A stretch of 64,000 nt of DNA from Desulfurivibrionaceae bacterium (lineage in GTDB: Bacteria > Desulfobacterota > Desulfobulbia > Desulfobulbales > UBA5123), in assembly GCA_030145325.1 (NCBI GenBank), contig JAQYVW010000002.1, positions 5,619 to 69,618 of the forward strand, given 5' to 3'. A model generated the notes under the pieces. It worked only from the letters and a program-made list of their open reading frames with translations, did no database searches and had not been told where the DNA came from. The first letter of the stretch is position 1. Every line of letters begins with the position of its first letter. This document shows, one piece after another, positions 1 through 64,000 of this stretch. A program made the translations under genes and the position numbers.

Positions 1-848
1 GTGCCCATGGTCAGCGCGGTGAGCAGGGTGCCGGTTTCGTCTACCTGTGGTGTGGGTTGGCAAGGAGCGGCGGTGGTGTCGATGATGATCATCTCTTCGC
101 CAAAGGCTGCGCCGTGGCCGATTTCGTTTCCTTCTTGATCAAGGGCCAGGGAATTGCCGTCAAAGAGCAGCGAATCCTGGCCACCGCTCTGGTTGACATA
201 GAGCAGCGGCACTTGGTACTTGCGGCAGATGTTCTCAAAGATGGTCTGCCGCAGCTTGGGCTTGCCCATCTGGAAGGGTGAGGCGGCGATGTTGATTAGT
301 AGTTCCGGGCGTCCTGCCGGGTCGGCGAAGAGGTCGGCGATGGGGTCGCAACCGTAGAGCCTGCGAGGGAAGAAGAGGTCCGGGTCGTTCCAGAGGTCTT
401 CGCAGATGGTGATCCCCAACCGCAGGCCGCGGAAGGGAAAAGTTGTGCTTTCCCGGGCCGGTTCGAAGTAGCGGGATTCGTCAAAAACATCGTAGGTGGG
501 CAGCAGCCGCTTGTGGGCGGTGAAGAGGATCTCCCCGTCGGCAAAAAGAATGGCGCTGTTGTGGAGCGGCTTGCCGGTGGCGAGGTCACGGTGCGGGGTG
601 ATCGCCCCGCATATCACCCCGATGCCTCGGGTGGTGGTGGTCAACTCTGCCAAGGCGCGTTGATGGTCGGCCAAAAAGGCAGGTCGTTCCAGCAGATCCA
701 GGGGCGGATAGCCGCTGAGCGCCAGTTCCGGCAGGATGGCGAGTTCGCAGCCCGCAACACGGGCCTCTTCGATGCGGGCGGCGATTGTCGCCTGGTTGCG
801 GGCGAAGTCACCGATGATCGGGTTGGTTTGGATGAGGGCGATCTTCAT
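1..848 (-). CDS. nadE: Glutamine-dependent NAD+ synthetase, N-terminal C-N hydrolase (glutaminase) domain; the 3' part lies beyond the window start
   Basis: Absent from the ORF track because it runs off the window edge. The reverse complement from the ATG at 846-848 reads MKIALIQTNPIIGDFARNQATIAARIEEARVAGCELAILPELALSGYPPLDLL...GITICEDLWN...LLYVNQSGGQDSLLFDG. This is the typical N-terminal nitrilase-like domain of NadE. The plus-strand ORFs at 57-921 are antisense shadows. Confidence 0.7.
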   Translation of the reverse strand, partial: MKIALIQTNPIIGDFARNQATIAARIEEARVAGCELAILPELALSGYPPLDLLERPAFLADHQRALAELTTTTRGIGVICGAITPHRDLATGKPLHNSAILFADGEILFTAHKRLLPTYDVFDESRYFEPARESTTFPFRGLRLGITICEDLWNDPDLFFPRRLYGCDPIADLFADPAGRPELLINIAASPFQMGKPKLRQTIFENICRKYQVPLLYVNQSGGQDSLLFDGNSLALDQEGNEIGHGAAFGEEMIIIDTTAAPCQPTPQVDETGTLLTALTMG

Positions 849-1251
849 GGTTACTGACGGAAAAGCTCCGGGCTTACAGGTTGGCGGTTTGCTTTCTTTT
901 CAAGCGAGCCATCATATATAGCATACTCGTCTTTGCTTGGGGACGGAAAAAGAGGCGGGATGTGATGTGGTGTCAAAGGTTGTGTTGATAATCCCGTTCA
1001 TCCGTATGAATTCTTAAATTGACGACCTGTCGTGATTACAATGGGGAATTGCTCATGTTTTTTAGCATCGCTTTAAGGGAGTAGCAATTTTACAGAATGC
1101 ATCTATAGGCAAGGAGGGAGGTTTCTAAGGCTACTCGTAGGCATTTGTAGGTGAGGACTTAGGTTGTGGTAGGGTCATTCTCTTTGTCGAATACGTGGGG
1201 TGCCGCATGGATGGCGGGAGGTTTTGTTGGTATAGTTTCCTAACTAGTAAT

Positions 1252-1267
1252 TGGCCTGCCAGGTGCT
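1252..1267 (+). promoter_or_regulatory. Possible sigma-54 (-24/-12) promoter upstream of the FG-GAP gene
   Basis: TGGCCTGCCAGGTGCT has GG at 1253-1254 and GC at 1265-1266, with the canonical 10-nt spacing of TGGCAC-N5-TTGCW. It lies about 45 nt upstream of the GTG start at 1313. Only the invariant dinucleotides and part of the flanks match. Confidence 0.25.
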
Positions 1268-1312
1268 GTCATCGTTTGATTTTAATAATTGCCGAAATGA
1301 TCGGAGGTAAAA

Positions 1313-4300
1313 GTGAAATTCTCTGTGCGAAAAAATTTCTTCCGTCTTTTGTTGGGTCTGTCGTTGGTGTTGTTGCATGGTCCGGCAGGATGGGCCGCCA
1401 CCGTGGATTTCGCGGCTTTGTCTCCGGCCGAAACAAAGTTGCCGATGGGAGAAATGCGGCAAATTACATTCTCGGCCACTAATGACAAGGCGGTGAGCCT
1501 GAAAAAATACAATGTCAAGTTGCAGTTCGATGCCGGACTCGACCTCACTAACCTTACAACTACCCCCGTTGCCGATACGGCTAAAATCAACTCTAAAAAC
1601 GGAAGTATTGTTTTACTGTGGCAAGAAATCCCGGCCGGGACGGAAATGAAGGCATCCTTCGACGTTTCCTGCACAACCGTCGGCGATTACACCATTTCAG
1701 CCCGTGTCCTCAAATATGTTGACGCCGACCGTAATAGAGCTGCCGGAAGTTGTAACACCGCCACGGTGATTGCGAGAACCGATTTTATCCCGCCGGCGGC
1801 CCCCAAGGGTATTGTCACACGATCGGAAGGGGCTGGTGGCAAGGTTTCCTGGCTCCCTCCTGATGACGCTGATCTCAGCCATTATAAGGTATACAGGCGA
1901 TCAGCGATGACCAGTTATAATGAAACGGATTTTTTCGAGACAGTGCTGCCATCCTATACCGATCTTACCTTACCCGGTGGAGAAACTTACTTTTATGCAG
2001 TTCGGGCCGTTGATTCTTCCGGAAACGAAAGTTTATTGTCCGATGAGAGTGCCTGTGCGCATGTCTTCAAGGTGTTGCGAGAATACGACCTGGGCGTCTC
2101 CGAAGTGTCGCCGCAGCAATCGGCAATTGGTGATCTCAACGGTGATGGGAAAACAGATTTGGTGGTGAGTTTTGCCGGCAAGTATGCAAAGAATAGCCGC
2201 GATCAGATCAACAACAGAGTGGATATATTTTGGGGTGGCAATATTTCTTCCTCGCCGGATGTTACCCTCGTTCCATATGTAATGGCTGTTCCCACATCTA
2301 GTTATCAGCAATACGGTTTTGCGCCATTGCTTATAGATCTTAATAGTGACGGATACGATGATCTCCTTGTCATGAACGCCAAGGCCAATGAGGTGTATGT
2401 GTATGAGGGAGGGCCGTCATTCAGCACGACCCCTCTTTTTACCATAGTCGGTGACAATTGGAGCACCGATTCTTATGGGCTTCCTCCTTCTATTGCTGAT
2501 GCCGGCGATGTAAACGGTGACGGCTTTCGGGATGTGGTGATGGGGTTCCCCAATTGGGATCAGAGCCATGATGGCGGTACCGCTTCCAGTTATCACATTG
2601 GGAAAATAATATTCCTTTTTGGTGGCCCCGAAATTATCAATAATACCCTCTCTATTAAGGGTCCTCTCGCTCTCAAGGGCGCATATACCGGCACATCCGT
2701 CGCCGGAGCAGGGGATGTCAACGGAGACGGTTTTGATGATGTCATCGTCGGCGCTCCGAAGAAGATAGATGAAATCAACGTCACCCGTAAAAGAATATCC
2801 TATGCCGCATTGTTTTTGGGCGGTCCCGTCATCACTAAGGCCGCATCCGTTTTCACCGGTGAATACCGTTTGTTCGGGAGGGCGGTCGCGGCAGCGGATT
2901 ATGATGGAGACGGTTTTTCCGATGTTGCTGTTGCCGGCGACGTACTTAATATGTATTTCGGCGGGCCCCAGTGGGATAACGTCGAGGACGAAGTGTTTGG
3001 CATTTCTACTAATACCGTGGAAGAAGTCGGCGACCTCAACCTGGACGGTTTTGAAGACTTGCTCTATAAATCTAAGATTCATTTCGGCAGCAATGATGAT
3101 GGCGTAACCCTGTTTGATATTGGCGGTTATCCGATCGGGACTGGGGATTTCGACAAGGACGGCCGGAAAGACTTTGTGATGGCCGGTATGGATGCAACTG
3201 GTGGGGAAAGGCTTACCATCTACTCGTTAGCAACAGTTGCCCACGAGCCTCTTATAAAGTTTGTAAGCCCTCGCAATGCTTTCGAAACTGTTTATACCGA
3301 CACCTTCCTGGCGAGAGGTCAGGTGCTTGATGCAACAGCTGTACTTACCATCGACGGGCAAACGCTACCGTTACTGGCCGACGGTTCTTTTGAGTATCAA
3401 CTCGAGCTTGCCGAGGGCGCCAATGTGGTTTTGCTCGAAGCGCGCAACTCCACTGGTCATGTGGTCACTCGGACAGTGAGTGTCAACCGTTTCGTTCCCT
3501 CGCCGTTGGCATTACAGATCACCGTGCCGGTAGCAGGCGATGTCATCAATGCGTCCTCCGTCACCGTGACCGGAACGATCAGCGACAAGAGCGCGTCTGT
3601 GGTCGTGAATGACGTGGTAGCCTCCAAAATAATTGGTACGGACGCCGTAACCTTTTATGCAACCGTGCCATTGGTCGACGGCGAAAACACCATTACCGCC
3701 ACGGCCACCGACCAATATGGCCAGACCGCCAGGCAGTCCGTCGTTGTCACGGCGAACTCCACCGGCAAGGTAAGCGGTACGGTCTCTGATGCCGATACCG
3801 GTGTTCCGCTTGCGGGGGCTTCTGTTACAGTAACGGATTCAAATCAAAATACCTTCACCGCCAGTACGGATGTCGGTGGCGGGTATCTTGTCGAGGGCGT
3901 GGCTGAGGGTACATGCACGGTCGTTTTTGCAAAAAACGGTTATGTAACCGTTTCTGGAGCGGGAATGGTGAGTATCGGGGCGACTACCACCATCGACGGC
4001 CACTTGACGTTATTGCCGCCCTTGTCGGTGGCAATAACGAGTCCGGCTGACGGCGTGGTTTTGCGGGAAAGCCCTCTCGCTGTCACCGGTACGGTCAGTG
4101 GCACGGCGGCAACCGTTTCGGTGAACGGTGTTTCGGTATTGGTTGCCGGTAATTTGTTTCAGGCCAGTGTCGCTTTGTCTCCCGGCGGAAATACCATCAC
4201 AGCGATAGCTGTTGATGGATACGGCCAGCAGCAGACTGTCTCCGTCGTTGTAACTTATGCCGTGGGCGGCACCGTTTCCGGCACGATAACCGATCAATTG

Positions 4301-5632
4301 ACCGCTGAGCCTCTTGAAGGGGCCGTCGTAACTGTTACCGATTCTCTCGGTGTTACCTTCTCGGCGCAAACCGATGCCGCAGGAACATTCCTTGTCTCTG
4401 GCGTCGCCGAAGGCCCCTTTGAGTGCGTGGTTGCCAAGGTTGGTTATTATTCGGCAACCCTCACTGACATCGCTGTTGCCGAAGGGGTCGTCACCGTCAA
4501 CATCGCTCTGGCTCCCCTTCCGCCGGTGATCAGCAACATCGCTGTAAACAGCGTCAACGGCAATTCGGCGGTCATCACCTGGCAGACTGACCGGCCAACC
4601 GACAGCACGGTGGAATACGGGGTTTCTATGGATTACGATCTTGCCGTCACTTCCCCCGATTCTACGACAAGCCACCAGGTAGTTCTTTCCGGGCTTCTTT
4701 CGGGAACCGTCTATCATTTTCGGGTCGCGGCAGCCGATGGCCTGGGCACCATCTCCTATTCCGATGACGGCACCTTCGAAACCTGGACTCTTTTCAACAT
4801 CAGAATCGACTCGCCGACCGCAAACGCAATCATCGGCTGCCCGAGCGTCATGGTTCGAGGCTGGTTCTCTACGGCCGTTGAGGGGGGAGCGGTGGTGACG
4901 GTAAACGGTATTCCCGCCATGGTGGACGGTGGTCGATTTGCCGCCAACCATGTGCCGCTTGCCGAAGGTGATAACCTTGTTACCGTGATTGTCAGCGATG
5001 CCGAAGGCAATCAAGGGCAGGCCTCTGTTTCCGTTTCTTCGCAGATCGACAACGGTTATCTCTTGCTCCATACCGACGCGGAGGTCGATATGCCGCCGTT
5101 TTCCACCCACATGCAGGTTGAGGAGACGGACTTTGTCTTTACCGGGCAAATCCAGTTGACCGCCATGGGGGCAGGACTCGTTGATATCGTCGGCACCGAT
5201 GAGCAGGGCTTTGATGTCGACATGAGCGTGCCCGGCTTCTATTATTTCACAGCCGAGGGCCGTGATGAAGCAAGAAACGTCATCACCGACACCATCGCCG
5301 TGTTGGTGGTAGACCCGATCGCCCTGGATAACGAGTTGTTGGTCAAGTGGAACGGGATGAAGGATGCCCTCCGCGCCGGCGATAATGAAACCGCCGCCTC
5401 CTTTTTCTCGGAGAGGACACAGGGGGCCTACCTTGAGCGTTTCATCGCTTTTGCCTCGGTGGTCGATCAGGTTCTGGCCGAGCTTGATAACGCTACGCTT
5501 GTTTTAGAGGATCTGTGGGGCGGCAAGTACGCCATTTACGATTTGCGCGTCACTCGGGAAGGACATGAGCAGTCGTATCAGCTTACATTTGTCAAGGGCG
5601 ATGACAATGTCTGGCAGATCGACCGCTATTAA
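1313..5632 (+). CDS. Large secreted FG-GAP/VCBS-repeat protein with Ig-like, carboxypeptidase-regulatory-like and FN3-like modules (1439 aa)
   Basis: GTG start preceded by GGAGG at 1303-1307, with signal peptide MKFSVRKNFFRLLLGLSLVLLHGPAGWA. There are seven integrin-alpha-type Ca-binding loops: GDLNGDGKTDLVV, DLNSDGYDDLLV, GDVNGDGFRDVVMG, GDVNGDGFDDVIVGAP, ADYDGDGFSDVAVAG, GDLNLDGFEDLL and GDFDKDGRKDFVMAG. An Ig plus CarboxypepD_reg-like module is duplicated (GKVSGTVSDADTGVPLAGASVTVTD and GGTVSGTITDQLTAEPLEGAVVTVTD). An FN3-like stretch is present (AVITWQTDRPTDSTVEYG...VYHFRV). Confidence 0.85.
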   Translation: MKFSVRKNFFRLLLGLSLVLLHGPAGWAATVDFAALSPAETKLPMGEMRQITFSATNDKAVSLKKYNVKLQFDAGLDLTNLTTTPVADTAKINSKNGSIVLLWQEIPAGTEMKASFDVSCTTVGDYTISARVLKYVDADRNRAAGSCNTATVIARTDFIPPAAPKGIVTRSEGAGGKVSWLPPDDADLSHYKVYRRSAMTSYNETDFFETVLPSYTDLTLPGGETYFYAVRAVDSSGNESLLSDESACAHVFKVLREYDLGVSEVSPQQSAIGDLNGDGKTDLVVSFAGKYAKNSRDQINNRVDIFWGGNISSSPDVTLVPYVMAVPTSSYQQYGFAPLLIDLNSDGYDDLLVMNAKANEVYVYEGGPSFSTTPLFTIVGDNWSTDSYGLPPSIADAGDVNGDGFRDVVMGFPNWDQSHDGGTASSYHIGKIIFLFGGPEIINNTLSIKGPLALKGAYTGTSVAGAGDVNGDGFDDVIVGAPKKIDEINVTRKRISYAALFLGGPVITKAASVFTGEYRLFGRAVAAADYDGDGFSDVAVAGDVLNMYFGGPQWDNVEDEVFGISTNTVEEVGDLNLDGFEDLLYKSKIHFGSNDDGVTLFDIGGYPIGTGDFDKDGRKDFVMAGMDATGGERLTIYSLATVAHEPLIKFVSPRNAFETVYTDTFLARGQVLDATAVLTIDGQTLPLLADGSFEYQLELAEGANVVLLEARNSTGHVVTRTVSVNRFVPSPLALQITVPVAGDVINASSVTVTGTISDKSASVVVNDVVASKIIGTDAVTFYATVPLVDGENTITATATDQYGQTARQSVVVTANSTGKVSGTVSDADTGVPLAGASVTVTDSNQNTFTASTDVGGGYLVEGVAEGTCTVVFAKNGYVTVSGAGMVSIGATTTIDGHLTLLPPLSVAITSPADGVVLRESPLAVTGTVSGTAATVSVNGVSVLVAGNLFQASVALSPGGNTITAIAVDGYGQQQTVSVVVTYAVGGTVSGTITDQLTAEPLEGAVVTVTDSLGVTFSAQTDAAGTFLVSGVAEGPFECVVAKVGYYSATLTDIAVAEGVVTVNIALAPLPPVISNIAVNSVNGNSAVITWQTDRPTDSTVEYGVSMDYDLAVTSPDSTTSHQVVLSGLLSGTVYHFRVAAADGLGTISYSDDGTFETWTLFNIRIDSPTANAIIGCPSVMVRGWFSTAVEGGAVVTVNGIPAMVDGGRFAANHVPLAEGDNLVTVIVSDAEGNQGQASVSVSSQIDNGYLLLHTDAEVDMPPFSTHMQVEETDFVFTGQIQLTAMGAGLVDIVGTDEQGFDVDMSVPGFYYFTAEGRDEARNVITDTIAVLVVDPIALDNELLVKWNGMKDALRAGDNETAASFFSERTQGAYLERFIAFASVVDQVLAELDNATLVLEDLWGGKYAIYDLRVTREGHEQSYQLTFVKGDDNVWQIDRY

Positions 5633-5654
5633 TAAATTTTATTAGAGCATTGCG

Positions 5655-6332
5655 ATGACAGCGCTAGAGGAAAATTCAAAGTTGCCCTATTTGCATAAAG
5701 TCGTCCTGTGGCTCAAGGAGCGGCGACCACGATTCTGGTGGTTGCTTGTTCTGGTGCTTTTGATCCAGTCTCAATGCTGCATGGGTATCACCCCCTTTGG
5801 GCCATATCGAGGCAGGGTGGTGGAGAGGGAAACCGACAAACCCATCCCAGGGGCGGTGGTCTTTGTGGAATTTAATACATTGTTCCCCACCGTGGCTGGT
5901 CCTAATGCAGATTTTGCCGATGCGGTGGAAACCCTGACCGACGAGAAAGGGGAATTCTATATTCCTGTGCAGTGGGTCTTTGTTTTCCGGCCCCTCAGCC
6001 ACTGGGGTTCCTCCTCTGCCCAGGTGTATAAGCCTGGGTACGGGGGCTTCCCGAGGCATAGTCTCAGTATTAGGCAGAGCCGATGGGGTGAGTGGGATCC
6101 TGAGTCTGAAAAAAAATGCTCTTTTGGGGAATGTGATCTGCCACCAATCACGCATGCGACTATCCGGTTGCCACGGTTGCTGACCAAGGAGGAGCGAGAA
6201 GGTAATTGGCCAAGAACCACGGGTATTCCGTTTGACAAGAGACGTCTGTTGTCTGAGGCGGAGAAAGTTGGAGACGAATTCCGTTGGTTTTCTCCAAAGG
6301 AGAATCCGAAGAAATACGAGGAGGGTGATTGA
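5655..6332 (+). CDS. Membrane-anchored protein with a carboxypeptidase-regulatory-like beta-sandwich; paralog of 8537-9184
   Basis: N-terminal hydrophobic helix RFWWLLVLVLLIQS followed by YRGRVVERETDKPIPGAVVFVEF...ADAVETLTDEKGEFYIP. It aligns along its length with the ORF at 8537-9184. The exact start is uncertain. Confidence 0.6.
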   Translation: MTALEENSKLPYLHKVVLWLKERRPRFWWLLVLVLLIQSQCCMGITPFGPYRGRVVERETDKPIPGAVVFVEFNTLFPTVAGPNADFADAVETLTDEKGEFYIPVQWVFVFRPLSHWGSSSAQVYKPGYGGFPRHSLSIRQSRWGEWDPESEKKCSFGECDLPPITHATIRLPRLLTKEEREGNWPRTTGIPFDKRRLLSEAEKVGDEFRWFSPKENPKKYEEGD

Positions 6333-6333
6333 T

Positions 6334-8424
6334 ATGAACAGAAATCTTGTGGTGTTCTCCGCTGTGTCGGTATGTCTGGCACTGTCGTCTGTTTCGGCTT
6401 CGGCCTATGAGAAGAAAAAGGTTCATCCCGAGATTAACGAACAGGCGATCACGCAGTCAGTAGCATTGGAAGAATTCTGGGGCGTGCAATTGGGCTTTCC
6501 TTTAGGTGTTAAACAACCCATCAACGGCAAAAAAGTATTCGAATGGTTCAAAGACGGCGGCACCGATGAGGATGCAAAACTCCCGCATCCTCGTTTTCTG
6601 CACCATTTCCATGATCCGTTGCAGGATTGGGGCCAGTCCGGGGCCAGTCATTACCTGTCCTTACCTTTGTGGGCTCAATCATACCCTGGAATTTACCAGA
6701 AGAACTCCTGGCAGCATGCCCGGGATTATTACTACCGGGCGTTGACCGGCGACTGGACCGAAAGCACTCCCGGCACTCGAAATTTCTCGGAGCAGATGTT
6801 TGCCGAAACATTCCGTAGCGTTGGTATGCTTATGCATCTTGTTGCCGACGCTTCGGTGCCGGCCCATGTCCGCAATGATCTTCATCCCGTATTTGACTCG
6901 TATGAACTGTATACGGAAAAACACTTGAAAGTTCTTAAAAGTAATCAGATGTTCATTGCTGCCGATCTGAGTCCGACAATATTTGACAACCCGGCCGGTA
7001 ATTCCTTCGCCTCGACGATGCTTCCCATTTCCGCACTCTGGGATCGAGATCAATATGACGGCTCCAATCCAGGGATAACCGCCACCGATGCTATTATCGG
7101 CCTTGCCGAATACACCAACGCCAATTTTTATAGTGATGAGAGCGTGGAGGCCACGGAAGCACAGCCTTATCCAAATGAAAATTGTGTCGAGGGTGAGTGG
7201 GTCGGGCAACGTAAATACTACCGAAAGAGTGAGGGTTGCGGAGAGTCCGGGTACCTGTTGGTGGCGGAGAACTATTATTCCTTTTGGGGGGGATTGTCGG
7301 GAGTAGAGACTAACTCGTCCATCTCCGTTCTGGATCCGCTCGTCCTCAATGGCTATGCCTCACTTCTTGTTCCCAAGGCGGTAACCTATGCCAAGGGACT
7401 GGCGGAATACTTCTTTCGGGGCAAGTTGGCCCTGCGGTCAAGCGTAGCTGATGGTGGAGACAGATATTCCATTTACAACCTTTCAGATGAAGAGATGTCC
7501 GGTGACTTCAGCCTGTATTATGACGATACCTCCGGCAATCGCCATCTCTTCTCTACCTTAGACAATATGACGATTGCGGCGGGCGAAGGGGTGGGATTGC
7601 AAGACTTGCCATCTCCTCCCCGTGATGCATCGGATGTAGGAGAGTATATCCTTGCCTTCAGGGGCACTTTGGGCAGCGAAACCGATGCGGTAGCCGGGGC
7701 GGTGGTGAAATTGGGTCTGCTCGAAGGGTGGGGCAATGACATAAAAGGAAACTACCCTTGGTTGTTGGCGGATACCGACATTGTCGGTTGGAATGTTGTC
7801 GACGCAAATGGTCTTGAATTCGGAGATGAGCAGGTTTCGGTTGTTGACGGTCGGTTGATCATGGAAAACTCCAGGTATGCCAACAAGGTTGACTATCATG
7901 CAAATGCGGTTGTATTGATGGATGCGGAATATGACGGTCAAAACTACTGTGCGCATATGGCCTACGACATGGAATACTGTTCTGAAAGCGATTTCGGAAT
8001 AAATCTTCCGCGCACAGTTGACGAAAACAGTTGGATCACGGTCAAGGTGGATGAGATGACCAGCGTTGTCGGAGAGGTCGACCAAGACTGTCCTTGGTAC
8101 ATAGGCGGGGACGCTGGCGAGCAAGGTGTTATATTTTACTTCGATGACGGAACCAATCAGGCAAGTTTGGCAGTAACACTCCCCGGTCAGCACCCAAGAA
8201 GTAGTTGGCCTGTGGACCTCCAACGGAATGGTGATGGAACATTGAATGAAATTACCTTTAATATCTTTGATGCCTTTTTTGAGAACAGCGGTGTAAGGCC
8301 GGGCAGGCCGATTAAATTGACCAAGATTGAAATACGACAAGATCTTATGCTTTTGTGCCGATCTGTATCCTTTTCGCAGCAGCAGCGGATGGTGGTGGAC
8401 TCTTTGATGGTTGAGCAGCGTTAA
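6334..8424 (+). CDS. Secreted protein with an N-terminal zinc-dependent phospholipase C / P1-nuclease-like motif set and a C-terminal region of unknown function
   Basis: The internal ATG at 6334 is in frame with track ORF 6232 and gives signal peptide MNRNLVVFSAVSVCLALSSVSASA. The motifs HPEINEQAI, FLHHFHDP and LMHLVADASVPAHVRND resemble the H-x-x-x-D-x-x-x-P-x-H metal-ligand pattern of Zn-PLC family proteins. Assignment rests on motif recall only. Confidence 0.5.
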   Translation: MNRNLVVFSAVSVCLALSSVSASAYEKKKVHPEINEQAITQSVALEEFWGVQLGFPLGVKQPINGKKVFEWFKDGGTDEDAKLPHPRFLHHFHDPLQDWGQSGASHYLSLPLWAQSYPGIYQKNSWQHARDYYYRALTGDWTESTPGTRNFSEQMFAETFRSVGMLMHLVADASVPAHVRNDLHPVFDSYELYTEKHLKVLKSNQMFIAADLSPTIFDNPAGNSFASTMLPISALWDRDQYDGSNPGITATDAIIGLAEYTNANFYSDESVEATEAQPYPNENCVEGEWVGQRKYYRKSEGCGESGYLLVAENYYSFWGGLSGVETNSSISVLDPLVLNGYASLLVPKAVTYAKGLAEYFFRGKLALRSSVADGGDRYSIYNLSDEEMSGDFSLYYDDTSGNRHLFSTLDNMTIAAGEGVGLQDLPSPPRDASDVGEYILAFRGTLGSETDAVAGAVVKLGLLEGWGNDIKGNYPWLLADTDIVGWNVVDANGLEFGDEQVSVVDGRLIMENSRYANKVDYHANAVVLMDAEYDGQNYCAHMAYDMEYCSESDFGINLPRTVDENSWITVKVDEMTSVVGEVDQDCPWYIGGDAGEQGVIFYFDDGTNQASLAVTLPGQHPRSSWPVDLQRNGDGTLNEITFNIFDAFFENSGVRPGRPIKLTKIEIRQDLMLLCRSVSFSQQQRMVVDSLMVEQR

Positions 8425-8536
8425 TGGCCACCGTCAAGAGAGGTTGTAAATATTTTCTTGAGGGGCAGAAGAAAATTCTCGGCCCTATGTAACAGATCGA
8501 ATCTTGTATGCACGTCTTGAAAGAAGAGGGGAATTC

Positions 8537-9184
8537 ATGTCGTCGCGCTTTTTCGTAAAACACCGCTGGCTTGCCATTCTGGCCGGGTTGATCATGGCCA
8601 AGGTGTTGATTTTTCATGGTTATGGTCCTTATTACGGTAAGGTGGTGGAGGCGAAGAGTGGCAAGCCCGTTGCCGACGCCGTGGTGCTGTTTCGCTACAA
8701 CACTCTGACCCTCGGTCTTGGTCAGGGCTATCATCAATATGCTGATGCCGTCGAGGTTTTGAGTGATGAGAAGGGGATATTCTACATCCCTCGCCGCTGG
8801 GTTGCGCCCCTGCGCATCTTCCATCTTCCGGCTCCAGTTCGGGTCCGGATTTTCAGGCCGGGTTTCGGCCTGTTCCCCATCCATGAACAAAGCGATCACA
8901 GGTTTGGTCCTTTCGGGTCTCTTCCTGAAGACCAGGAGGTGACCGTTAAGTTGCCCAGGTTAAAAACCATGGGGGAGCGTTGGCAGAACCTGGACGATAC
9001 TCTGGTCGAGATCCCGCCGGAGAAGAGAAGGCTATATAATTACATTCTGAAAGAAGAGGTGAAGGCACTAGATAAGCTGGCTTTCGATAAGCTCCCTGGG
9101 TTGGTTGAAGTCCCGCCTCCGCCTGGATTGAGCAAGGAACAGTTGGAAAAATTACGCCGTATCCCAGGGGGGCACTGGCGCTGA
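8537..9184 (+). CDS. Membrane-anchored carboxypeptidase-regulatory-like protein; paralog of 5655-6332
   Basis: The ATG at 8537 (MSSRFFVKHRWLAILAGLIMAKVLIF) is preceded by a GAGGGG-type RBS; the track ORF starts at an upstream TTG. YYGKVVEAKSGKPVADAVVLFRYNTL...ADAVEVLSDEKGIFYIPRRW matches the 5655 protein. Confidence 0.6.
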   Translation: MSSRFFVKHRWLAILAGLIMAKVLIFHGYGPYYGKVVEAKSGKPVADAVVLFRYNTLTLGLGQGYHQYADAVEVLSDEKGIFYIPRRWVAPLRIFHLPAPVRVRIFRPGFGLFPIHEQSDHRFGPFGSLPEDQEVTVKLPRLKTMGERWQNLDDTLVEIPPEKRRLYNYILKEEVKALDKLAFDKLPGLVEVPPPPGLSKEQLEKLRRIPGGHWR

Positions 9185-9545
9185 TCTCCCTCTTTTGACG
9201 GTTCCCCACCCCTCTGTCCGTAACTCTGTTGCTGCGGTGATCCCTTTTTTCGCGCCTTCCCGGCAAGGATCGTCGCGTTCCCTTTCCCGTGTACCAGTCC
9301 GCGAAACGTCACTATTTTTATCTCCAGCGAGATGGTATTTGCAATCCCGTTCGCCGTGCGATACACTTCCAAACGCTTTGGTGCCGGGATATTATCCCAA
9401 AGTGGCCATTGTGCTGAAGAAGTGAGAGGAGATCTGTCTTCCTTTCGATAAGCGACTGCCGTTCGGTCCGTGGGTCGGCTCGTCTTTGCTGTTAACTATT
9501 TTCCCCGGTCGATGATTTTTGCAAGCGGTCGGGACGGAGTGACTC

Positions 9546-10859
9546 ATGCCCAAATATTTTGTCCTCGACACCAACGTTCTTCTTCATAACTCCGAAGCCC
9601 TCAGCGCCTTTACCGATAATACCGTGGTGCTGCCCATGTCGGTGATCGAGGAGTTGGACAAATTCAAGTCCCACAACGACGAGTTGGGGCGCAACGCCCG
9701 CCAGGTTATCCGAAAACTCGATCAACTGCGCGAAAAGGGCCGCTTGGGGAAAGGGGTGCCGATGGATGGCGGCGGTACGATGATGATCGACAGTGAACAG
9801 AGTGATACTGTTATCCCTCATCTTGATATGCATGTGCCGGATAACCGTATTCTGTCGGTGGCTTATCGATTATTGAAGGATGGCAAACGAGTAATTTTTG
9901 TTTCCAAGGATATCAATGCCAGGTTGAAAGCCGATGCCCTGGGCATCGATGTGATGGATTTTGAAAAACAAAAGATCAACTTTGATGAACTTTACACTGG
10001 TTACCGGACGGTGGAGGTGGCTTCGACGGTTATTGATGAGTTTTTTGCTGGTGACGATTTGAACCTTGAGGGATACTCATTTTATCCCAACGAATTCGTG
10101 GTTCTGGTGGATGAGGCTGATTCGAAGCATAGCGGGCTGGGGCGAGCCAAGGATGAAAACACTGTGGCTCGGCTAAGGGATAAGCATGATAGTGTCTGGC
10201 AGGTCAGGCCACGCAACAAGGAGCAACGGATGGCCTTTGAGTTGCTTCTTGATCCCAAGATTTCGGTTGTCACTTTGGTGGGGCAGGCTGGTACCGGTAA
10301 GACCTTGCTGGCGTTGGCCGCCGCCCTTGAGGCCGTGGTCAGCTTTAACCGTTATGACCGCTTGCTGGTTTCAAGGCCGATCATCCCCATGGGCCGGGAC
10401 ATTGGTTTTCTGCCCGGAGATAAGGATGAGAAACTTTCCAACTGGATGCAGCCCATCTTTGATAATCTTACCTATCTGATGGGCCTTAACGGCGCCAAGG
10501 GTGAGGCTGAGGATTCGGTGCGACTGAAGGTTGATAAGCTTCTTAAGGAGCATATCGTTGAGCTTGAGGCCCTTACCTATATTCGTGGTCGGTCTATTCC
10601 TGAGCAGTACGTAATTATTGACGAGGCACAGAACCTCACTCCCCATGAGGTGAAGACCATCATTAGTCGGGCTGGGGAGGGGACCAAGATGGTGTTGACC
10701 GGTGACCCGTATCAGATTGATAACCCCTATCTTGATTCCAGCAGTAACGGGCTTTCTTATGCCGTAGAGCGGTTGAAGGGGTTGGCGCTGCATGGGCATA
10801 TTACCCTTAGGAAGAGTGAGAGGAGTGATTTGGCCGCCGTCGCTGCTGCGTACTTGTAA
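9546..10859 (+). CDS. PhoH-like ATPase with an N-terminal PIN domain (YlaK-type)
   Basis: The N-terminus is PIN-like (YFVLDTNVLLHNSEAL...SVIEELD). Walker A is GQAGTGKT, and the PhoH signature is IIDEAQNLTPHEVKTIISRAGEGTKMVLTGDPYQID. Confidence 0.9.
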   Translation: MPKYFVLDTNVLLHNSEALSAFTDNTVVLPMSVIEELDKFKSHNDELGRNARQVIRKLDQLREKGRLGKGVPMDGGGTMMIDSEQSDTVIPHLDMHVPDNRILSVAYRLLKDGKRVIFVSKDINARLKADALGIDVMDFEKQKINFDELYTGYRTVEVASTVIDEFFAGDDLNLEGYSFYPNEFVVLVDEADSKHSGLGRAKDENTVARLRDKHDSVWQVRPRNKEQRMAFELLLDPKISVVTLVGQAGTGKTLLALAAALEAVVSFNRYDRLLVSRPIIPMGRDIGFLPGDKDEKLSNWMQPIFDNLTYLMGLNGAKGEAEDSVRLKVDKLLKEHIVELEALTYIRGRSIPEQYVIIDEAQNLTPHEVKTIISRAGEGTKMVLTGDPYQIDNPYLDSSSNGLSYAVERLKGLALHGHITLRKSERSDLAAVAAAYL

Positions 10860-10893
10860 TCGTCCGCAATGCGGTGCATCTGCTGCGTCATCC

Positions 10894-10927
10894 GCCTGTT
10901 CGCATAGAGGGGCTATGGCGAACAGGC
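10894..10927 (+). terminator. Candidate stem-loop terminator after the phoH-like gene
   Basis: A 10-bp stem (gcctgttcgc ... gcgaacaggc) with a 14-nt loop, followed by a pyrimidine-rich tract (ctcttccttg). There is no clean U-run. Confidence 0.3.
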
Positions 10928-11114
10928 CTCTTCCTTGCACCTGCACCACCTTGCGAACGATTACATCAGAGTAAGGTGGCGGCTTGGCCGCTTTCCTTTC
11001 TGATTCCTTGATTTTGGTCTTTGTTGTGTCGTGGGAATGGGCTATAGTGTCTACTTTGTTATTTTAACGACGTTTTTAGACAGATTTCTTTAAATCTCCT
11101 GAGGAGACTTTATT

Positions 11115-12182
11115 GTGGATTTTGAACCAAAATGGCTTGCCTGGGAAATCACCCGGCGTTGTAATCTGAAATGTGTGCATTGCCGCTCTTCATCGGAGCT
11201 GGCTATTGATGGCCATCCTGATTTCTCTCTGGACGAAGCGAAACGGGTGCTGGACGATATCTCTTCCTATGCCTCGCCGGTGGTGGTTCTTTCCGGTGGT
11301 GAGCCGTTGTTGCGCAAGGATGTCTTTGATATCGCCACCTACGGCGGTAGCAAGGGGCTGCGGATGTGTCTGGCCACCAACGGTACCCTGGTTAACGAAG
11401 AGATTTGCGTCAAGATCAAAGAGGCAGGGATTAAGATGGTCTCGTTGAGCCTGGATGGTGCTTCGGCACCGATCCATGATGATTTTCGTTCCCAGCCCGG
11501 TGCCTTTGAGGGCACCCTCAACGCGGCGGCCCTGTTTAAGAAGCACGGGATCAAGTTTCTGATCAACTCCTCGTTTACCAAGCGCAACAAGGACGAGATT
11601 CCTAAGATCTATAAGCTGGCCAAGGAACTGGGCGCCACGGCCTGGTACATGTTCATGATCGTCCCCACCGGTCGCGGCGAGGATATCATGGAAGAGCTGA
11701 TCCCTCCCGAGATGTATGAGGAGTTGCTGGAGTGGCATTATGAGATGGAGAAGGGTGAGGAGGAGATGCTGGTAAGGCCTACCTGTGCGCCCAGTTATTA
11801 CCGGGTGGTGTTGCAGAAGGCCAAGGAAGAGGGTTCTGACTACAAGCGGCGGAACCTGCAGTTTTCAACCGGCGGCTCCAAGGGATGCCTGGCCGGGCAG
11901 TTGATCTGCCTCATTGATGTTGACGGTAACGTCCTGCCTTGCAGTTATTTTCCCAAGGCGGCGGGCAATATCCGCCAGCAGTCCTTTAAGGATGTCTGGG
12001 AGAATTCCCCCCTCTTCCACGAGATGCGCGATTTCAAGAGCTATAAGGGCCGTTGCGGTTCCTGCGAGTACGTCAATGTCTGCGGTGGTTGCCGTGCTCG
12101 CGCCTATGCGGTGAGTGGTGACTATATGGCTGAGGAGCCTTTCTGTAATCATACGCCGCTGAAGATGGCGAAAAAATCATAA
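11115..12182 (+). CDS. ahbD: Radical SAM/SPASM enzyme of the AhbD/NirJ family (putative Fe-coproporphyrin III decarboxylase, heme b synthase)
   Basis: GTG start after a GAGGAG RBS. The CX3CX2C motif is in [17 protein letters not shown]. Family-typical blocks are present: [42 protein letters not shown] and [11 protein letters not shown]. The C-terminal auxiliary-cluster motif is [18 protein letters not shown]. It is the first gene of a hemE-hemH operon. Confidence 0.7.
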
Positions 12183-12213
12183 TCAACCGAAAAAAATATA
12201 ACGTGGAGAAGAT

Positions 12214-13245
12214 ATGAACGATACATTCCTGAAAGCCTGTCGGGGCGAGAAGACTGACTACACACCAATCTGGATCATGCGTCAGGCTGGCCGCTATCTT
12301 CCCCAGTACCACACGGTTCGTTCCAAGGGAACCTTCCTTGATCTGTGCAAGAATCCCGAGCGGGCCGCCGAGGTGACCATCCAACCCGTCGATTATCTGG
12401 GAGTGGACGCGGCGATCCTCTTTTCTGACATTCTGGTGCCGCTGGAGAAGATGGGCGCGCCGCTAGATTTCTTTGAGAAACGGGGGCCGGTGTTTGAAAA
12501 TCCCATTCGTGATAAGGCGGCCATTGATAAATTGGTCATTCCCGATCCGGAAACCGATCTTGTCTATGTCATGGACACCATTCGTCTCCTCAGGAAAGAG
12601 CTGGCCGGGCGGGTGCCGTTGATTGGTTTTTCCGGCGCGCCTTTTACCTTGGCTACCTATCTTATTGAGGGTGGCAGCTCCAAGAACTACTTACAGACCA
12701 AGAAGATGATGTACGCTGCCCCTGAGTTGTACAAGGCGCTGCTGGACAAGATCACCGATTGCACCATCTCCTACCTGCAAGCGCAGGCCGCGGCTGGGGC
12801 GCAGGCGTTGCAGATCTTTGATTCCTGGGCAGGTGTCCTGGCGCCGGGCGATTTTGCCGAGTTCGCCCTCCCCTACGTACAAAAAATCATCAAGGCGATC
12901 AAGCCTTGCGGGGTGCCGATCATCTATTTCGCCAACAACGGCGCCACCTTGCTTGATCTTTCCAAGACCAGTGGCGCTGATGTCTTGGGCCTGGACTGGC
13001 GAGTCAATATCGGTGACGCCATTGCTCAACTTGGTCAGGATGTATCGGTGCAGGGTAATCTTGATCCCATTGCGTTGCAGCTACCCGCTGACAAGCTTGA
13101 AAAACGGGTCAAGGCCATTGTTGATGCGGGCAAGAAGGCGCGTGGGCATGTCTTTAACCTCGGTCATGGCATTGTCCCGGAAACCCCGCCCGAAAAGGCT
13201 AAGATGGTGGTGGAAATGGTGCACCGGTTGAGCGGCAAGCAGTAA
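12214..13245 (+). CDS. hemE: Uroporphyrinogen decarboxylase
   Basis: Classical N-terminus FLKACRGEKTDYTPIWIMRQAGRYLPQY and a full-length 343 aa. Confidence 0.95.
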   Translation: MNDTFLKACRGEKTDYTPIWIMRQAGRYLPQYHTVRSKGTFLDLCKNPERAAEVTIQPVDYLGVDAAILFSDILVPLEKMGAPLDFFEKRGPVFENPIRDKAAIDKLVIPDPETDLVYVMDTIRLLRKELAGRVPLIGFSGAPFTLATYLIEGGSSKNYLQTKKMMYAAPELYKALLDKITDCTISYLQAQAAAGAQALQIFDSWAGVLAPGDFAEFALPYVQKIIKAIKPCGVPIIYFANNGATLLDLSKTSGADVLGLDWRVNIGDAIAQLGQDVSVQGNLDPIALQLPADKLEKRVKAIVDAGKKARGHVFNLGHGIVPETPPEKAKMVVEMVHRLSGKQ

Positions 13246-13264
13246 TTTTTTCCAGGGGAAGATA

Positions 13265-13858
13265 ATGATACCAACGGTGCATGAATGTTTTCGGCTCATG
13301 GGCGAGTATGCCATGCTCGACAATATTCGTGCGCATTCCGTGCTGGTGGGACGGATTGCCGAGCGGTTGGCCTGTGATCTCGCTGGCAGCGGTATGGAGT
13401 TGCGGGTGGAGGTGGCGGTGGCCGGGGCGTTGCTACATGACATTGCCAAGACCCCATGTTTGGATAGTGGTGGAGACCATGCCGCCGAGGGTGCCGCCAT
13501 CTGTCGGCAGCACGGTTTTGATGAGTTGGTCGATATCGTTGGTGAGCATGTGGTCTTGAAAAACGGGGTCGGGACCAGCACTTGTAGTGAGAAAGAAATT
13601 GTTTATTATGCCGACAAACGGGTCAAGCATGATCAGATTGTTGATCTTGAGGTGCGACTGCAATACATTCTCCAGCGTTATGGTAAAAATGACCCCGATT
13701 TTTGTGAGGCCATTCGCGGTAATTTTTCCCATTGCCATGGGGTGGAGGAAAAGATTTTTGCCCAGCTTGGTTATGGAGCGGCCGATTTGCCCTTGTTGGT
13801 GGATCCCATCGTTGCTGATTTGCACCCGGCCCTGCAGTGGCAGGGCATCTGTGTGTAG
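13265..13858 (+). CDS. HD/HDIG-domain metal-dependent phosphohydrolase-like protein embedded between hemE and hemH
   Basis: H...HD motif set: RAHSVLVGRIAERLA, GALLHDIAKTP and HAAEGAAICRQHG. It is 197 aa, with 20-nt and 10-nt gaps to its neighbours. Confidence 0.7.
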   Translation: MIPTVHECFRLMGEYAMLDNIRAHSVLVGRIAERLACDLAGSGMELRVEVAVAGALLHDIAKTPCLDSGGDHAAEGAAICRQHGFDELVDIVGEHVVLKNGVGTSTCSEKEIVYYADKRVKHDQIVDLEVRLQYILQRYGKNDPDFCEAIRGNFSHCHGVEEKIFAQLGYGAADLPLLVDPIVADLHPALQWQGICV

Positions 13859-13867
13859 GGAAAGCAG

Positions 13868-14848
13868 ATGATCCAGGAATCTATCGGTGTGATTCTTCTC
13901 AATATGGGCGGCCCGGATACCTTGGCCGATGTCGAACCCTTTCTCTTGGAACTCTTTTCTGATCGTCGGATTATTCGTTTAAGCCCTTTCCCTTTTTTAC
14001 AGAAGTTTATTGCGCGGCGTATTGCCCACAAACGTGCGCCCAAGAGTTGCGAAGCTTATGCTCTAATTGGCGGCGGCTCCCCGCAAAAACGACTTACCGC
14101 CGAGCAGGGGGCAGCCCTTGCCCAGGCCCTGGCCCCGGTTGGTTCCTTTCCGGTGAAGATGGCCATGCGTTACTGGTCGCCCAGGTCTGATGATACCCTG
14201 GCGGAACTGGCGGCAGCCGGGGTGCACAAGTTGGTGGCGTTATCCCTTTATCCCCATTATTCAAAGGCCACTGGTGGCTCGTCTATAACCGATCTGCGTC
14301 GGGCCATTGCCCAATCAGTCCATCCTTTTGAACTTGTCGAGATCGATTCCTGGGCCAGTGATCCAGCTTATGTCGATTGTTTGGCTTTAGATATCAAAGC
14401 GGGCCTGGCTGAATTACCAGACGATGGCAAGACCCAGGTGGTTTATTCGGCGCATAGTCTGCCGGTGAAGTTTATCGAAGAGGGTGATCCCTACCTCGAT
14501 GAGATCAAGGAGACCATTGCCGCGGTGGAGCTTAAAACCGGGGTCAAGGGGCGCCTTTGTTTTCAGAGTCGCAGTGGGCCGGTGCGGTGGTTGGCGCCAT
14601 CCACCCCGGAGATGTTGACAACCCTTGCTGCGCAGGGGATGCGTAATCTGTTGGTGGTGCCGATCAGTTTTGTTTCCGACCATGTCGAGACTCTTTACGA
14701 GATTGACATCCTCTATGGAAAACAGGCGGAAGGGCTGGGGATGCGTTTGCTGCGTACTCCCGGTCTCAATGCTCGCCCGAGCTTTATCGCTGTTCTTCAA
14801 GGGTTGGTTCTTGCTGCTTGTCGGAAGCGAAAGTGGTTGGCTGATTGA
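13868..14848 (+). CDS. hemH: Ferrochelatase (possibly a coproporphyrin ferrochelatase)
   Basis: IGVILLNMGGPDTLADVEPFLLELFSD, YWSP, LSLYPHYS and SAHSLP motifs at the conserved spacing. Confidence 0.9.
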   Translation: MIQESIGVILLNMGGPDTLADVEPFLLELFSDRRIIRLSPFPFLQKFIARRIAHKRAPKSCEAYALIGGGSPQKRLTAEQGAALAQALAPVGSFPVKMAMRYWSPRSDDTLAELAAAGVHKLVALSLYPHYSKATGGSSITDLRRAIAQSVHPFELVEIDSWASDPAYVDCLALDIKAGLAELPDDGKTQVVYSAHSLPVKFIEEGDPYLDEIKETIAAVELKTGVKGRLCFQSRSGPVRWLAPSTPEMLTTLAAQGMRNLLVVPISFVSDHVETLYEIDILYGKQAEGLGMRLLRTPGLNARPSFIAVLQGLVLAACRKRKWLAD

Positions 14849-14940
14849 CAACCACGGCTTATCTGGTATATCTTGGTTTTTGTGGATAAATGCCGGGGTG
14901 GCCGGTTTCCTCTGGACCTTAACTTTTCCCTAGAAAGTAT

Positions 14941-15840
14941 ATGCGATCGTTTTCGTTCATCGCCGCATTATGTTTTTCTTTCTCAGCCTTGCTTGGGTCG
15001 GGGGCGGTCTTTGCTGCCGGTCCGGTGCCCACCAGTAAGGCGCGGGCTGCTGCGGTTGTTCGTCTTGTCGACCGCGCGGTGACGGTTTTTGCGGTTCAGA
15101 AACCTTTGCGGCTAATTTTGGTGGCCAAGGACTTACAGCGTTTATTTGTCGTGGAGCATGATGGCGTTACCCCTAAGATTCTCGTCCAGTATGTCTGTGC
15201 CAGTGGTGCCAATCAGGGCAACAAAGAATTGCGTGGTGACGAAAAGACCCCCGAGGGGGTTTATTTTATCACTAAGGTCTACACCGACAGTAAGGTCACG
15301 GTTTTTGGTCGTCGCGCCTTTCATCTCGATTATCCGAACTATTTCGATCAGGAAGACAAACGGGGCGGTGATGGCATTTTCATCCACGGCACCAATCGGG
15401 AGTTGCGCCCCACCAGCACCAATGGTTGTGTAACCTTGGATAATAGGGATCTTGATCAACTTGCCAAGTATCTGGTCCGTGATGCGGTGCCGGTCATGAT
15501 TGTGCCCAGCCTTGATTTGGCTGAGGCGGGTAATATCGCTGCTGCGGATACCTTGATTGGGCCGGTGAAGGCTTTTCTGTTGCCCAACGGTGTTGAGCGG
15601 GAAAGGGTGGATCTCGATACCCTTTACATGGTGCGTATCGGTGTTCAATCCGTCGCTGTTTCCGAGTTTGCCAATGCTGATGAAATGAATCGAGCCGCCC
15701 GTGGTTATAGCCGCAGTTACCTGCGGCACAGTCTTACCAGTGGCTGGGTTACCGCTCAGTGGGTCTGGCATCCAGCCAGCAAGCCGTTACAGACCGCTCG
15801 CGTCACCACTCCCGCCCCCCGGCGGGTTATTCTTTATTGA
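14941..15840 (+). CDS. L,D-transpeptidase (YkuD) domain protein, secreted
   Basis: Signal peptide MRSFSFIAALCFSFSALLGSGAVFA. The catalytic block GIFIHGTNRELRPTSTNGCVTLDNRDL carries the H...SxGC motif. Confidence 0.8.
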   Translation: MRSFSFIAALCFSFSALLGSGAVFAAGPVPTSKARAAAVVRLVDRAVTVFAVQKPLRLILVAKDLQRLFVVEHDGVTPKILVQYVCASGANQGNKELRGDEKTPEGVYFITKVYTDSKVTVFGRRAFHLDYPNYFDQEDKRGGDGIFIHGTNRELRPTSTNGCVTLDNRDLDQLAKYLVRDAVPVMIVPSLDLAEAGNIAAADTLIGPVKAFLLPNGVERERVDLDTLYMVRIGVQSVAVSEFANADEMNRAARGYSRSYLRHSLTSGWVTAQWVWHPASKPLQTARVTTPAPRRVILY

Positions 15841-15887
15841 TCTTACTCTTGGCGGCAAATCCCTCTGGGGCTTCAAATTGGTCGTTC

Positions 15888-16754
15888 TTATTGAGAACCA
15901 CTTGCTCTGATTTGCGCTGCCGCCGATTCTTTTTGCTTGTTCAGCTCCGGGAAGTTTTTGTCTAGACAGTCAGGACAGATACCGTGACTGAAATCGACTT
16001 CTGCGTGCTTGCCAAGATATTCTTCCACCTGATTCCAGTATCCCTGGTCATCTCTGATGTTTTTGCAATAGGCGCAGATGGGGATGATTCCTTGCAAGGT
16101 TTTCACCTCGGCCAATGCATGTTGTAGTTTTTCAATCAGTTTTTCCCTTTCCGCTTCGGCGCCCTTTTTTTCTGTGATGTCGGTGGCAATCTCCAGGCGG
16201 ACTAATCGCCCGTCGATCCAGGGGATTGCTCGATCCCGGATGTCGTACCAGTGGTTGTTAACGGTGTTCTTGAACTCCCAGGCATACATGCCCTGCACTT
16301 CCCCCTCTGTGGAGATTAATTTGTGATTGGAACAGAACTCGCACGGCCCTTCCTGGTCGCTTTGGAGTACCTGCCAGCATGGCTTGCCAATTCCGTCGCC
16401 GAAGATATCACGGCTAAAACGATTCAGAAAGAGGAGCTCATAGGTCTGGATGTCGGCGACGTAAACGATGGCATCCAGGCTGTCGAGGACAGTGAGGAGC
16501 ATATGGTGGGCACGGTTCATGGCCGCGGCCTCAGCATGGTTTTGTACAGATCTTTCAATCAGTGGCTTAAAGGCGAAGAAGTAGAGCAGCGGCCCCATGA
16601 TAATGATTAACAGCGGGGCAATGATGTAGGGTTGACCGATGTTCAAGGTGGGGAAAAGATAATTGATGGTGGTAATGAGAAACGCGGCGCAACCGATGGT
16701 GGCTGAGCTGGTAAGTAAAGAAGAAATAAAAGCAGATGAGTATCTGGGCAGCAT
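15888..16754 (-). CDS. Membrane-anchored PAS sensor with a C-terminal Cys-rich (CxxC...CxxC) module and no recognisable kinase or cyclase output
   Basis: Two N-terminal TM segments are followed by a PAS-like core (LLTVLDSLDAIVYVADIQTYELLFLNRFSRDIFG...WEFKNTVNNHWYDIRDRAIPWIDGRLVRLEIATDITEKK). A coiled coil follows, then IIPICAYCKNIRDDQGYWNQVEEYLGKHAEVDFSHGICPDCLDK. Confidence 0.7.
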   Translation of the reverse strand: MLPRYSSAFISSLLTSSATIGCAAFLITTINYLFPTLNIGQPYIIAPLLIIIMGPLLYFFAFKPLIERSVQNHAEAAAMNRAHHMLLTVLDSLDAIVYVADIQTYELLFLNRFSRDIFGDGIGKPCWQVLQSDQEGPCEFCSNHKLISTEGEVQGMYAWEFKNTVNNHWYDIRDRAIPWIDGRLVRLEIATDITEKKGAEAEREKLIEKLQHALAEVKTLQGIIPICAYCKNIRDDQGYWNQVEEYLGKHAEVDFSHGICPDCLDKNFPELNKQKESAAAQIRASGSQ

Positions 16755-17068
16755 GATTATACCAAGTTGAAATTTACCTGTATTTTGCTCATGGTAATTG
16801 TTAAGGGAAGGAATGGCAAGGAAATGGTGTTGTCGTTTTGGGCTGGATTTCAGGTAACTGTGCTGGCGAGGAGGAGGGGGCGTTGTCTCTGGAGCTGGGG
16901 TAGTTGACCACTAGCTACTGGCTAAAAGGTGGGTAGTCGCCGTCCGTGAAGTTGCTGGCGAGCCGGAGAAAGAGCCTGTCAATCAATGCGTGTTCAAGGA
17001 AAGCATGTCCTCGCAGGATTTGTTTATCTACGTTGCAGGGGGGTGAAAAGAAAATCTTCAAGACACCC

Positions 17069-17611
17069 TTAAGTGAATTCTTGGGTGATTTCCGGAGCGG
17101 TGAGATGGGCAATGAGCCATCCGACCAGGCAGGAAACAGAGAAGGTAATAATGAACATGAACCCCTTCATGGCCCGAATCATGGTTTTGGCCTCTGCCGG
17201 GATCTGGGCGCTGGGGATATTGTCTGTGGCCGGTCTGATGGAAAGTTGGGTAACAAAGGCAACCAGCAGGGCCAGAGCAGCGAAAGCAAGAACAGCTATA
17301 AGTAATTTCCGCGCCAGGTTGTTACGTTTGAGAAGGCCGATGGCCGAGAGCAAGGTGGAAAAAGAAAGGGAAAAAATAAGGGCCAGATAGAGCCGGAAAT
17401 TTTCGAAGATTAATTGTAGTAAGAACGGCATTTGCTTTGCGCCCTCATGCATTGCCTGATGCATAATAGGCATGGATAGCATCCGGACATACATCAAACC
17501 TTGGATCAGGCTGGCGATGGTGGTGAGTGAGCCAATAATGATAAAAATCCAGGCAGTTATTGTTACAAAACCAGAGCGTTGAGAAATGGGCTGGCTAGCG
17601 GTGATTTCCAT
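17069..17611 (-). CDS. Integral membrane protein of unknown function (about 4 TM)
   Basis: The ATG at 17611 (MEITASQPISQRSGFVTITAWIFIIIGSL...) is preferred over the upstream TTG of the track ORF. There are four long hydrophobic segments and no recognisable motif. Confidence 0.55.
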   Translation of the reverse strand: MEITASQPISQRSGFVTITAWIFIIIGSLTTIASLIQGLMYVRMLSMPIMHQAMHEGAKQMPFLLQLIFENFRLYLALIFSLSFSTLLSAIGLLKRNNLARKLLIAVLAFAALALLVAFVTQLSIRPATDNIPSAQIPAEAKTMIRAMKGFMFIITFSVSCLVGWLIAHLTAPEITQEFT

Positions 17612-17786
17612 GGTTTGGATCCTTAGGCAGTTAATGGAGTTTGTAGAAAATTGTAGTGAGAAGAGTGCAACTCTTACCAAAAGGTGGCAGGGAAGGCAAG
17701 GATGGATTTGCTCAGATACTGACTGCTTGAATGAGCTAGTCTGGCTGATACAAGGGTCTGTGGGTTGTTTGAGGGTGGTGCAGAAC

Positions 17787-18251
17787 TTAGGCTAGTTCGG
17801 CATATTGGCCGGTGGTCTGGCGCAGTTTCATACTGAGGCTTTTGGTGAGACCCTTGATAAATTTCAGGCCGAGGTGCGGATTTTCCGCGCAGATTGAATC
17901 CAGGCGGTTCTTGGTGAGGAGCAGGAGTTCGGATGGTTTGGCGGTAATAACGGTTGCCGAACGGGGAAAGTCATCAATGAGGGCCATTTCACCGGCACAT
18001 GCTCCTCGTCCTAGGGTGGCGACGATGATTTGTTTAAAGTCTGGTCCTTCAAGGCGAACTTCGACCTCGCCATCGACAACGAAGAAAAGAAAACTCCCAT
18101 GTTCTTCTTTCTGCACGATGATGGCTTTTTCTGGAAAGCTGCGCAGGCTCATCTGTTTGGCGAAGAAGTCAATTTCATCCGTGTCAAAATCTTCAAAAAA
18201 AGGGTTTTCACGAAGGATGTGTTCAATTCTTTCATACACGGCAGTCACCAA
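17787..18251 (-). CDS. Stand-alone cyclic-nucleotide-binding (CAP-effector type) domain protein, 154 aa
   Basis: FFVVDGEVEVRLEG...LGRGACAGEMALIDDFPRSATVITAKPSELLLL is the canonical cNMP-binding beta-roll and phosphate-binding cassette. No DNA-binding or other output domain is present. Confidence 0.85.
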   Translation of the reverse strand: MVTAVYERIEHILRENPFFEDFDTDEIDFFAKQMSLRSFPEKAIIVQKEEHGSFLFFVVDGEVEVRLEGPDFKQIIVATLGRGACAGEMALIDDFPRSATVITAKPSELLLLTKNRLDSICAENPHLGLKFIKGLTKSLSMKLRQTTGQYAELA

Positions 18252-18292
18252 TTAGAAGTGTTTCAGGGCAAAAAGGCATTTCTTGTTTCTGG

Positions 18293-20335
18293 TCAGGTAA
18301 GTGAGTAAATCCTGTGCAAGCCTGTGATCCCTTTTAGCTCAAAAAGGCCCACCAGTTTGATCTGCGGCCCCTGCATCTGTTGAATCTCCTTGAACACGTT
18401 TTCTGAAACGAGAATCCGATTGTCGGAAGGAACCTCTTCGGCAGTCATGCCGCCTTCCAAGGGGATCAGCCCTTCGGCTTTGACCCCTTCCACCCGGAAG
18501 GTCATACTCACCGCCACGCCAAGGCGGTCGCCCTGATCATCTACCTTTGCCTCGCCAAAATGGATGGCAAAGCGCAGGTTGATTCGTTCTCGCTCCTGGG
18601 CTTTGGCGTTGTGGTTAGCCACAGTAACCAGGGTGTTCTGGGCAAAGCGAACCGCATTGGCCGCATCGGGAAAGGTCATCAGGAAGCCGTCACCGGTGCC
18701 TTTGCTGAAGCGACATTTCTCCTGGCGGGCGATGGGGGAGACCATGTCGGTGAGGTTCTTGATCAGGTTCAGGGAAAAGGTGTCGCCGTATCGGTTGGCG
18801 ATGTCGGTGGAGTTGCAGAGGTCGAGCACCAAAATGGCTTCAGTTACCGAGGTGCCAGCGGCGATTTGTTTTGAAACCACCCGCCTGGTGTCGCCGCCCT
18901 GGCTCTGATCTTCATCCGGGTTGGCGGTGAATTGGCGACCGGTAAGTTCTTTAAGGGTTTCCACAGCCTGAGCGGAGACCTCTTGATCTTGGTCAGAGAG
19001 GCATTGTTTGATCGCATCAGTGGCGTTTTTGTTTTTCATCAGGCCAAGGGCTTTGATGGTATCTATCTTCAGTCGCTTGGAGTTTACACTAAGGAAGCGG
19101 GTTAGATGGGCAAGGGCGCCATCTCCGCCGATTTTGGCCAGGGCTTCTGGTACCCCGCGGCCCATTTCCCGGTCGTCGATGAGCTTCGCAATGGGATCAA
19201 TGGCTCGTTCGTCCTTTAGTTTCCCTAAGGCGCGGAGGGCTTTTTCCCTAACCCACCAATCTTCGTCAGCCAGTCTTTCCACCAAGGCGTCGAAGGCCAG
19301 GGGGTCAACGACATTGTTAAAGAATTCCACTGCGCAGCGGCGCAGGTTCTCGTCGGGATCACGGGTTAGGGAAATAAACCCTCTGGTGATATTGTTGTCA
19401 CCGTGCAAGGCGGTGAGGGAGCTGGTGGCGATTTGGCGAACCCACCAGTCGGAGTCCTTCAGCGCCAGCATCAACTCTTCACTGGTGTTGGGATCTTTGA
19501 GGTTCTTTAAAACCTCAATGGCGCAACGGCGGATATTGACATCCGGGTTGCGCATCAGTTCGATAACCTGGGGGACTATTTTCGCATCAGCGATATGGAT
19601 CAAGCAGTCGGTGGCGCGTTGCCGTACCAGCAGGTCGTCGTCGGTGAGTAGAGCAAGCATTTTGTTTGAGGCGCTCTTGTCGCCAATGGCGTCCAAAGCA
19701 TCCATGGCCAGCATCTTCATCTGTGGATCTTTTTCGTCAAGTTTCTCCAGCAGAGGGGGGACGCTTTCCGGCGCTTTCAGGATCCCGAGGCATTTGACGG
19801 CGGCATGACGAACCTGCCAACTGTTGTCGTTAAGGGCGCTCATGGCCAGTTTGGTGCCGGTGGTGCCGCCGATGCGCCCGATTACCTTGATAATGCAGCG
19901 TTTTGTTTCCGGGGTGGCGCTGTTAAAGAGACCAATAAGGTCGGGAATACATGATTGTGACTTGAAGGTGCTGAGGAGTTCGGTGGCGTTGGTTCTGGTG
20001 TAGGTGTCGGAGCTTTTGAGCGCTTCAACCAGAAACGGGGTTGATGATTTGCTCCATTTATCGATGATGATGGTTTTGGCGACTCTCCGCACTTCGTCGT
20101 ACGGGTCACCCAGGAGTGAAATGATTTCTTCCTGTGACTCATCGTCGCAGATTTTAGCCAAGAGAAACTGTGCTTTACCGGAAGGGAGTTTTTTTTGTTG
20201 AAAGGCCTCAATGGCTGCGCGTACCGCAGCATGGCCGATCTCCTTGAGGTCGGCGACAATGGCAGTATCCTGCTGGGGAGTTTCTGCCGCAGCATACTTG
20301 TTGAGGAGTTTTTTTATCTTGAAACCGGTGAACAC
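18293..20335 (-). CDS. HEAT-repeat protein fused to a C-terminal class III nucleotidyl cyclase domain (680 aa)
   Basis: More than 10 PBS-lyase/HEAT-like repeats are present (DPYDEVRRVAKTI, NDNSWQVRHAAVKCLG, DSDWWVRQIATSSL, DEDWWVREKALRALG, DQDQEVSAQAVETL). The cyclase core follows: AILVLDLCNSTDIANRYGD...SKGTGDGFLMTF...RFAIHFGEAKVDDQGDRLGVAVSMTFRVEG. Confidence 0.8.
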   Translation of the reverse strand: MFTGFKIKKLLNKYAAAETPQQDTAIVADLKEIGHAAVRAAIEAFQQKKLPSGKAQFLLAKICDDESQEEIISLLGDPYDEVRRVAKTIIIDKWSKSSTPFLVEALKSSDTYTRTNATELLSTFKSQSCIPDLIGLFNSATPETKRCIIKVIGRIGGTTGTKLAMSALNDNSWQVRHAAVKCLGILKAPESVPPLLEKLDEKDPQMKMLAMDALDAIGDKSASNKMLALLTDDDLLVRQRATDCLIHIADAKIVPQVIELMRNPDVNIRRCAIEVLKNLKDPNTSEELMLALKDSDWWVRQIATSSLTALHGDNNITRGFISLTRDPDENLRRCAVEFFNNVVDPLAFDALVERLADEDWWVREKALRALGKLKDERAIDPIAKLIDDREMGRGVPEALAKIGGDGALAHLTRFLSVNSKRLKIDTIKALGLMKNKNATDAIKQCLSDQDQEVSAQAVETLKELTGRQFTANPDEDQSQGGDTRRVVSKQIAAGTSVTEAILVLDLCNSTDIANRYGDTFSLNLIKNLTDMVSPIARQEKCRFSKGTGDGFLMTFPDAANAVRFAQNTLVTVANHNAKAQERERINLRFAIHFGEAKVDDQGDRLGVAVSMTFRVEGVKAEGLIPLEGGMTAEEVPSDNRILVSENVFKEIQQMQGPQIKLVGLFELKGITGLHRIYSLT

Positions 20336-20732
20336 GTTCGTATTCCTCCACGGCGATACTGCCCGGGGCGCTAAAATAAAAAGAGCCTGCGAAGTTCAGA
20401 AGCGGCACAGGCATTCAAGATGGTGAAATATAGGCCAATCTCTGCGAAATCTATCATAAACAATATAACCTCGCAAGGGAAGGTGGGGGAAGTTAAATTT
20501 TGTTTTCGGCTAAGTTGTTTTCATCTGGGCGCGTGGTTTACTAACCATAGCGCTGCCGCGTGTGCAGGAGGATTGGGTCGCGTCAAAGATGAAATGCCGG
20601 GAAATTGGGCAGCGATTTTTTTGCCTGCAAGGCACGATTTAGAGAGCATTGCCGTGCTAGGTGATTCAAGTTGTAACGCCGTAGGGGTAAAAAATGGCCA
20701 TCATGATGCATGGTTTCAGAGTTGACATGACA

Positions 20733-22235
20733 CTAGGGAATGGGAGGAATAACTTGGTTCGGTATCTGTTCAGCGGTTGGTTTCTGTAGAGCATTTTTGA
20801 TGGCAATGGGCATGGTTTCGCCTTCCATCGCCATCTCGCGCATTTGTTTAGCAAGATAAGAATTATTGACCAGGAGTTTGAAGACCTGGGTCATGAATTC
20901 CTGTTTCCATGGACTAAGCTGGTCGAGGTTTTGAAACTTGTGCATAAAAAAAGTCTTGGCGGCGTGGCCCAGTTCTTTTTCCAGTTCTTTAAGGGTCATG
21001 GCCTCAGGCTTCAACACCGGCTCCACCAGATTGTATTTCCGGTAATCTGTCACGGCCACATATTTTTTTAAGGTTGGGTACAGATCGGCATAGGGCCAAG
21101 GAGCGATGGCGAGAAAGAAGGCCATGTCCGGGTTATAGTGGATGGCGAGAGCAACGATAGCGGCGATGGACTCCGGGGTGTCGTCCGGCATGCCTAAGAC
21201 AAAAGAGGTTTCAGAGACGATGTTGGCGTTGTTGATGATGTCGATGGCCCGCTTGGATTGTTCGACCTTGGTGCCTTTCTTGAAAAGGTTCAGGTTTTTC
21301 TGGGAACCGGCCTCAACCCCGACGTAGATATGTTCGATACCGGCCTGGCGGTATTTATCCATGATATCCTCATCGCGGAGGATATCGTCAACCCTGGTTT
21401 CCAGGAGGAGTTTTACCCCTGTTTGCCTTTCAATGAGCAGATCCAGAATATTTTCCCAGCGGTTGCGATCCAGGGTGGGGATCTCATCGGCGAGCATGGC
21501 GACGTTGACCCCGTATTGTTGATTTAGGTGTTCAAGTTCAGCCACGAAGTTTTCCGGGCTTCGTGCTCGCCAGGAGCGTTTCCAGAAGAGTTGTTGGGAG
21601 CAGAAGGAGCAGTTTTGCTTGCAACCACGAGAAGAAGAGACAATGGCCAGGGTGGAGTTCTTTTTCGGGCGGTAAGAGTAAATGGGCCATTCCACCAGAT
21701 CCCAGGCGGTGGGCAAAGCGTCAAGATCGGCGATGAAAGGGGCGTCAGCCGTAACCTGAATCTTATTGTTAACGCGAAAGGCGATTCCCGCGACCTTGCT
21801 GGGATCGTCATTATCGTTAAGACAATCAAGTAGGGTGGGGAGGGTAATCTCTCCCTCGCCTCGCACCACAAAATCAATGGGATTATCTTTAGCGCTGAGC
21901 AGCTCGTCATAACAGAAGGTGGCATGGACATTACCGATCACGGTAACCATGCGGGGATTGATCTCCTTGGCCAGTCGCAGTAGTTCCACCCCATCGACAA
22001 TGGAGGGGGTAAAGGCAGTGGTCGCTACCACCTCTGGAGCAAAATCTTCAATGCGTTGGCGGATCTCTGGCCATTGATGCCAGAGGGACATGGCGTCGTA
22101 GTAATCCACCTCATAGCCAGCCTCGCGCAAGGCTCCGGCGATATAGACAAAGCCTAAGTTCAGCCAGGTTCCGGCAGATTCCACCACGCCGGAGTGGTAG
22201 GGGGGGGTGATAAGGGCGACACGTTTCAGTTTCAT
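20733..22235 (-). CDS. Cobalamin (B12)-binding domain radical SAM enzyme
   Basis: The N-terminal B12-binding Rossmann region is RVALITPPYHS...LGFVYIAGALREAGYEVDYYDA. The radical SAM cluster motif is SSRGCKQNCSFCSQ. It is 500 aa. Confidence 0.85.
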   Translation of the reverse strand: MKLKRVALITPPYHSGVVESAGTWLNLGFVYIAGALREAGYEVDYYDAMSLWHQWPEIRQRIEDFAPEVVATTAFTPSIVDGVELLRLAKEINPRMVTVIGNVHATFCYDELLSAKDNPIDFVVRGEGEITLPTLLDCLNDNDDPSKVAGIAFRVNNKIQVTADAPFIADLDALPTAWDLVEWPIYSYRPKKNSTLAIVSSSRGCKQNCSFCSQQLFWKRSWRARSPENFVAELEHLNQQYGVNVAMLADEIPTLDRNRWENILDLLIERQTGVKLLLETRVDDILRDEDIMDKYRQAGIEHIYVGVEAGSQKNLNLFKKGTKVEQSKRAIDIINNANIVSETSFVLGMPDDTPESIAAIVALAIHYNPDMAFFLAIAPWPYADLYPTLKKYVAVTDYRKYNLVEPVLKPEAMTLKELEKELGHAAKTFFMHKFQNLDQLSPWKQEFMTQVFKLLVNNSYLAKQMREMAMEGETMPIAIKNALQKPTAEQIPNQVIPPIP

Positions 22236-22237
22236 GA

Positions 22238-22591
22238 TTACAAAGTCCAGAGAACAGCAAACACGCTACCGACGATAAAGGCGGTGCCGAGAAAGGCGTG
22301 CTTGACGATCAGGATCGGTTTTTTAAGTTTGCCTGGCTCTTCCATCTTGTCCCAGTCGCGCCGGTAGAGAAACCGAACCAGGCCGGTGAGCATGATTAAT
22401 ACCAGGGCCGCGTTGCCGAGCCAAAAGAATTGGTTCTGGAGTTCGCTGGCAAAGGTTGCCAAGGCCGGTGGCACTTCTGTCAGCCCGTTTACTTGGCGGT
22501 GGCAGGTGTAGAGGCCGATAAAACTTCCGAACCAGATCCCGGTAAAAAGATCGTGGGCAAAGTTGTTGATGAGGTAGAGCCAAGATTTCAT
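22238..22591 (-). CDS. Small integral membrane protein (3-4 TM), unknown function
   Basis: Hydrophobic segments FTGIWFGSFIGLY, FFWLGNAALVLIMLTGLV and AFLGTAFIVGSVFAVLW. Its ATG overlaps the upstream stop (ATGA at 22588-22591), and its stop lies 2 nt from the B12-rSAM start. Confidence 0.55.
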   Translation of the reverse strand: MKSWLYLINNFAHDLFTGIWFGSFIGLYTCHRQVNGLTEVPPALATFASELQNQFFWLGNAALVLIMLTGLVRFLYRRDWDKMEEPGKLKKPILIVKHAFLGTAFIVGSVFAVLWTL

Positions 22592-22788
22592 TTACGATCT
22601 TTACCGCCGTGATTTTCAGGTGTCCGCAGCCGCAACAGGGTTTGCCGCAGTGATTTCTTATGGTTGTCGTTAGCGGTGGATTTTTGTAGCAATTGGGCGA
22701 TCCGCACCGAGCAGCTACAGACCTTCTCATCTTTGCCGATGAGTTCGTCGTTGATTTTTGGTGCTTTCCAAAAGCTGAAGAAACTCAT
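22588..22788 (-). CDS. 66-aa ORF, translationally coupled on both sides (possible small protein or peptide)
   Basis: MSFFSFWKAPKINDELIGKDEKVCSCSVRIAQLLQKSTANDNHKKSLRQTLLRLRTPENHGGKDRK. It has 4-nt ATGA overlaps at both ends (22785-22788 and 22588-22591). No family is recognised, and an opposite-strand ORF (22693-22893) overlaps it. Confidence 0.4.
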   Translation of the reverse strand: MSFFSFWKAPKINDELIGKDEKVCSCSVRIAQLLQKSTANDNHKKSLRQTLLRLRTPENHGGKDRK

Positions 22789-24026
22789 TTCTTGCTCAGT
22801 GATTTTGTAAGTTTAGCGTGCAAACGGCCAAGTTTCTTGAGATTTCTTTTGAGGAGGAAGTCGATCATCTGGTTCATTAGCTTACCGCCATGACTGCCCC
22901 TGATCTCTTCTGCATCAAGTTTTCCTGGTCGTTTCTGCCAACGACCGACGATCTCAAAACCGTCCTCGGTCTCAAAGCCCAGGTTGTCGGTCTGTACCGC
23001 CACCACCATGCTGCGGTTGACCAGATCGTAATGCTTGAGCAGTCCCACCTCTCCAGGCGGTAGCCGCGTAAAGGTGTCCACATCAACCACCTGGGTGCGG
23101 GTCCAAGGCGGGATGATTTTGTGGCGACTGCTCTGGCGTCCGGCCAGATGATCAGCCAGGGTGCTGTCAAAGAAGTTGGTGCTGACCTCCCCCATGCCGA
23201 GAACATTGATGCAGTAAGGTTCTTCGATGCCAAGGATTTCGTGGCACATCTCAAAATACTCTTCCTTGGAGCACTCACCGAACTGGCCCATATAGCCGCC
23301 GCCGTCGCAGATCCTGCTCCCCAGGGGCAGTTTAAAGCTGATCTTATCCCGAGCACAGGCCTTGAAGAAAAAGATAAAGCCTGGCGTGCTGCCGATCAAG
23401 GCCAGGGGAGCGCCGGTTGCTTCCGCATCCAGTAATGATTGTACCATGAGTTCAAGATTCAAGCCGCCAAATGAGATCAGATAATCGCTGTCCGGGGTGC
23501 CGAACTGGGTGCGCACCCGATCAAGCCCCACCGCCATGCCGATGCCGGGGGCCATTTGCGGTGATGGAGTCATCAGCAGGATCTTCATCCGTTCCTGGTC
23601 GGGAAAGACATATTTTCGGGTTAATAAACCGTTGGCGGCGTGAATTAATTTCACTGCTGCTGGGTCACGGTAGATCTGGCCCTTTTTTAGGGGATTGGTG
23701 GTGCCGCTGGTAAAATAGGCGTGTTCGGCTTTTTCCACCGGAAAGGAGGCCAGGACAAAATCTTTGAAGGCTTTTGACGGCACCGCCGGGATCTCCTGCC
23801 ACTTCTTTGCCGCAGCTGGGGAAACGCCTTTGTGCTGGCAATACTCCCGATAGGGGGGGATGGTGTGAAACTGGAGTTCAAACTGGGCGAGGGCGATGCG
23901 ATTGAACTCTTCCTCATCGTCATAAGCTAACCCTTTATCGATAAAAGCGAGGATGGCTTGATCGAGTTCGGCGACAAAATCTGAGTTCAGAGCATATTGG
24001 ATGGGCGGCGCCGATTTGAAAAACAT
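22785..24026 (-). CDS. LuxE-like acyl-protein synthetase / adenylate-forming enzyme
   Basis: FELQFHTIPPYREYCQHKGV...WQEIPAVPSKAFKDF...AYFTSGTTNPLKKGQIYRD matches my recollection of the LuxE family N-terminal half, including the modified SSGTTG-type AMP-binding loop. The assignment is by motif only. Confidence 0.6.
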   Translation of the reverse strand: MFFKSAPPIQYALNSDFVAELDQAILAFIDKGLAYDDEEEFNRIALAQFELQFHTIPPYREYCQHKGVSPAAAKKWQEIPAVPSKAFKDFVLASFPVEKAEHAYFTSGTTNPLKKGQIYRDPAAVKLIHAANGLLTRKYVFPDQERMKILLMTPSPQMAPGIGMAVGLDRVRTQFGTPDSDYLISFGGLNLELMVQSLLDAEATGAPLALIGSTPGFIFFFKACARDKISFKLPLGSRICDGGGYMGQFGECSKEEYFEMCHEILGIEEPYCINVLGMGEVSTNFFDSTLADHLAGRQSSRHKIIPPWTRTQVVDVDTFTRLPPGEVGLLKHYDLVNRSMVVAVQTDNLGFETEDGFEIVGRWQKRPGKLDAEEIRGSHGGKLMNQMIDFLLKRNLKKLGRLHAKLTKSLSKK

Positions 24027-24076
24027 TTTGTTACCTATAGGTGGTTTGTGGGTGCTGTTCGCGGTGAGCGTGGGGT

Positions 24077-24553
24077 TTAGAGCTTTGTTTTCTTAAGCCA
24101 GCCGAGGGGCAATATCTCGGGGGTATTTTTTTTATACAAGATATAATCTGTGTCGAATTTTGTCATCAAATAGCGGTCTTCCTTTTTGATTAATATCTTA
24201 AATATAATGTACATTACTAAAGGGGTGGTGAAACTGAGCAATGAATTTGCCCAGAAAGATAGCCCTGGGACAATAAAACAGATCCAGGCTGAATAAATTG
24301 GGTGCCGACAGAGGGCAAAGGCCCCCGAGGTACAGAGTTTGTCGGCATTGTAGGCCTTCAGCATGAAGATGACGCCGGTAATATAGAGGACAATGCCCAT
24401 CGCGATAAAGGCGGCGCCGATGGTGATGCGGAGATCCTTAGAGATTACGGGCAGGCGAAGGAAGGGCGAGAAATAGATGGCAAGGGCCACTGTGGAGACA
24501 AAATAGCTTATTGAGAGGGACGCTAGGGTTGGCCCGATTCCCGTTCGGCTCAA
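24077..24553 (-). CDS. Membrane methyltransferase of the ICMT/PEMT-like family
   Basis: A polytopic 158-aa protein with GAFALCRHPIYSAWICFIVPGLSF, which fits the RHPxY motif of isoprenylcysteine carboxyl and phospholipid methyltransferases. Confidence 0.65.
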   Translation of the reverse strand: MSRTGIGPTLASLSISYFVSTVALAIYFSPFLRLPVISKDLRITIGAAFIAMGIVLYITGVIFMLKAYNADKLCTSGAFALCRHPIYSAWICFIVPGLSFWANSLLSFTTPLVMYIIFKILIKKEDRYLMTKFDTDYILYKKNTPEILPLGWLKKTKL

Positions 24554-25083
24554 TTTTTTGCCCCCCCCTGTGGGTGGTTGGGGGGGCGTTGGAAGATAAA
24601 ACTTGAATCCTTGCTTTCTTTAGTTTTCTGGATGGATATGTCTGCCACCAGCCATTTGTCGGTGGTGTGGGAGAGGGTGTAAGTGAGGCTGTAATGCACC
24701 GTGTTGGCAAAAAGGCGTTTGCCGCTCTTGATCTCCCAATAGACATATTCCCACTCCTCTTCTGCGGCAATGGTGACTGTGTTGGGGGTAATCTCCTGGA
24801 GTGGAGCGAAGGTGATCTCTTGCAGTTTTGAGTCCATCTTTAAGCCTGCTTCACCAGTGGCGGCCATCTGGTAATAAGCCTTTTCGGCCATTTGGGCTGT
24901 GGCGACTTGGGCAAGGGAATTCATTTTGAGGTTTCGGTACCCGTCGGCGAGGAGGGCGTCGTACCAGGTGACGGCGGCCTCAACCGCTGCCTGTCTGCTG
25001 TGGGCGGCGGGCTGTGGCTGGCGGTCGCAACCGGTAATCGCCAGCAGCAGGCAAATGGTCAGAAGAGATAAAAAAGTTTTCAT
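24550..25083 (-). CDS. Lipoprotein of unknown function
   Basis: Lipobox in MKTFLSLLTICLLLAITGCDRQ. ATGA overlaps are present with ccsA upstream (25080-25083) and the methyltransferase downstream (24550-24553). Confidence 0.65.
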   Translation of the reverse strand: MKTFLSLLTICLLLAITGCDRQPQPAAHSRQAAVEAAVTWYDALLADGYRNLKMNSLAQVATAQMAEKAYYQMAATGEAGLKMDSKLQEITFAPLQEITPNTVTIAAEEEWEYVYWEIKSGKRLFANTVHYSLTYTLSHTTDKWLVADISIQKTKESKDSSFIFQRPPNHPQGGAKN

Positions 25084-25907
25084 CGGAAGTATTCCGAGTG
25101 AATTGACGAATCAAACAGCGGCACAAAAAATAATGACGCCATGGAAAGCAGGAAACAGATGATGAGCAGGGCGGCCGCTTTTTCTTCTTTGAGGCCGAAG
25201 AAGCGGCGCAGGTGCAAATAGATAGCAAAGCCGCCCCAGGTGATCAGTGACCATGTTTCAATGGGATCCCAGCCCCAGAACCTACCCCAGGATTGATAGG
25301 CCCAGACCGCGCCGGTGAGCATGGCGATGGACCAGAACACAAAGCCAAAGCCGGTAAAGCGGTAGGCGAGCAGATCCATGGCGGCAGGTTCGGGAAGGCG
25401 CGCCAGCCATGAGTAACTGGTTCTTTTTCTTTGGATATAGCCAAGGGAAAGGGCCAGGGCGATGATGATGGTTGCCAGCGAGATCATGTAAAAGATTACA
25501 TGCAGTACCAGCCAGATGCCCCGGAAGGTGGGGGGCAACGCTTTCACCGCCGGGTTAAAGAAGATGCCGAGTCCAATCATTAGCACCACCGCCGGAAAGA
25601 CCAGCAGGCTGGCCGGGCGGATGGCTGGAAAGGGTTTGCTGAAGAGCAGGAAGGTCAGCATCGTCCCCCAGGCCATTGCCGAAAGGATTTCATAGCGGGC
25701 CAAATATGGTCCATGGCCCACCACGTACCACCAAAAAAGGAGCGCGCTGCTATGGATAATTAGGCCGGTGATAACCAGCCGGTAGGCAAGCCGTTCGGTC
25801 TGTTCCTTCTGGAAAATGATCCCCATGGTATTGCCGACAGTGGCAACCACATAGAGAAGCACTGCTGACCAGTGCATACCGGTGAGGATGGTGAAATCGT
25901 TGTTCAT
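25080..25907 (-). CDS. ccsA: Cytochrome c biogenesis protein CcsA/ResC (System II heme handling)
   Basis: Trp-rich heme-handling motif WGRFWGWDPIETWSLITW and 8 TM-like segments. The start is moved to the ATG at 25907 (MNNDFTILTGMHW), which overlaps the ResB stop as ATGA. The 76-aa upstream extension in the track ORF lies inside resB. Confidence 0.85.
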   Translation of the reverse strand: MNNDFTILTGMHWSAVLLYVVATVGNTMGIIFQKEQTERLAYRLVITGLIIHSSALLFWWYVVGHGPYLARYEILSAMAWGTMLTFLLFSKPFPAIRPASLLVFPAVVLMIGLGIFFNPAVKALPPTFRGIWLVLHVIFYMISLATIIIALALSLGYIQRKRTSYSWLARLPEPAAMDLLAYRFTGFGFVFWSIAMLTGAVWAYQSWGRFWGWDPIETWSLITWGGFAIYLHLRRFFGLKEEKAAALLIICFLLSMASLFFVPLFDSSIHSEYFR

Positions 25908-27268
25908 GGGTTTTTCAATCCTTGTAGGCGCTGGCGCACCGAACAGTATTCTTCCAGGTAGTGATCGCGAAACCTGGGACATTTCCACCGTAAGCGGTAG
26001 CCACCATCCCTCTTTTGACAATACAACTCTCGGGGGATTGTAAAATAGTAGAGCAGGGCGCCCAAGGAGAAAATAAAAATGCCCCAGAAAATGCCGGGCA
26101 TGCCGGTTTTTTCCCAGAAAATAAACCCGGTCCATTGGGTAACCCCCATGAGTTTTACAGCATAGGGGCCAAGGTCGCCATGTTCTCCTTTGGTAAGGGA
26201 AAGTTCGTCGATGAGTTGGTTGTTAGCGAACAGGCGCACAACCAGCAAAGGATTGTTGCTGGCCAGGTTTGTTTTAGCCGCGTCGGCATAGGATTTTGCT
26301 TTGAGATGATAGGGGATTTCCTGAAAATCAAAGTTCCCGTAGCTTGCTTTGGTGAGTGAGGTCGGGCTTTCCATGTCCAGAATTAATTCGCCGGTTATCC
26401 CCGTGCGGTCGGTGAGTAGGAGATGGAAATTGTTGCCGAAGGTTTTTTCTTGATAGATCCGCAAGCCCTGGTGTTGCAGGATGGATCCGGTGGTGGTGGT
26501 CAGGGGGGCGGCCTGGCCGTTTGGAGAAATGAAGATCAGGTTGCTGGTGATGCTTTTGACCCCACCTTTGTTCCAGAATTCAGGGGTAAATTGTTCCAGG
26601 CGGACGGCAGCAGGCAGTCGGAACGATGGGGCTAAGAGGCCATGATCTTCATAAAGCCAGGGGCTGTTGGGGGTATGTGTTTCTCCTTCGGTGAGGCGCA
26701 GCACACCTTCTTTTTGGGTGGCAACCAAGAGTAGGGCTCCAGCAATGGTGATTAGGATGCCAAGGTGGAGGAGGGTAAGCCCCCAGTAGCCCCAAGGATG
26801 TTTTACATATCGGTTGCCGCCATCTGTGTCGGCAAGTTTCCAATAACCAGCCCTTTTGAGGGTGGAGTGTAACGCTGCCGCTGAGATCTGTGCTTCAAAG
26901 TGATCAGCGGTGGGGCTGAGTTGGTTGGTAGGTGGCGGCATGGGGGCGGAAATGGAGAACATTTTTTTATAGGCGTGGCGAAATTGGTCATAGGTGGTGA
27001 TGGTCAGAGAGAGCAGAAAGATAAAGAGGAGGGCGGCAAACCATGGCGCGGTAAACAGTCGGGCAAGATCAAATCGTTGGATGATTGGCAGCCAGGTTGG
27101 GTGTGCCTGTTGCCAGAGGGTTAACTGTGCCGGAGGGGTGCTGAATTCCTGAGGAATAAAGATGGAGAGGGCAACGGAGGAAAGCAGTAGCAAGAGGAGG
27201 GCAAAAACTGTTTTCGGGGAGGTGAGAATATGTTTGAGATGGAATCGCATACGATGGGGGCGGGTCAC
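25904..27268 (-). CDS. ccsB: Cytochrome c biogenesis protein CcsB/ResB
   Basis: LKHILTSPKTVFALLLLLLSSVALSIFIPQEF is a ResB-type N-terminus. A large periplasmic loop and C-terminal TM helices follow. It lies immediately upstream of ccsA. Confidence 0.85.
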   Translation of the reverse strand: MTRPHRMRFHLKHILTSPKTVFALLLLLLSSVALSIFIPQEFSTPPAQLTLWQQAHPTWLPIIQRFDLARLFTAPWFAALLFIFLLSLTITTYDQFRHAYKKMFSISAPMPPPTNQLSPTADHFEAQISAAALHSTLKRAGYWKLADTDGGNRYVKHPWGYWGLTLLHLGILITIAGALLLVATQKEGVLRLTEGETHTPNSPWLYEDHGLLAPSFRLPAAVRLEQFTPEFWNKGGVKSITSNLIFISPNGQAAPLTTTTGSILQHQGLRIYQEKTFGNNFHLLLTDRTGITGELILDMESPTSLTKASYGNFDFQEIPYHLKAKSYADAAKTNLASNNPLLVVRLFANNQLIDELSLTKGEHGDLGPYAVKLMGVTQWTGFIFWEKTGMPGIFWGIFIFSLGALLYYFTIPRELYCQKRDGGYRLRWKCPRFRDHYLEEYCSVRQRLQGLKNP

Positions 27269-27332
27269 CGGGAGGCGTGGAAAGTTTTTATCGGGAGAGT
27301 GGTGGGTGGGCCAAGCCGGTTAAGTTTACTTG

Positions 27333-28820
27333 TTACCACGATTCACCGGTGATGTCTGGACCGTGAGCACTTGTGCCGTCGCATTCTCCGGCGGTAGAGT
27401 AGCAATTACCCTTGGAGTAGTCTGTTGCGTCTGTTTTTATGAACTTTCTTACCTTGGGAGCAGTTGCGGCATCGGTGTTGTCCCCTGCTCCATCAGACGT
27501 GTAGCGGTCTGGCATGGTATAAGTGTCGCTGTTGTCGGCGGCAATCAGCCGCGAGACTCTTCCCCCATGGGGGATCCTGATGTGGCAATCCACACAGGCG
27601 GTACCCGAGTGGTTAGTTTGGTCATGGGCATCGTTGATGACTGGGCTGGTGGGGACGTCGTTGGGGTGGCAATTCCTACAAAAGGTGCCTTGACTGGTGT
27701 TAATGTCCAGATCCATATCTCCCAGCGTTCTGTAGGTGCCGGTTTCCTGGCGACCATTTTTGCCCTTGTCACAATAGGGCCAAGCCTTGTTGGTGCCGGC
27801 CAGCATCCATTTTACCGCTGAGCCGTGTGGTCCGGCCAGGCCGGAATCACTTTCGTGACAGTCGGTGCAGTACATGGTTTGGGTGCCGACGTCGACGTTC
27901 CAGGGCGCGATCAGTTGAGCGGGGTTCAGCGCGCTGGAACCGGAAACTCCACCGCTGAGTCCAGAAACGACAGGGTGGAAAGATTTGTTGTAGGGGTTGA
28001 ATTCCATGCCGACGTCGGTCCAGGCCATGGCTGGGTCGGCGGGGTCACCCCAGCTTTCCACACTGATGTTTGCTTTGGTGTGGCACTTGAAGCAGATCTG
28101 GTATTCCTTGGTGGCCGTTTGCATGGCACTGTAAGGATCACCATAGTCGATGTTGTCGTTACCCCAATTGCTATCTATGCCCGTATAGTTGGCTTCGATG
28201 CCGGTGGCCTTGTACAGCGGGCTGGTGGTGGCAATGGCGTTGGTATGGGTGGTGACGGAGGTTATGGGGTCGAGAATTTGGGTTCCGTCGTGGGTATGAT
28301 GTAAGGTTGTTCCTGCGGCATGGGGGTTATGGCAATCGGTACATTCAATATGTTTGTCATCTTTGATATCTGTAATGGTTTCGTGAGCTCGATGGGCTGT
28401 ATCGCTGAGATAGACGTTGTGTCTGCCGCCTGTTTTGTCAATATCGGTCTTGATATCATCCGGGGCGCCTGCTGAGGCAGAGGAGTCATTGCCGCCATTG
28501 CCGTGGCATTCTAGACAGAAATCTTGTTCGGGATCCATGCCCAGATAGTTGTCCGGGCCCCCTGTGGGACTAGGTTCACTGCCCCCGACACTGGCATGCT
28601 GCTCATGACAATGGGCGCAATTGCCGACGTTGTAATCTTGGCCACCGGTGGCAGAGGTGCGAGTGTTTAAGTCGGAACGGCTAACGCCGTCGGTGGCGCT
28701 ACCATGTGCTGATACGGTATAGGTGCCAGCCGTGCAGTTTGCCGGTTGCCAAAGGGTAAAGGCTGCAACCAGGCCAAAGGTAACAGTGAGCAGGGTGGAT
28801 GTGAAGCGGGCTGTGTTCAT
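27333..28820 (-). CDS. Secreted multiheme c-type cytochrome (7 CXXCH motifs)
   Basis: The start is set at the ATG at 28820 (MNTARFTSTLLTVTFGLVAAFTLW, a signal peptide). Heme motifs are CAHCH, CLECH, CTDCH, CFKCH, CTDCH, CRNCH and CVDCH. Confidence 0.85.
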   Translation of the reverse strand: MNTARFTSTLLTVTFGLVAAFTLWQPANCTAGTYTVSAHGSATDGVSRSDLNTRTSATGGQDYNVGNCAHCHEQHASVGGSEPSPTGGPDNYLGMDPEQDFCLECHGNGGNDSSASAGAPDDIKTDIDKTGGRHNVYLSDTAHRAHETITDIKDDKHIECTDCHNPHAAGTTLHHTHDGTQILDPITSVTTHTNAIATTSPLYKATGIEANYTGIDSNWGNDNIDYGDPYSAMQTATKEYQICFKCHTKANISVESWGDPADPAMAWTDVGMEFNPYNKSFHPVVSGLSGGVSGSSALNPAQLIAPWNVDVGTQTMYCTDCHESDSGLAGPHGSAVKWMLAGTNKAWPYCDKGKNGRQETGTYRTLGDMDLDINTSQGTFCRNCHPNDVPTSPVINDAHDQTNHSGTACVDCHIRIPHGGRVSRLIAADNSDTYTMPDRYTSDGAGDNTDAATAPKVRKFIKTDATDYSKGNCYSTAGECDGTSAHGPDITGESW

Positions 28821-28982
28821 CTGGTCATCCTGTACGGCTGATGGTGGCGGCAATAGAAAACCGTCAATACTGACAATGATAACATATATTTTGTTATTCG
28901 TGCAAAAGCAACCTGCATTGTTTTGGCACCAATGGTCTGGCGGTCAGTGGCTATAAGGGGGGGAGGGGAATTGCGTTCAGCG

Positions 28983-29279
28983 TTAGTCTAAGCTAACAAA
29001 TTGATCAGCGCTGGTTCGTCGGTAGAGGCCGATGATGTCGATATCAGCTTTGTGTAGTAATGCCTGGATCGACTCTGTTTCGGCACAGGGGAATTCCAGA
29101 GCCATACCGCAGGAAGAGCCGATTGCACGGGGGATGGGGGATAGTTCGTAGGATATTTTTTGTTCTTTGAGCAGCTTTTCTGCCTTGAGAACAAAGTGAA
29201 TGGAGAAGAGCACTGCATAGCAGCGTTCTCCCGAGTCTTTGGGGGGCATTTTCATTGGCATCTGCATGGGCCGGCCCAA
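28983..29279 (-). CDS. DUF3343-like small protein (usual partner of YedF)
   Basis: YAVLFSIHFVLKAEKLLKEQKISYELSPIPRAIGSSCGMALEF fits the DUF3343 pattern. The true start is probably one of the internal Met codons at 29249-29267. Confidence 0.55.
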   Translation of the reverse strand: MGRPMQMPMKMPPKDSGERCYAVLFSIHFVLKAEKLLKEQKISYELSPIPRAIGSSCGMALEFPCAETESIQALLHKADIDIIGLYRRTSADQFVSLD

Positions 29280-29309
29280 ACAAGGTTTATTTGGGCAATG
29301 AGCAGTTGG

Positions 29310-29924
29310 TTAGCAAGGGTTGACCGTTCTGGTTGCCTGCGCCATGGCTTCGACAATATTGTACATGTTGGTCATGTCTCCAACCCGCAGTTCTTTTTTT
29401 TGATTGTAAAAGTCGAGGCAGGTGCCGCAAGAGAGTATTTCCACCCCCTTGTTGGCCAGTTCTTGGAGCGGTTCGATGAGGTTGGAGTCTCCGGTGGCGA
29501 GGCGCACGCCGCTGTTGTAAAGCAAGATTTTTTGCGGGAGGGGGGAAACTTCGCCAATGGTTTTGATAAAGGCCTGCATCAAAATGCGGCCCAGGGCCTC
29601 GTCGCCGTGGCCAAGGGTGTCGGACGGAATGACATAGACAAGTTCAAGGGTCGGCAACTCGCAGGCGTAGTCCTCGGGGGTAAAGGGGGCGGCAACTTTC
29701 TCTTCATCGCCCTTGGTGATCTGCAAACGGAAGGTGTCGCCCACGGATTGGATCTTCACCGTACAGTCGCGGTTTTTGGCAAATCGTTCCACGTTGTGTT
29801 TGCATTCGCCGTTGTCAACGATTACCAACACCGTATCGCCGGTGGCCAATGTTTCCAAAGCGTTCTTGGTATGAACCACCGGTTCCGGGCACAGCATGCC
29901 CGTGCAGTCGAGAATCTGTTTCAT
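29310..29924 (-). CDS. yedF: YedF-type sulfurtransferase-like selenium metabolism protein (TusA/SirA-like N-domain plus DsrE-like C-domain)
   Basis: The N-terminal LDCTGMLCPEPVVHTKNAL carries the CPxP motif of the TusA fold. The C-terminal half has a DsrE-like layout (ILLYNSGVRLA...LSCGTCLDFY). Confidence 0.7.
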   Translation of the reverse strand: MKQILDCTGMLCPEPVVHTKNALETLATGDTVLVIVDNGECKHNVERFAKNRDCTVKIQSVGDTFRLQITKGDEEKVAAPFTPEDYACELPTLELVYVIPSDTLGHGDEALGRILMQAFIKTIGEVSPLPQKILLYNSGVRLATGDSNLIEPLQELANKGVEILSCGTCLDFYNQKKELRVGDMTNMYNIVEAMAQATRTVNPC

Positions 29925-29932
29925 AATTGTCT

Positions 29933-30292
29933 TTACTCGATGTCGCTGTCGCTGAAGCCCAAGGCTTGGATGAGTTTAACGATGATATCGATGGTCTCCC
30001 GATCAAGGTCTTCTGCCTGAAAGCCGGTGTCGTAAAAGTCAGGGTTAACGGCGTTGGTACTCCAGCGGCTGGTGGCTTTGAAGCGCAGGGTCTTCTCTTC
30101 GAAGTAGTCTTCCGGCAGCGTCATGCGCATATTATAGGTCTGGCCGTCGGGAAATGCCTCCTTGCTGACCAGCTTGAGTCCTTTGGTGGTGAGATCAACA
30201 AGATGACCAAGTTGTTGGCCGGTGGTGTCGTCAAAAACCTCAAGGTAAAAGATCAGGTGGCGGCGCTGCAGGTTTCTGGGTTGTTCGTCCAT
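29933..30292 (-). CDS. PilZ-domain (c-di-GMP receptor-like) protein
   Basis: RRHLIFYLEVF...LGHLVDLTTKGLKL fits the RxxxR ... D/NxSxxG PilZ pattern. It is 119 aa. Confidence 0.55.
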   Translation of the reverse strand: MDEQPRNLQRRHLIFYLEVFDDTTGQQLGHLVDLTTKGLKLVSKEAFPDGQTYNMRMTLPEDYFEEKTLRFKATSRWSTNAVNPDFYDTGFQAEDLDRETIDIIVKLIQALGFSDSDIE

Positions 30293-30307
30293 AACGTCCT
30301 CCTTGGC

Positions 30308-30973
30308 TTAGCAAGCGTTTATTCTATCCAGCATGAAGCGAACCACTGCCTCGGCATCCATTGTTGATGAATCGATGATGATTGCGTCATCGGCGGCTTT
30401 CAGCGGCGCCAGATCCCGGGAGCTGTCGTCGTGATCCCGCTTGATGATCTGTTGTAAAAGATTTTGGTAGTCAGATGCTTCCCCTTTCTCTTGTAGTTGC
30501 AAGTGGCGACGGCGAGCTCGCTCTTCCGCGGTGGCGTCCAGGTAAAATTTGTGGGGGGCGTTGGGAAAGACCACCGTTCCCATGTCGCGGCCCTCAGCGA
30601 CTATCTTCCCCTGTTGACCCATCTCTTGCTGGAGGGTGGTCAGGGTGCGGCGTACAGCCGGAATCGCCGAAACCCTTGAGGCGACCATCCCCATCTCGGC
30701 GGTACGGATCGCTTGGGAAACATCATCGTTGTCGATAAAAACCTTGGTGCCGCTGTCATCGGTGCTCAGGCGCAGATCGATGTCTGTCAGTAACTGGTTC
30801 AGGGCTTCTTGGTCATTTTCGTCGATCTTGCTGCGGATAATCTTGATCCCCACTGCCCGGTACATGGCCCCGGTGTCAAGATAGGTGTAGTGAAGGTGGG
30901 TGGCAAGCATCTGGCTCACGGTGCTTTTGCCACCCCCGGAAGGGCCGTCGATGGTGATTATATTGCTATTCAT
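30308..30973 (-). CDS. cmk: Cytidylate kinase
   Basis: ITIDGPSGGGKSTVSQMLA P-loop, YLDTGAMYRA, and GRDMGTVVFPNA. Confidence 0.9.
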   Translation of the reverse strand: MNSNIITIDGPSGGGKSTVSQMLATHLHYTYLDTGAMYRAVGIKIIRSKIDENDQEALNQLLTDIDLRLSTDDSGTKVFIDNDDVSQAIRTAEMGMVASRVSAIPAVRRTLTTLQQEMGQQGKIVAEGRDMGTVVFPNAPHKFYLDATAEERARRRHLQLQEKGEASDYQNLLQQIIKRDHDDSSRDLAPLKAADDAIIIDSSTMDAEAVVRFMLDRINAC

Positions 30974-30985
30974 CTTTTATTCCCG

Positions 30986-32086
30986 TTAGCCGCCAATCTC
31001 TTGTAGGGACTCGGCCAGCGCCGAGACCAGACGTTGGTTCTCCGCCGCGAGACCGATGGTGATGCGGATATGGTTTGGAAAGCCATAGGCGGCCATGGGG
31101 CGGATAATCACCCCCCTAGAGAGCATTTTCTCATAGAGTAACTTGCCGCTGACCCCCACGTCCACCAGAAAGAAGTTGGCGTTTGAGGAAAGGGGGCGAC
31201 AGCCGAGTTTTTGTATCTCTGCCTGTAGCCAGGCCATCCCCTCTTTGGTGAGGTTCATGGTTTGTTGGTAATGTTCGTCATCGTCGAGACAGGCCAGCGC
31301 TCCCACCTGGGCCAGGGTGTTGACGTTAAACGGTTGCCGCAACCGGTGCAGATAGTCGGCGATTTCGGGTCGCATTAACCCGTAGCCCACCCGTAAACCT
31401 GCCAGACCGTATGCTTTGGAGAAGGTGCGCAGGGCCACCACCGGGGTGGGTAGGTGCAGGTATTCACGGGCGTCAAGGCGGTTTGGAGCCGCAACAAAAT
31501 CAACATACGCTTCGTCAAGAACCACGATCACCGATTCCGGGATTTTGTTCAGAAATGCTTTGAATTCCTGGTGGGTGAAGATGGTGCCGGTGGGGTTGTT
31601 GGGGTTGTCGAGAAAGATCAACCTGGTTTTGTCAGTAACCGCCGCTGCGATACGGTCAAGGTCGTGGTGGAGGTTGTTCAGTTCCACCACCCGGTTGACG
31701 CCGCCTTGGGCTTGCACCATCTTTTGATAAACAAGAAAGGTGGGATGGCTGGTGATTACCTCTTCGCCCGGCAACAGAAAGGTTGAGACCAGTAGTCCAA
31801 TGATCTCGTTGGAGCCGTTGCCAAAGACCAATTCCTCCGGCTTGACGCCGATTTTTTCCGCCAGTCGGTTGGCAAGGTAGTAGCAACTGCCGTCGGGGTA
31901 GCGGTGCAGGTTGGTCAGTGCTTTGGCGATGGCGGCGGTTGCCTTGGGCGAGGGACCCCAAGCGTTTTCGTTGGAAGCAAGTTTAATTGAGCCGCTGATC
32001 CCGTATTCCCGCTCCAATTCCTCAAGGGGCTTGCCCGGAGGGTAAGGAACCAGGGTTTCGATATTTTTAGGTACGGAGAGTTTCAT
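30986..32086 (-). CDS. hisC: Histidinol-phosphate aminotransferase
   Basis: IKLASNENAWGPSP, YPDGSCYYL, DEAYVDF and RTFSKAYGLAGLRVGY (PLP-lysine motif). Confidence 0.9.
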   Translation of the reverse strand: MKLSVPKNIETLVPYPPGKPLEELEREYGISGSIKLASNENAWGPSPKATAAIAKALTNLHRYPDGSCYYLANRLAEKIGVKPEELVFGNGSNEIIGLLVSTFLLPGEEVITSHPTFLVYQKMVQAQGGVNRVVELNNLHHDLDRIAAAVTDKTRLIFLDNPNNPTGTIFTHQEFKAFLNKIPESVIVVLDEAYVDFVAAPNRLDAREYLHLPTPVVALRTFSKAYGLAGLRVGYGLMRPEIADYLHRLRQPFNVNTLAQVGALACLDDDEHYQQTMNLTKEGMAWLQAEIQKLGCRPLSSNANFFLVDVGVSGKLLYEKMLSRGVIIRPMAAYGFPNHIRITIGLAAENQRLVSALAESLQEIGG

Positions 32087-32115
32087 ATTGTTACCAGTCC
32101 ATCCGGTGGTTGTTT

Positions 32116-33576
32116 TCAGGTAAGGTTGGGTTTTCGCTCGCTTAATCCCAGGCGCTGCTCAAGATTGAAGGCGGCGCGGAGAAGTTTTTCCTCGGCCAAA
32201 TGTGGCCCTTGCAGTTGCAGGCCAATGGGCAGACCGGCTGCGCTGAAGCCGCAGGGCACGGACATCCCAGGCAGCCCGGCCAGGTTGTTGGGGATGGTCA
32301 GGGCGTCGGAAAGATATGCGGACAGTGGGTCATCGCTCTTGGCGCCTAAGGCCCAGGCCGGGGTAGGGGTAACCGGTGAGGCCAGCAGGTCGCATTGGCC
32401 AAAGGCATTCTTGTAGTCTTCGATGATCAGGGTACGAACCTGGGAAGCTTTTTTGTAATAGGCATCGTAGTAGCCGGATGAAAGGGCGTAGGTGCCGATG
32501 ATGATCCGTCGTTTGACCTCGTCGCCGAATCCTTGCGAGCGGCTCTTGCAATACATCTCTTGCAGGGTATCTGCCGAAGTGTCGCGCAATCCGTAGCGGA
32601 CGCCGTCAAAACGGGCCAGATTTGAGCTGGCCTCGGCTGGGGCGATGAGGTAATAGGCGGCAACCCCGTATTTGGTGTGGGGCAGCGAAACCGAGATGGT
32701 TTTGGCCCCGGCCTCTTCCAAGGTGGTGATGCCGTTGCGAACCGCTTTTTCCACCTCCGGGTCAAGTCCTTCCGCGAAGTATTCCTCGGGGATGCCAATG
32801 GTCATGCCCTTAAGGTCGTTTTTAAGGGCGGTGGTGAAATCAGGTACTTCTTGCTTCAGCGAGGTTGAGTCTCTGGGGTCATGACCACAGATCGCGTTCA
32901 TCATGATGGCGCAGTCGCTGACGTTTTTGGTCAACGGCCCCACTTGGTCAAGGGAGGAGGCAAAGGCCACCAAGCCGAACCGTGACACCCTGCCGTAGGT
33001 GGGTTTGAGGCCGACCACGCCGCAATGGGAGGCGGGTTGGCGGATGGAGCCGCCGGTATCTGAACCTAGGGAGGCGATGCATTCGTCCGCTGCCACCGCC
33101 GCTGCTGAACCGCCACTGGAGCCGCCGCAGATATGGTTGGTGGCCCAAGGGTTCTTCGGAGTGCCGTAGGCGCAGTTTTCGTTGGCTGAGCCCATGGCGA
33201 ATTCATCCATGCTCGCTTTGCCGATGATCACCGCCCCGGCGGTTTTTAGTTTTTCAACCACGGTGGCATCGTAGGGAGGGATGAAAGAGTTGAGAATCTT
33301 AGAGCCGCAGGTGGTGCGCATCCCCTCGGTGCAAAGGACGTCTTTGACGGCAATGGGGATGCCGCAGAGCGCGCCGCCGCTGTGGTCGGCAAGTTGTCGA
33401 TCCGCAGCCTCGGCCTGGGTCAGAGTCTGGTCTCGATCCAGGGTGATATAGGCGTTGATCGTCTCTTCAACCTGGGCAATGCGATCGAGAACGGAGGTTG
33501 CGGCTTCCACCGCTGATACCTCACGGCTGTGCAGTCTTTTTTGGAGGTCGGTAATGGATGATGCGTACAGTTCCAT
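32116..33576 (-). CDS. gatA: Glutamyl-tRNA(Gln)/aspartyl-tRNA(Asn) amidotransferase subunit A
   Basis: Amidase signature GGSSGGSAAAVAA...GSDTGGSIRQPA. It is 486 aa and lies downstream of gatC. Confidence 0.95.
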   Translation of the reverse strand: MELYASSITDLQKRLHSREVSAVEAATSVLDRIAQVEETINAYITLDRDQTLTQAEAADRQLADHSGGALCGIPIAVKDVLCTEGMRTTCGSKILNSFIPPYDATVVEKLKTAGAVIIGKASMDEFAMGSANENCAYGTPKNPWATNHICGGSSGGSAAAVAADECIASLGSDTGGSIRQPASHCGVVGLKPTYGRVSRFGLVAFASSLDQVGPLTKNVSDCAIMMNAICGHDPRDSTSLKQEVPDFTTALKNDLKGMTIGIPEEYFAEGLDPEVEKAVRNGITTLEEAGAKTISVSLPHTKYGVAAYYLIAPAEASSNLARFDGVRYGLRDTSADTLQEMYCKSRSQGFGDEVKRRIIIGTYALSSGYYDAYYKKASQVRTLIIEDYKNAFGQCDLLASPVTPTPAWALGAKSDDPLSAYLSDALTIPNNLAGLPGMSVPCGFSAAGLPIGLQLQGPHLAEEKLLRAAFNLEQRLGLSERKPNLT

Positions 33577-33623
33577 GGAAATTTCCTGTTTCTGGGGCGG
33601 TTAATGCTGGTGGGAACCGCCAT

Positions 33624-33652
33624 ATAAAAACGGACCCCGCAAGAGAGGTCCG
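33624..33652 (-). terminator. Weak hairpin plus U-tract between gatC and gatA (possible attenuator or partial terminator)
   Basis: The minus strand reads CGGACC-TCTCTTGCGG-GGTCCG followed by TTTTTAT. A second 7-bp hairpin (GGCGGTT...AACCGCC) follows. The stems are short. Confidence 0.25.
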
Positions 33653-33737
33653 CAGTCTTTCGGTTACCATTGATAATTAAATTTCCAAGGTAGCCTGTAA
33701 TCGTCAACAAGGTCGGTGAGGTTTGTCTGGCCTCAAG

Positions 33738-34022
33738 TTAGATGACTCTTGGCACCACAAAGGCCTCGCCGTTTTGCAAGGGGCCGTTGGCCAGAGATTT
33801 TTCCTGGCCCAATGATGGCTTCACCTGGTCATCACGAAAGGCATTGGTGATGGCCAGGGCATGGGTGGTTGGCTCTACGCCCTCGGTGTCCAGTTCGCTC
33901 AAGGTATCTACATAACTTAAGATCCTATCCAACTGTCCGGTCATTGCCGCCAGTTCTTCAGGGGCTAGGTCAAGGCGGGCCAACTTGGTGACATATTGTA
34001 CTTGTTCTTCGCTAATCTTCAT
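33738..34022 (-). CDS. gatC: Glutamyl-tRNA(Gln)/aspartyl-tRNA(Asn) amidotransferase subunit C
   Basis: MKISEEQVQYVTKLARLDLAPEELAAMTGQLDRILSYVDTLSELDTEGVEPT is a canonical GatC. It is 94 aa. Confidence 0.9.
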   Translation of the reverse strand: MKISEEQVQYVTKLARLDLAPEELAAMTGQLDRILSYVDTLSELDTEGVEPTTHALAITNAFRDDQVKPSLGQEKSLANGPLQNGEAFVVPRVI

Positions 34023-34106
34023 CGGGATTTTTTACCGTAAAAGGGATACCACGTCAAGCCCGGACAGTAACGGCAGCCGAAGCCGGGAGAAGTGGAGGGG
34101 ATTGTT

Positions 34107-35222
34107 TTAGGTGGTGAAAAGTTCGGAAAAGCCGTTTTCCTGTAGCTCTTGCATGGAGTTTTGGGACAGGGTGGAATCTTCTTCAAGGACACTGGCAAAA
34201 TGCTCCACCACTTCTCCGTCAAACTGGCTGTCAATACAGCTGCGCAGTTCTGTAACGGCATCTTCACGGTTCAAATTGATCCGGTAACTGCGCTGTGAGG
34301 TCATGGCGTCGTAGCTGTCAGCAACGGTGACGATTTTGGTCAGGAGATCAAGTTCATCGCCGCCGAGGCCATCGGGGTAGCCCTTACCGTCCAGGCGCTC
34401 ATGGTGATGGCGGACGATGGCCCCTTCTCGCTCCAGAAAGGAAAGTGGTTTGATGATGTTTTCACCGATTACCGGATGTTTGCGCACCAGTTGCCACTCT
34501 TCATCGGTCAAGGGGCCAGGTTTCTGGATACAGCTGACATCAATGACCAATTTGCCCACATCGTGCAGCTGGCAGGCCCGGTCAAGGATGGCCAGCTCTT
34601 CTTGCGCCAACCCCATGGAGCGGCCGATAAGCATGGCATAGTGGGTGACCCGGTTGGTGTGACCGGCGGTGTATTGATCTTTCTCCTCAAGGGCGGTTTG
34701 CAGGGTAATGATGGTGTTGACTGACGCTACCTCAAGGTGATGACTATACTGTTGCAGAAGTTTGTTTTTTTCTGCCAGTTCCTTGGTCTTGGCTGCCACC
34801 TCAGCTTCAAGGTCTTCCGTGTAGGTCTTTTCTTTGATGACGAACATCCGTTTTTCGATGGCTCGGTTGATCTTGACATTAAAGAGGTCAATGTCTTCGA
34901 TGGGTTTTTGGATGAAGTCGTAGGCGCCCAAATTGATGGCCTTGATGGCGTATTCCATGCTGCCCGCGCCGGTGAGAAAGAGAACCGGGATATCGTAACC
35001 GCGCTTGTTTATTTCTTTAATGGTGTCAAAGCCGTCCATGCCCGGCATGTTGATGTCGAGAATGATCAGGTCGAAGTCCTCGGTGAGAACCTCCAGAGCC
35101 TCCTCGCCGCTACCGGTGGGGGAAACCTGGTGGCCGAACATTTCGAGGATCTTGGCCACCGCATCGCGAACCAGGCTGTCGTCGTCGGTGATCAGAATTT
35201 TTGCAGGTTCTTGTCTATTCAT
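34107..35222 (-). CDS. Response regulator (REC) fused to an HD-GYP c-di-GMP phosphodiesterase domain
   Basis: REC: ILITDDDSLVRDAVAKIL...LIILDINMPGMDGF. HD-GYP: HTNRVTHYAMLIG...LHDVGKLVID...HHERLDGKGYPDGL. The start is taken at the ATG at 35222 (MNRQEPAK); the track ORF extends to 35294. Confidence 0.85.
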   Translation of the reverse strand: MNRQEPAKILITDDDSLVRDAVAKILEMFGHQVSPTGSGEEALEVLTEDFDLIILDINMPGMDGFDTIKEINKRGYDIPVLFLTGAGSMEYAIKAINLGAYDFIQKPIEDIDLFNVKINRAIEKRMFVIKEKTYTEDLEAEVAAKTKELAEKNKLLQQYSHHLEVASVNTIITLQTALEEKDQYTAGHTNRVTHYAMLIGRSMGLAQEELAILDRACQLHDVGKLVIDVSCIQKPGPLTDEEWQLVRKHPVIGENIIKPLSFLEREGAIVRHHHERLDGKGYPDGLGGDELDLLTKIVTVADSYDAMTSQRSYRINLNREDAVTELRSCIDSQFDGEVVEHFASVLEEDSTLSQNSMQELQENGFSELFTT

Positions 35223-35494
35223 AGGTTGTTGTGCCGTGAGATTGTTTTTCACCAGCAAAGGGTGGGTCATTTTTGATAATAATAAGGTCCGCAAAGGTGA
35301 GTAACAAGTAATCTGTTAATCTGTTTGCGGGCTGCTTAATTTTCAAAGTGTTTTATATCCTACTATACAATTATGAATTCTTCGCAAGAATTTTTTTGAT
35401 CTTGTTGGGCTGAATCTGTTTCTTTTTCTCCCTTGCATGGTTCAGCAAACTTGCCATCGTAAAGAGATGTAAGGATCGGGTTTAGTTTGGTTTT

Positions 35495-36541
35495 TCATTG
35501 GGGCCAATGTTTTTTTGCCTCAGCCATGGCTTGATCGAGGAAAATAAGCGGTGGCGCAGCGGCGGCAAGGGTTTTGCGGTTTTGTTCGGAAAGGCCTTTG
35601 CCGTCGCGCAGTTCACGAAGTACTGCGGCCACCCCGGAGCGTAATCCTGCCAGATCATAGCCGCCTTCAAGGGCCAAAACCAGCCGACCAGAGCAAAGTT
35701 CGTCGGCCAAAGATTGGACAACCCCGGTCAGGTAGGCAAAACCGTCATTGCTAACCGACATCAACCCCAGCGGGTCGCCCAGGCTGATATCAAATCCGGC
35801 GGAAACCAGGATCAATTCCGGCTGGTAGGATCGAGCTACCGGGGCCAGGAGTTCGTTAAAGATCCGGGCATAGGCCTGATCATCTTGACCGCCGGGTAGC
35901 GGCACGTTGATGGTGTAGCCTTTGCCTGCCCCGCTACCCGTTTCGGTTACTGCCCCGCTACCGGGGAAGTATGGGTACTGGTGGGTGGAAAAATAGAGCA
36001 CCTGATTCGTATCATAAAATGAATGCTGGCTGCCGTTGCCGTGGTGCAGATCCCAATCCACAATTAGTATCCGTTCCAGCCCGAGGTTTTCGAGAGCATA
36101 ATGGGCGGCGATGGCGATGTTGTTGAAGAGGCAGAAACCACTGGTGTGATCAGCCTCGGCGTGGTGACCAGGTGGTCGCACCAGGGCGAAGCCATTGTCG
36201 GCCTCGCCGCTGACCACCATCTTTACCGCCTCCACCACTGCCCCGGCTGCCAAGCGAGCTGCCGCATGGGATTTTGCCGAGGTGGTGGTGTCGGGGTCAA
36301 GGGAGGCGAAGGTTTTGCCGTCGGTGGCCGCCACCCTGGCGAGATGGGGCTTGGTGTGGTTCAAGGCGAGGATCTCGTCGGTGGCTGGGGCAAAGCTTGG
36401 CAACAGATAGCGGTCCTGTTGTTCCGGCTGGTCGAGCATCTCGTAGATCACCTGCAGCCGATCTAGGGACTCGGGATGGCCGAAGCCGGGATCATGTTCC
36501 ATGAACAGCGGGTCTTTGAAGATGGCGGTCTGGCGCGGCAT
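35495..36541 (-). CDS. Histone deacetylase-family (class II HDAC/AcuC-like) Zn-dependent deacylase
   Basis: RPPGHHAEADHTSGFCLFNNIAIAA, IVDWDLHHGNGSQ and SAGFD motifs. Confidence 0.85.
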   Translation of the reverse strand: MPRQTAIFKDPLFMEHDPGFGHPESLDRLQVIYEMLDQPEQQDRYLLPSFAPATDEILALNHTKPHLARVAATDGKTFASLDPDTTTSAKSHAAARLAAGAVVEAVKMVVSGEADNGFALVRPPGHHAEADHTSGFCLFNNIAIAAHYALENLGLERILIVDWDLHHGNGSQHSFYDTNQVLYFSTHQYPYFPGSGAVTETGSGAGKGYTINVPLPGGQDDQAYARIFNELLAPVARSYQPELILVSAGFDISLGDPLGLMSVSNDGFAYLTGVVQSLADELCSGRLVLALEGGYDLAGLRSGVAAVLRELRDGKGLSEQNRKTLAAAAPPLIFLDQAMAEAKKHWPQ

Positions 36542-36561
36542 ATTTTCCTCCGGGTGGGGAA

Positions 36562-37137
36562 TTATGGTTTTATGTGGATAATTCGTTCTTCGGTGACCAG
36601 ATAGTTCAACCGCTGATCGTGGGGTAGCAGCGGCACTGACTCCACCAGTTGCATCTCATAGGCGATGCCGATGCGCAAGGCCTGCGGAGCCTGATCTGTG
36701 AGGAAACGGTCATAGTAGCCGCCGCCGTAACCAAGGCGACCGCCATTGGCATCGAAAACCGAGCCGGGCAGGATGACCACATCGATACCAAGGGGATCAA
36801 AAAGAGGAGTTCGGCTAGGGTCTGGCTCTGGAATGTTGCAGTATCCCAGAATAAGTTGTTGTTGTGGGTCGGTAAGGCGATAGGGATCCAGTCGTTTTTC
36901 CTTGGTCAGGGTCAGTGGCACGCTCACCTCTTTATGAAGGGCAAGGCTACGGTTAATCAGGTCGCTGGTTTCCACCTCACTGCGGAAATGGACGTAAATA
37001 AACGGGGCGTGGGAGTCGGCAAAGGGGGCAAGCTGCCAGAGATGCTCAGCGATGGCGCTGCTGTTGGTCTTTCGTGCTGACTCCGGCAAGGCATCGCGGG
37101 CAGCGAGGATGGTTTTGCGTAAGCTGTGGCGATCCAT
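36562..37137 (-). CDS. 5-formyltetrahydrofolate cyclo-ligase
   Basis: The start is set at the ATG at 37137 (MDRHSLRKTILAARDALP). C-terminal motifs are DVVILPGSVFDANGGRLGYGGGYYDRFL. Confidence 0.8.
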   Translation of the reverse strand: MDRHSLRKTILAARDALPESARKTNSSAIAEHLWQLAPFADSHAPFIYVHFRSEVETSDLINRSLALHKEVSVPLTLTKEKRLDPYRLTDPQQQLILGYCNIPEPDPSRTPLFDPLGIDVVILPGSVFDANGGRLGYGGGYYDRFLTDQAPQALRIGIAYEMQLVESVPLLPHDQRLNYLVTEERIIHIKP

Positions 37138-37308
37138 GGCGATATTGGGGCCTCGTGGGGTGGAGATGATAAATGAAACCAGGGCTACTTTACAGTGGCC
37201 GCAGATTAATCCGAGAAGGGGACAAATGCAAGTTTGCCCTGGCAAGGGTCTAAAAGTGCCTGACTGTTGATTTCCGTCACTGTTTATTGCTAGACTGCAC
37301 GCAATCTC

Positions 37309-37338
37309 CTTGACTTTGCCGCTTCGCCTGATTTATTT
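37309..37338 (+). promoter_or_regulatory. Possible sigma-70-type promoter for the rSAM-ArsM fusion operon
   Basis: TTGACT (37309-37314), an 18-nt spacer, then TATTTA (37333-37338), about 70 nt upstream of the ATG at 37409. The -10 element matches the consensus at only 4 of 6 positions. Confidence 0.25.
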
Positions 37339-37408
37339 AAGCAAATGGTTTGCTTCTGTTCCCGGCGGAATCTTCTGCTCCGAAACGACTCTCGTCTAAC
37401 TGGATATA

Positions 37409-40400
37409 ATGATTATGAATTACACACAACTATGGCAACGGCTGGAAGCAGCCGGGCAGCCTGTCTATGTGCAAGGGGACAAGCCGGACTGGTTGGTTCC
37501 TGATCTGCCCACCGATGAACTTTTGCAACAGTTGCAGGTAGGGGGAACCGCTGCAGATCTTTTAAGCCGGGAACGGTTGTTGGGTCAACTGGACCCTGCC
37601 TCAGGAAGGCCATATCAAGGGCGGGGCGGCAGTCTGCAATTAACCGAGTTAAAGGAATGCTGGTTTCATCTTACCGATAACTGTAATTTGGCTTGCCGTC
37701 ACTGTCTGTTCAGCGCTTCGCCGGCGGCAACCCGCACCCTGAGCAGAGCGCAGCTTGAAAAGGGGTTAGGCGAAGCCCGCGCCCTTGGCTGCACCCTTTT
37801 CTATTTCACTGGTGGCGAGCCCTTTGTCTATCCTGATTTTGTTGCCATTCTCGCCGATCTTCTTCGGGATCAGGCCGTGCATGCGGTGGTGTTAACCAAC
37901 GGGATGCTCTTGGGTGAGCATCTTGCGGCCCTGGCGCAATTGCCCGCTGACCGCCTGCATCTGCAAATCAGTATGGACGGCCTTGAGGAAAATCATCAAC
38001 GGTTGCGTGGTGCGGGTACCTTTTCGCGCTTACTGGCCAATCTTGAGGCTATTCAAGGCGCCGGGTTTGCGGTCACCCTGTCGGTGGCGGTGAATAGCGC
38101 TAATGTTGATGAGTTACCTGCGCTGGTGGAGTTTGCCGCTGCCCATGGGGTGAAGAATGTCCATTTGCTCTGGCATTTTGTCCGGGGCAAGGGCAGTCTG
38201 GCGCAGTTTGTGGAACCGGCGCTGATTTTGCCGCAGTTGCTCGCGGCCCAGAAGGTGGCCGAAGCAAGAGGGGTTATTATTGATAATGTTGAATCCCTGC
38301 GCAGTCAGGTGTTCAGCACCCCCGGCACCCGTTTTGACCTGAGCAACACCGCCTGGGAGTCGCTGGCGGTGGGGCCGGATGGGATGATCTATCCTTCTCC
38401 GGCCCTGGTGGGGATGGAGGAGTTAAACTGCGGTGCTCTTGCCCATGGCCTGGCCACGGTTTGGCGACAAAGCCCGGTTCTGCAGAAGATTAGGGCCACT
38501 TCGCTCATTGATGCCAGCCAATATCAAGAAAATCCGTTGGCTTTGATCATCGGCGGTGGCGACATCGATCACAGCTATCTGGCCGGGGGGGATTTTGTCG
38601 GCCATGATCCTTATCTGGAGCTTTATAATGGGTTGGCCCTCTGGTTGATTAGCGAGCAGGCCCTTCGTTATCCCAATCCACAGGCTGGCGATATCCTCCT
38701 CAGGATGGGCGACGTGCGTTATGATTGCCCCGAAAGTAGTGATGTCGCCCTCACCCATTGTAATTGTGTGATTTCCCTGGCCGATGATCGGGGTCATAGT
38801 TCGGTGCGGGAGTTTTACGGGGCGGCGGCGGTTAACGCCAACGAGGAGATCGCCAACCCCTTTGCCCCGGCTCAGGCTGAGGCTGAGGCTGATTATATCC
38901 CGACGGAGGTGAAGAAAAAATCCTACGGCTGCGGCAGTCCGGTAAGTGATGCGGCTTTACAGGCTGGTGAGGTGCTGGTTGATCTCGGCAGTGGCAGTGG
39001 CATTGAGTGTTTCATGGCGGCGGCGAAGGTGGGGGCCGAAGGCAGGGTATACGGCATCGACATGACCGATGAGATGCTCAAGTTGGCCCGGAAGTCGCAA
39101 GCAGAGGTGACGACAAAGCTTGGCTACGACAATATCGAGTTCAAGAAAGGTTTTCTCGAAGATCTTCCTCTGGATAATGATAGCGCCGACGCAGTGATCT
39201 CCAACTGTGTGATCAACTTAAGCCCGGACAAACGACAAACCTTTCATGAGATCCACCGGATCTTGAAGCCGGGTGGTCGGTTGGTGGTTTCCGATATCGT
39301 CACCGATGGAACGATCCCGGTGTGGATCAAAAACGATGCGCAGTTTCGTGGTGAATGTCTGGGTGGTGCCCTCCAGCAAGAGCAGTTGCTGGCCATGTTG
39401 CGGGCGGCGGGCTTTGGCGGCCTCACCTTGGTGAAGCGCTTTCCCTATCGCCAGGAGGGGGGGGTAACTTTTTATTCCCTGACCTTCCGGGCCTATAAAC
39501 CCACTCCGGCGCAGGAGGTGGAGGTAATCTATCGTGGCCCTTTTGCGGCGGTGAGTACTGAGTCCGGCGTGTTGTTGCCGCGTGGTCGCCGAGTAAGGAT
39601 TTCCCTCTCTGAGGCGGGCACCTTGGACGATTCGGTGTTTGTGGTTGACCCGGCTGGCGCGGTGGTCAATATGAGCCTCAGCAATAGTTGTTGCGATGCT
39701 GCGCCCCAGCCCACCTTGATGCCCCTTGCTGATCTCGCTCCCGTGCCGCAGGCACCTAGTTGTTGCGGGGGGGAGGAGCAACCGGCAGAGGTTGCTGCCG
39801 AAAAGATTGTACCTTTGGGGCTGCTGATAACGTCGCCAACGCCCACCAATAATGGTCGCCACCAGGCCGGGTGCATGGTCTGTGGTGGCGATCTTTCTTA
39901 CCTTGCCAAGGCCGAGAGGGCTGAATGCTATTACTGTGGCGGCAATCAACGGGTTAACGCGGTCTGCGGTCAGGGCCATTATGTCTGTGACGACTGTCAT
40001 CAGCAGGATGGTCTTTCCGCCATCCGCTTGCTCTGTGCCGAAACCAAAGAAAAGGATATGCTCACCCTCTTGGCCAAGATTCGCCGTCATCCGGCCATCC
40101 CCATGCATGGGCCGGAACATCACGCCATGGTGCCGGGGATTATCCTTGCCACCTATCGTAACCAGGGTGGGCCCATCAGTCGGGAGGACATCTTGACCGG
40201 CATTGAGCGGGGTAGCAAGGTGCCCGGTGGTGTTTGTGGTTTCTGGGGGAACTGCGGGGCCGCGGCGGGGGTGGGGATCGCCTTCAGCGTTATTCTTAAG
40301 GCCACGCCTCTTACCGCTGCCAGTCGTCAGCAGGCACAGGCCATCACTGCCCAGGTTTTGCGCAGGATCGCGGCGGTGAAGGGTGGGCGGTGTTGCCAGC

Positions 40401-40585
40401 GGGAAACAACCACCGCATTGCAGGAGGCCGCAACGTTTTCGGTGGGGATCTTACCGGTTTCCCTGTTGGCGGAAGATGTGTCGGCCTGTGAGCAATTTCA
40501 GCGCAACAAGGAATGCATTCGCAAGCAGTGCCCGCTTTGGGCTGAGTCCACAAAAGGTGAAGTTTCCTCAGGAGAGCGGTCATGA
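37409..40585 (+). CDS. Tri-domain fusion: radical SAM domain, ArsM-type As(III) S-adenosylmethionine methyltransferase, and a C-terminal Cys/His-rich (DUF5714-like) domain (1058 aa)
   Basis: rSAM: CWFHLTDNCNLACRHC (C92/C96/C99), FTGGEPF, and a cysteine-less SPASM-like hairpin VGPDGMIYPSP. ArsM core: SYGCGSP (C508), VLVDLGSGSGIECF, YGIDMTDEML, ISNCVINLSPDK (C600), LKPGGRLVVSDIV and GECLGGAL (C650). CC pairs occur at residues 761-762 and 785-786. C-terminus: CMVCGG...CYYCGG...CDDCH, HGPEHHAMVPG, GVCGFWGNCGAA and GGRCCQRE. Confidence 0.8.
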   Translation: MIMNYTQLWQRLEAAGQPVYVQGDKPDWLVPDLPTDELLQQLQVGGTAADLLSRERLLGQLDPASGRPYQGRGGSLQLTELKECWFHLTDNCNLACRHCLFSASPAATRTLSRAQLEKGLGEARALGCTLFYFTGGEPFVYPDFVAILADLLRDQAVHAVVLTNGMLLGEHLAALAQLPADRLHLQISMDGLEENHQRLRGAGTFSRLLANLEAIQGAGFAVTLSVAVNSANVDELPALVEFAAAHGVKNVHLLWHFVRGKGSLAQFVEPALILPQLLAAQKVAEARGVIIDNVESLRSQVFSTPGTRFDLSNTAWESLAVGPDGMIYPSPALVGMEELNCGALAHGLATVWRQSPVLQKIRATSLIDASQYQENPLALIIGGGDIDHSYLAGGDFVGHDPYLELYNGLALWLISEQALRYPNPQAGDILLRMGDVRYDCPESSDVALTHCNCVISLADDRGHSSVREFYGAAAVNANEEIANPFAPAQAEAEADYIPTEVKKKSYGCGSPVSDAALQAGEVLVDLGSGSGIECFMAAAKVGAEGRVYGIDMTDEMLKLARKSQAEVTTKLGYDNIEFKKGFLEDLPLDNDSADAVISNCVINLSPDKRQTFHEIHRILKPGGRLVVSDIVTDGTIPVWIKNDAQFRGECLGGALQQEQLLAMLRAAGFGGLTLVKRFPYRQEGGVTFYSLTFRAYKPTPAQEVEVIYRGPFAAVSTESGVLLPRGRRVRISLSEAGTLDDSVFVVDPAGAVVNMSLSNSCCDAAPQPTLMPLADLAPVPQAPSCCGGEEQPAEVAAEKIVPLGLLITSPTPTNNGRHQAGCMVCGGDLSYLAKAERAECYYCGGNQRVNAVCGQGHYVCDDCHQQDGLSAIRLLCAETKEKDMLTLLAKIRRHPAIPMHGPEHHAMVPGIILATYRNQGGPISREDILTGIERGSKVPGGVCGFWGNCGAAAGVGIAFSVILKATPLTAASRQQAQAITAQVLRRIAAVKGGRCCQRETTTALQEAATFSVGILPVSLLAEDVSACEQFQRNKECIRKQCPLWAESTKGEVSSGERS

Positions 40586-41265
40586 GCAAGGAGCCGGTAG
40601 CAAAGAAAGGGTTTGGCAAAGCGGCAATACTGCTGCTTTTTCTGGTGGTGGCGGTGATCATCTTTCGCTATACGCCGGTTAATGAATGGATTGCGCCGTC
40701 ACGGCTCCGGGAGTTGGTGGAGAGTTTTGGGGTTTGGAGCCCGTTGGTTTTTATCCTGATCTATGCGGTGGGGGTCTGTTTTTTTCTGCCTGCCACCCTC
40801 TTCACCGGGCTCGGGGCCTTGTTATTTGGCACTATGTATGGGTTTATCTATAATGAAATCGCCGCATTGCTAGGGGCGTCGGCAGCATTTTTCATCGGTC
40901 GTTATCTGGGCCGTGATTTTGCTGCTTCCTTGATCGGTGACCGCTTGCAAAAGTATGATGACAAGATTGCTGCCAACGGTTTTACCACCACCCTTTATCT
41001 GCGACTGCTATTCTTTCCCTTTACCCCCCTCAACTTCGGGATGGGGTTGACCAGGGTGACCTTTCGGGATTATTTTTTGGGTACCCTGTTCGGGATCATC
41101 GCCGGTGGCTTTGTCATGACCTTTTTCTTTGCCACCCTGGCTGAGGTCTGGGGCAGTGGAGACTGGTCGCAGTTGCTGGGCTGGAAAACTTTTCTGTCGC
41201 TGGCGTTGTTTGGCGGTTCTTTTATGATCCCCAAGGTGGTCAAAAAACTGAAGCCGGAAATATAA
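40582..41265 (+). CDS. TVP38/TMEM64 (DedA-related, SNARE-associated) family membrane protein
   Basis: YAVGVCFFLPATLFTGLGALLFGTMYGFIYNEIAALLGASAAFFIGRYLGRDF is the family core. Its ATG overlaps the fusion gene stop (ATGA at 40582-40585). Confidence 0.8.
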   Translation: MSKEPVAKKGFGKAAILLLFLVVAVIIFRYTPVNEWIAPSRLRELVESFGVWSPLVFILIYAVGVCFFLPATLFTGLGALLFGTMYGFIYNEIAALLGASAAFFIGRYLGRDFAASLIGDRLQKYDDKIAANGFTTTLYLRLLFFPFTPLNFGMGLTRVTFRDYFLGTLFGIIAGGFVMTFFFATLAEVWGSGDWSQLLGWKTFLSLALFGGSFMIPKVVKKLKPEI

Positions 41266-41267
41266 TC

Positions 41268-42098
41268 ATGCCGGAACTTCCGGAAGTAGAGGTAATCAAG
41301 CAGGGTTTAGCGCCGCTGGTGGTGGGGCGACGGGTGGAGCAGGTCGTCAGTAGCGGCAAGAAGCTGCGGCTGCCGATCCCCATTGTCCAGTTGCAGGGTG
41401 GGCTGCCGGGGAGCAGGATTGTTGCGGTTGAGCGGCGGGCCAAGTTTCTCATCTTGCGCACTGACCGCGAAGATATGCTGGTCATCCATCTCGGGATGAC
41501 CGGGCGAGTAGGGATTTTTGCTGCCGGTACTCTCCGCGCCCGCCATGACCACCTCTGCTTCCTGCTGGACAACGGCTTTGAGATGCGGTTCAATGATGCG
41601 CGGCGATTCGGTTCGGTACAATTCTTTTCAGCCGCCCAGTTAGGTGAGATAGATCCTTTCGCCAACCTTGGCCCGGAGCCATTGGGGAAAAAGTTTACTG
41701 TCGCCCATTTGCAAAAGTGTGCGAAGGGGCGGCGGCTGCCGGTAAAAGGTTTTCTGATGGAGAACCGGGTGGTGGTGGGGATCGGCAATATCTACGCCAG
41801 CGAGACTCTTTTTGCGGCCGGGATTCATCCCCTTACGCCAGCGGGTTCTCTGGTTGCAGAACAGTGGCAAGCCATTGTCCGCTGGGCCAGAAAGGTGCTG
41901 CGGCGGGCCATTAAAGCTGGCGGTACCACCATTTCCGATTATGTGAATGCTGGTGGCGAATCAGGTTATTTTCAATTGGAGCTGGCGGTTTATGGTCGTT
42001 TCGGTCAACCCTGCCGCAGCTGTAAGACAAGTATTGAACGGATTCTGGTGGGTGGTCGCGCCACCTTTTTTTGTCCCCTCTGTCAAGGTCATAGATAA
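41268..42098 (+). CDS. mutM: Formamidopyrimidine-DNA glycosylase
   Basis: MPELPEVE N-terminus and the C-terminal zinc finger CRSCKTSIERILVGGRATFFCPLCQ. Confidence 0.9.
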   Translation: MPELPEVEVIKQGLAPLVVGRRVEQVVSSGKKLRLPIPIVQLQGGLPGSRIVAVERRAKFLILRTDREDMLVIHLGMTGRVGIFAAGTLRARHDHLCFLLDNGFEMRFNDARRFGSVQFFSAAQLGEIDPFANLGPEPLGKKFTVAHLQKCAKGRRLPVKGFLMENRVVVGIGNIYASETLFAAGIHPLTPAGSLVAEQWQAIVRWARKVLRRAIKAGGTTISDYVNAGGESGYFQLELAVYGRFGQPCRSCKTSIERILVGGRATFFCPLCQGHR

Positions 42099-42103
42099 AC
42101 AAG

Positions 42104-42892
42104 ATGCTTCCCTATCCTGAGATTGATCCGGCCATTATTCATCTCGGGCCGTTCCAGGTTCGCTGGTATGGCTTGATGTATGTGCTTGGTTTCTTAGCCG
42201 CCTATCATTTGGTGCGACATCAGATCAAGAAATTTGCTCTCCGGGGGCTGGCTGAACATTTTGAAAACCTTAATTTTGTTCTGCTGGTGGGGCTCATCCT
42301 CGGCGGTCGCTTGGGCTATGTCTTTTTCTATAATCCCAGTTATTACTTTGCCCATCCAGGTGAGATCATCGCCACCTGGCATGGCGGGATGTCTTTTCAT
42401 GGTGCCTTAATCGGGTTGCTTCTGGGCGGAATTTACTTCTGTCGTCGTCACCAGCTTGATTTCTGGCAGACCGCCGATGTCTATGTGGCGGCCATTCCCA
42501 TTGGTCTTGGTTTGGGCAGGATTGGCAACTTTATCAACGGCGAGTTATACGGGCGGGTGAGTGAGGTGCCGTGGGCGATGATTTTCCCCGGTGGCGGGCC
42601 ACTTCCTCGGCATCCTTCGCAGCTCTATGAATGTTTGCTGGAGGGAGTATTGCTCTTTGTCATCCTCTGGCGGCTGAAGGAAAACCGCTGGCCCACCGGA
42701 TTCATGTTGGCTTTGTTTTTGGTTGCTTACGGGCTGGTGCGTTCCTTGGTGGAGTTGTTCCGGCAGCCGGATCCGCAGTTAGGTTTTCTTTTCGCTTCGC
42801 TGACCATGGGCCAGTTGTTAAGCGGGTTGATGATTCTCGGCGGTGGTTTGATTTTTCTTTTCCGGCGACGACGTGGTATCGGTGATCCATGA
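42104..42892 (+). CDS. lgt: Prolipoprotein diacylglyceryl transferase
   Basis: IHLGPFQVRWYGLMYVLGFL, GGRLGYVFFYN, HGGMSFHGALIG, GRIGNFINGELYGR and HPSQLYE. Confidence 0.9.
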   Translation: MLPYPEIDPAIIHLGPFQVRWYGLMYVLGFLAAYHLVRHQIKKFALRGLAEHFENLNFVLLVGLILGGRLGYVFFYNPSYYFAHPGEIIATWHGGMSFHGALIGLLLGGIYFCRRHQLDFWQTADVYVAAIPIGLGLGRIGNFINGELYGRVSEVPWAMIFPGGGPLPRHPSQLYECLLEGVLLFVILWRLKENRWPTGFMLALFLVAYGLVRSLVELFRQPDPQLGFLFASLTMGQLLSGLMILGGGLIFLFRRRRGIGDP

Positions 42893-42950
42893 CCGCTTGA
42901 CGGTGAGAACCTCTTTAAAGTATGGTGATGGGATCGTCGTTTTAGGGACT

Positions 42951-43044
42951 AGTGCCCGTCCATAAATGGTCTTTTCGCAGTCGTCGGAGTCTCGTAAACT
43001 CATGTTCCTGATCTACGACAAATCCTCATTGATGGGCAGACACT
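42951..43044. repeat. MITE-like element, short (internally deleted) copy A
   Basis: The left end is agtgcccgtccataaatggtcttttcgcag and the right end is gatctacgacaaatcctcattgatgggcagacact. Both ends match the copy at 59061-59203, and the ends are imperfect inverted repeats of each other. It is intergenic between lgt and the M16 peptidase gene. Confidence 0.6.
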
Positions 43045-43113
43045 AATTAAATGATAATAAATCCAAGTAATTTCAATATCCGCCGTCTTGGCGGAGAGAG
43101 GAGCGGGTTTCCG

Positions 43114-45912
43114 ATGAGACGGCAGTTCGTACCTGTTTTTTTCTTACTTTTCACAATCCTAGGCATGATGACTATGACAAGCAGACAAAGTAAGGCAGCT
43201 CTTTTGGCACCGCATCTGTACAAGAAGACGCTGGATAATGGCCTGACCCTGTTGGTTAAGGAGACCCCCGGCACCAAGGTCGCCACCGTGCAGATCTGGG
43301 TCAAGGCCGGTAGCGCTTTTGAGGAGCCCAATGAGGCGGGGATCACCCATCTCATTGAGCACATGATCTTCAAGGGCACTCCCACTCGCGGTCCCGGTGA
43401 GTTGGCTGAGGCCATTGAAGGGGTGGGCGGTCAGATCAATGCCTATACCTCCTATGATTACACGGTCTATCATGCCACTTTATCCTCCCGCTCCTGGGGG
43501 CTGGCCATGGATGTCTTGACTGACGCGGTGCTCAATTCCACCTTTGATGCCGATGAACTAGAGCGAGAAAAAAAGGTGGTTCTTGAAGAGCTTTATATGC
43601 GCCGTGACCGGCCCGGTACCAAGCTCTTTGAAAGGTTGATGGCCGAGGCATACACCACCCATCCGTATCGGAAGCCCATTATCGGCACCGAGGAGAGTGT
43701 TTCTTCGTTTACCCGTGAAGACATCCTTCACTATATGGAAAAACACTACCAGGCCAATAATCTGACCGTGGTGGTGGTTGGCGATGTTACCTATCAGGAG
43801 GTGCGTGATAAGGTGGTTAAGCTGATGGGAGAACTCGCCGACGGCAATGGCAAGTCGCCTTCGTTGCCGGTGGAGCCACCCCGCACTGAAGCTAACCTCT
43901 TTGTGGTCAAGGATGATGTGCAGCAGAGCCATATGGCTCTCGCCTTTCCCGTCTCAGCCTTTGCTAATCCTGATACTGCGGTGCTGGATGTGCTCAGCAT
44001 CATTCTTGGCCAGGGGCAAAGTTCACGTCTCTATCATCGTCTGCGGGATGAAAAAGGGTTGGTCTATCGTATTGATGCTTCGGCTTTTACTCCCCGTGAT
44101 CCAGGTTTGCTTGAGGTCACCGCAACCTTGGCGATTGAAAACGGGTTGCCCACCCTTGAAAATACGCTGGAGGAGGTATTTAAGCTTAAGTATGTACCGG
44201 TGAGCGAGGATGAACTGGAGCGGGCCAAGCGGAATCTCGAAAGTGATTTTGTTTTTAATCTGGAACGTATGGAAGGTCAGGCCCGGGTATTGGGCTCTTT
44301 TCAGTTTCTGGCCGGTGATCCCCGCGAGGATGATTACTTGGCGCAGGTGCGGGCGGTTACCCGTGAGGATATTCAACGGGTGGCGGCCAAGTATTTACAG
44401 ACCGATAGCCTGATTGCCGGATTTTTGATACCTGCCGACGCCACCCTTGATGATAACCTTGATAATTTCAAGGCGCTCATCGCCAAGGCCGATGTTGCTG
44501 CTCTGCATGCTGCCCCAACCTCTTTGGTCGCCGATTCGTTTCTGCCCAATATGCACCGGTTTGTCCTACCCAACGGCATCCGGTTGGTGGTAAGGGAGAA
44601 TCCGGCCGTGCCCACGGTGGCGGTGCGGGTGGTTTTTCCCGGTGGTCTGCGGGGTGAATCCAAGGCGACCAACGGCGCTTTTGCCTTGATCTCCGATCTG
44701 TTGACCAAGGGTACTGCTAAGATGTCGGCTCGGGAGTTGGCCGTTGCCGTAGCTGATATGGCTGGTGATGTGCGAGGTTTTAACGGTAAGAACACCTTTG
44801 GCATTCGCGGTGATTTTCTGGCCCGCTATTTTGACTCGGGGATGGGGTTTATTCGCGATGTTATTCGCACCCCGAGTTTTGATTCGGCTGAAGCCGAGAA
44901 GATTAGGCCGGAACTTCTTGCCCTGCTCAAACAACAGGAAGATTCCCTGCCATCCCTGGCTTTTCGTGAGTTTAACCGGGTTCTTTTTCAGGGCCATCCG
45001 TACGGGTTGAATACCGTTGGCTCTGCTGAGGTTCTTGGCCATATGGATACCGCGGAACTCAAAAAAATGTATGAGGAGTATGCGCGCCCCGAGCAGATGG
45101 TAATCTCTGTGGCCGGTGACGTGGATGCCGAGGAGGTGCATAAAACCATCGTCGGCATGTTTGGTGACTGGCAGGTTGTAAATGTTGCTGGGGCGGAGGG
45201 GAGTGAAGAGATCCTTCCGCCTGATCCGCCCCCGTCACCGAAGATCGTCAACATTGATCGTGACAAGGAGCAGGTACATCTGATCATCGGTTTTCTCGGT
45301 GCTACCCTGACCAGTGATGATCGTTATGCCCTTGAGATACTTGATACGGCCCTCAGTGGTCAGAGCGGTCGCTTGTTCACCCAGCTGCGAGATAAGCAGA
45401 GTCTGGCCTACAGCCTTTCTTCGTTTTCCTTGCAGGGACTCGATACAGGCTCTTTCGGCATCTATATCGGCACCAGCCCGGATAAGAAGGCTGAGGCGGT
45501 GAAAGCGATGTGGCGGGAACTGTACCGGGTTCGCGAGGAACCCCTTGGCGATGATGAATTGCAGCGGGCCAAGAATGTGGTTGTCGGCCATTACGAGCTG
45601 GGCTTGCAAACTCACAGTGCGCAAGCCCTTGAGGCGGCGTTGGATGAAACCTATGGGCTGGGCCTTGACTTCGGTAATCGCTACGTGAAATCGGTTGAGG
45701 AGGTTACCGCTGAGCAGGTGCGGGAAGTTGCCCGTAAATATATCCAACCGGATAACTATGTGATGGTCAGTGTCGGCGCTGAGGAGGCTGCGGTGCTTGT
45801 GGAGAGTGGTGAGTCAGCCGCGATCATCACCCCGGCTGAGACTGGAACTGTCGAGAAACCAGCCCAAACCGCGCCTGCCTCCAAAGATGCACCGGCAGCG
45901 GAACAGGAGTGA
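43114..45912 (+). CDS. Secreted M16 (pitrilysin/insulinase) family zinc peptidase, fused active plus inactive halves
   Basis: The start is taken at the ATG at 43114 ([22 protein letters not shown], a signal sequence). The first half carries the inverted zinc motif [11 protein letters not shown]. The second M16-like half begins near [14 protein letters not shown] and lacks HxxEH. Confidence 0.85.
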
Positions 45913-45917
45913 GGACA

Positions 45918-46580
45918 ATGATGCAAAAGAAGATGATAGCCCCTTCCATCCTTTCCGCCGACTTTAGTCGCCTTGGCGAGGAGATTACGGCGGTGGCCAA
46001 GGCTGGCGCTGATATTATCCATATCGATGTTATGGATGGTCATTTTGTCCCTAATATTACCATCGGCCCGCTGGTGGTCGATGCGGTGCGGAAGATTACC
46101 GATCTGCCTCTGGATGTCCATTTGATGATTGCCGATCCTGATCGCTATCTCGAAGACTTTGCTGCGGCTGGCGCGGACTGGATCACGGTTCATGTGGAAA
46201 CCTGTCCGCATCTGCACCGAACCATTCAAGGGATCAAAGATCTAGGTAAAAAGGCGGGGGCGGTGCTTAATCCTGCCACTCCATTAGAGAGCCTTGATTA
46301 TGTTTTGGATGATTTGGATTTGGTGATGTTGATGAGTGTTAACCCCGGCTTTGGCGGGCAGTCATTTATCCCTTCGGCCATTACCAAGATCCGTAAATTA
46401 AAAGAGATGATCGATGCGCGCGGCTTAGCCACTGGCATTGAGATGGATGGTGGTATCAGCCCGAAAAATTTGGCTGAGGTGGCGGCAGCCGGGGCCAATA
46501 TCTTTGTTGCCGGCTCTGCGGTTTTTGGGCAGCCAGATTATGCTGCCGTGATCAGCGAGATGAAAAAGATTTTGGGATGA
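45918..46580 (+). CDS. rpe: Ribulose-phosphate 3-epimerase
   Basis: [41 protein letters not shown] and DGGI. The start is among the ATGs at 45918-45933; the track ORF begins at GTG 45909. Confidence 0.9.
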
Positions 46581-46630
46581 AGATCTTTTAAGTTTGCCGA
46601 AAGTTGTTAAGGCACGGTGAATGAAAAAAA

Positions 46631-46669
46631 AGCGGGGGAGACATTGAAAATGTCTCCCCCGCTTTTTTT
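46631..46669. terminator. Bidirectional rho-independent terminator between convergent rpe and the EIDALL-repeat gene
   Basis: A 13-bp perfect stem (agcgggggagaca / tgtctcccccgct), flanked by an A-run (46624-46630) and a T-run (46664-46669). Confidence 0.85.
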
Positions 46670-46714
46670 GTCAATCAACTCGAGGGTTTCTTGGAAGCCC
46701 TATGTTGTTATTGA

Positions 46715-49147
46715 TCAATTGGGGTAGGGCCAAGGCAGCATTTCTCCTGGGCAGCGTCCTTGCGGGCAGCCCGGTTCAACCGCGATGCTGCTGCCGTTGG
46801 ATCCACCTCGCCAGAGGGCGGCTCGTTGTCGGGAAACAGTGTTGATGGTGATTTGGCGCTGATTCACCTGGTGGTCGTCGTCGATGGCGGTGACCATTAT
46901 TTTCGGCCCGGAAGATGATGCGGCGGCGGTATAGAACGATGATGGAACCACAAAGGAGATGATGGAACCTTCTTCGTTCATTTTTTTGATCCGAATCGGC
47001 GTGCCGCCGGTTTGTTCCCAGTTGAAGTGCAGGGTGGCGCGATTTTCATCGCGGCTGGCACTGGCATCAATGGTTACCACCTCGCCCACTTGATAAGTCT
47101 TGGCCAGCGGGCTTACCTGAACTTGCGGTGGCGGCGTGCCCTTTGCCATCATCAGTCTAACCTTCCGTTTTGGGGAGTAGGTTTTGCCCATTTTAAAGCG
47201 GTAAGTGATGCTTTCGCGACCACTGAAATATGGATCAGGTTGGTAACGATATCGAGTTGGATTTACTTTGGATAATTGCCCATGCAAATCCTTGCCAAGG
47301 ATCTGGACGCTGACATTTTTACCGAAGGGGGCGCTATTGGCCTCTGCCCAGATTTTTCGCCAGTCGAGATCCAAGCTTTCGGTGCTGCGCATGGAGATGG
47401 TGATGTTTTTTGCGGTGGTGCCGGTTGCTTTCGGTTTTTCCGTCATGGCCATGGTTGGGGGGGGGGCGGCGAGATTAGGGCCGGAAATAACGATGTCCGC
47501 CGGTTCGCTTGCCCCTTGGCCGTCGCTGACCAGAAAGGTGAAGCGGTCTTCGCCGGGAAAGTTGTTGTTGGGCAGATAGGTTATTTGGGGAGGTTCTCCC
47601 GAAATTCTGCCGTGGGCAGGGGCATTGGTTATTTCAAAGGTGAGGGGGTCATCTTCCTTGTCGGCCGCGGTGAGTAAGATGGCCAGCTCGCCGCCCTTGG
47701 TAGGCATTTTGTAATCTGCAGCAACGGCCTGGGGCAAGGTATTGACTTCCTCCGGGGGGGCGGCCGTTTCCGGCACCAGTTCCGACATGGTAATGGCAGG
47801 TTTCTTGTTGGGGTGGAGGTAAAAATAGCCCCCGACGAGAAGTGCTAAACTGAGCATAGCAGCAGCGCCCATAACCTTTTTGTTCTTTAGCATCGCTAGT
47901 ATTGGCAGAGTTTTAGATGCTTTGTGCTCAGACATGGAGGTGATGGTTTCTTCTCCCACGGGGCCGTCGGCCAAAAAGTCCGGCAATGCCTGAGTAGCTT
48001 CATCATCATTGAAGAGGGCATTCGCGTCAACTGTCTCACCAGCGGTTATCGGTTCTTCGGTTCCTAAGGTGAAGTCTTCAGCGCTGAGGCCAAAATCTTC
48101 TTCGCCCAGGGTGAAGGATTCATCGTCTCCCTTGTCTTCGTCAAGTAGTTCTGTAAAATCAACCTCTTCAGATTTGAAGGACTTGTCTTTGGGGGCACTT
48201 TCTTCTTCGTTAAAATCGTTGAAGAGTTGGTCGATGTCGTCATCCTGACTGCCTGTATTACTTACTGTGCCGCCATCCATATCTCCGAAAAGATCATCGA
48301 TCTCGGATTGATCAATGGACTCGTCTCCGTTCGCGGCCAGGGATTCCAAGGCGTTGTCGGGAGCAAGATTGGCATCACTGGCATCGTTTTCACCAAATAA
48401 GGCGTCGATGTCATTTTGACTGACCGGGCCACTGTCGTCTGCACTTGCCGCGTCAACGGCCTGATCATCACCACCAAGCAGGGCATCGATTTCGGATTGA
48501 TCAATGGCGTCGTCGCCAGCGTTAAGTTCCGGCTCCGGCGTGGTCGCGGGCGTATCAACGTCCCCACTGAGCAGGGCGTCGATTTCGGATTGATCAATGG
48601 CGTCGCCGCCAGCGTTAACTTCCGGCTCCGGCGTGGCTGCGGGCGTATCACCGCCCCCGCTGAGCAGGGCATCGATATCTGATTGATCAATGGCGTCGCC
48701 GCCAGCGTTAACTTCCGGCTCCGGCGTGGCCGCGGGCGTATCACCGCCCCCACTGAGCAGGGCATCGATATCTGATTGATCGATGGCGTCGCCGCCAGCG
48801 TTAACTTCCGGCTCCGGCGTGGCTGCGGGGGTATCATCGCCCCCACTGAGCAGGGCATCGATATCTGATTGATCAATGGCGTCGCCGCCAGCGTTAACTT
48901 CCGGCTCCGGCGTTGCTGCTGGCGCATCACCGCCCAGGAGGGCATCAATGGCAGATTGGTCAATGGGCCCGTCTTGTTCGGCTGCTTCCGTTGGCGGAGC
49001 TGCTGCGGCCAGATCCTCATCGTTGTTGCCCAATAAGGCTTCATCGATGTCGGACTGATCTATTTGCGCACCGGTTTTGTCAGCTTCTTCAAAATCATCA
49101 AGCCAATCGTCTATTTCGGCAGAGGTGTTTTTTTCTTCATCGGCCAT
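46715..49147 (-). CDS. Single-pass membrane protein: an acidic cytoplasmic N-terminus with about nine FliM-N-terminus-like [IL]DQS[DE]IDALL motifs, one TM helix, and an extracytoplasmic Ig/cadherin-like region (810 aa)
   Basis: ATG at 49147. Motif copies are QIDQSDIDEALLG, PIDQSAIDALLGG, AIDQSDIDALLSGG (3 copies), AIDQSEIDALLSG, AIDQSEIDALLGG, VSQNDIDALFG and SIDQSEIDDLFG. The TM helix VMGAAAMLSLALLVGGYFYL is at about residues 425-444 (nt 47816-47875). The C-terminal region contains DPLTFEITNAPAHGRISGEPPQITYLPNNNFPGEDRFTFLVSDGQG. Confidence 0.85.
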   Translation of the reverse strand: MADEEKNTSAEIDDWLDDFEEADKTGAQIDQSDIDEALLGNNDEDLAAAAPPTEAAEQDGPIDQSAIDALLGGDAPAATPEPEVNAGGDAIDQSDIDALLSGGDDTPAATPEPEVNAGGDAIDQSDIDALLSGGGDTPAATPEPEVNAGGDAIDQSDIDALLSGGGDTPAATPEPEVNAGGDAIDQSEIDALLSGDVDTPATTPEPELNAGDDAIDQSEIDALLGGDDQAVDAASADDSGPVSQNDIDALFGENDASDANLAPDNALESLAANGDESIDQSEIDDLFGDMDGGTVSNTGSQDDDIDQLFNDFNEEESAPKDKSFKSEEVDFTELLDEDKGDDESFTLGEEDFGLSAEDFTLGTEEPITAGETVDANALFNDDEATQALPDFLADGPVGEETITSMSEHKASKTLPILAMLKNKKVMGAAAMLSLALLVGGYFYLHPNKKPAITMSELVPETAAPPEEVNTLPQAVAADYKMPTKGGELAILLTAADKEDDPLTFEITNAPAHGRISGEPPQITYLPNNNFPGEDRFTFLVSDGQGASEPADIVISGPNLAAPPPTMAMTEKPKATGTTAKNITISMRSTESLDLDWRKIWAEANSAPFGKNVSVQILGKDLHGQLSKVNPTRYRYQPDPYFSGRESITYRFKMGKTYSPKRKVRLMMAKGTPPPQVQVSPLAKTYQVGEVVTIDASASRDENRATLHFNWEQTGGTPIRIKKMNEEGSIISFVVPSSFYTAAASSSGPKIMVTAIDDDHQVNQRQITINTVSRQRAALWRGGSNGSSIAVEPGCPQGRCPGEMLPWPYPN
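48470..48967. repeat. In-frame 93-bp (31-aa) tandem repeat, about 5 copies, nearly identical at the DNA level
   Basis: The unit encodes TPAATPEPEVNAGGDAIDQSDIDALLSGGGD. Successive units start at residues about 77, 108, 139, 170 and 201. The central units differ by only a few bases by eye. Confidence 0.85.
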
Positions 49148-49211
49148 GGCGTTTCATCCGCTTATTGCTGTAGGCCCAAGTTGGCGCCAGAGGGAATGAC
49201 TAGGGAGCGAG

Positions 49212-49748
49212 TTATTTTACCTTTTCAGTAAGAACGGTGGTGTGCAAAGCTCGGTAAAGCGGCTCGGACATTTCAACGGCAATCACATGGGAACGATTTT
49301 CGCCATATTCGTTGCGACCGCTGATGTGGATGCGCAGGTATCCGTCCACCTCCTGGATTAATCCGGTAAGTTCCTGGTTTTCTGAAGAGAGGTGTTTATG
49401 GGAGAACTGGGCGCGGGTTTCGTTATTGATCATGGCCAGCATCTGGTCGGCAAGGACCACCCCTAACATGGAAATTTTTCTTTTTGAAGCAATGGTTGCA
49501 AAGGGATGGACGATTACCTCGGTTGGAGTGAAAAAATCATAGAATGTACTAGTAGTATCATTGCAGATGTTGTTCACCAAGGACGTGAGTGACGAGTAGT
49601 TTCCTTTGTCTTTGCTGACAGCTTGTGGCGAATTTGCGTTAGCATTGTTTGTTGTCTGGCGGGCCTGGGCTGTCAAAGGGGCGCAGGCAATAATTAGCAG
49701 GCAGGCCCATGTAATCAGGGATGAGTTTATCTTTGCTGAGGTGCGCAT
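49212..49748 (-). CDS. Secreted protein, divergent member of the FlgO-like family encoded just upstream
   Basis: Signal peptide MRTSAKINSSLITWACLLIIACAPLTAQA. VIVHPFATIASKRKISMLGVVLADQMLAMINN aligns with VAVVDAVPLSDLKRETEFGRLISEYMLTDLAD in the next gene and LAVCSFVDLKKLTRTSSFGRYLAEQLMSEFQQ in the one after. Confidence 0.45.
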   Translation of the reverse strand: MRTSAKINSSLITWACLLIIACAPLTAQARQTTNNANANSPQAVSKDKGNYSSLTSLVNNICNDTTSTFYDFFTPTEVIVHPFATIASKRKISMLGVVLADQMLAMINNETRAQFSHKHLSSENQELTGLIQEVDGYLRIHISGRNEYGENRSHVIAVEMSEPLYRALHTTVLTEKVK

Positions 49749-49783
49749 GAGGTGTCCTTATCTTTACGTTGTTGATAATTTTT

Positions 49784-50590
49784 TTAGTGACTCATACCGT
49801 TGACGGCAATGGTGAATGGCTGTTCCGGGGCGTGGAAGAGGCCCAGCAGTTCGCGGTTCAACGGTAAGGTGTAGCGCCATGATGTTTCCACCAGGCCGGA
49901 TTTGAGGCCCACCAGTCTGCCTTGCAGGATCAGGGTTTTCCTGGTGTTGGTGAAGGTGGAGACCAGAACATAATCCAGCATGGGAGAATCAGTTGCCAAT
50001 TCACCGATGTTGCGGGAGAGAATGAATTCACCGGTCTGGGGCAGAATGTTGATCTCCTTACCCATTCGTAATTCGGTGACCTTGAGGCCCCGGTCAGCAA
50101 GATCGGTAAGCATGTATTCGGAGATAAGCCGACCAAACTCTGTTTCGCGTTTTAGGTCAGACAGGGGCACGGCGTCAACCACAGCTACTCTGGCGGTGAG
50201 GTGTTTATCGCCGTCTTGTTTTAATTCGTAATAGACCTTACCGGCGATCTCTCGGCAGAATTCCGATAACTGTTTTTCCGTACCTAGAGATTGGGAAGCA
50301 TCAGGGGTGTATTCATAGATATAGGGAACGGTTTTTGCCACGGTGGTAGCGGTGGGGGGGGCTTCGGTAACAGCCGGAGTTTCATGCGTTGCCACGGGTG
50401 GTTCTGTAATAACCGGAGCTGTTTGCGTTGCCATGGGCGGTTCTGTAACAACCGGAGCTGTTTCTGTCACCATGGGCGGTTCTGAAACCGCAGTTTTGTT
50501 TGGTGAAGATGGCACTGTCGCACAACCCGTGCTTATTAGCAGACCAAGCCCGATGGTGCAGATCGCCAGGCGTGTGATGGATTTTTTCAT
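49784..50590 (-). CDS. FlgO-like lipoprotein with a Pro/Thr-rich repeat linker
   Basis: The ATG at 50590 gives MKKSITRLAICTIGLGLLISTGC (lipobox). The linker is EPPMVTETAPVVT / EPPMATQTAPVIT / EPPVATHETPAVT. The globular part ARVAVVDAVPLSDLKRETEFGRLISEYMLTDLADRGLKVTELR...GEFILSRNIGEL...VLVSTFT...LILQGRLV resembles FlgO/LpoB-type envelope proteins, by motif recall. Confidence 0.55.
   Translation of the reverse strand: MKKSITRLAICTIGLGLLISTGCATVPSSPNKTAVSEPPMVTETAPVVTEPPMATQTAPVITEPPVATHETPAVTEAPPTATTVAKTVPYIYEYTPDASQSLGTEKQLSEFCREIAGKVYYELKQDGDKHLTARVAVVDAVPLSDLKRETEFGRLISEYMLTDLADRGLKVTELRMGKEINILPQTGEFILSRNIGELATDSPMLDYVLVSTFTNTRKTLILQGRLVGLKSGLVETSWRYTLPLNRELLGLFHAPEQPFTIAVNGMSH
50361..50489. 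repeat. In-frame 39-bp (13-aa) tandem repeat, about 3.3 copies, inside the lipoprotein linker
   Basis: Plus-strand units are ggttctgtaataaccggagctgtttgcgttgccatgggc (50400-50438) and ggttctgtaacaaccggagctgtttctgtcaccatgggc (50439-50477), with a diverged copy at 50361-50399 and a partial copy after 50478. Confidence 0.75.
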
Positions 50591-50670
50591 TTCTGTTCCT
50601 CCCCAGGAAGCCTTCAAATGTTCGTTTTCGGTGTTATTGGTATGATAAATTATGTAATTATTTATGAATA

Positions 50671-51393
50671 TTATAATTCAAGTCGTTTCATGTAGACAAC
50701 GTCTCGCTCACCGGTTTGGGCTGAGGCTCGGTCTGCCAACAGGGTGGCCACAAGCTGATTGCGCGGAAATATCAGCGTAGAGCTGGTGAGCATGGTGGAG
50801 TTGCGGTTATCGATAATCCTGGCGTTGACCAGAACATTATTTCCGGCCAGGGTATAGGTGCCGGTGAGCACAGCCCCGGCAGTTATGGACGGATTCAAAT
50901 CCTCCGGGTTTCGGGACAGGGTGTACTCGCCGCGTTTTTCCTGAATCATCAGGCTGGTGGTTTTACGCATTTCGACCACCGTGTAGCCACGTTGTTGGAA
51001 TTCACTCATCAGTTGTTCGGCCAGGTAGCGGCCAAAGGATGAGGTGCGGGTGAGTTTCTTGAGATCAACGAAGGAGCAGACGGCAAGGCCATCGGCAAGT
51101 TCTCCCACTTGTGGATCGGCATCGGCGAGGTGGTTTTCCAGTTCCTGGGCCATCAGTCTAATGGAACCGGCCAGGCCGGTTGCCTCTTGGGATGTTTGCG
51201 CCGTGGTCGCCACCGTGGTCACGGTTGGTGGTAGCGGTGGGGCGGCGAGAACCGGCGAGGGAAGAAGCCAGGCCAGGGTGAGCAAGGTTGAGGCTACGGA
51301 GAACAGGTAATGGCGCCTGTTGGTGGTAGTAGTACCCAACGAGTTAGATGGCGAGGGTTGCATATCTGATCTCTCTTCGTTAGTGTTGAACAT
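50671..51393 (-). CDS. FlgO-like secreted protein, first gene of the operon
   Basis: The core is LAVCSFVDLKKLTRTSSFGRYLAEQLMSEFQQRGYTVVEMR...GEYTLSRNPEDL...AVLTGTYTLAGNNVLVNARIID. The signal-like segment is HYLFSVASTLLTLAWLLPSPVLA. The start is probably the ATG at 51393 or 51363 rather than the GTG at 51438. Confidence 0.55.
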   Translation of the reverse strand: MFNTNEERSDMQPSPSNSLGTTTTNRRHYLFSVASTLLTLAWLLPSPVLAAPPLPPTVTTVATTAQTSQEATGLAGSIRLMAQELENHLADADPQVGELADGLAVCSFVDLKKLTRTSSFGRYLAEQLMSEFQQRGYTVVEMRKTTSLMIQEKRGEYTLSRNPEDLNPSITAGAVLTGTYTLAGNNVLVNARIIDNRNSTMLTSSTLIFPRNQLVATLLADRASAQTGERDVVYMKRLEL

Positions 51394-51455
51394 TTTGAAC
51401 CCGAATCTGGTTAGGCATAAGGCTTCGAGTTCTGTCACTTTAGAGTTTTATAACC

Positions 51456-51483
51456 CATCGGTATGATGATCTTTTTTCTTTAA
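51456..51483 (-). promoter_or_regulatory. Weak sigma-28 (FliA)-like promoter candidate upstream of the FlgO-like operon
   Basis: The minus strand reads TAAAG-aaaaaagatcatcata-CCGATGG, compared with the enteric consensus TAAA-N15-GCCGATAA. The spacing is off by one and the -10 element is partial. Confidence 0.2.
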
Positions 51484-51665
51484 TGGAAAAATGTGTGGTC
51501 GGTGACGGCTGTTGGCTGAATTTAACCTCTAGGCGGCTTGGATTACCAGATGTGGTGTAGGGTAATCCTCCGATACCGCTAAATATTGATCACTTGTTCC
51601 TGGCGGCTTGCTAAAAAAAATTGCGAAGTCGGTTGTTGCTGGGGAAAAGAAGGAAGCAAAAGACC

Positions 51666-52178
51666 ATGTCCGATAAGGAAAATTATTTATGCGATGAGGT
51701 TTTAATCCTCAGCGATTCAGGTGAGATTCCTGAGATCGCTTATCATACTACGCTCTATTATTTATGTGAAGATCCTGAGGGGCCGAATCTGACCTTGGAT
51801 GAGCGAGATCTGGCCCGGTTACAGGATGCGGTGCTGGCGCGTTGTCGGTGGATTATTATGCGGGATCTGGACCCGGAAAACCGGGGCGAAGGAATCTATC
51901 GAGGGGTGGCGCGCAGCAAGGCGAACTGGCAACGTCTTAAGAATTTTTGCCGACGGCAGGGGCGTGATGAGCCGGTGGAGCCCTTGCGGGGGGAGGTTGC
52001 CCAGGCCTTGCTTGATTTTTTGGGGCGGGAACTGGCCGAGGTGAAGGAAGGTGCTACTTCCTCTCTGAATTGTTGCCTTGCCGACCTGGAAGCCTTTGTG
52101 GTGGAGCTTGGCCTTGTCCCTGCCCTGTTGCCGGTGGGCTGGGAAAAACTCTGCCCAAAGCCCGAAGAAATAGTTTGA
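51666..52178 (+). CDS. Hypothetical cytoplasmic protein
   Basis: The ATG at 51666 is preceded by GAAGGAAG. The sequence MSDKENYLCDEVLILSDSGEIPEIAYHTTLYYLCEDPEG... matches no family I recognise. It is divergent from the FlgO-like operon. Confidence 0.5.
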   Translation: MSDKENYLCDEVLILSDSGEIPEIAYHTTLYYLCEDPEGPNLTLDERDLARLQDAVLARCRWIIMRDLDPENRGEGIYRGVARSKANWQRLKNFCRRQGRDEPVEPLRGEVAQALLDFLGRELAEVKEGATSSLNCCLADLEAFVVELGLVPALLPVGWEKLCPKPEEIV

Positions 52179-52206
52179 GGCGGCTGTCGGTTCTCTATTC
52201 TTGCGG

Positions 52207-52259
52207 GTAACTGCTCACCGGGTAGCGACTTTATTCCTCGCTACCCGGTGAGCAGTTAC
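52207..52259. terminator. Perfect 22-bp stem-loop between convergent genes (probable bidirectional terminator)
   Basis: gtaactgctcaccgggtagcga - ctttattcc - tcgctacccggtgagcagttac. The right arm overlaps the stop codon of the minus-strand gene ending at 52256. There is no strong U-tract. Confidence 0.6.
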
Positions 52260-53554
52260 TCTTGTGGCTGACGAATCCGTTCTATTAATGAAGTAGTTGA
52301 AAAATTTTCCACCAGTGGGATATTGGCCACCATGCCACCAGCCGATGTCACTTCCTTGCCGCCCACAATCTTATTGATGGCCCAGTCGCCGCCCTTGATC
52401 AGTACATCGGGAAGGAGGGCGGTGATCAGTTTAAGGGGCGTATCCTCCTCAAAAATAACCACATGGTCAACGCAGCCTAAGGATGCCAGGAGTCTGGCCC
52501 GATCCTGTTCGCGGTTAATGGGTCGTTCCGGCCCCTTGATGGCTTTGATGGACTTGTCGCTGTTAAGGCCGATGATCAGGCAGTCGCCAAGGCTGCGGGC
52601 CGCCTCCAAGTAAGTGACATGGCCGGGATGAAGGATATCGAAGCAGCCGTTGGTGAATACCACCTTGCGGCCAACTGATTTGTGGGTTCGGACGATTTTT
52701 TCTAACTCGTCCAGGGTGGTGGTTTTGTCCTGATCGTATGGGGGGTAGGGGCGGGGGCCAACGGTGTTGAAGCGTGTTCTTGTTTCGTGAAGCATTGTTG
52801 GGTTTAGCTGGGCCGCGGCGCAAGCGGTGTCTTCGCCAGCTTCGGCAAGGATGGCGCCGTCTGGAGCGACGATCAGGGAGTGGCCGCCGAAATTGGTGTC
52901 GCCGGTGACGCCGCAGCGGTTGCAGGCAATGGCGAACATCTGGTTTTCAATGGCCCGGGCCTGCACCAGGGTTCGCCAGTTTTCTATCCTGGCCAGTGGC
53001 CATTGCGCGCTGATGATGAGTACTGAGGCCCCCTGCCCGGCCATTTTTTCGGCCAGACGCGGAAAGCGTAAGTCATAACAGATTAGCGGCGCAATCTTTC
53101 CCAAAGGAGTTGGCAGCGGTTGCGGATTATTGCCGGGCGAGAAATGGAGGTCTTCAGCCATGGGGGCAAATAGATGCTGTTTACGGTAGCTGCCGACAAC
53201 TCCGTTGGGGCCGATGATGTACAGGGTGTTGTGGTAACGCGGGGTGGAGGCGGTTTCTACTCTTTCGATGAGTGAGCCGGCAAGCAGGATATGATATTGC
53301 GCGGCCATTTGGGTAAGGGAAGCGAGTATTTGGGGGGTATGTTTGCCCAGTTCCGCCAAACGGCCATAGGCGAAACCGGTGGCCCAGAGCTCGGGTAGAG
53401 CGACGATGCTGGGCGAGGTGGGAGCAAGTTCTTGTAAGCCTGCTTCCACCTGGTTCAGATTGGCGTCGATATCGTCCAATTTAACATCGATCTGGAGAAA
53501 GCCGCCGCTACATGGGGCCAAAAGTTCTGGGGTTATGGATAGTGGTAAAACCAA
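52256..53554 (-). CDS. Fusion of a C-N hydrolase (nitrilase-superfamily amidase) domain with an RfaE-domain-II-type cytidylyl/adenylyltransferase
   Basis: N-terminal half: VALPELWATGFAY, RKQHLF, and ICYDLRFP with the catalytic Cys. C-terminal half: GRKVVFTNGCFDILHPGHVTYLEAARSLGDCLIIGLNSDKSIKAIKGPERPINREQDRARLLASLGCVDHVVIFEEDTP, the heptose-1-phosphate adenylyltransferase-type HxGH fold. Confidence 0.8.
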   Translation of the reverse strand: MVLPLSITPELLAPCSGGFLQIDVKLDDIDANLNQVEAGLQELAPTSPSIVALPELWATGFAYGRLAELGKHTPQILASLTQMAAQYHILLAGSLIERVETASTPRYHNTLYIIGPNGVVGSYRKQHLFAPMAEDLHFSPGNNPQPLPTPLGKIAPLICYDLRFPRLAEKMAGQGASVLIISAQWPLARIENWRTLVQARAIENQMFAIACNRCGVTGDTNFGGHSLIVAPDGAILAEAGEDTACAAAQLNPTMLHETRTRFNTVGPRPYPPYDQDKTTTLDELEKIVRTHKSVGRKVVFTNGCFDILHPGHVTYLEAARSLGDCLIIGLNSDKSIKAIKGPERPINREQDRARLLASLGCVDHVVIFEEDTPLKLITALLPDVLIKGGDWAINKIVGGKEVTSAGGMVANIPLVENFSTTSLIERIRQPQE

Positions 53555-53711
53555 TGGGGTACCTCGTTAATAATTGGCAGACGAATGGGCCAATTTAGCC
53601 AGATATGATGGAATAGTCAATATTGGCGGCGTTGGCTGCTTTTTGCAGGGGTAATGAGAATCTGTTACAGTTTCTCCGTTTGATTAAATCAACCAAAGCG
53701 AGGTCATATCG

Positions 53712-55442
53712 GTGAATTCTCTCCTGCTGGCGGTGTTTTGTTTCTGTTTTTATCTTCTTGCCTACCATACCTATGGCCGCTTTCTTGCCGCCCGGATCTT
53801 TGGTCTTGATGACCAGCGTCTAACTCCGGCGCATCGTTTGCGAGATGATGTTGACTTTGTTCCCACCGATAAGGATGTGTTGTTCGGTCATCATTTCACC
53901 TCCATCTCTGGAACCGGCCCCATTGTCGGCCCGGCCATCGGCGTGATCTGGGGTTGGTTGCCTGCTTTGCTTTGGGTGTTGCTGGGGCCAGTGTTGATCG
54001 GGGCGGTGCATGATTTCGGGGCTTTAGTGGTTTCCATTAGAAACGATGGTCGTTCCATTGCCGAAGTGATCGGCAAGACGGTTTCCGCCCAGGTGCGCAC
54101 TCTTTTCTTCGTAATTATTTTCTTTGAACTGTGGATTGTCATCGCCATTTTCGCCTTAATCATTGCGGTTCTTTTCAACCTCTATCCCAACTCGGTGTTG
54201 GCGGTGTGGATTGAGGTGCCGATTGCTCTTTGGGTTGGTTACCGGGTACGCAGGAAGGGCGGTAATCTGCTGGGGTTATCCATTGTCGGCGTTATTTTGA
54301 TGTACGGAGCGGTGTTTGTTGGTTCTTACCTGCCCTTGAAGATGCCGGGGGTGTTGGGATTAAGCCCGGTGATGGTTTGGATGCTGGTTTTATTTCTCTA
54401 TGCCGGGATCGCTTCGGTTTTGCCGGTGGATCAGCTCTTACAGCCCCGTGATTATCTCAATTCACACCAGTTGCTCATCGCCATGGGGCTGTTGGCAACG
54501 GGAGTGGCGGTGGCGCAACCGGTCATTGTTGCCCCGGCCTATGTGCCGCATCCAGAAGGTGCGCCCGCCCTGTTCCCTTTCCTCTTTGTCATCATCGCTT
54601 GCGGCGCGGTTTCCGGTTTTCACGCCATGGTTAGTTCCGGCACGACCTCCAAGCAACTTAACCGGGAGTCGGACGCGCTTTTTATTGGTTACGGATCCAT
54701 GCTTTTTGAGGGTGGACTGGCTGTACTGGTGCTCATCGCCTGCACCGCCGGGATCGGGATGGGGATTAAGGGTCATGATGGTCTCTTGCTCACCGGCAGC
54801 AGCGCGTTTTTTGATCATTACGGAACGTGGTCTTCGGCCAATGGTTTGGGGGCCAAACTTAGCGCCTTTGTCGAAGGTGCCGCCAACATGATTACCACGG
54901 TGGGCCTTGATCGGGCGGTGGCCGTGACCATAATGGGAGTATTTGTCGTCTCCTTTGCCGCCACCACCCTTGACACCGCCACCCGTATCCAACGTTACGT
55001 AGTGGCAGAACTGGCCGAAGGGGCTGGGCTGCCACAGTTTGGCAACCGTTGGGTTGCTACTCTGTTGGCAGTTGCCAGTGCCATGGCGTTGGCTTTTTAT
55101 TCCGGGGATGGCAAGGGGGCTATGGCCCTGTGGCCGATATTTGGGGCGATCAATCAGTTGTTGGCAAGCCTTGCCCTGCTGGCATTGATCTCCTATCTCG
55201 TTGTTCATCAGCGCTCGGTGTGGATTGCTTTGCCGCCGCTGCTCTTCATGGTGGTGATCACGGTCTGGGCCATGGTCGCCAATGGTAAACGTTTGTGGGT
55301 GGCGGGGGATTTCCTGCTGGCGGCTTTGAGTGCCTTGATTCTGCTCTTGCAGGGCTGGATGCTGCTTGAGACCTTGCTGGTGTTGCGACAGCGGCTGGTA
55401 AAACCGGCCCCGGATGAGTTATCTCCAGTGGGAGAAGGATGA
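53712..55442 (+). CDS. cstA: Carbon starvation protein A (peptide/pyruvate transporter family)
   Basis: GTG start. DFVPTDKDVLFGHHFTSISGTGPIVGPAIG...AVHDFGALVVSIRNDGRSIAEVI closely parallels the E. coli CstA N-terminal region. The protein is polytopic. Confidence 0.85.
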   Translation: MNSLLLAVFCFCFYLLAYHTYGRFLAARIFGLDDQRLTPAHRLRDDVDFVPTDKDVLFGHHFTSISGTGPIVGPAIGVIWGWLPALLWVLLGPVLIGAVHDFGALVVSIRNDGRSIAEVIGKTVSAQVRTLFFVIIFFELWIVIAIFALIIAVLFNLYPNSVLAVWIEVPIALWVGYRVRRKGGNLLGLSIVGVILMYGAVFVGSYLPLKMPGVLGLSPVMVWMLVLFLYAGIASVLPVDQLLQPRDYLNSHQLLIAMGLLATGVAVAQPVIVAPAYVPHPEGAPALFPFLFVIIACGAVSGFHAMVSSGTTSKQLNRESDALFIGYGSMLFEGGLAVLVLIACTAGIGMGIKGHDGLLLTGSSAFFDHYGTWSSANGLGAKLSAFVEGAANMITTVGLDRAVAVTIMGVFVVSFAATTLDTATRIQRYVVAELAEGAGLPQFGNRWVATLLAVASAMALAFYSGDGKGAMALWPIFGAINQLLASLALLALISYLVVHQRSVWIALPPLLFMVVITVWAMVANGKRLWVAGDFLLAALSALILLLQGWMLLETLLVLRQRLVKPAPDELSPVGEG

Positions 55443-55447
55443 TAAGT

Positions 55448-55732
55448 TTAGGACTCTATTGTTTGCTCATCTTCGGCTATTTTTCGTTCAAACTCATCCA
55501 GCAGGTGGTGGTAGTGGACACTTTTTTTGCATTCGCTGAGCGCGCGGGCGGAGATAACCAGGTGAATGAGTAATATCAGGGTGATGAGGGCGGTTAGGTC
55601 GCGCAGATGGAGGAGGGTATACAGGCAGTTGCCCACCAAGCTGACCAGAACGATGATTCTTATCGGCAGGACAATTCTTTTGGGCAGAATGCTGCGCGGC
55701 TGGCATCGGGGAGGTTCATAGCAGCAGCCCAT
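55448..55732 (-). CDS. Small membrane protein, hypothetical
   Basis: Two hydrophobic segments (IVLPIRIIVLVSLVGNCLYTLL, LTALITLILLIHLVISA). It lies 3 nt downstream of the DUF4126-like gene. No motif is recognised. Confidence 0.4.
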   Translation of the reverse strand: MGCCYEPPRCQPRSILPKRIVLPIRIIVLVSLVGNCLYTLLHLRDLTALITLILLIHLVISARALSECKKSVHYHHLLDEFERKIAEDEQTIES

Positions 55733-55735
55733 TCT

Positions 55736-56374
55736 TCATACCTGCGGGGAAGTGTTGTCGACATTGCCCTTGCTGCCGAACAGCCTGAAAATGAAGCGAA
55801 AGATCTTCCTTACCCCGCGCCAGATCTTGGGCAGTAGCCAGATCATTATTAGGATGAAGAGGGTGAGGAAGGTAAGGAATACCCAAGGCGAATGGAGCGC
55901 GGTCCACAGTCCACCAAGCACGGCCACGTCTTCAAGGAGGGAGGCGATCCAGTTGCTGAATGGTTCGGGGGAGGTGTTGATCATTGCCCGACTGCCTGCC
56001 TTGGTGGCGTGACTGCCGGCGGCAAGGCCACCGCCCAGGAGCCCGGCTGAAAGAGCCAGGGCCGGATTTACCTCTCCCACTGCCCCGGCGGCCAGCATGG
56101 CCCCGGCCGGGATGCGGATAAAGGTGTGGATGGTGTCCCAGCCGGTGTCGACCCCAGGAATCTTATCGGCGACAAATTCCACCGCATACATGATCCCAGC
56201 GGCACCGATAACCAAAGGATTAGATAAAATTGCCAGGGTTTCCGGGAGGACGATGTTGCCGGTGAGTTGCAATACCCCCAGCACCAGAATGGTGGCGTAG
56301 AGGTTGAGGCCGCTGGCCCAGGCCGTGCCCATGGTGAGGGAGAGGGTTTTGATTATCTGGTCAAGTTCGCTCAT
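55736..56374 (-). CDS. DUF4126-like integral membrane protein
   Basis: Gly/Ala-rich TM helices (GTAWASGLNLYATILVLGVL, AGAMLAAGAVGEV, LSAGLLGGGLAAGSHATKAG) are typical of that family. Confidence 0.6.
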   Translation of the reverse strand: MSELDQIIKTLSLTMGTAWASGLNLYATILVLGVLQLTGNIVLPETLAILSNPLVIGAAGIMYAVEFVADKIPGVDTGWDTIHTFIRIPAGAMLAAGAVGEVNPALALSAGLLGGGLAAGSHATKAGSRAMINTSPEPFSNWIASLLEDVAVLGGLWTALHSPWVFLTFLTLFILIMIWLLPKIWRGVRKIFRFIFRLFGSKGNVDNTSPQV

Positions 56375-56476
56375 GATTACACCCGGTGGCTTGGTTACCC
56401 AGAGGTTTTGGTGGTGAAAGTTGTTTCATTATACACCACCGGCCTTGGGTGGGAAATTTTTTGCAGTGGGGGTAGA

Positions 56477-57079
56477 TCAAATCACCGCCAGCGGAAATGC
56501 CTTCAGCCGCTGCCGTTTTTGTTTGGCTCCGGCCACCAGCAACTCAAGCTCCGCCCAGAAGGATGGGCCGTGGTTCTTTATTCTGGTGTGGAGCAGTTCG
56601 TGGAGGAGCACGTAGTCGATTAACTCGGCGGGCAGGGCCATTAGTTTCATGTTGAGACTTATATTGTTGGTGGCTGAACAGCTGCCCCAGCGGCTTTTCT
56701 GGTTGCGGATGGTTACCCGGTTGTAGGCAAAGTCGTACTTGGCGGCAAGCTCGGTCAGGCGTTGGCTTAGTTGTTGGCGGGCATTGGCTTTGTCGATGGG
56801 CGGCAACTGCTGAGCTTGGGCGGTAAGTTTAGCCTCCATTTGCTTAACTCGGGGCAGGTGGTCGGTCAGCCAGGAGAGCTTGGCGTTAAGGAAATCCTCT
56901 GCTTCTTGCCGGGAGACCCCGACGGGAATGGCAAGGCGGATGCCCTTGAAAGGGCGGATGGAGAGAATAAGCCTTTTGGCGCGACCACTGGGGGCCATAA
57001 GTACTGAGCCGACGCCAGCCACTTCGATGGTGAAAGGTTGGCGAGGGGGGGCTGAACGTAGCAGGTATTTCATGGTCAC
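56477..57079 (-). CDS. YgjP/DUF45-type (M48-like) metal-dependent hydrolase
   Basis: SRWGSCSATNNISLNMKL...IDYVLLHELLHTRIKNHGPSFW carries the HExxH-type motif in the characteristic context. Confidence 0.75.
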   Translation of the reverse strand: MTMKYLLRSAPPRQPFTIEVAGVGSVLMAPSGRAKRLILSIRPFKGIRLAIPVGVSRQEAEDFLNAKLSWLTDHLPRVKQMEAKLTAQAQQLPPIDKANARQQLSQRLTELAAKYDFAYNRVTIRNQKSRWGSCSATNNISLNMKLMALPAELIDYVLLHELLHTRIKNHGPSFWAELELLVAGAKQKRQRLKAFPLAVI

Positions 57080-57124
57080 GGATCGAGAATCATTTCTGAC
57101 TCCTGGAATTGGTTGCCGAGGCGG

Positions 57125-57177
57125 AAGGCGGCATCTGGTTGATAAGCAACTGGATGCCGCCTTGTTTATCTTTTTTT
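57125..57177 (+). terminator. Plus-strand-oriented hairpin plus T-tract in a minus-strand intergenic region
   Basis: An 11-bp stem (aaggcggcatc / gatgccgcctt) with a 17-nt loop, followed by gtttatcttttttt. No plus-strand gene is upstream, so its function is unclear. Confidence 0.35.
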
Positions 57178-57339
57178 ATGGTAACTACTCACGGGGGTGT
57201 GGTTAATTCTCCCAATATGAGCGTAATTTTAACTGTTTGCAGGGTGCCGGAGATGAAAGGCATCGTTCTGCGAAACATACATTGGTATGTGAGCAGGGCG
57301 ATAACGCGGCAGATTCGGTACCCTGTGAGCAGTTACTTT

Positions 57340-58986
57340 TTATGAGCGTAATGAGTGCAGAAGCTCAAGGGCATTGTCGCCGTCTTCCGGAAAGGTTGCG
57401 GTTTTGATCCGCAGTTCCAGGTTGGTGTCCAGTTGTTGCACCGCTGTATTGATTACTTCCGGAGCCTCCATACTATCATGCATGGGGAGAAGAATCGCCA
57501 CCGTATACAGACCGATACGGCTGCATTCATGAACCACGGAGATGTTTTTCGAGATGTCCACCGCCAGTTGTTGCACTTCATCTGAGGCTTCTTGAGCGCC
57601 CTTTTCTCCACAGATGTTGTTATAGTCCTTGATGCTGATCAATGCCAAGGAGAGGCTGCCGAAGTAATCGCGCATCTTGCTAATCTCGTCCTCAATGGTG
57701 GTGGTGAAGGCGTTGAAAGGACCTGCCTGCATGTCTTGCTTCGCCGCCTGATTCAGGCCGATTTGAAAATGCGGGGCCAGTGAGGTCGCAATGATGGCAA
57801 AGGATTTTTGTAGTTCTTCGTTGTCGATTTCCATGTCGGTTACGGCATGGACGGTGATTACGCCCACGGTGTTGCCGGAAGCTTTCAGGGGGACGACCAT
57901 GAACTCTTCCAGATCGTCGCAGCCGTTGGCAATGAAGGTTGCGCCCTGGTCGATGGTTTCACGTTGTTTGCTCAAGCAAGAGATGATGGTCGAGGACTTT
58001 GTCGGCTCCAAACCGTAAGTGCCTCGTTCCTGGATGGCGCCAGCGCCGTCCACCGCGAAGATCGCACATTCCTGCACATGGAAACCAAGGCTCAGCGCTT
58101 TTAAGATCAGGTCGACATTGTCGTTGATGGAATCACTCTTGTTGAGAATTTCACTGACATTAAAGAGAGCCATCAGTTCTTCCATCTGGGTTTTGATTCG
58201 TTGATTGCGCGCTTCAATGGTGTTCATCAGAGAATCGTAGGTGCTGTTGAGAATATCGATTTCGTCCTTGCCGTGCACCACGGTGTCGGCATTAGCTTCC
58301 TCGTCGCCGGCATACTGCATCTTCATTAACAGCTTGCGCAGTGGCTTCTTGACAAGAATATTGCCCAACAGAAAGCAGAGGATGATGGACGAGAGTAAGG
58401 TTGCCACTGCCGAGAAAATCAGCAATTTCCGGTTGTCGATGACCATCTTGTCGATGTCGTCGGTGGTGAAATCCACCATCAGCTTGCCCAGGACGTCGGT
58501 TTCCGGGTCGTGGCATTGGTGACAGCGTTCTTTGTTATGGATGGGGTTGACGTTGCGGAGAACCCGCGAGCCATTTTCGTCGGTGAAAAAGACGGTGAGG
58601 TTTTGCTGACTCAGCTGTGCTTTCTCATGGCAGATGCGGCAACTTTCCGCTGACTGGTCAAGCTGGACGTCGATGTCGTCATGGTCCTTGGCGTATTTTA
58701 CCGTGGCGTCCAGATCGATAATCTTGATGTCGCGGACCATGCTTTCTTTACCCACCGAGTCGATGATGAGTTGAAGTCCTTCGCCCTCATCGCCCAGCAT
58801 GGCATTCTCTAAGCTGCTCTTAATGGCGCTGCTGACCTTCGATGCTTCGCCGGTGGCGAGGTTCAGTAGCCGTTTTTCCGATAGTTTAACGCTGGCATTG
58901 GAAAAAAGGCTTATTACCGCAAACAGGCCGATGGTCATGGCCACGGCCATTTTGAAGCCGATACTGAACTTTACTTTCATTTTCAT
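57340..58986 (-). CDS. Membrane sensor: periplasmic di-heme c domain, TM, GAF domain, and a degenerate GGDEF-like domain
   Basis: TM1 is AVAMTIGLFAVISLF. Two CXXCH motifs in the periplasmic loop are CRICH and CHQCH. TM2 is LLIFSAVATLLSSIILCFLLGNILV. GAF-like: FHVQECAIFAVD...FMVVPLKASGNTVGVITVHA. The C-terminus LSLALISIKDYNNICGEKGAQEASDEVQQLAVDI...CSRIGLYTVAILLP shows GGDEF-fold spacing but has IGLYT in place of GGDEF. Confidence 0.7.
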   Translation of the reverse strand: MKMKVKFSIGFKMAVAMTIGLFAVISLFSNASVKLSEKRLLNLATGEASKVSSAIKSSLENAMLGDEGEGLQLIIDSVGKESMVRDIKIIDLDATVKYAKDHDDIDVQLDQSAESCRICHEKAQLSQQNLTVFFTDENGSRVLRNVNPIHNKERCHQCHDPETDVLGKLMVDFTTDDIDKMVIDNRKLLIFSAVATLLSSIILCFLLGNILVKKPLRKLLMKMQYAGDEEANADTVVHGKDEIDILNSTYDSLMNTIEARNQRIKTQMEELMALFNVSEILNKSDSINDNVDLILKALSLGFHVQECAIFAVDGAGAIQERGTYGLEPTKSSTIISCLSKQRETIDQGATFIANGCDDLEEFMVVPLKASGNTVGVITVHAVTDMEIDNEELQKSFAIIATSLAPHFQIGLNQAAKQDMQAGPFNAFTTTIEDEISKMRDYFGSLSLALISIKDYNNICGEKGAQEASDEVQQLAVDISKNISVVHECSRIGLYTVAILLPMHDSMEAPEVINTAVQQLDTNLELRIKTATFPEDGDNALELLHSLRS

Positions 58987-59060
58987 GGGTACTGTTCTCC
59001 TGGCTCAGGCGATATCTCGCTTGGCGAAGGTTTTGCACGATGAGGATGGACAAGCTATTT

Positions 59061-59203
59061 AGTGCCTGTCCATAAATGGTCTTTTTGCCGTATCTCTGCG
59101 TCATGCTCAAAAAATAATGCTCGGAATATCATGTATATGCCTGTGCTTATTTTTTTCGCAGTCCTTAATCTACGACAAAAATCCTCATTTATGGACAGAC
59201 ACC
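59061..59203. repeat. MITE-like element, full-length copy B (about 142 bp) with 17-bp terminal inverted repeats
   Basis: The left end is gtgcctgtccataaatg, and the reverse complement of the right end is gtgtctgtccataaatg (16 of 17 identical). The interior is AT-rich and non-coding. It is intergenic between the heme sensor and the FapA-like gene. Confidence 0.7.
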
Positions 59204-59237
59204 ATTTAGAAATGTTGGTGTAAGCAGCTTGACAACA

Positions 59238-60287
59238 TTATTCTCCTAACTGGGCGCTTTCGATCTTCATATTTTGTACGAAAAAGGCAGTTTTGTCCAC
59301 TGGCGCAGTAAGTACCCGGTTGCAGTTTTCGATGGTGATTTTTGTTTTCGGGTGACCCTGCTTGGTGATAATGATCCGGTTGCTACCCAACGCTTCAGTG
59401 ATTTTTTTTCTGACTACTTCCTTGTGGCTCTGGCCCGAAATAATTTCTCCGGCAACCTCTCTGAACCGCTTAATATCCATGGCCATCTGCACTTTATCTT
59501 CATAAGGAAGGGTTTCGATATTCTTCCCAAGTTTTTTTACCAGGTCGATGGTGTTTTGTAGCCGGTGTTGTTCTCCTTGCAAGTTAATGTGGTTTTTATC
59601 GATGGCAAGGAGTTCTTGGAAAAGGGCGCGACACTCTTTCGGTTTGACCAGAAGCTGGCAGGGGGATTGGCCATCCCCACATTCTTTAACCCTGATTCTG
59701 GTTTGACTGTAGATCTTCGAGTTGGTGACCGTGCCTTCAATGCGGAGACGACCTTTGGCGGCAATGGTACTGTCGGTGACGTCGCCGTCGATGACCACAT
59801 CACCAATGCAGCGAATGTCCACCGAGGAGAACGGTTCAATGGAGGTATTTTTGATGGTGACGCGATCGGCGGCACTGAGGATGATGTGTTTGTCGCTGGA
59901 ACCTTGAATCTTACCGACGATAACCACTTCTCCCTTGGCGCTAGTGATGTTGCAGCCAGGGTCGATGTTGCCGTTGATGGTGACGGTTTCCCCAGCTTCG
60001 ATTTTGGTTTCTGGCGGTACATCACAGCAGAGTTCCACTGCCCCATTAAAGGTTATGTCTTCCGTTATCTCTGATGGGGCCAGGGTTTCTCCCGGTTTGC
60101 CGAGGTAACCATCCGGAGTGACGACGGTCACGTCGGTAATGCCCCGTTCTTTGAGCCTTTGCACGAATGTGCTTGAAAGTTCCACGCCGCGAGCAATAAT
60201 GGGCAGTTCGCCGCCGAATTCATGGTCGAAGATGTCGGCAGCCACTACCATGCCGTTGCTTATTTTGTCTAAGGAAACTTTTCTCAT
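59238..60287 (-). CDS. FapA-like (DUF342) protein
   Basis: The central beta-helix has periodic G-[DN]-[IV] turns (INGNIDPGCNITSAKGEVVIVGKIQG, IRCIGDVVIDGDVTDSTIAAKGRLRIEGTVTNSKIYS). A C-terminal coiled-coil follows (LFQELLAIDKNHINLQGEQHRLQNTIDLVKKL). Confidence 0.65.
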   Translation of the reverse strand: MRKVSLDKISNGMVVAADIFDHEFGGELPIIARGVELSSTFVQRLKERGITDVTVVTPDGYLGKPGETLAPSEITEDITFNGAVELCCDVPPETKIEAGETVTINGNIDPGCNITSAKGEVVIVGKIQGSSDKHIILSAADRVTIKNTSIEPFSSVDIRCIGDVVIDGDVTDSTIAAKGRLRIEGTVTNSKIYSQTRIRVKECGDGQSPCQLLVKPKECRALFQELLAIDKNHINLQGEQHRLQNTIDLVKKLGKNIETLPYEDKVQMAMDIKRFREVAGEIISGQSHKEVVRKKITEALGSNRIIITKQGHPKTKITIENCNRVLTAPVDKTAFFVQNMKIESAQLGE

Positions 60288-60710
60288 AATTACTGGTTAA
60301 GATCCTGGTTGACGTGTGGAAGGCTAAGGGCCTGGATATCTTTGTGCAGTGGGGACCTAAGCCGTCTTTATTTCTAAACGGCGGTTGCGATAAGATACTT
60401 AAGATAATTTTAAAATGCTGTTGTGGCAGGAAATTTTCCCAACGGCCAAAAAACCTTAATATTTCTACCCGGCATATAGGCAGTGGGCAATGATTATTCT
60501 CCAACTTTGGCAATCTGGACAAAAAAAAAGCCACTGGGCCCGTTCTGCGCAGGTTTCTAGAGACTGGTTGGAGCGGCTGGTTGCCGGATTTGTGCTTTGG
60601 CCTGTACAATTGAGAGTTGGCGATGATATATTGCCGCCTCGAGGTGGTGAGTATTTTTTCCCGAGAGCCAGCAGGGCAATGGCTGGGTGGTGATGATCAG
60701 GGGGGGGGCA

Positions 60711-61709
60711 ATGACAAGTTTTGTGGCTGGTGACCTGGGTGGAACAAAGGCTGTTCTGGCTTTATGTGAAGTCGTCGCAGATGGATATGTTGTTCTGGTT
60801 GAGCAGCGTCTGCAAAGCCAAGATTATGCCGATTTCTCTACCATGCTGGCAGAATTTTTGTCTTCGTGTCCTCAGCCGCCAGAGGTTGCGGCTTTTGGGG
60901 TTGCCGGGCCGGTGCGGGGCGATGGAGTCAGGCTTACCAATCTGGGTTGGACCATTGATCGGCAAGTTATCAAGGAGCGGTTCCACTTTAAAGAGGTGAC
61001 CTTGCTGAACGATCTCGTCGCAGTGGCCCAGGCGGTGCCAACCCTTGCCGCTCAAGAGTTGTTTACCTTTAATGCCGGACATCCAGCCCCCCACGGCAGT
61101 ATAGCAATCATGGCTCCAGGCACCGGCTTAGGTGAAGCTTATCTCTGTTGGGATGGTCACCGTTACCGACCCTATCCTTCAGAGGGGGGGCATGTGGATT
61201 TCGCCCCCACCAATGCCGAGGAAGATGGCTTGCTCCAATTCCTACGAGCCAGTCTTCCCCACGTTAGCTACGAGCAAGTCTGTTCAGGAATTGGCATTGC
61301 AAATATCTTTAACTATCTGGTTGAGGGCAAGGGGATGGATGTGGCCTCGGATCTTGCAAAAGAATTTGCTGGCGCCAAGGACAAGACGCCGTTGATCGTT
61401 GCCCATGCCCTGGCCGAAGATTGTCTGGTCTGCAGCAAAACCATAGAAATATTCCTTGCTATCCTGGCCGCCGAAGCAGGTAACTTGGCGGTGAAATTTC
61501 TCGCCACCGGCGGCATCTATTTGGGCGGGGGGATCTTGCCGCGGATTGGCAAGGCCATTGATCCGGCCCTCTTTATGGAAAAATTCATTGGCAAGGGAAG
61601 GATGGCGGGTCTTCTGGCCGAGGTGCCGGTTCACCTTATTCAGAGCAGCAACAGCGCTCTGCATGGTGCAGCTCAAGTTTGCGCGCGGTTGCTGGTGGTT
61701 GACCGGTAG
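60711..61709 (+). CDS. glk: Glucokinase
   Basis: FVAGDLGGTKAVLAL is the ATP-binding N-terminus. APGTGLGEA, GGHVDFAP and GGIYLGGGI follow. The start is probably the ATG at 60711 (MTSF). Confidence 0.8.
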   Translation: MTSFVAGDLGGTKAVLALCEVVADGYVVLVEQRLQSQDYADFSTMLAEFLSSCPQPPEVAAFGVAGPVRGDGVRLTNLGWTIDRQVIKERFHFKEVTLLNDLVAVAQAVPTLAAQELFTFNAGHPAPHGSIAIMAPGTGLGEAYLCWDGHRYRPYPSEGGHVDFAPTNAEEDGLLQFLRASLPHVSYEQVCSGIGIANIFNYLVEGKGMDVASDLAKEFAGAKDKTPLIVAHALAEDCLVCSKTIEIFLAILAAEAGNLAVKFLATGGIYLGGGILPRIGKAIDPALFMEKFIGKGRMAGLLAEVPVHLIQSSNSALHGAAQVCARLLVVDR

Positions 61710-61767
61710 GGAAAGGATAGCAGGGAGAAAGAGAGTCAGCTCGACAGAATGTGGGGTGCTGGCGCAA

Positions 61768-61806
61768 AGAGGGAGTTGAACCGAAAGGTTCGGCCCTCTT
61801 TTTTTT
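61768..61806 (+). terminator. Rho-independent terminator after glk
   Basis: agaggg-agtt-gaaccgaaaggttc-gg-ccctct followed by a run of eight T. Confidence 0.75.
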
Positions 61807-61831
61807 GTGGGCGAGGAAGGTTTGAGTCTAG

Positions 61832-61919
61832 AATGCTCGGAATATCAAATATATGCCTGTGCTTATTTTTTGAGCAGTCCTTGATCTCCGACAAAAATCC
61901 TCATTTATGGACAGACACT
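61832..61919. repeat. MITE-like element, 5'-truncated copy C (right half only)
   Basis: aatgctcggaatatcaaatatatgcctgtgcttattttttgagcagtccttgatctccgacaaaaatcctcatttatggacagacact aligns with the right two-thirds of copy B in the same orientation. The left inverted repeat is absent. Confidence 0.6.
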
Positions 61920-62137
61920 AACTAAGTTGAGATCCGTTTAAATAAACCAATATATGTTATGGTCTTCAAGGATAGGTGCTTTGGGGTCAGGATGGTGGCC
62001 AGGCCATAAGGGGGCTACTTGCTGAGAATTGGTCCATTGGGTTAAGAAACGACACCGGAAATCTCATCCTCGCTGGTCAGGATGTCAATAATTGAAGATT
62101 ATTCGTTGTAAAATCAGTTGCATCTCTAGGGGTAAGA

Positions 62138-62485
62138 ATGAAAAAGAATTTTAAATTGACCCACCCGAAGAACAAAGTTGAAAGAATTGCCGATGCCATC
62201 AAGTCTGAAGTTAGAAAATATATCAAAAGGGAACGGAATAAGACTCTTCCCGATAAAGTCGATTATTGGGATTTTGACTGTCGGTACGGTGCCGATGAAG
62301 AAAGCAGTGAGGTTATTCATGTTTCCGCCCTTAATAAATCAATTGATCACGCGGTATTAAACCAGCTTGAATCCATTTATTTGGAAATTATGGTCAAGCC
62401 GGGGATCCGCACTAAAAAACCCAAGATGGTAGAGGACGTTATGGGGGGGGATGCGGAAATCCCCAGCGCTGAGGGCGAAGAGTAG
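62138..62485 (+). CDS. Small basic hypothetical protein
   Basis: MKKNFKLTHPKNKVERIADAIKSEVRKYIKRERNKTLPDKVDYWDFDCRYG... is 115 aa and preceded by an AGGGG RBS. I cannot name a family with confidence. Confidence 0.5.
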   Translation: MKKNFKLTHPKNKVERIADAIKSEVRKYIKRERNKTLPDKVDYWDFDCRYGADEESSEVIHVSALNKSIDHAVLNQLESIYLEIMVKPGIRTKKPKMVEDVMGGDAEIPSAEGEE

Positions 62486-62554
62486 TTACGGGACCAGCCG
62501 CCTCTTTTCGGCGCGGCTCATCTTGGTTGCCACTAGCCCCTTAATGGTGATTTT

Positions 62555-63229
62555 TCAGGGCTTTTCTATGAAATCCTCCGGGGTATGGCGAACGATTTCC
62601 GCGTCCACCAGATAGATGACATCCTCGGCGATATTGGTGGCGTGATCGGCCACCCGTTCCAGGTGTCTGCCCACCGAGAGCAGGTGCAGCAGGCAGTTTG
62701 CTGACTCTGGGTGGCTCCCCAACACCTCCTTTACCTTCTCGTACATCTCCCGGTTGAGGGCGTCTACTTCATCGTCTTCTGTGCGCACTTGGTAGGCCAT
62801 TGGCACATCCAGATTAACCAGAGAGTCGATGCTGCGGGTCAGCATTTTTTCAACCTTTTCCGCCATGGCGGTGATGTTGAAGGCGAGCCCAATATCCTCC
62901 TGCCCGCTCAAGAACAGTGACCTTTCGGCGATATTGACGGCCAGATCCCCCACCCGTTCGAGATCGCTGTTGATCTTGAGCACGGCGATGATGAAGCGGA
63001 GATCGATGGCCACCGGCTGGTGGAGGGCGAGGATTTTCAGGCACTCCTCCTCAATGCTTACCTCCATCTCGTCCACTTCGAGATCTCGGGCGATGATTTC
63101 CTGGGCCATGCGGGTGTCGCGCTGCACCACGGATTTGGTGGCCAGATAGACCATGTCTTCAACCACCGCGCCCATGGTGAGCAGATCTTTTTTTAGTTTG
63201 CCTATTTCTCTTTGTAGGTGCTGTGCCAT
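62555..63229 (-). CDS. phoU: Phosphate transport system regulator PhoU
   Basis: Two PhoU repeats with the E/DxxxD signatures (DLERVGDLAVNIAE and HLERVADHATNIAEDVIY). It lies downstream of pstB. Confidence 0.9.
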   Translation of the reverse strand: MAQHLQREIGKLKKDLLTMGAVVEDMVYLATKSVVQRDTRMAQEIIARDLEVDEMEVSIEEECLKILALHQPVAIDLRFIIAVLKINSDLERVGDLAVNIAERSLFLSGQEDIGLAFNITAMAEKVEKMLTRSIDSLVNLDVPMAYQVRTEDDEVDALNREMYEKVKEVLGSHPESANCLLHLLSVGRHLERVADHATNIAEDVIYLVDAEIVRHTPEDFIEKP

Positions 63230-63245
63230 CTCTTGGTCTCCAAAC

Positions 63246-64000
63246 TCAGCCGAAGCGGCCGGTGATATAATCTTCGGTTTGTTTCTCTTTGGGGTTGGTG
63301 AAGAGTCGGTTGGTCTTGCCGAATTCCACCAGTCGTCCCTCGTAAAAAAAGGCGGTACGATCAGACACCCTGGCTGCCTGCTGCATGTTGTGGGTGACGA
63401 TGACGATGGTGTATTTTGTTTTCAGTTCATCGATTAACTCTTCTACTCGGGCGGTGGATTTTGGATCTAAGGCTGAGGCCGGCTCGTCCATGAGCAGGAT
63501 TTCTGGTTGTACCGCCAGGGCTCGGGCAATGCAGAGCCGTTGCTGCTGACCGCCGGAGAGGCCCACCGCGTTATTGTCCAGGCGATCCTTGACCTCTTCC
63601 CAGAGTCCGGCCTGTTGCAGGCTCTGTTTCACCAGTTCACCCAACTTTTCTTTGTCTTTTATGCCATGAATGCGTGGTCCGTAGGCGATATTTTCGAAGA
63701 TCGACTTGGGGAAGGGATTGGATTTCTGGAAGACCATCCCCACCCGTTTGCGTAAATTAACCACGTCGATCTTATCCCGGTAGATATTTGCCTTGTTGAT
63801 GAGGATATCTCCCTCCACCTTGGTTCCGTCGATGATATCATTCATCCGGTTCAAGGTGCGCAGGAAGGTAGACTTGCCACACCCCGAGGGGCCGATGAGC
63901 GCTGTCACCTGCCGTTCTGGAATGGAGATGGAAATATCAAACAAGGCCTGACTGGCTCCGTAATAAAAGGAGAGGTTGTTGACCTCAATGGCCACGGACG
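63246..64000 (-). CDS. pstB: Phosphate ABC transporter ATP-binding protein PstB (the 5' end may lie just beyond the window)
   Basis: GPSGCGKST (Walker A), [14 protein letters not shown] (signature) and [12 protein letters not shown] (Walker B). The track ORF starts at GTG 63995, but the frame stays open to the window edge. Confidence 0.9.

What the first reader, a model, noticed from the sequence alone, without database searches (positions are those of the whole stretch)
46715..49147. Membrane protein carrying a tandem array of FliM-N-terminus-like (LSQxEIDALL) docking peptides
Seen in sequence: the cytoplasmic N-terminal ~420 residues are extremely acidic. They contain nine clear copies of [IL/V][DS]Q[SAN][DE]IDALL/F-G, for example AIDQSDIDALLSGG, plus one degenerate copy (DDIDQLFNDF). 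A single TM helix follows, then a ~365-aa beta-rich Ig/cadherin-like ectodomain. Established knowledge: the conserved N-terminal peptide of the flagellar switch proteins FliM and FliY (E. coli FliM begins MGDSILSQAEIDALLNG) is the docking site for phosphorylated CheY. In polar flagellates the same peptide binds the MinD-like ATPase FlhG. Each copy here matches that peptide at about 8 of 12 positions with conservative changes elsewhere. The protein has no FliM middle domain and no FliN/SpoA domain. Inference: this is not a switch component. It may be a membrane-anchored multivalent display of switch-like docking peptides, acting as a CheY-P sink or scaffold, or as a HubP/FimV-like landmark with reversed topology that recruits CheY or FlhG to an envelope complex. 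I know of no described protein with this architecture.
Basis: partly seen in the sequence, partly recalled or inferred. Interest (0 to 1): 0.85.

Follow-up and report, generated by a model that had tools for sequence, protein, structure and literature searches.

The report
Membrane protein displaying repeated CheY-docking peptides
A single-pass membrane protein of sulfur bacteria carries nine to ten cytoplasmic copies of the short peptide by which flagellar switch proteins capture the chemotaxis signal CheY, and it sits in a conserved, probably flagellar operon, so it looks like an undescribed way of gathering a signalling protein next to the flagellar motor.

Summary
ORF 46715-49147(-) encodes 810 aa: an acidic, disordered N-terminus with nine [ILV][DS]Q.[DEA]ID.[AL][LF] motifs plus one degenerate copy, one TM helix, and three periplasmic beta-sandwich domains. 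Composition-matched shuffles give about 0.0002 motifs.

The motif is the FliM/FliY/CheZ-type docking peptide. A profile of 141 repeat units ranks FliM residues 5-20 second among 177,635 PDB sequences. The same arrays occur in genuine FliN, FliY and CheZ proteins. They also occur in 17 FliL paralogs, two of which lie directly after flhF-flhG-fliA.

More than 100 Desulfobulbales homologs keep the architecture, with 1-10 motifs. All eight loci examined keep the operon FlgO-FlgO-178aa-Ig. A sigma-28-like element (TAAAG-N16-CCGAT) precedes the operon in all eight, with one mismatch in one locus. It is the only match in the 64-kb window.

Best reading (about 0.55): a late-flagellar, envelope-spanning accessory protein that displays multivalent docking peptides for CheY-P, or alternatively FlhG, beside the motor. 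Binding was not tested. I found no description of such arrays in the literature. I rate it a new variant of a known kind, interest about 0.75.

The parts
46715..49147 (-). Gene for the 810-aa protein: acidic cytoplasmic N-terminus with the motif array, one TM helix, three periplasmic beta-sandwich domains
   Evidence: ORF list; translation and motif scan; Pfam; AlphaFold2 model; more than 100 homologs with the same layout
49091..49117 (-). Conserved N-terminal motif E-I-D-D-W-L-D-D-F (aa 11-19); partner unknown
   Evidence: D13, W15, L16 and D18 are at least 90% conserved in a 78-sequence family alignment
48218..49063 (-). Array of nine FliM-N-terminus-like docking motifs (aa 29-38, 62-71, 91-100, 122-131, 153-162, 184-193, 215-224, 242-251, 278-287) plus one degenerate copy (aa 301-310)
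   Evidence: Regex and shuffles. Family consensus is xxELDQSDIDALLxGG, with Q 100% by construction of the extraction regex, D 97% and L 99% conserved, and variable linkers. Profile hit to FliM residues 5-20. Helices predicted on six motifs
48477..48935 (-). 93-bp tandem DNA repeat (4.9 copies, 93% identical) that generated five of the motif copies
   Evidence: Tandem Repeats Finder; codon comparison of the five units
48023..48172 (-). Conserved acidic, F-x-L-rich segment between the array and the TM helix (aa 326-375)
   Evidence: Family consensus E.V.F.EV...F.L...FD.DEF.FGD..PDIPDE
47813..47875 (-). Single transmembrane helix (aa 425-445); N-terminus in the cytoplasm
   Evidence: Hydropathy scan; AlphaFold2 helix 426-444; no signal peptide precedes the 420-aa acidic N-terminus
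47480..47743 (-). Periplasmic domain 1, Big_9 / Cadherin_5-like beta-sandwich (aa 469-556)
   Evidence: Pfam E 5.4e-18 and 8.3e-11; pLDDT above 90; Foldseek hits to tandem cadherin/Ig ectodomains
47138..47410 (-). Periplasmic domain 2, beta-sandwich (aa 580-670)
   Evidence: AlphaFold2 pLDDT above 90
46838..47128 (-). Periplasmic domain 3, PKD-like beta-sandwich (aa 674-770)
   Evidence: Weak Pfam matches to K319L-like_PKD and PKD_4; AlphaFold2
49212..49748 (-). Operon gene 3: 178-aa secreted protein of unknown fold, conserved immediately upstream of the Ig gene
   Evidence: Signal-peptide-like N-terminus seen in the sequence; orthologs in L001-L004, L006, L007, and genes of 177-183 aa at the same place in L006, L007 and L011; no Pfam or NCBIfam family; profile comparison with FlgO inconclusive
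49784..50617 (-). Operon gene 2: FlgO-domain lipoprotein (lipobox LISTGC; likely start at the ATG at 50590) with a roughly 70-aa Pro/Thr-rich tether
   Evidence: Pfam FlgO E 2.6e-25; profile hit to V. cholerae H-ring FlgO 9yds, E 4e-19; lipobox Cys present in five of six orthologs
50671..51438 (-). Operon gene 1: FlgO-domain protein with a signal peptide (likely start at the ATG at 51363, MQPSPS...)
   Evidence: Pfam FlgO E 1.3e-35; orthologs begin MQPSP; PDB FlgO hit
51457..51482 (-). Sigma-28 (FliA)-like promoter element TAAAG-N16-CCGAT upstream of the operon
   Evidence: Only match in 64 kb (0.16 expected). One exact match at the equivalent place in L001, L002, L003, L006, L007 and L011, and TCAAG-N16-CCGAT in L004, with diverged spacers. 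Known consensus is TAAAG...GCCGATAA (PMC12784957)

Best explanation
The 810-aa protein is the inner-membrane subunit of a flagellum-associated envelope complex specific to Desulfobulbales. It is encoded in one late-flagellar (sigma-28-type) operon with two FlgO-family periplasmic/outer-membrane proteins and a small secreted protein.

Its three periplasmic Ig/cadherin-like domains would tie it to that periplasmic assembly beside the motor. Its long, disordered, acidic cytoplasmic tail displays nine to ten copies of the short amphipathic-helix peptide that FliM, FliY and CheZ use to capture phosphorylated CheY. FlhG also binds that same peptide on FliM/FliY.

The tail would therefore work as a membrane-tethered, multivalent docking array that concentrates or buffers CheY-P next to the C-ring. 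That would tune how the motor reads the chemotaxis signal. Copy number changes quickly through tandem duplication.

What is shown: the architecture, the motif identity at sequence level, the conservation of the family, the operon and the promoter element.

What is inferred: location at the motor, CheY-P as the ligand, and the effect on switching.
For: Motif identity:
- Of 18,950 NCBIfam models, only FliY (profile positions 3-42) and FliM (positions 3-27) touch the N-terminus.
- A 141-unit repeat profile ranks FliM residues 5-20 second of 177,635 PDB sequences, E 0.07.
- The identical LDQS.IDALL variant occurs as 3-5 internal copies in FliY proteins (P0128, P0148, P0151, P0171, P0194).
- It occurs as 3 to about 13 copies in FliN-type proteins (P0139, P0192, P0198).
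- It occurs as three C-terminal copies in a CheZ (P0196), and twice at the N-terminus of a FliM fragment (P0134).
- AlphaFold2 predicts helices only on the motifs.
- Motif positions D, L, L are 97-99% conserved and I is 89% conserved (Q was fixed by the extraction pattern), while the linkers vary.

Flagellar link of such arrays in other proteins:
- 17 FliL paralogs carry 5-17 motifs. Their C-domain profile hits FliL 7sgn at E 5.5e-6 and 9hmf at E 3.9e-4.
- Two of these paralogs lie directly after flhF-flhG-fliA inside flagellar clusters.
- A TPR-type array protein lies next to motA-motB.

Flagellar link of this operon:
- FlgO-FlgO-178aa-Ig is present in all eight loci examined.
- The FlgO genes match the V. 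cholerae H-ring subunit FlgO, E 4e-19 (its role is described in bioRxiv 10.64898/2025.12.02.691832).
- The conserved TAAAG-N16-CCGAT element precedes the operon.

Organisms: relatives that carry the family (Thiovibrio, Desulfurivibrionaceae) belong to a family whose cultured members are motile with subpolar flagella (PMC12142623).

CheY over FlhG: sigma-28 genes are late genes (filament, stator, chemotaxis), which fits CheY better than the early-acting FlhG. This step is inference.
Against: - No binding data exist, and no complex could be modelled with the tools available.
- The single-motif similarity to FliM is statistically weak on its own (E 0.07). The top PDB hit is a PKS docking helix.
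- The operon is never inside a flagellar gene cluster. It always lies between a DUF7826 gene and rpe.
- The FlgO Pfam domain is not restricted to flagellar proteins (my own knowledge).
- The promoter spacer is 1 nt longer than in the P. aeruginosa fliC promoter, and FliA dependence is untested.
- I could not check whether every genome with the operon has flagella, CheY or an intact FliM N-terminus.
- Contexts of several other array proteins were uninformative.
Confidence: 0.55

Rival explanations
1. The array docks the MinD-like ATPase FlhG rather than CheY. The protein would then act as a landmark or sink that controls flagellar number and placement by holding FlhG at the envelope complex.
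For: FlhG binds FliM/FliY through the same N-terminal EIDAL peptide (PMC12826062; bioRxiv 10.1101/2022.04.21.489128). The FliL-type array genes sit immediately after flhF-flhG-fliA. From my own recollection of the HubP literature, not checked here: HubP, an acidic-repeat membrane protein, helps localise FlhG in Vibrio.
Against: The same arrays occur at the C-terminus of a CheZ, a protein whose known partner is CheY-P. A sigma-28-like promoter implies late expression, whereas FlhG acts at MS/C-ring initiation (inference).
Confidence: 0.2
2. The operon builds a non-flagellar envelope complex, for example one linked to pili, gliding or surface structures. The array would recruit some other CheY-like response regulator to it.
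For: The operon is never inside a flagellar cluster. The ectodomain is a generic Ig/cadherin fold with no flagellum-specific match. The FlgO domain occurs outside flagellar systems (own knowledge). Desulfobulbaceae include non-flagellated lineages (own knowledge).
Against: The conserved sigma-28-type element precedes the operon. The FlgO genes clearly match the Vibrio H-ring subunit. Every specific domain fused to such arrays elsewhere is flagellar or chemotactic: FliN, FliY, CheZ, FliL.
Confidence: 0.13
3. The tail is a generic acidic disordered region (spacer, cation binder) whose short helices associate with each other or drive condensation. On this view the resemblance to FliM is convergent and has no functional meaning.
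For: The composition is extremely acidic. The best PDB match of the repeat profile is a PKS docking helix, and other weak hits are unrelated helices. Five of the copies are recent duplicates.
Against: Composition-matched shuffles give about 0.0002 motifs. Motif positions are almost invariant across more than 430 units from about 100 proteins, while linkers are free to vary. The same motif is found on FliN, FliY, CheZ and FliL proteins.
Confidence: 0.07

Closest known systems
N-terminal peptide of FliM and FliY (LSQxEIDALL, 'EIDAL' motif), docking site for CheY-P and FlhG
   Same: Same core pattern, L-[SD]-Q-x-[DE]-I-D-A-L-L-x-G. It is predicted helical within a disordered segment and cytoplasmic. 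The repeat profile hits FliM residues 5-20.
   Different: Nine to ten tandem copies instead of one. The array sits on a single-pass membrane protein with no FliM middle domain, CheC domain or FliN/SpoA domain. The residue before Q is usually D rather than S, a variant also seen in genuine FliY arrays.
C-terminal CheY-binding peptide of CheZ
   Same: A short acidic amphipathic helix of similar pattern that tethers CheY-P. A CheZ homolog with three copies of the present motif exists (P0196).
   Different: The window protein has no CheZ phosphatase domain, so any 'sink' action would be by binding only and not by dephosphorylation.
HubP / FimV polar landmark proteins
   Same: As I recall the HubP/FimV literature: a single TM helix, an extremely acidic repetitive cytoplasmic region and a periplasmic anchoring domain, proposed to recruit ParA/MinD-type ATPases.
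   Different: The domain order along the sequence is reversed. There is no LysM domain and no FimV C-terminal domain. The repeats here are a defined FliM-type motif. No homology was detected.
FliL, and the FliL paralogs with motif arrays found here
   Same: Single-pass inner-membrane proteins with a periplasmic domain beside the motor. The array-bearing FliL paralogs have the same layout of cytoplasmic array, TM helix and periplasmic domain.
   Different: The periplasmic part of the window protein is three Ig-like domains, not a FliL domain. The A5 FliL-type profile does not hit it.
Vibrio H-ring (FlgO/FlgP/FlgT) and other periplasmic flagellar scaffolds
   Same: The two upstream genes are FlgO homologs. 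In V. cholerae FlgO is an outer-membrane lipoprotein that forms a 58-fold ring around the motor.
   Different: No FlgP or FlgT was recognised in the operon. The FlgO proteins here carry long Pro/Thr-rich tethers. An Ig-domain inner-membrane partner with a cytoplasmic docking array is not part of the described H-ring.
ZomB of Vibrio and Shewanella
   Same: A single-transmembrane protein outside the canonical switch that is required for control of rotation direction (bioRxiv 10.1101/2021.07.06.451403).
   Different: This is only a functional precedent.

Membership tests
FliM (flagellar switch protein) | N-terminal CheY-P-binding peptide LSQxEIDALL | tested here: met
   Nine to ten copies are present. 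Weak matches to TIGR01397 positions 3-27 and to PDB FliM residues 5-20, E 0.07.
FliM (flagellar switch protein) | FliM middle domain (PF02154) | tested here: not met
   No Pfam hit at E up to 1.
FliM / FliN / FliY | C-terminal FliN/SpoA domain (PF01052) | tested here: not met
   No Pfam hit. The C-terminus is made of Ig-like domains.
FliY / CheC phosphatases | CheC/CheX domain | tested here: not met
   No Pfam hit.
HubP / FimV landmark proteins | Periplasmic LysM domain and FimV C-terminal domain | tested here: not met
   Pfam and NCBIfam give neither domain.
HubP / FimV landmark proteins | Single TM helix with a highly acidic repetitive cytoplasmic region | tested here: met
   TM at aa 425-445; 117 D+E against 8 K+R in 420 aa; repeats present. 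This is a resemblance only.
FliL | Periplasmic FliL domain after a single TM helix | tested here: not met
   The A5 profile, which hits FliL 7sgn and 9hmf, does not hit P0001. Pfam FliL is absent.
Bacterial Ig-like / cadherin-like domain proteins (Big_9, Cadherin_5) | Beta-sandwich domain matching the Pfam model above its threshold | tested here: met
   Big_9 66.1 bits (cut-off 23.6) and Cadherin_5 42 bits (cut-off 26.5); fold confirmed.
FlgO family (the two upstream genes) | FlgO domain | tested here: met
   Pfam 122.5 and 89.2 bits (cut-off 22.6). Profile hit to V. cholerae FlgO 9yds/9yfg, E 4e-19.
FlgO family (the two upstream genes) | N-terminal lipobox cysteine for outer-membrane anchoring | tested here: inconclusive
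   The second gene has LISTGC, and five of its six orthologs have a lipobox Cys. The first gene has a signal peptide without a conserved Cys.
FlgO family (the two upstream genes) | Assembly into a ring around the flagellar LP-rings | not testable with these tools
   Requires cryo-ET of the organism.
Sigma-28 (FliA) late flagellar regulon | Promoter with -35 TAAAG and -10 (G)CCGATAA | tested here: met
   TAAAG-N16-CCGAT is present at the same place in all eight loci, with one mismatch in L004. The spacer is 1 nt longer than in P. aeruginosa fliC, and spacer length is said not to be conserved (PMC12784957).
Sigma-28 (FliA) late flagellar regulon | Transcription depends on FliA | not testable with these tools
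   Requires transcript mapping or a fliA mutant.

The most novel reading that the evidence does not exclude
There is an unrecognised class of flagellar motor accessory proteins: single-pass inner-membrane scaffolds with Ig-type (this family), FliL-type or TPR-type periplasmic domains. Their cytoplasmic tails carry 3-17 CheY-P docking peptides and would form a high-valency CheY-P reservoir, or cloud, around the C-ring. That would add a tunable and rapidly evolving layer (through repeat number) to motor switching sensitivity in many non-model bacteria.
Probability: 0.35. Interest if true: 0.9.

Novelty: new variant of a known kind. Interest (0 to 1): 0.75.

Why it matters
In the textbook picture CheY-P reaches the motor by free diffusion and is caught by one peptide on each FliM subunit. 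If this reading is right, some bacteria instead surround the motor with membrane-tethered arrays of that same peptide.

Such arrays could raise or buffer the local CheY-P concentration. They could reshape the motor's sensitivity and adaptation. They could also evolve quickly by gaining or losing repeats.

The finding would physically couple a periplasmic FlgO-type scaffold to cytoplasmic signalling through a single polypeptide.

Several experiments become direct: peptide-CheY binding, the effect of repeat number on switching bias, and cryo-ET of Desulfurivibrio or Thiovibrio motors.

It also flags unstudied families that carry the same device: FliL paralogs, FliN, FliY and CheZ with multiplied motifs, and TPR-type membrane proteins.

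Tried and rejected
- AlphaFold2 of the 178-aa operon protein alone gave pLDDT 40, which is unusable.
- Comparisons of the 178-aa protein with FlgO were inconclusive: BLASTP found nothing, hhalign gave probability 30%, and the PDB profile search found nothing.
- Foldseek of the full model against the PDB returned only generic cadherin/Ig tandems.
- A sigma-54 pattern has no match in the operon's upstream region.
- The sigma-70 and terminator scans were no more frequent than in shuffles.
- The profile of three concatenated motifs against the 5.8-billion-protein set returned only five small proteins.
- The second homolog search, with the N-terminus alone, was swamped by low-complexity words.
- The TPR-type array protein P0112 matched only designed or consensus TPR proteins in the PDB, so a PflB-like assignment is unsupported.
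- Contexts of P0107, P0127 and P0130 were uninformative.
- Cluster look-up gave no organism names. The window protein itself is not in the contig index.
- Literature searches for tandem CheY-binding or EIDAL arrays found nothing relevant.
- I rejected filing the protein as FliM, FliY, FliL or HubP, because defining domains of each were tested and are absent.
Full report
**1. What is in the sequence**

The ORF at 46715-49147 on the minus strand is real: 810 aa with an ATG start. Its first 420 residues contain 117 Asp+Glu and only 8 Lys+Arg.

This region holds nine matches to [ILVM][DSE]Q.[DEAS]ID.[ALF][LF], starting at aa 29, 62, 91, 122, 153, 184, 215, 242 and 278. A degenerate tenth copy (DDDIDQLF) lies near aa 301-310.

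- In 20,000 shuffles that preserve the composition of this region, the mean motif count is 0.00015 and the maximum is 1.
- The motif is absent from the rest of the six-frame translation of the 64-kb window.
- Five copies stem from a recent 93-bp tandem repeat (48477-48935, 4.9 copies, 93% identical). Within these five, the only amino-acid change inside the motif is D to E.
- The remaining copies are diverged at the DNA level, so the motif is maintained beyond simple recent duplication.

A single hydrophobic helix follows at aa 425-445. The C-terminal 365 aa match Big_9 (E 5e-18) and Cadherin_5 (E 8e-11), with a weak PKD-like match.

An AlphaFold2 model built on 78 homologs gives the following:

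- a disordered N-terminus with short helices located exactly on six of the motifs (31-38, 93-100, 124-131, 155-162, 186-193, 248-251);
- a TM helix at 426-444;
- three beta-sandwich domains with pLDDT above 90.

Foldseek returns only generic tandem cadherin/Ig ectodomains.

Each copy shares 6-7 identical and 10-11 similar positions with FliM residues 5-16, rather than about 8 identical.

**2. A conserved family and a conserved operon**

More than 100 proteins from Desulfobulbaceae, Desulfurivibrionaceae, Thiovibrio and unclassified Thermodesulfobacteriota share the layout of acidic motif array, TM helix and Ig-like ectodomain. They carry 1-10 motifs, most often 4.

I extracted 435 distinct repeat units by anchoring on the Q-x-x-[ILVM]-[DENS]-x-x-[LFMIV] core, so the conservation of Q reflects the extraction pattern. 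Among these units D is 97%, the first L is 99% and I is 89% conserved, and the flanks vary freely. The consensus is xxELDQSDIDALLxGG.

Copy number changes fast. Two proteins within one 90%-identity cluster have 3 motifs (613 aa) and 10 motifs (856 aa).

Three further genes lie upstream on the same strand:

| Gene | Window coordinates | Features |
|---|---|---|
| FlgO-domain protein 1 | 50671-51438 | Signal peptide; Pfam FlgO E 1e-35 |
| FlgO-domain protein 2 | 49784-50617 | Lipobox LISTGC; long Pro/Thr-rich tether; Pfam FlgO E 3e-25 |
| 178-aa secreted protein | 49212-49748 | No recognised family |

The order FlgO-FlgO-~178aa-Ig is kept in all eight loci examined. Identity of the Ig protein falls as low as about 28-30% among them.

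A profile of the FlgO genes hits the V. cholerae FlgO subunit in its solved in-situ structure (9yds/9yfg, E 4e-19). In V. cholerae FlgO is an outer-membrane lipoprotein that forms a 58-fold ring of the flagellar H-ring (bioRxiv 10.64898/2025.12.02.691832).

**3. A sigma-28-like promoter**

The pattern TAAAG-N16-CCGAT occurs once in the 64-kb window (0.16 expected by chance). That single match is at 51457-51482 on the minus strand, just upstream of the first FlgO gene.

- The same pattern occurs exactly once, at the equivalent position, in L001, L002, L003, L006, L007 and L011.
- L004 has TCAAG-N16-CCGAT at that position.
- When the eight regions are written in register, only TTAAAG and CCGAT are conserved. 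The spacer and flanks have diverged in the distant loci.
- This matches the -35 (TAAAG) and -10 (GCCGATAA) elements of FliA promoters. The P. aeruginosa fliC promoter has a spacer 1 nt shorter, and spacer length is reported as not conserved (PMC12784957).

I take this as good, though indirect, evidence that the operon belongs to the late flagellar regulon. Cultured members of the Desulfurivibrionaceae, the family to which Thiovibrio is assigned, are motile vibrios with one or two thick subpolar flagella (PMC12142623).

**4. What the motif is**

Three unbiased comparisons point to the FliM/FliY N-terminal peptide.

- Of 18,950 NCBIfam models, the only ones that touch the N-terminus are FliY (profile positions 3-42) and FliM (positions 3-27). 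Both scores are weak.
- A profile of 141 repeat units searched against 177,635 PDB sequences places FliM residues 5-20 (ILSQAEIDALLNGDSD) second, at E 0.07. The first hit is a PKS docking helix.
- A phmmer search of the N-terminus against 1.84 billion representative proteins gives 86 hits at E of 1e-3 or better.

In that third search most hits carry 3-17 copies of the motif. Of the 54 array proteins outside the Ig family that I scanned against Pfam, the only functionally specific domains found were flagellar or chemotactic:

- FliN C-terminal domain: P0139 with about 13 copies, beginning MSDILSQDELDALL; P0192 and P0198 with 3 copies.
- FliY (CheC/CheX plus FliN_C) with 3-5 internal copies of the same LDQS.IDALL variant.
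- One CheZ with three C-terminal copies, the last at the very C-terminus, which is where (from my own knowledge of E. coli CheZ) the CheY-binding peptide lies.
- A FliM fragment with two N-terminal copies.

Seventeen further proteins combine 5-17 motifs, a TM helix and a roughly 130-aa domain. A profile of that domain hits FliL structures (7sgn E 5.5e-6; 9hmf E 3.9e-4). Two of these genes lie immediately after flhF-flhG-fliA inside large flagellar clusters. One of those clusters also encodes a canonical FliL, and a FliM that begins MGEILTQNEVDSLLSG.

A third class combines motifs, a TM helix and periplasmic TPR repeats. One member lies next to motA-motB.

The motif is thus the CheY-P/FlhG docking peptide in the sequence sense, and multiplying it is a recurrent device on flagellar proteins. 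I found no description of this in the literature.

**5. Most likely mechanism**

Topology follows from the sequence. A 420-aa acidic segment with no signal peptide stays in the cytoplasm, and the Ig-like domains face the periplasm.

The periplasmic domains, together with the co-transcribed FlgO-type proteins and the small secreted protein, would form or join a periplasmic assembly at the flagellar base. The flexible tail would present nine to ten docking helices at the membrane near the C-ring.

I favour CheY-P as the ligand for two reasons. The same arrays occur on CheZ, and a sigma-28 promoter implies late expression together with chemotaxis and stator genes. FlhG, by contrast, acts at initiation of assembly. 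FlhG nevertheless remains a serious alternative, because it binds the same peptide on FliM/FliY (PMC12826062) and because the FliL-type genes adjoin flhG.

Whether the array raises the local CheY-P concentration (an antenna or tether) or buffers it (a sink) cannot be decided from sequence. My confidence in the overall statement is about 0.55.

**6. Rival explanations**

| Rival | Confidence | Main point |
|---|---|---|
| FlhG docking, control of flagellar number or placement | 0.20 | Same peptide binds FlhG; FliL-type genes adjoin flhG |
| Non-flagellar envelope complex recruiting another CheY-like regulator | 0.13 | Operon never inside a flagellar cluster; FlgO domains are not exclusively flagellar; countered by the promoter element |
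| Generic acidic or self-associating region | 0.07 | Countered by the shuffles, the position-specific conservation and the company the motif keeps |

**7. Relation to known families**

The protein is not FliM, FliN, FliY, CheZ, FliL or HubP/FimV. For each, defining domains were tested and are absent.

It works like the FliM_N and CheZ_C docking peptides. As I recall HubP/FimV, it resembles them in spatial layout without detectable homology. Its closest relatives in design are the FliL- and TPR-type array proteins found here. ZomB is a published precedent for a single-TM protein that influences switching, but I could not compare sequences.

**8. Verdict**

I rate the finding a new variant of a known kind: a known docking motif in a new, multivalent, membrane-anchored architecture tied to a FlgO operon. 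Interest is about 0.75.

The main uncertainties are the absence of any binding evidence and the indirect nature of the flagellar assignment.

Noticed in passing
window 51621-52178 (+): A DUF7826 gene lies divergently next to the FlgO operon in the window and in seven of the other loci (L001-L004, L006, L011; absent in L007). It may belong to the same system.
   Followed up: partly
L013 10001-11371 (P0115); also P0108, P0111, P0114-P0120, P0136, P0138, P0141, P0142, P0152, P0160, P0162, P0195: FliL paralogs with 5-17 FliM-N-like motifs in a long cytoplasmic N-terminus. In two contigs the gene follows flhF-flhG-fliA. L013 also encodes a canonical FliL and a FliM.
   Followed up: yes
P0139, P0192, P0198 (FliN type); P0128, P0148, P0151, P0171, P0194 (FliY); P0196 (CheZ); P0134 (FliM fragment): Genuine switch and chemotaxis proteins in which the CheY-docking peptide is multiplied: about 13 N-terminal copies on a FliN, 3-5 internal copies in FliY, three C-terminal copies on CheZ.
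   Followed up: partly
P0130-P0133; L014 8001-8294: Proteins of about 97 aa that consist of little more than three copies of the motif, starting MGDALSQSDLDALFG. The gene context gave no clue.
   Followed up: partly
L012 2591-7281: A soluble array protein with an unknown C-terminal domain (P0125) lies downstream of a ZorA-like (MotA-like) gene, an OmpA-domain gene and a 346-aa gene.
   Followed up: no
L008 5862-12227: A 1408-aa protein (motif array, TM helix, periplasmic TPR; P0112) is divergently adjacent to motA-motB. Eight TPR-type array proteins were seen in all.
   Followed up: partly
window 49091-49117 and 48023-48172 (-): Two further conserved short segments in the cytoplasmic tail have no known partner: E-I-D-D-W-L-D-D-L at the N-terminus, and an acidic F-x-L-rich stretch before the TM helix.
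   Followed up: no
P0006 vs P0129: Two orthologs within one 90%-identity cluster differ by seven motif copies (3 against 10), which shows rapid repeat expansion or contraction.
   Followed up: partly
window 37409-40585 (+): A 1058-aa fusion of a radical SAM domain, a class I methyltransferase and DUF5714.
   Followed up: no
window 57340-60287 (-): A protein with an MCP-type (Mcp40H-20) sensor domain lies next to a FapA-family (flagellar assembly protein A-like) gene. Apart from the FlgO genes, these are the only other motility-flavoured genes in the window.
   Followed up: no

Follow-up and report, generated by a model that had tools for sequence, protein, structure and literature searches.

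Four co-directional ORFs on the minus strand of a 64-kb window, the whole stretch of Desulfurivibrionaceae bacterium DNA that was analyzed, raised the question of whether three exported proteins and a membrane protein encoded among housekeeping genes could form an accessory of the flagellar apparatus. The first gene, A (positions 50671 to 51363), was predicted to encode a 230-aa FlgO-domain protein that is secreted to the periplasm (Sec/SPI); gene B (49784 to 50590) an outer-membrane lipoprotein with a FlgO domain behind a Pro/Thr-rich tether; gene C (49212 to 49748) a small periplasmic protein (178 aa) that is secreted and belongs to a lineage-restricted family; and gene D (46715 to 49147) an 810-aa bitopic protein of the inner membrane. 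A start codon at 51363 was more likely for gene A than one at 51393, which would add 10 residues and lacks a ribosome-binding site, and a database protein with 100% identity to A (P0144) has a length of 230 aa.

Gene order and conservation of the locus

The intergenic gaps between A and B, B and C, and C and D were 80, 35, and 64 nt, respectively. No minus-strand terminator-like sites were found between genes A and D. A bidirectional intrinsic terminator common to these genes and the convergent rpe gene was located at 46626 to 46669 and consisted of a 13-bp GC-rich stem between A8/T7 flanks (−39.8 kcal/mol; z = −7.6) followed by U8. An initial sequence-only reading of this DNA had described a row of minus-strand genes, a spacing of 64 nt between C and D, and a strong bidirectional terminator behind all four genes; the ORFs were present, the spacing was exact, and the terminator was borne out.

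Orthologous loci were identified by a genome scan seeded with the A-family alignment. An A orthologue was followed by B and D in 58/58 species-level genomes with enough sequence, so that the linkage of FlgO-like genes to the EIDAL-array gene D that had been proposed from the sequence alone proved to be general among A-orthologue loci. Gene C was also retained in 56 of these 58 loci, all of which had a colinear A-B-C-D arrangement. The block was maintained where the upstream neighbor switches from DUF7826/CN_hydrolase to cation-efflux/Crp genes. The conserved gene order, the changing upstream neighbors, the short gaps, and the lack of internal terminator-like sites together strongly supported the conclusion that A-B-C-D is an operon conserved across the Desulfobulbales, which would be transcribed as a single mRNA.

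The neighbors of the operon were housekeeping genes (rpe, M16 peptidase, lgt, CN_hydrolase, and CstA). No flagellar gene cluster was present among the flanking genes, and no flgP or flgT partner genes were detected within or adjacent to the operon, which contains A, B, C, and D only. The operon was carried by Desulfurivibrio, as indicated by a C homologue and by loci L024, L046, L049, and L073, and members of this genus are motile by flagella (PMC12142623). The description of Thiovibrio frasassiensis makes no mention of motility. Cable bacteria, which belong to the same order, are reported to lack flagella.

FlgO-family proteins A and B and the lineage-restricted protein C

Protein A matched the Pfam FlgO model (PF17680) with a score of 122.7 bits (1.1e-35) and protein B with a score of 89.3 bits (2.4e-25; residues 121 to 246), the gathering threshold of this model being 22.6 bits. 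Orthologues carried PF17680 in precomputed Pfam annotation, and the A-family profile aligned over 113 residues with FlgO of Vibrio cholerae in the solved chains 9YDS/9YFG (E 3e-20). A comparison of A and B showed 28% identity over 189 aa (E 6e-15). These results indicated that, as judged by sequence, both A and B are genuine members of the FlgO family, and the resemblance to FlgO originally noted from shared motifs was upheld for both.

An export signal had also been predicted for each of the three upstream proteins, and all three were found in the sequence. A has a Sec-type signal peptide (…SPVLA/APP), and its orthologues have AxA-type (Sec/SPI) signal peptides without a lipobox; a putative Tat signal (NRRHYLF) was rejected, as the RR pair was not conserved among orthologues. 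B has a lipobox (LLISTG/C) with Ala at +2, and a lipobox was read by eye in most B orthologues. The tether of B is Pro/Thr rich, extends for about 80 residues ahead of the FlgO domain, and includes an EPPxxTxTAPVxT linker encoded by a 39-bp × 3.2 tandem repeat at 50363 to 50488. C has a Sec-type signal peptide (…LTAQA/RQ), and a candidate lipobox (IIAC) was discarded because its Cys was not conserved in homologues. FlgO-domain proteins also occurred in other, apparently nonflagellar contexts of these genomes. A second FlgO-FlgO-lipoprotein triplet, lacking D and apparently nonflagellar, was observed beside dnaJ/purA, and homologues of A bear the JGI name "TolB-like protein."

In Vibrio, FlgO is a lipoprotein of the outer membrane and forms a C58 (58-fold) ring with FlgP in the H-ring (10.64898/2025.12.02.691832), and a BLASTP survey had found no FlgO in deltaproteobacteria (PMC5758724). 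A and B share PF17680 membership with the Vibrio protein, the A profile aligns to 9YDS, B is likewise a predicted lipoprotein, and flagellar-type control of expression is probable here (see below). In contrast to the Vibrio system, two tandem paralogues are present, A is not lipidated, genes for FlgP and FlgT are missing from the operon and its surroundings, and the operon itself is located away from flagellar clusters and additionally encodes a bitopic protein with an EIDAL array as well as a small protein specific to the lineage.

The best fold matches to the AF2 model of A were LpoB (C-domain, E 2e-5, TMt 0.60), GNA1162, TolB-N, and PelC, with further matches to CsgG and FlgT, and hence the earlier suggestion of an LpoB/CsgG-type fold held for this model. 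Since the solved folds closest to A are LpoB, TolB-N, and PelC, and since B is built like LpoB, with a globular domain joined to its lipid anchor by a long flexible linker, the operon could encode a nonflagellar envelope system. In such a system, A, B, and C would serve to activate peptidoglycan synthases, export polysaccharides, or tether the outer membrane; D would function as an Ig-like adhesin or scaffold; and the promoter and EIDAL motifs described below would be look-alikes. The housekeeping gene context, the D-less triplet, and the "TolB-like" naming are consistent with such a system. However, no match to LpoB (Pfam PF13036) was obtained for A, B, or C at an E value of ≤1, none of the three matched a PelC or CsgG sequence model, and a PBP, Pel, or curli partner was not evidenced.

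The three upstream proteins had been put forward as FlgO paralogues with a common core block. This block was confirmed in A and B but not in C, for which the only recognizable echo was LGVVLADQMLAM, aligned with FGRYLAEQLMSE in the β1-α2 unit of A. Comparison of C with A or B by BLASTP gave nothing significant (E > 1), and C had no match in Pfam even at an E value of ≤10 and none in NCBIfam. The 23 homologues of C that were found all belonged to the Desulfobulbales, and an exhaustive HMMER search of 1.84 billion proteins yielded a closed family of 49 cluster representatives with no tail into other families. The core of the AF2 model of C had a pLDDT of >80; among the Foldseek PDB matches listed, LpoB (4q6l) had the top probability (0.99) and the top TM-score (TMt 0.44), with an E value of 0.02, and there were no matches at an E value of ≤0.001. 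Overall, C was not demonstrably a FlgO paralogue by sequence and exhibited a weak, nonsignificant LpoB-like fold resemblance.

A derivation of C from a third FlgO paralogue by trimming, which would preserve the original proposal, was suggested by several observations. The order of predicted secondary structures is equal in C and A, except that a β2 strand and a hairpin segment are absent from C. An hhalign comparison of the β1-α2 units of C and A gave a probability of 62% (E 7.5e-5), one C homologue had a subthreshold FlgO match (E 0.08) on the same segment, and a weakly LpoB-like lipoprotein occupies the third position of the L083 paralogous triplet. Set against these observations and the top-ranking LpoB match, a deeper C alignment reduced the hhalign probability to 17% for A and 3% for B, C had no match to the third protein of the L083 triplet, and the closed 49-cluster family offered no bridge to FlgO. 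Together with the negative BLASTP and Pfam results and the lack of Foldseek matches at the stricter E value, these findings led us to regard a paralogous origin of C as conceivable but doubtful.

A candidate sigma-28-type promoter

A TAAAG-N16-CCGAT motif with a T-rich tract upstream was detected on the minus strand at 51457 to 51482, about 95 to 120 nt upstream of the gene A start, and was the sole match in the 64-kb window (0.16 expected). The same motif was present upstream of A in 55/71 orthologous loci, compared to a shuffle mean of 0.4. The TAAAG and CCGAT blocks were invariant at fixed spacing, and the spacer differed, with 51 distinct sequences. Within 1.25 Mb of loci, 58 of the 59 matches were upstream of A; the remaining match (L072:1302) was rejected as a promoter and taken as a chance occurrence because it lies within a coding ORF. 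The exact motif was absent from 16/71 loci and from L085, which represents another lineage, and no other sigma-28-like sites were found ahead of the window's MCP-like or FapA-like genes. A sigma-54 promoter was also considered and was rejected, being present upstream of A in 0/71 loci.

The sigma-28 elements taken as reference were TCTAAAG and GCCGATAA (PMC12784957). The motif upstream of A resembled sigma-28 (FliA) promoters in the TAAAG and CCGAT core blocks, their fixed spacing, and the T-rich upstream tract. It differed in having a spacer 1 nt longer than that of the Pseudomonas aeruginosa fliC promoter, and, relative to the −10 element GCCGATAA, CCGAT was mostly preceded by A instead of G and was followed by G(A/T)T instead of AA. 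These comparisons, made with reference elements from other lineages, indicated that the conserved motif is probably a sigma-28 (FliA)-type promoter. A weak sigma-28-like motif spanning 51456 to 51483 had been pointed out in the sequence-only reading; the motif itself stood, and its description as marginal did not, given its recurrence at fixed spacing in the majority of loci, which was the strongest finding of the analysis.

The EIDAL array of protein D and a proposed flagellar module

Protein D contains nine EIDAL-type motifs between residues 29 and 287, which conform to the pattern [IV][DS]Q[SN][DEA]ID[AED]L[LF] and are encoded at 48287 to 49063 on the minus strand. The repeat is IDQS[DE]IDALLSGG (for example, GDAIDQSDIDALLSGG), and the center of the array is a 93-bp × 4.9 tandem repeat with 93% identity at 48477 to 48935. 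A single transmembrane helix (residues 425 to 444; 47816 to 47875; VMGAAAMLSLALLVGGYFYL) was read directly from the sequence, and the lack of an N-terminal signal peptide suggested an N-in/C-out topology. The predicted cytoplasmic N-terminus is acidic and disordered; of the first 410 residues, 117 are acidic and 7 are basic. The periplasmic part (residues 445 to 810) has Big_9/cadherin-like and PKD-like domains (Pfam Big_9, 5e-18; Cadherin_5, 8e-11), and no LysM or FimV C-terminal domain was detected by Pfam. More than 100 homologues of D were found in the Desulfobulbales, mostly with 2 to 7 EIDAL motifs.

The EIDAL motif at the FliM N-terminus binds CheY-P and FlhG, and EIDAL suffices for FlhG binding (10.1101/2022.04.21.489128). 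At the level of sequence, the repeat of D matches the FliM/FliY N-terminal peptide LSQxEIDALL position by position, and a weak NCBIfam match to the FliY N-terminus (NF005995 positions 3 to 42) was detected in D. Whereas the peptide is present once in each of the C-ring proteins FliM and FliY, D has nine copies on a disordered membrane-protein tail and no FliM/FliN domain. A search of full-text literature for arrays of EIDAL or EIDALL yielded FliM/FliY papers and noise only. EIDAL arrays also occurred in other proteins. In a flagellar cluster, the gene immediately following flhF-flhG-fliA encodes an unrelated membrane protein with an EIDAL array (P0115 family), and the FliM of this locus begins MGEILTQNEVDSLLSG; assignment of the C-terminal domain of P0115 as FliL-like was not confirmed by Pfam. 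A further single-pass membrane protein, P0113, has an array of 19 copies. A nonflagellar envelope system would leave unexplained the conservation in D of arrays matching the FliM N-terminus, the presence of another EIDAL-array protein in a flagellar cluster, and the two-block sigma-28 motif in 55/71 lineages, and we therefore regard such a system as distinctly unlikely.

The anatomy of D also suggested a polar landmark or hub rather than a part of the motor. D resembles HubP/FimV in crossing the membrane once, in having an anchoring part in the periplasm, and in its long, highly acidic, repeat-containing cytoplasmic part, and could likewise recruit FlhG-type ParA/MinD ATPases to the pole, with Ig-like domains and FlgO-type proteins replacing LysM as the anchor. 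HubP/FimV proteins are characterized by a periplasmic LysM anchor domain, a transmembrane region, a long acidic cytoplasmic region, and a C-terminal FimV domain, and they interact with, and are functionally linked to, FlhG (PMC12918733; 10.1101/2022.04.21.489128). The sufficiency of EIDAL for FlhG binding and the EIDAL-array gene adjoining flhF-flhG-fliA are in keeping with a hub. However, D differs from HubP/FimV in its EIDAL repeats and in lacking both LysM and the FimV C-terminal domain, its orientation is the opposite, with the repeats N-terminal, and sigma-28 typically controls late structural and chemotaxis genes and not an early landmark. A polar hub was thus considered unlikely, if slightly less so than a nonflagellar system.

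The FlgO family and fold of the upstream proteins, the synteny, the sigma-28-like promoter, the EIDAL link, and the motility of Desulfurivibrio all pointed to a flagellar role, and the operon probably represents a hitherto undescribed flagellar accessory. On balance, and with modest confidence, we favor the view that A-B-C-D is a single Desulfobulbales-specific operon with a FliA-type promoter, encoding a flagellum-associated trans-envelope module. The location of the operon outside flagellar clusters, the lack of FlgP and FlgT in it, the lack in A of the lipid anchor of Vibrio FlgO, the promoter spacer exceeding that of P. aeruginosa fliC by 1 nt, the 16/71 loci without the exact motif, and the apparently nonflagellar contexts of other FlgO-domain proteins count against a module of this type.

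In the favored flagellum-associated module, transcription would proceed from the FliA (sigma-28)-type promoter to the strong terminator. B would be an outer-membrane lipoprotein extending into the periplasm via its Pro/Thr-rich tether and A its soluble periplasmic paralogue, and by analogy with the Vibrio FlgO ring, the two may oligomerize at the base of the flagellum, beneath the outer membrane. C would be a small periplasmic adaptor that was lost in some lineages. D would span the inner membrane, with its periplasmic Ig-like domains docking on A, B, and C through putative contacts, while its tail would display multivalent mimics of the FliM N-terminal peptide and so concentrate CheY-P and/or FlhG, the flagellar-number ATPase, as candidate partners. 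A more specific and more tentative proposal, which we consider possible rather than probable, is that a FlgO-type ring of A and B, with C, is coupled via the ectodomain of D to a cytoplasmic FliM-mimicking "sponge" that retains CheY-P and/or FlhG, either at the motor or at the pole, and that EIDAL arrays, as present in D, the P0115 family, and P0113, represent a general and unrecognized design.

Periplasmic and outer-membrane additions to the motor, such as the H-ring, basal disks, and PflA/B cages, explain differences in torque and sheath formation and are known mainly from gamma- and epsilonproteobacteria. In deltaproteobacteria, a BLASTP survey found none of these additions (PMC5758724). 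A FlgO-containing and probably FliA-driven operon represents a concrete candidate for a motor accessory in the Desulfobulbales, a sulfur-cycling order of environmental importance, and the EIDAL array is its more unusual element. If the proposal is correct, membrane-tethered multivalent display of EIDAL would be a new way to localize or buffer regulators of chemotaxis and flagellar number, and a CheY-P/FlhG sponge would tune switching kinetics or the number of flagella.

Layout and conservation of the probable four-gene operon

Genes B (49784-50590), C (49212-49748) and D (the EIDALL-array gene, 46715-49147) are co-directional minus-strand ORFs that lie downstream of a fourth ORF, A, drawn in the sequence-only reading as 50671-51393. 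The intergenic gaps are 80, 35 and 64 nt, the last being the spacing already reported in front of the EIDALL-array gene. Since the 100% identical database protein (P0144) has 230 aa and a purine-rich, ribosome-binding stretch precedes ATG 51363 but not ATG 51393, A probably starts at 51363, which fits the conserved MQPSP N-terminus; the earlier start is less likely. No coding-strand terminator-like sites were found between the four genes. The strong bidirectional terminator described at the end of the operon was confirmed by folding (46626-46669; -39.8 kcal/mol, z = -7.6; A8 and T7 flanks); this hairpin, the strongest of the region, had been missed by a consensus terminator scan. Within the A-B spacer (50591-50670), where AT content is very high, a sigma-70-like match (TTGTCT-18-TATAAT, 10/12) marks a possible internal promoter for B-C-D.

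Conservation was examined by a genome scan with the A alignment, using one genome per species, and 78 loci were obtained. Almost all of these come from MAGs or isolates whose labels are Desulfobulbia-type or unclassified deltaproteobacteria; two are not of this kind, a MAG labelled Promethearchaeota with the full block (L054) and an Alteromonadaceae contig (L084), the weakest match, without B, C or D. Where an A orthologue had 4.2 kb or more of sequence downstream (58 loci), D was present every time (58/58) and A-B-C-D were colinear in 56, so that co-occurrence of the four genes was upheld. B was followed directly by D at L013, L047 (4898-5047) and the metagenomic locus L004 (4308-4374); judged by these gene orders, C is dispensable in some lineages and is not essential to the module. 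Homologues of D were numerous and confined to Desulfobulbales (Desulfobulbaceae, Desulfurivibrionaceae and Thiovibrio), and a block of FlgO, FlgO, a protein of ~180 aa and a Big_9 protein recurred in two Thiovibrio genomes. In the window, a DUF7826 gene (51621-52178) is divergent from the operon, as it is in Thiovibrio. In more distant relatives from metagenomes, with D proteins of 27-30% identity, the block was intact and the upstream DUF7826/CN_hydrolase neighbour was replaced by a cation-efflux/Crp pair, which places the DUF7826 gene outside the module.

FlgO-type proteins and protein C

The export signals reported for A, B and C were all recovered from the sequence. The N-terminus of B, MKKSITRLAICTIGLGLLISTG|C, is a lipobox with Ala at +2, followed by ~80 Pro/Thr-rich residues partly encoded by a 39-bp x 3.2 tandem repeat, and A and its orthologues have AxA-type Sec signal peptides without a lipobox. 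The RR pair in the window copy of A was not conserved among orthologues. In many orthologues a conserved FWPF motif directly follows the predicted cleavage site (...AQA|FWPF), but is missing from the window copy (...VLA|APPLPP).

Both A and B matched Pfam FlgO (PF17680; 1.1e-35 and 2.4e-25, respectively) and were related by BLASTP (28% identity; E 6e-15). A profile of 26 A orthologues matched the Vibrio cholerae FlgO chains 9YDS and 9YFG (E 3e-20, 113 residues). The AF2 fold of A (pLDDT 74, and above 88 in the domain) came closest to the C-domain of LpoB (E 2e-5, TMt 0.60), followed by GNA1162, TolB-N, PelC, HpaA, CsgG and FlgT. The sequence-only reading, which had linked FlgO to the LpoB/CsgG-type fold, was therefore correct on this point for A and, by homology, for B.

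That reading had also treated A, B and C as three FlgO paralogues sharing a core block, a version that we consider unlikely: paralogy was sustained for A and B, and the block is absent from C. Protein C has a Sec signal peptide, the single Cys in its h-region not being conserved, and matched no family in Pfam or NCBIfam, with E values up to 10 allowed, and neither A nor B by BLASTP. All 23 homologues found were from Desulfobulbales, and when 1.84 billion representatives were searched exhaustively with an HMMER profile of C, only 49 clusters were recovered, all of 80 to 220 aa, with no tail into any other family. Profile-profile comparison aligned C with A over the N-terminal helix-strand-helix unit only (LGVVLADQMLAM versus FGRYLAEQLMSE; 62% probability), and a deeper C alignment brought the probability down to 17% for A and 3% for B. 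The confident core of the C model (residues 54-170) is ordered helix, strand, helix, three-stranded meander, helix, which is the order of A minus its beta2 strand and hairpin segment. Foldseek gave no PDB match at E <= 0.001; among the matches listed, the LpoB C-domain ranked first in probability and TM-score (prob 0.99, TMt 0.44, E 0.02). C is thus not a demonstrable paralogue of A or B, but may represent a shortened version of the fold class to which A belongs.

The candidate promoter upstream of A

The sigma-28-like motif upstream of A had been rated marginal, and this rating was reversed. In 55/71 loci, TAAAG-N16-CCGAT was found in the 400 nt preceding A, in the same orientation as the gene, versus a shuffle mean of 0.4. 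In 51 distinct sequences both blocks were invariant and the 16-nt spacer varied freely, with a T-rich tract before the -35 block and G(A/T)T after CCGAT. Exact matches on both strands of the 1.25 Mb of fetched loci lay upstream of A in 58 of 59 cases, the other being within a coding ORF; the window contains a single match (51457-51482, minus strand; 0.16 expected). The blocks correspond to the structurally defined sigma-28 elements of Pseudomonas aeruginosa fliC, TCTAAAG and GCCGATAA, the operon spacer being 1 nt longer (PMC12784957). Assignment of the putative operon promoter to sigma-28 is thus a well-founded inference, made against a P. aeruginosa reference. No sigma-54 motif was found in the same upstream regions. 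Two same-strand genes 6-9 kb upstream of the operon, encoding an MCP-sensor-like protein (57340-58986; Mcp40H-20_sensor, 8e-9) and a FapA-domain protein (59238-60287; 2.7e-16), have no sigma-28-like site.

EIDAL arrays and a putative flagellar module

Residues 1-410 of D contain 117 acidic and 7 basic residues and nine motifs of the form [IV][DS]Q[SN][DEA]ID[AED]L[LF]. Five of these lie within a 93-bp x 4.9 tandem repeat (48477-48935) whose 93% identity points to recent expansion of the array, and copy number, 2-7 in most homologues (range, 0 to 7 or more), seems evolutionarily labile. The sole hydrophobic helix (residues 425-444) precedes Big_9/cadherin-like and PKD-like domains; since D has no signal peptide, the tail is predicted to be cytoplasmic and the Ig-like domains periplasmic. 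The extreme N-terminus (residues 1-16; 49102-49147) has the consensus MAEEK...EIDDWLDDL among homologues, with D13, W15 and L16 nearly invariant; this and further shared tail motifs (PSQDDxDxLF, GFDxDEFxFGD and PDFLAE) are possibly additional docking sites.

The D motif matches the N-terminal EIDAL peptide of FliM/FliY at every position, and the region gave a weak NCBIfam match to FliY positions 3-42. This peptide is a high-affinity CheY-P site and is necessary and sufficient for FlhG binding (10.1101/2022.04.21.489128). A HubP-like polar hub built from A-D is an alternative that we regard as quite unlikely. An unrelated family of single-pass membrane proteins (456-561 aa), represented by P0115 (456 aa, one TM helix), carries 7-9 motifs of the form [LV][IV]SQSDIDALL. 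The P0115 gene (L085:10001-11371) directly follows flhF, flhG and a sigma-28-type (fliA-like) sigma-factor gene in a flagellar cluster whose FliM begins MGEILTQNEVDSLLSG, and this locus is an independent context link of EIDAL arrays to flagella. The C-terminal domain of P0115 had no Pfam match, and a suspected FliL-like similarity was not confirmed by Pfam. Another protein, P0113 (L086:8001-11003; 1000 aa), has 19 or more EIDAL-type motifs, carried in nearly perfect repeats of 23 aa, and adjoins an MptE-like gene, whose PF01973 domain also occurs in Maf flagellin-glycosylation proteins.

The reading that we favor, by a little better than even chances, is that A-D form a FliA-regulon, flagellum-associated trans-envelope module. 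B would be anchored in the outer membrane on a flexible tether, with A as its soluble paralogue and C as a periplasmic accessory, and D would connect the periplasm with a multivalent array of EIDAL peptides displayed in the cytoplasm. Since Vibrio FlgO forms a C58 outer-membrane-bound ring adjoining FlgP in the H-ring (10.64898/2025.12.02.691832), formation of a ring or disk by the module would be a reasonable analogy. The operon is carried by Desulfurivibrio species, and these move by means of one or two 'thick' subpolar flagella (PMC12142623). Against a flagellar module, the operon lies among housekeeping genes, encodes neither FlgP nor FlgT and has an A protein without the lipid anchor of Vibrio FlgO; furthermore, a second FlgO-FlgO-lipoprotein triplet without D occurs elsewhere in the same genomes. 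A nonflagellar LpoB/PelC-like envelope system seems distinctly improbable. The triplet is conserved in three MAGs (L083:9626-11903, L081:9653-11576 and L080:9302-11172), two of which also have A-D. It lies beside dnaJ/purA without a D-like gene, its ~209-aa lipoprotein matched LpoB weakly (E 0.28), and a sigma-54-type element, TGGCATGGAAAATGCTT, precedes it in L080 and L081.

The FlgO assignment alone is not new, as 'FlgO family outer membrane protein' is already the NCBI name for orthologues of A. In deltaproteobacteria, a survey by BLASTP reported no accessory proteins of the FlgO type (PMC5758724). No description of the conserved four-gene operon, of its conserved sigma-28-type promoter or of FlgO proteins coupled to an EIDAL-array membrane protein was found in the searchable literature. 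The A-D module would represent a variant among flagellar envelope accessories, with the EIDAL array as its most original element.
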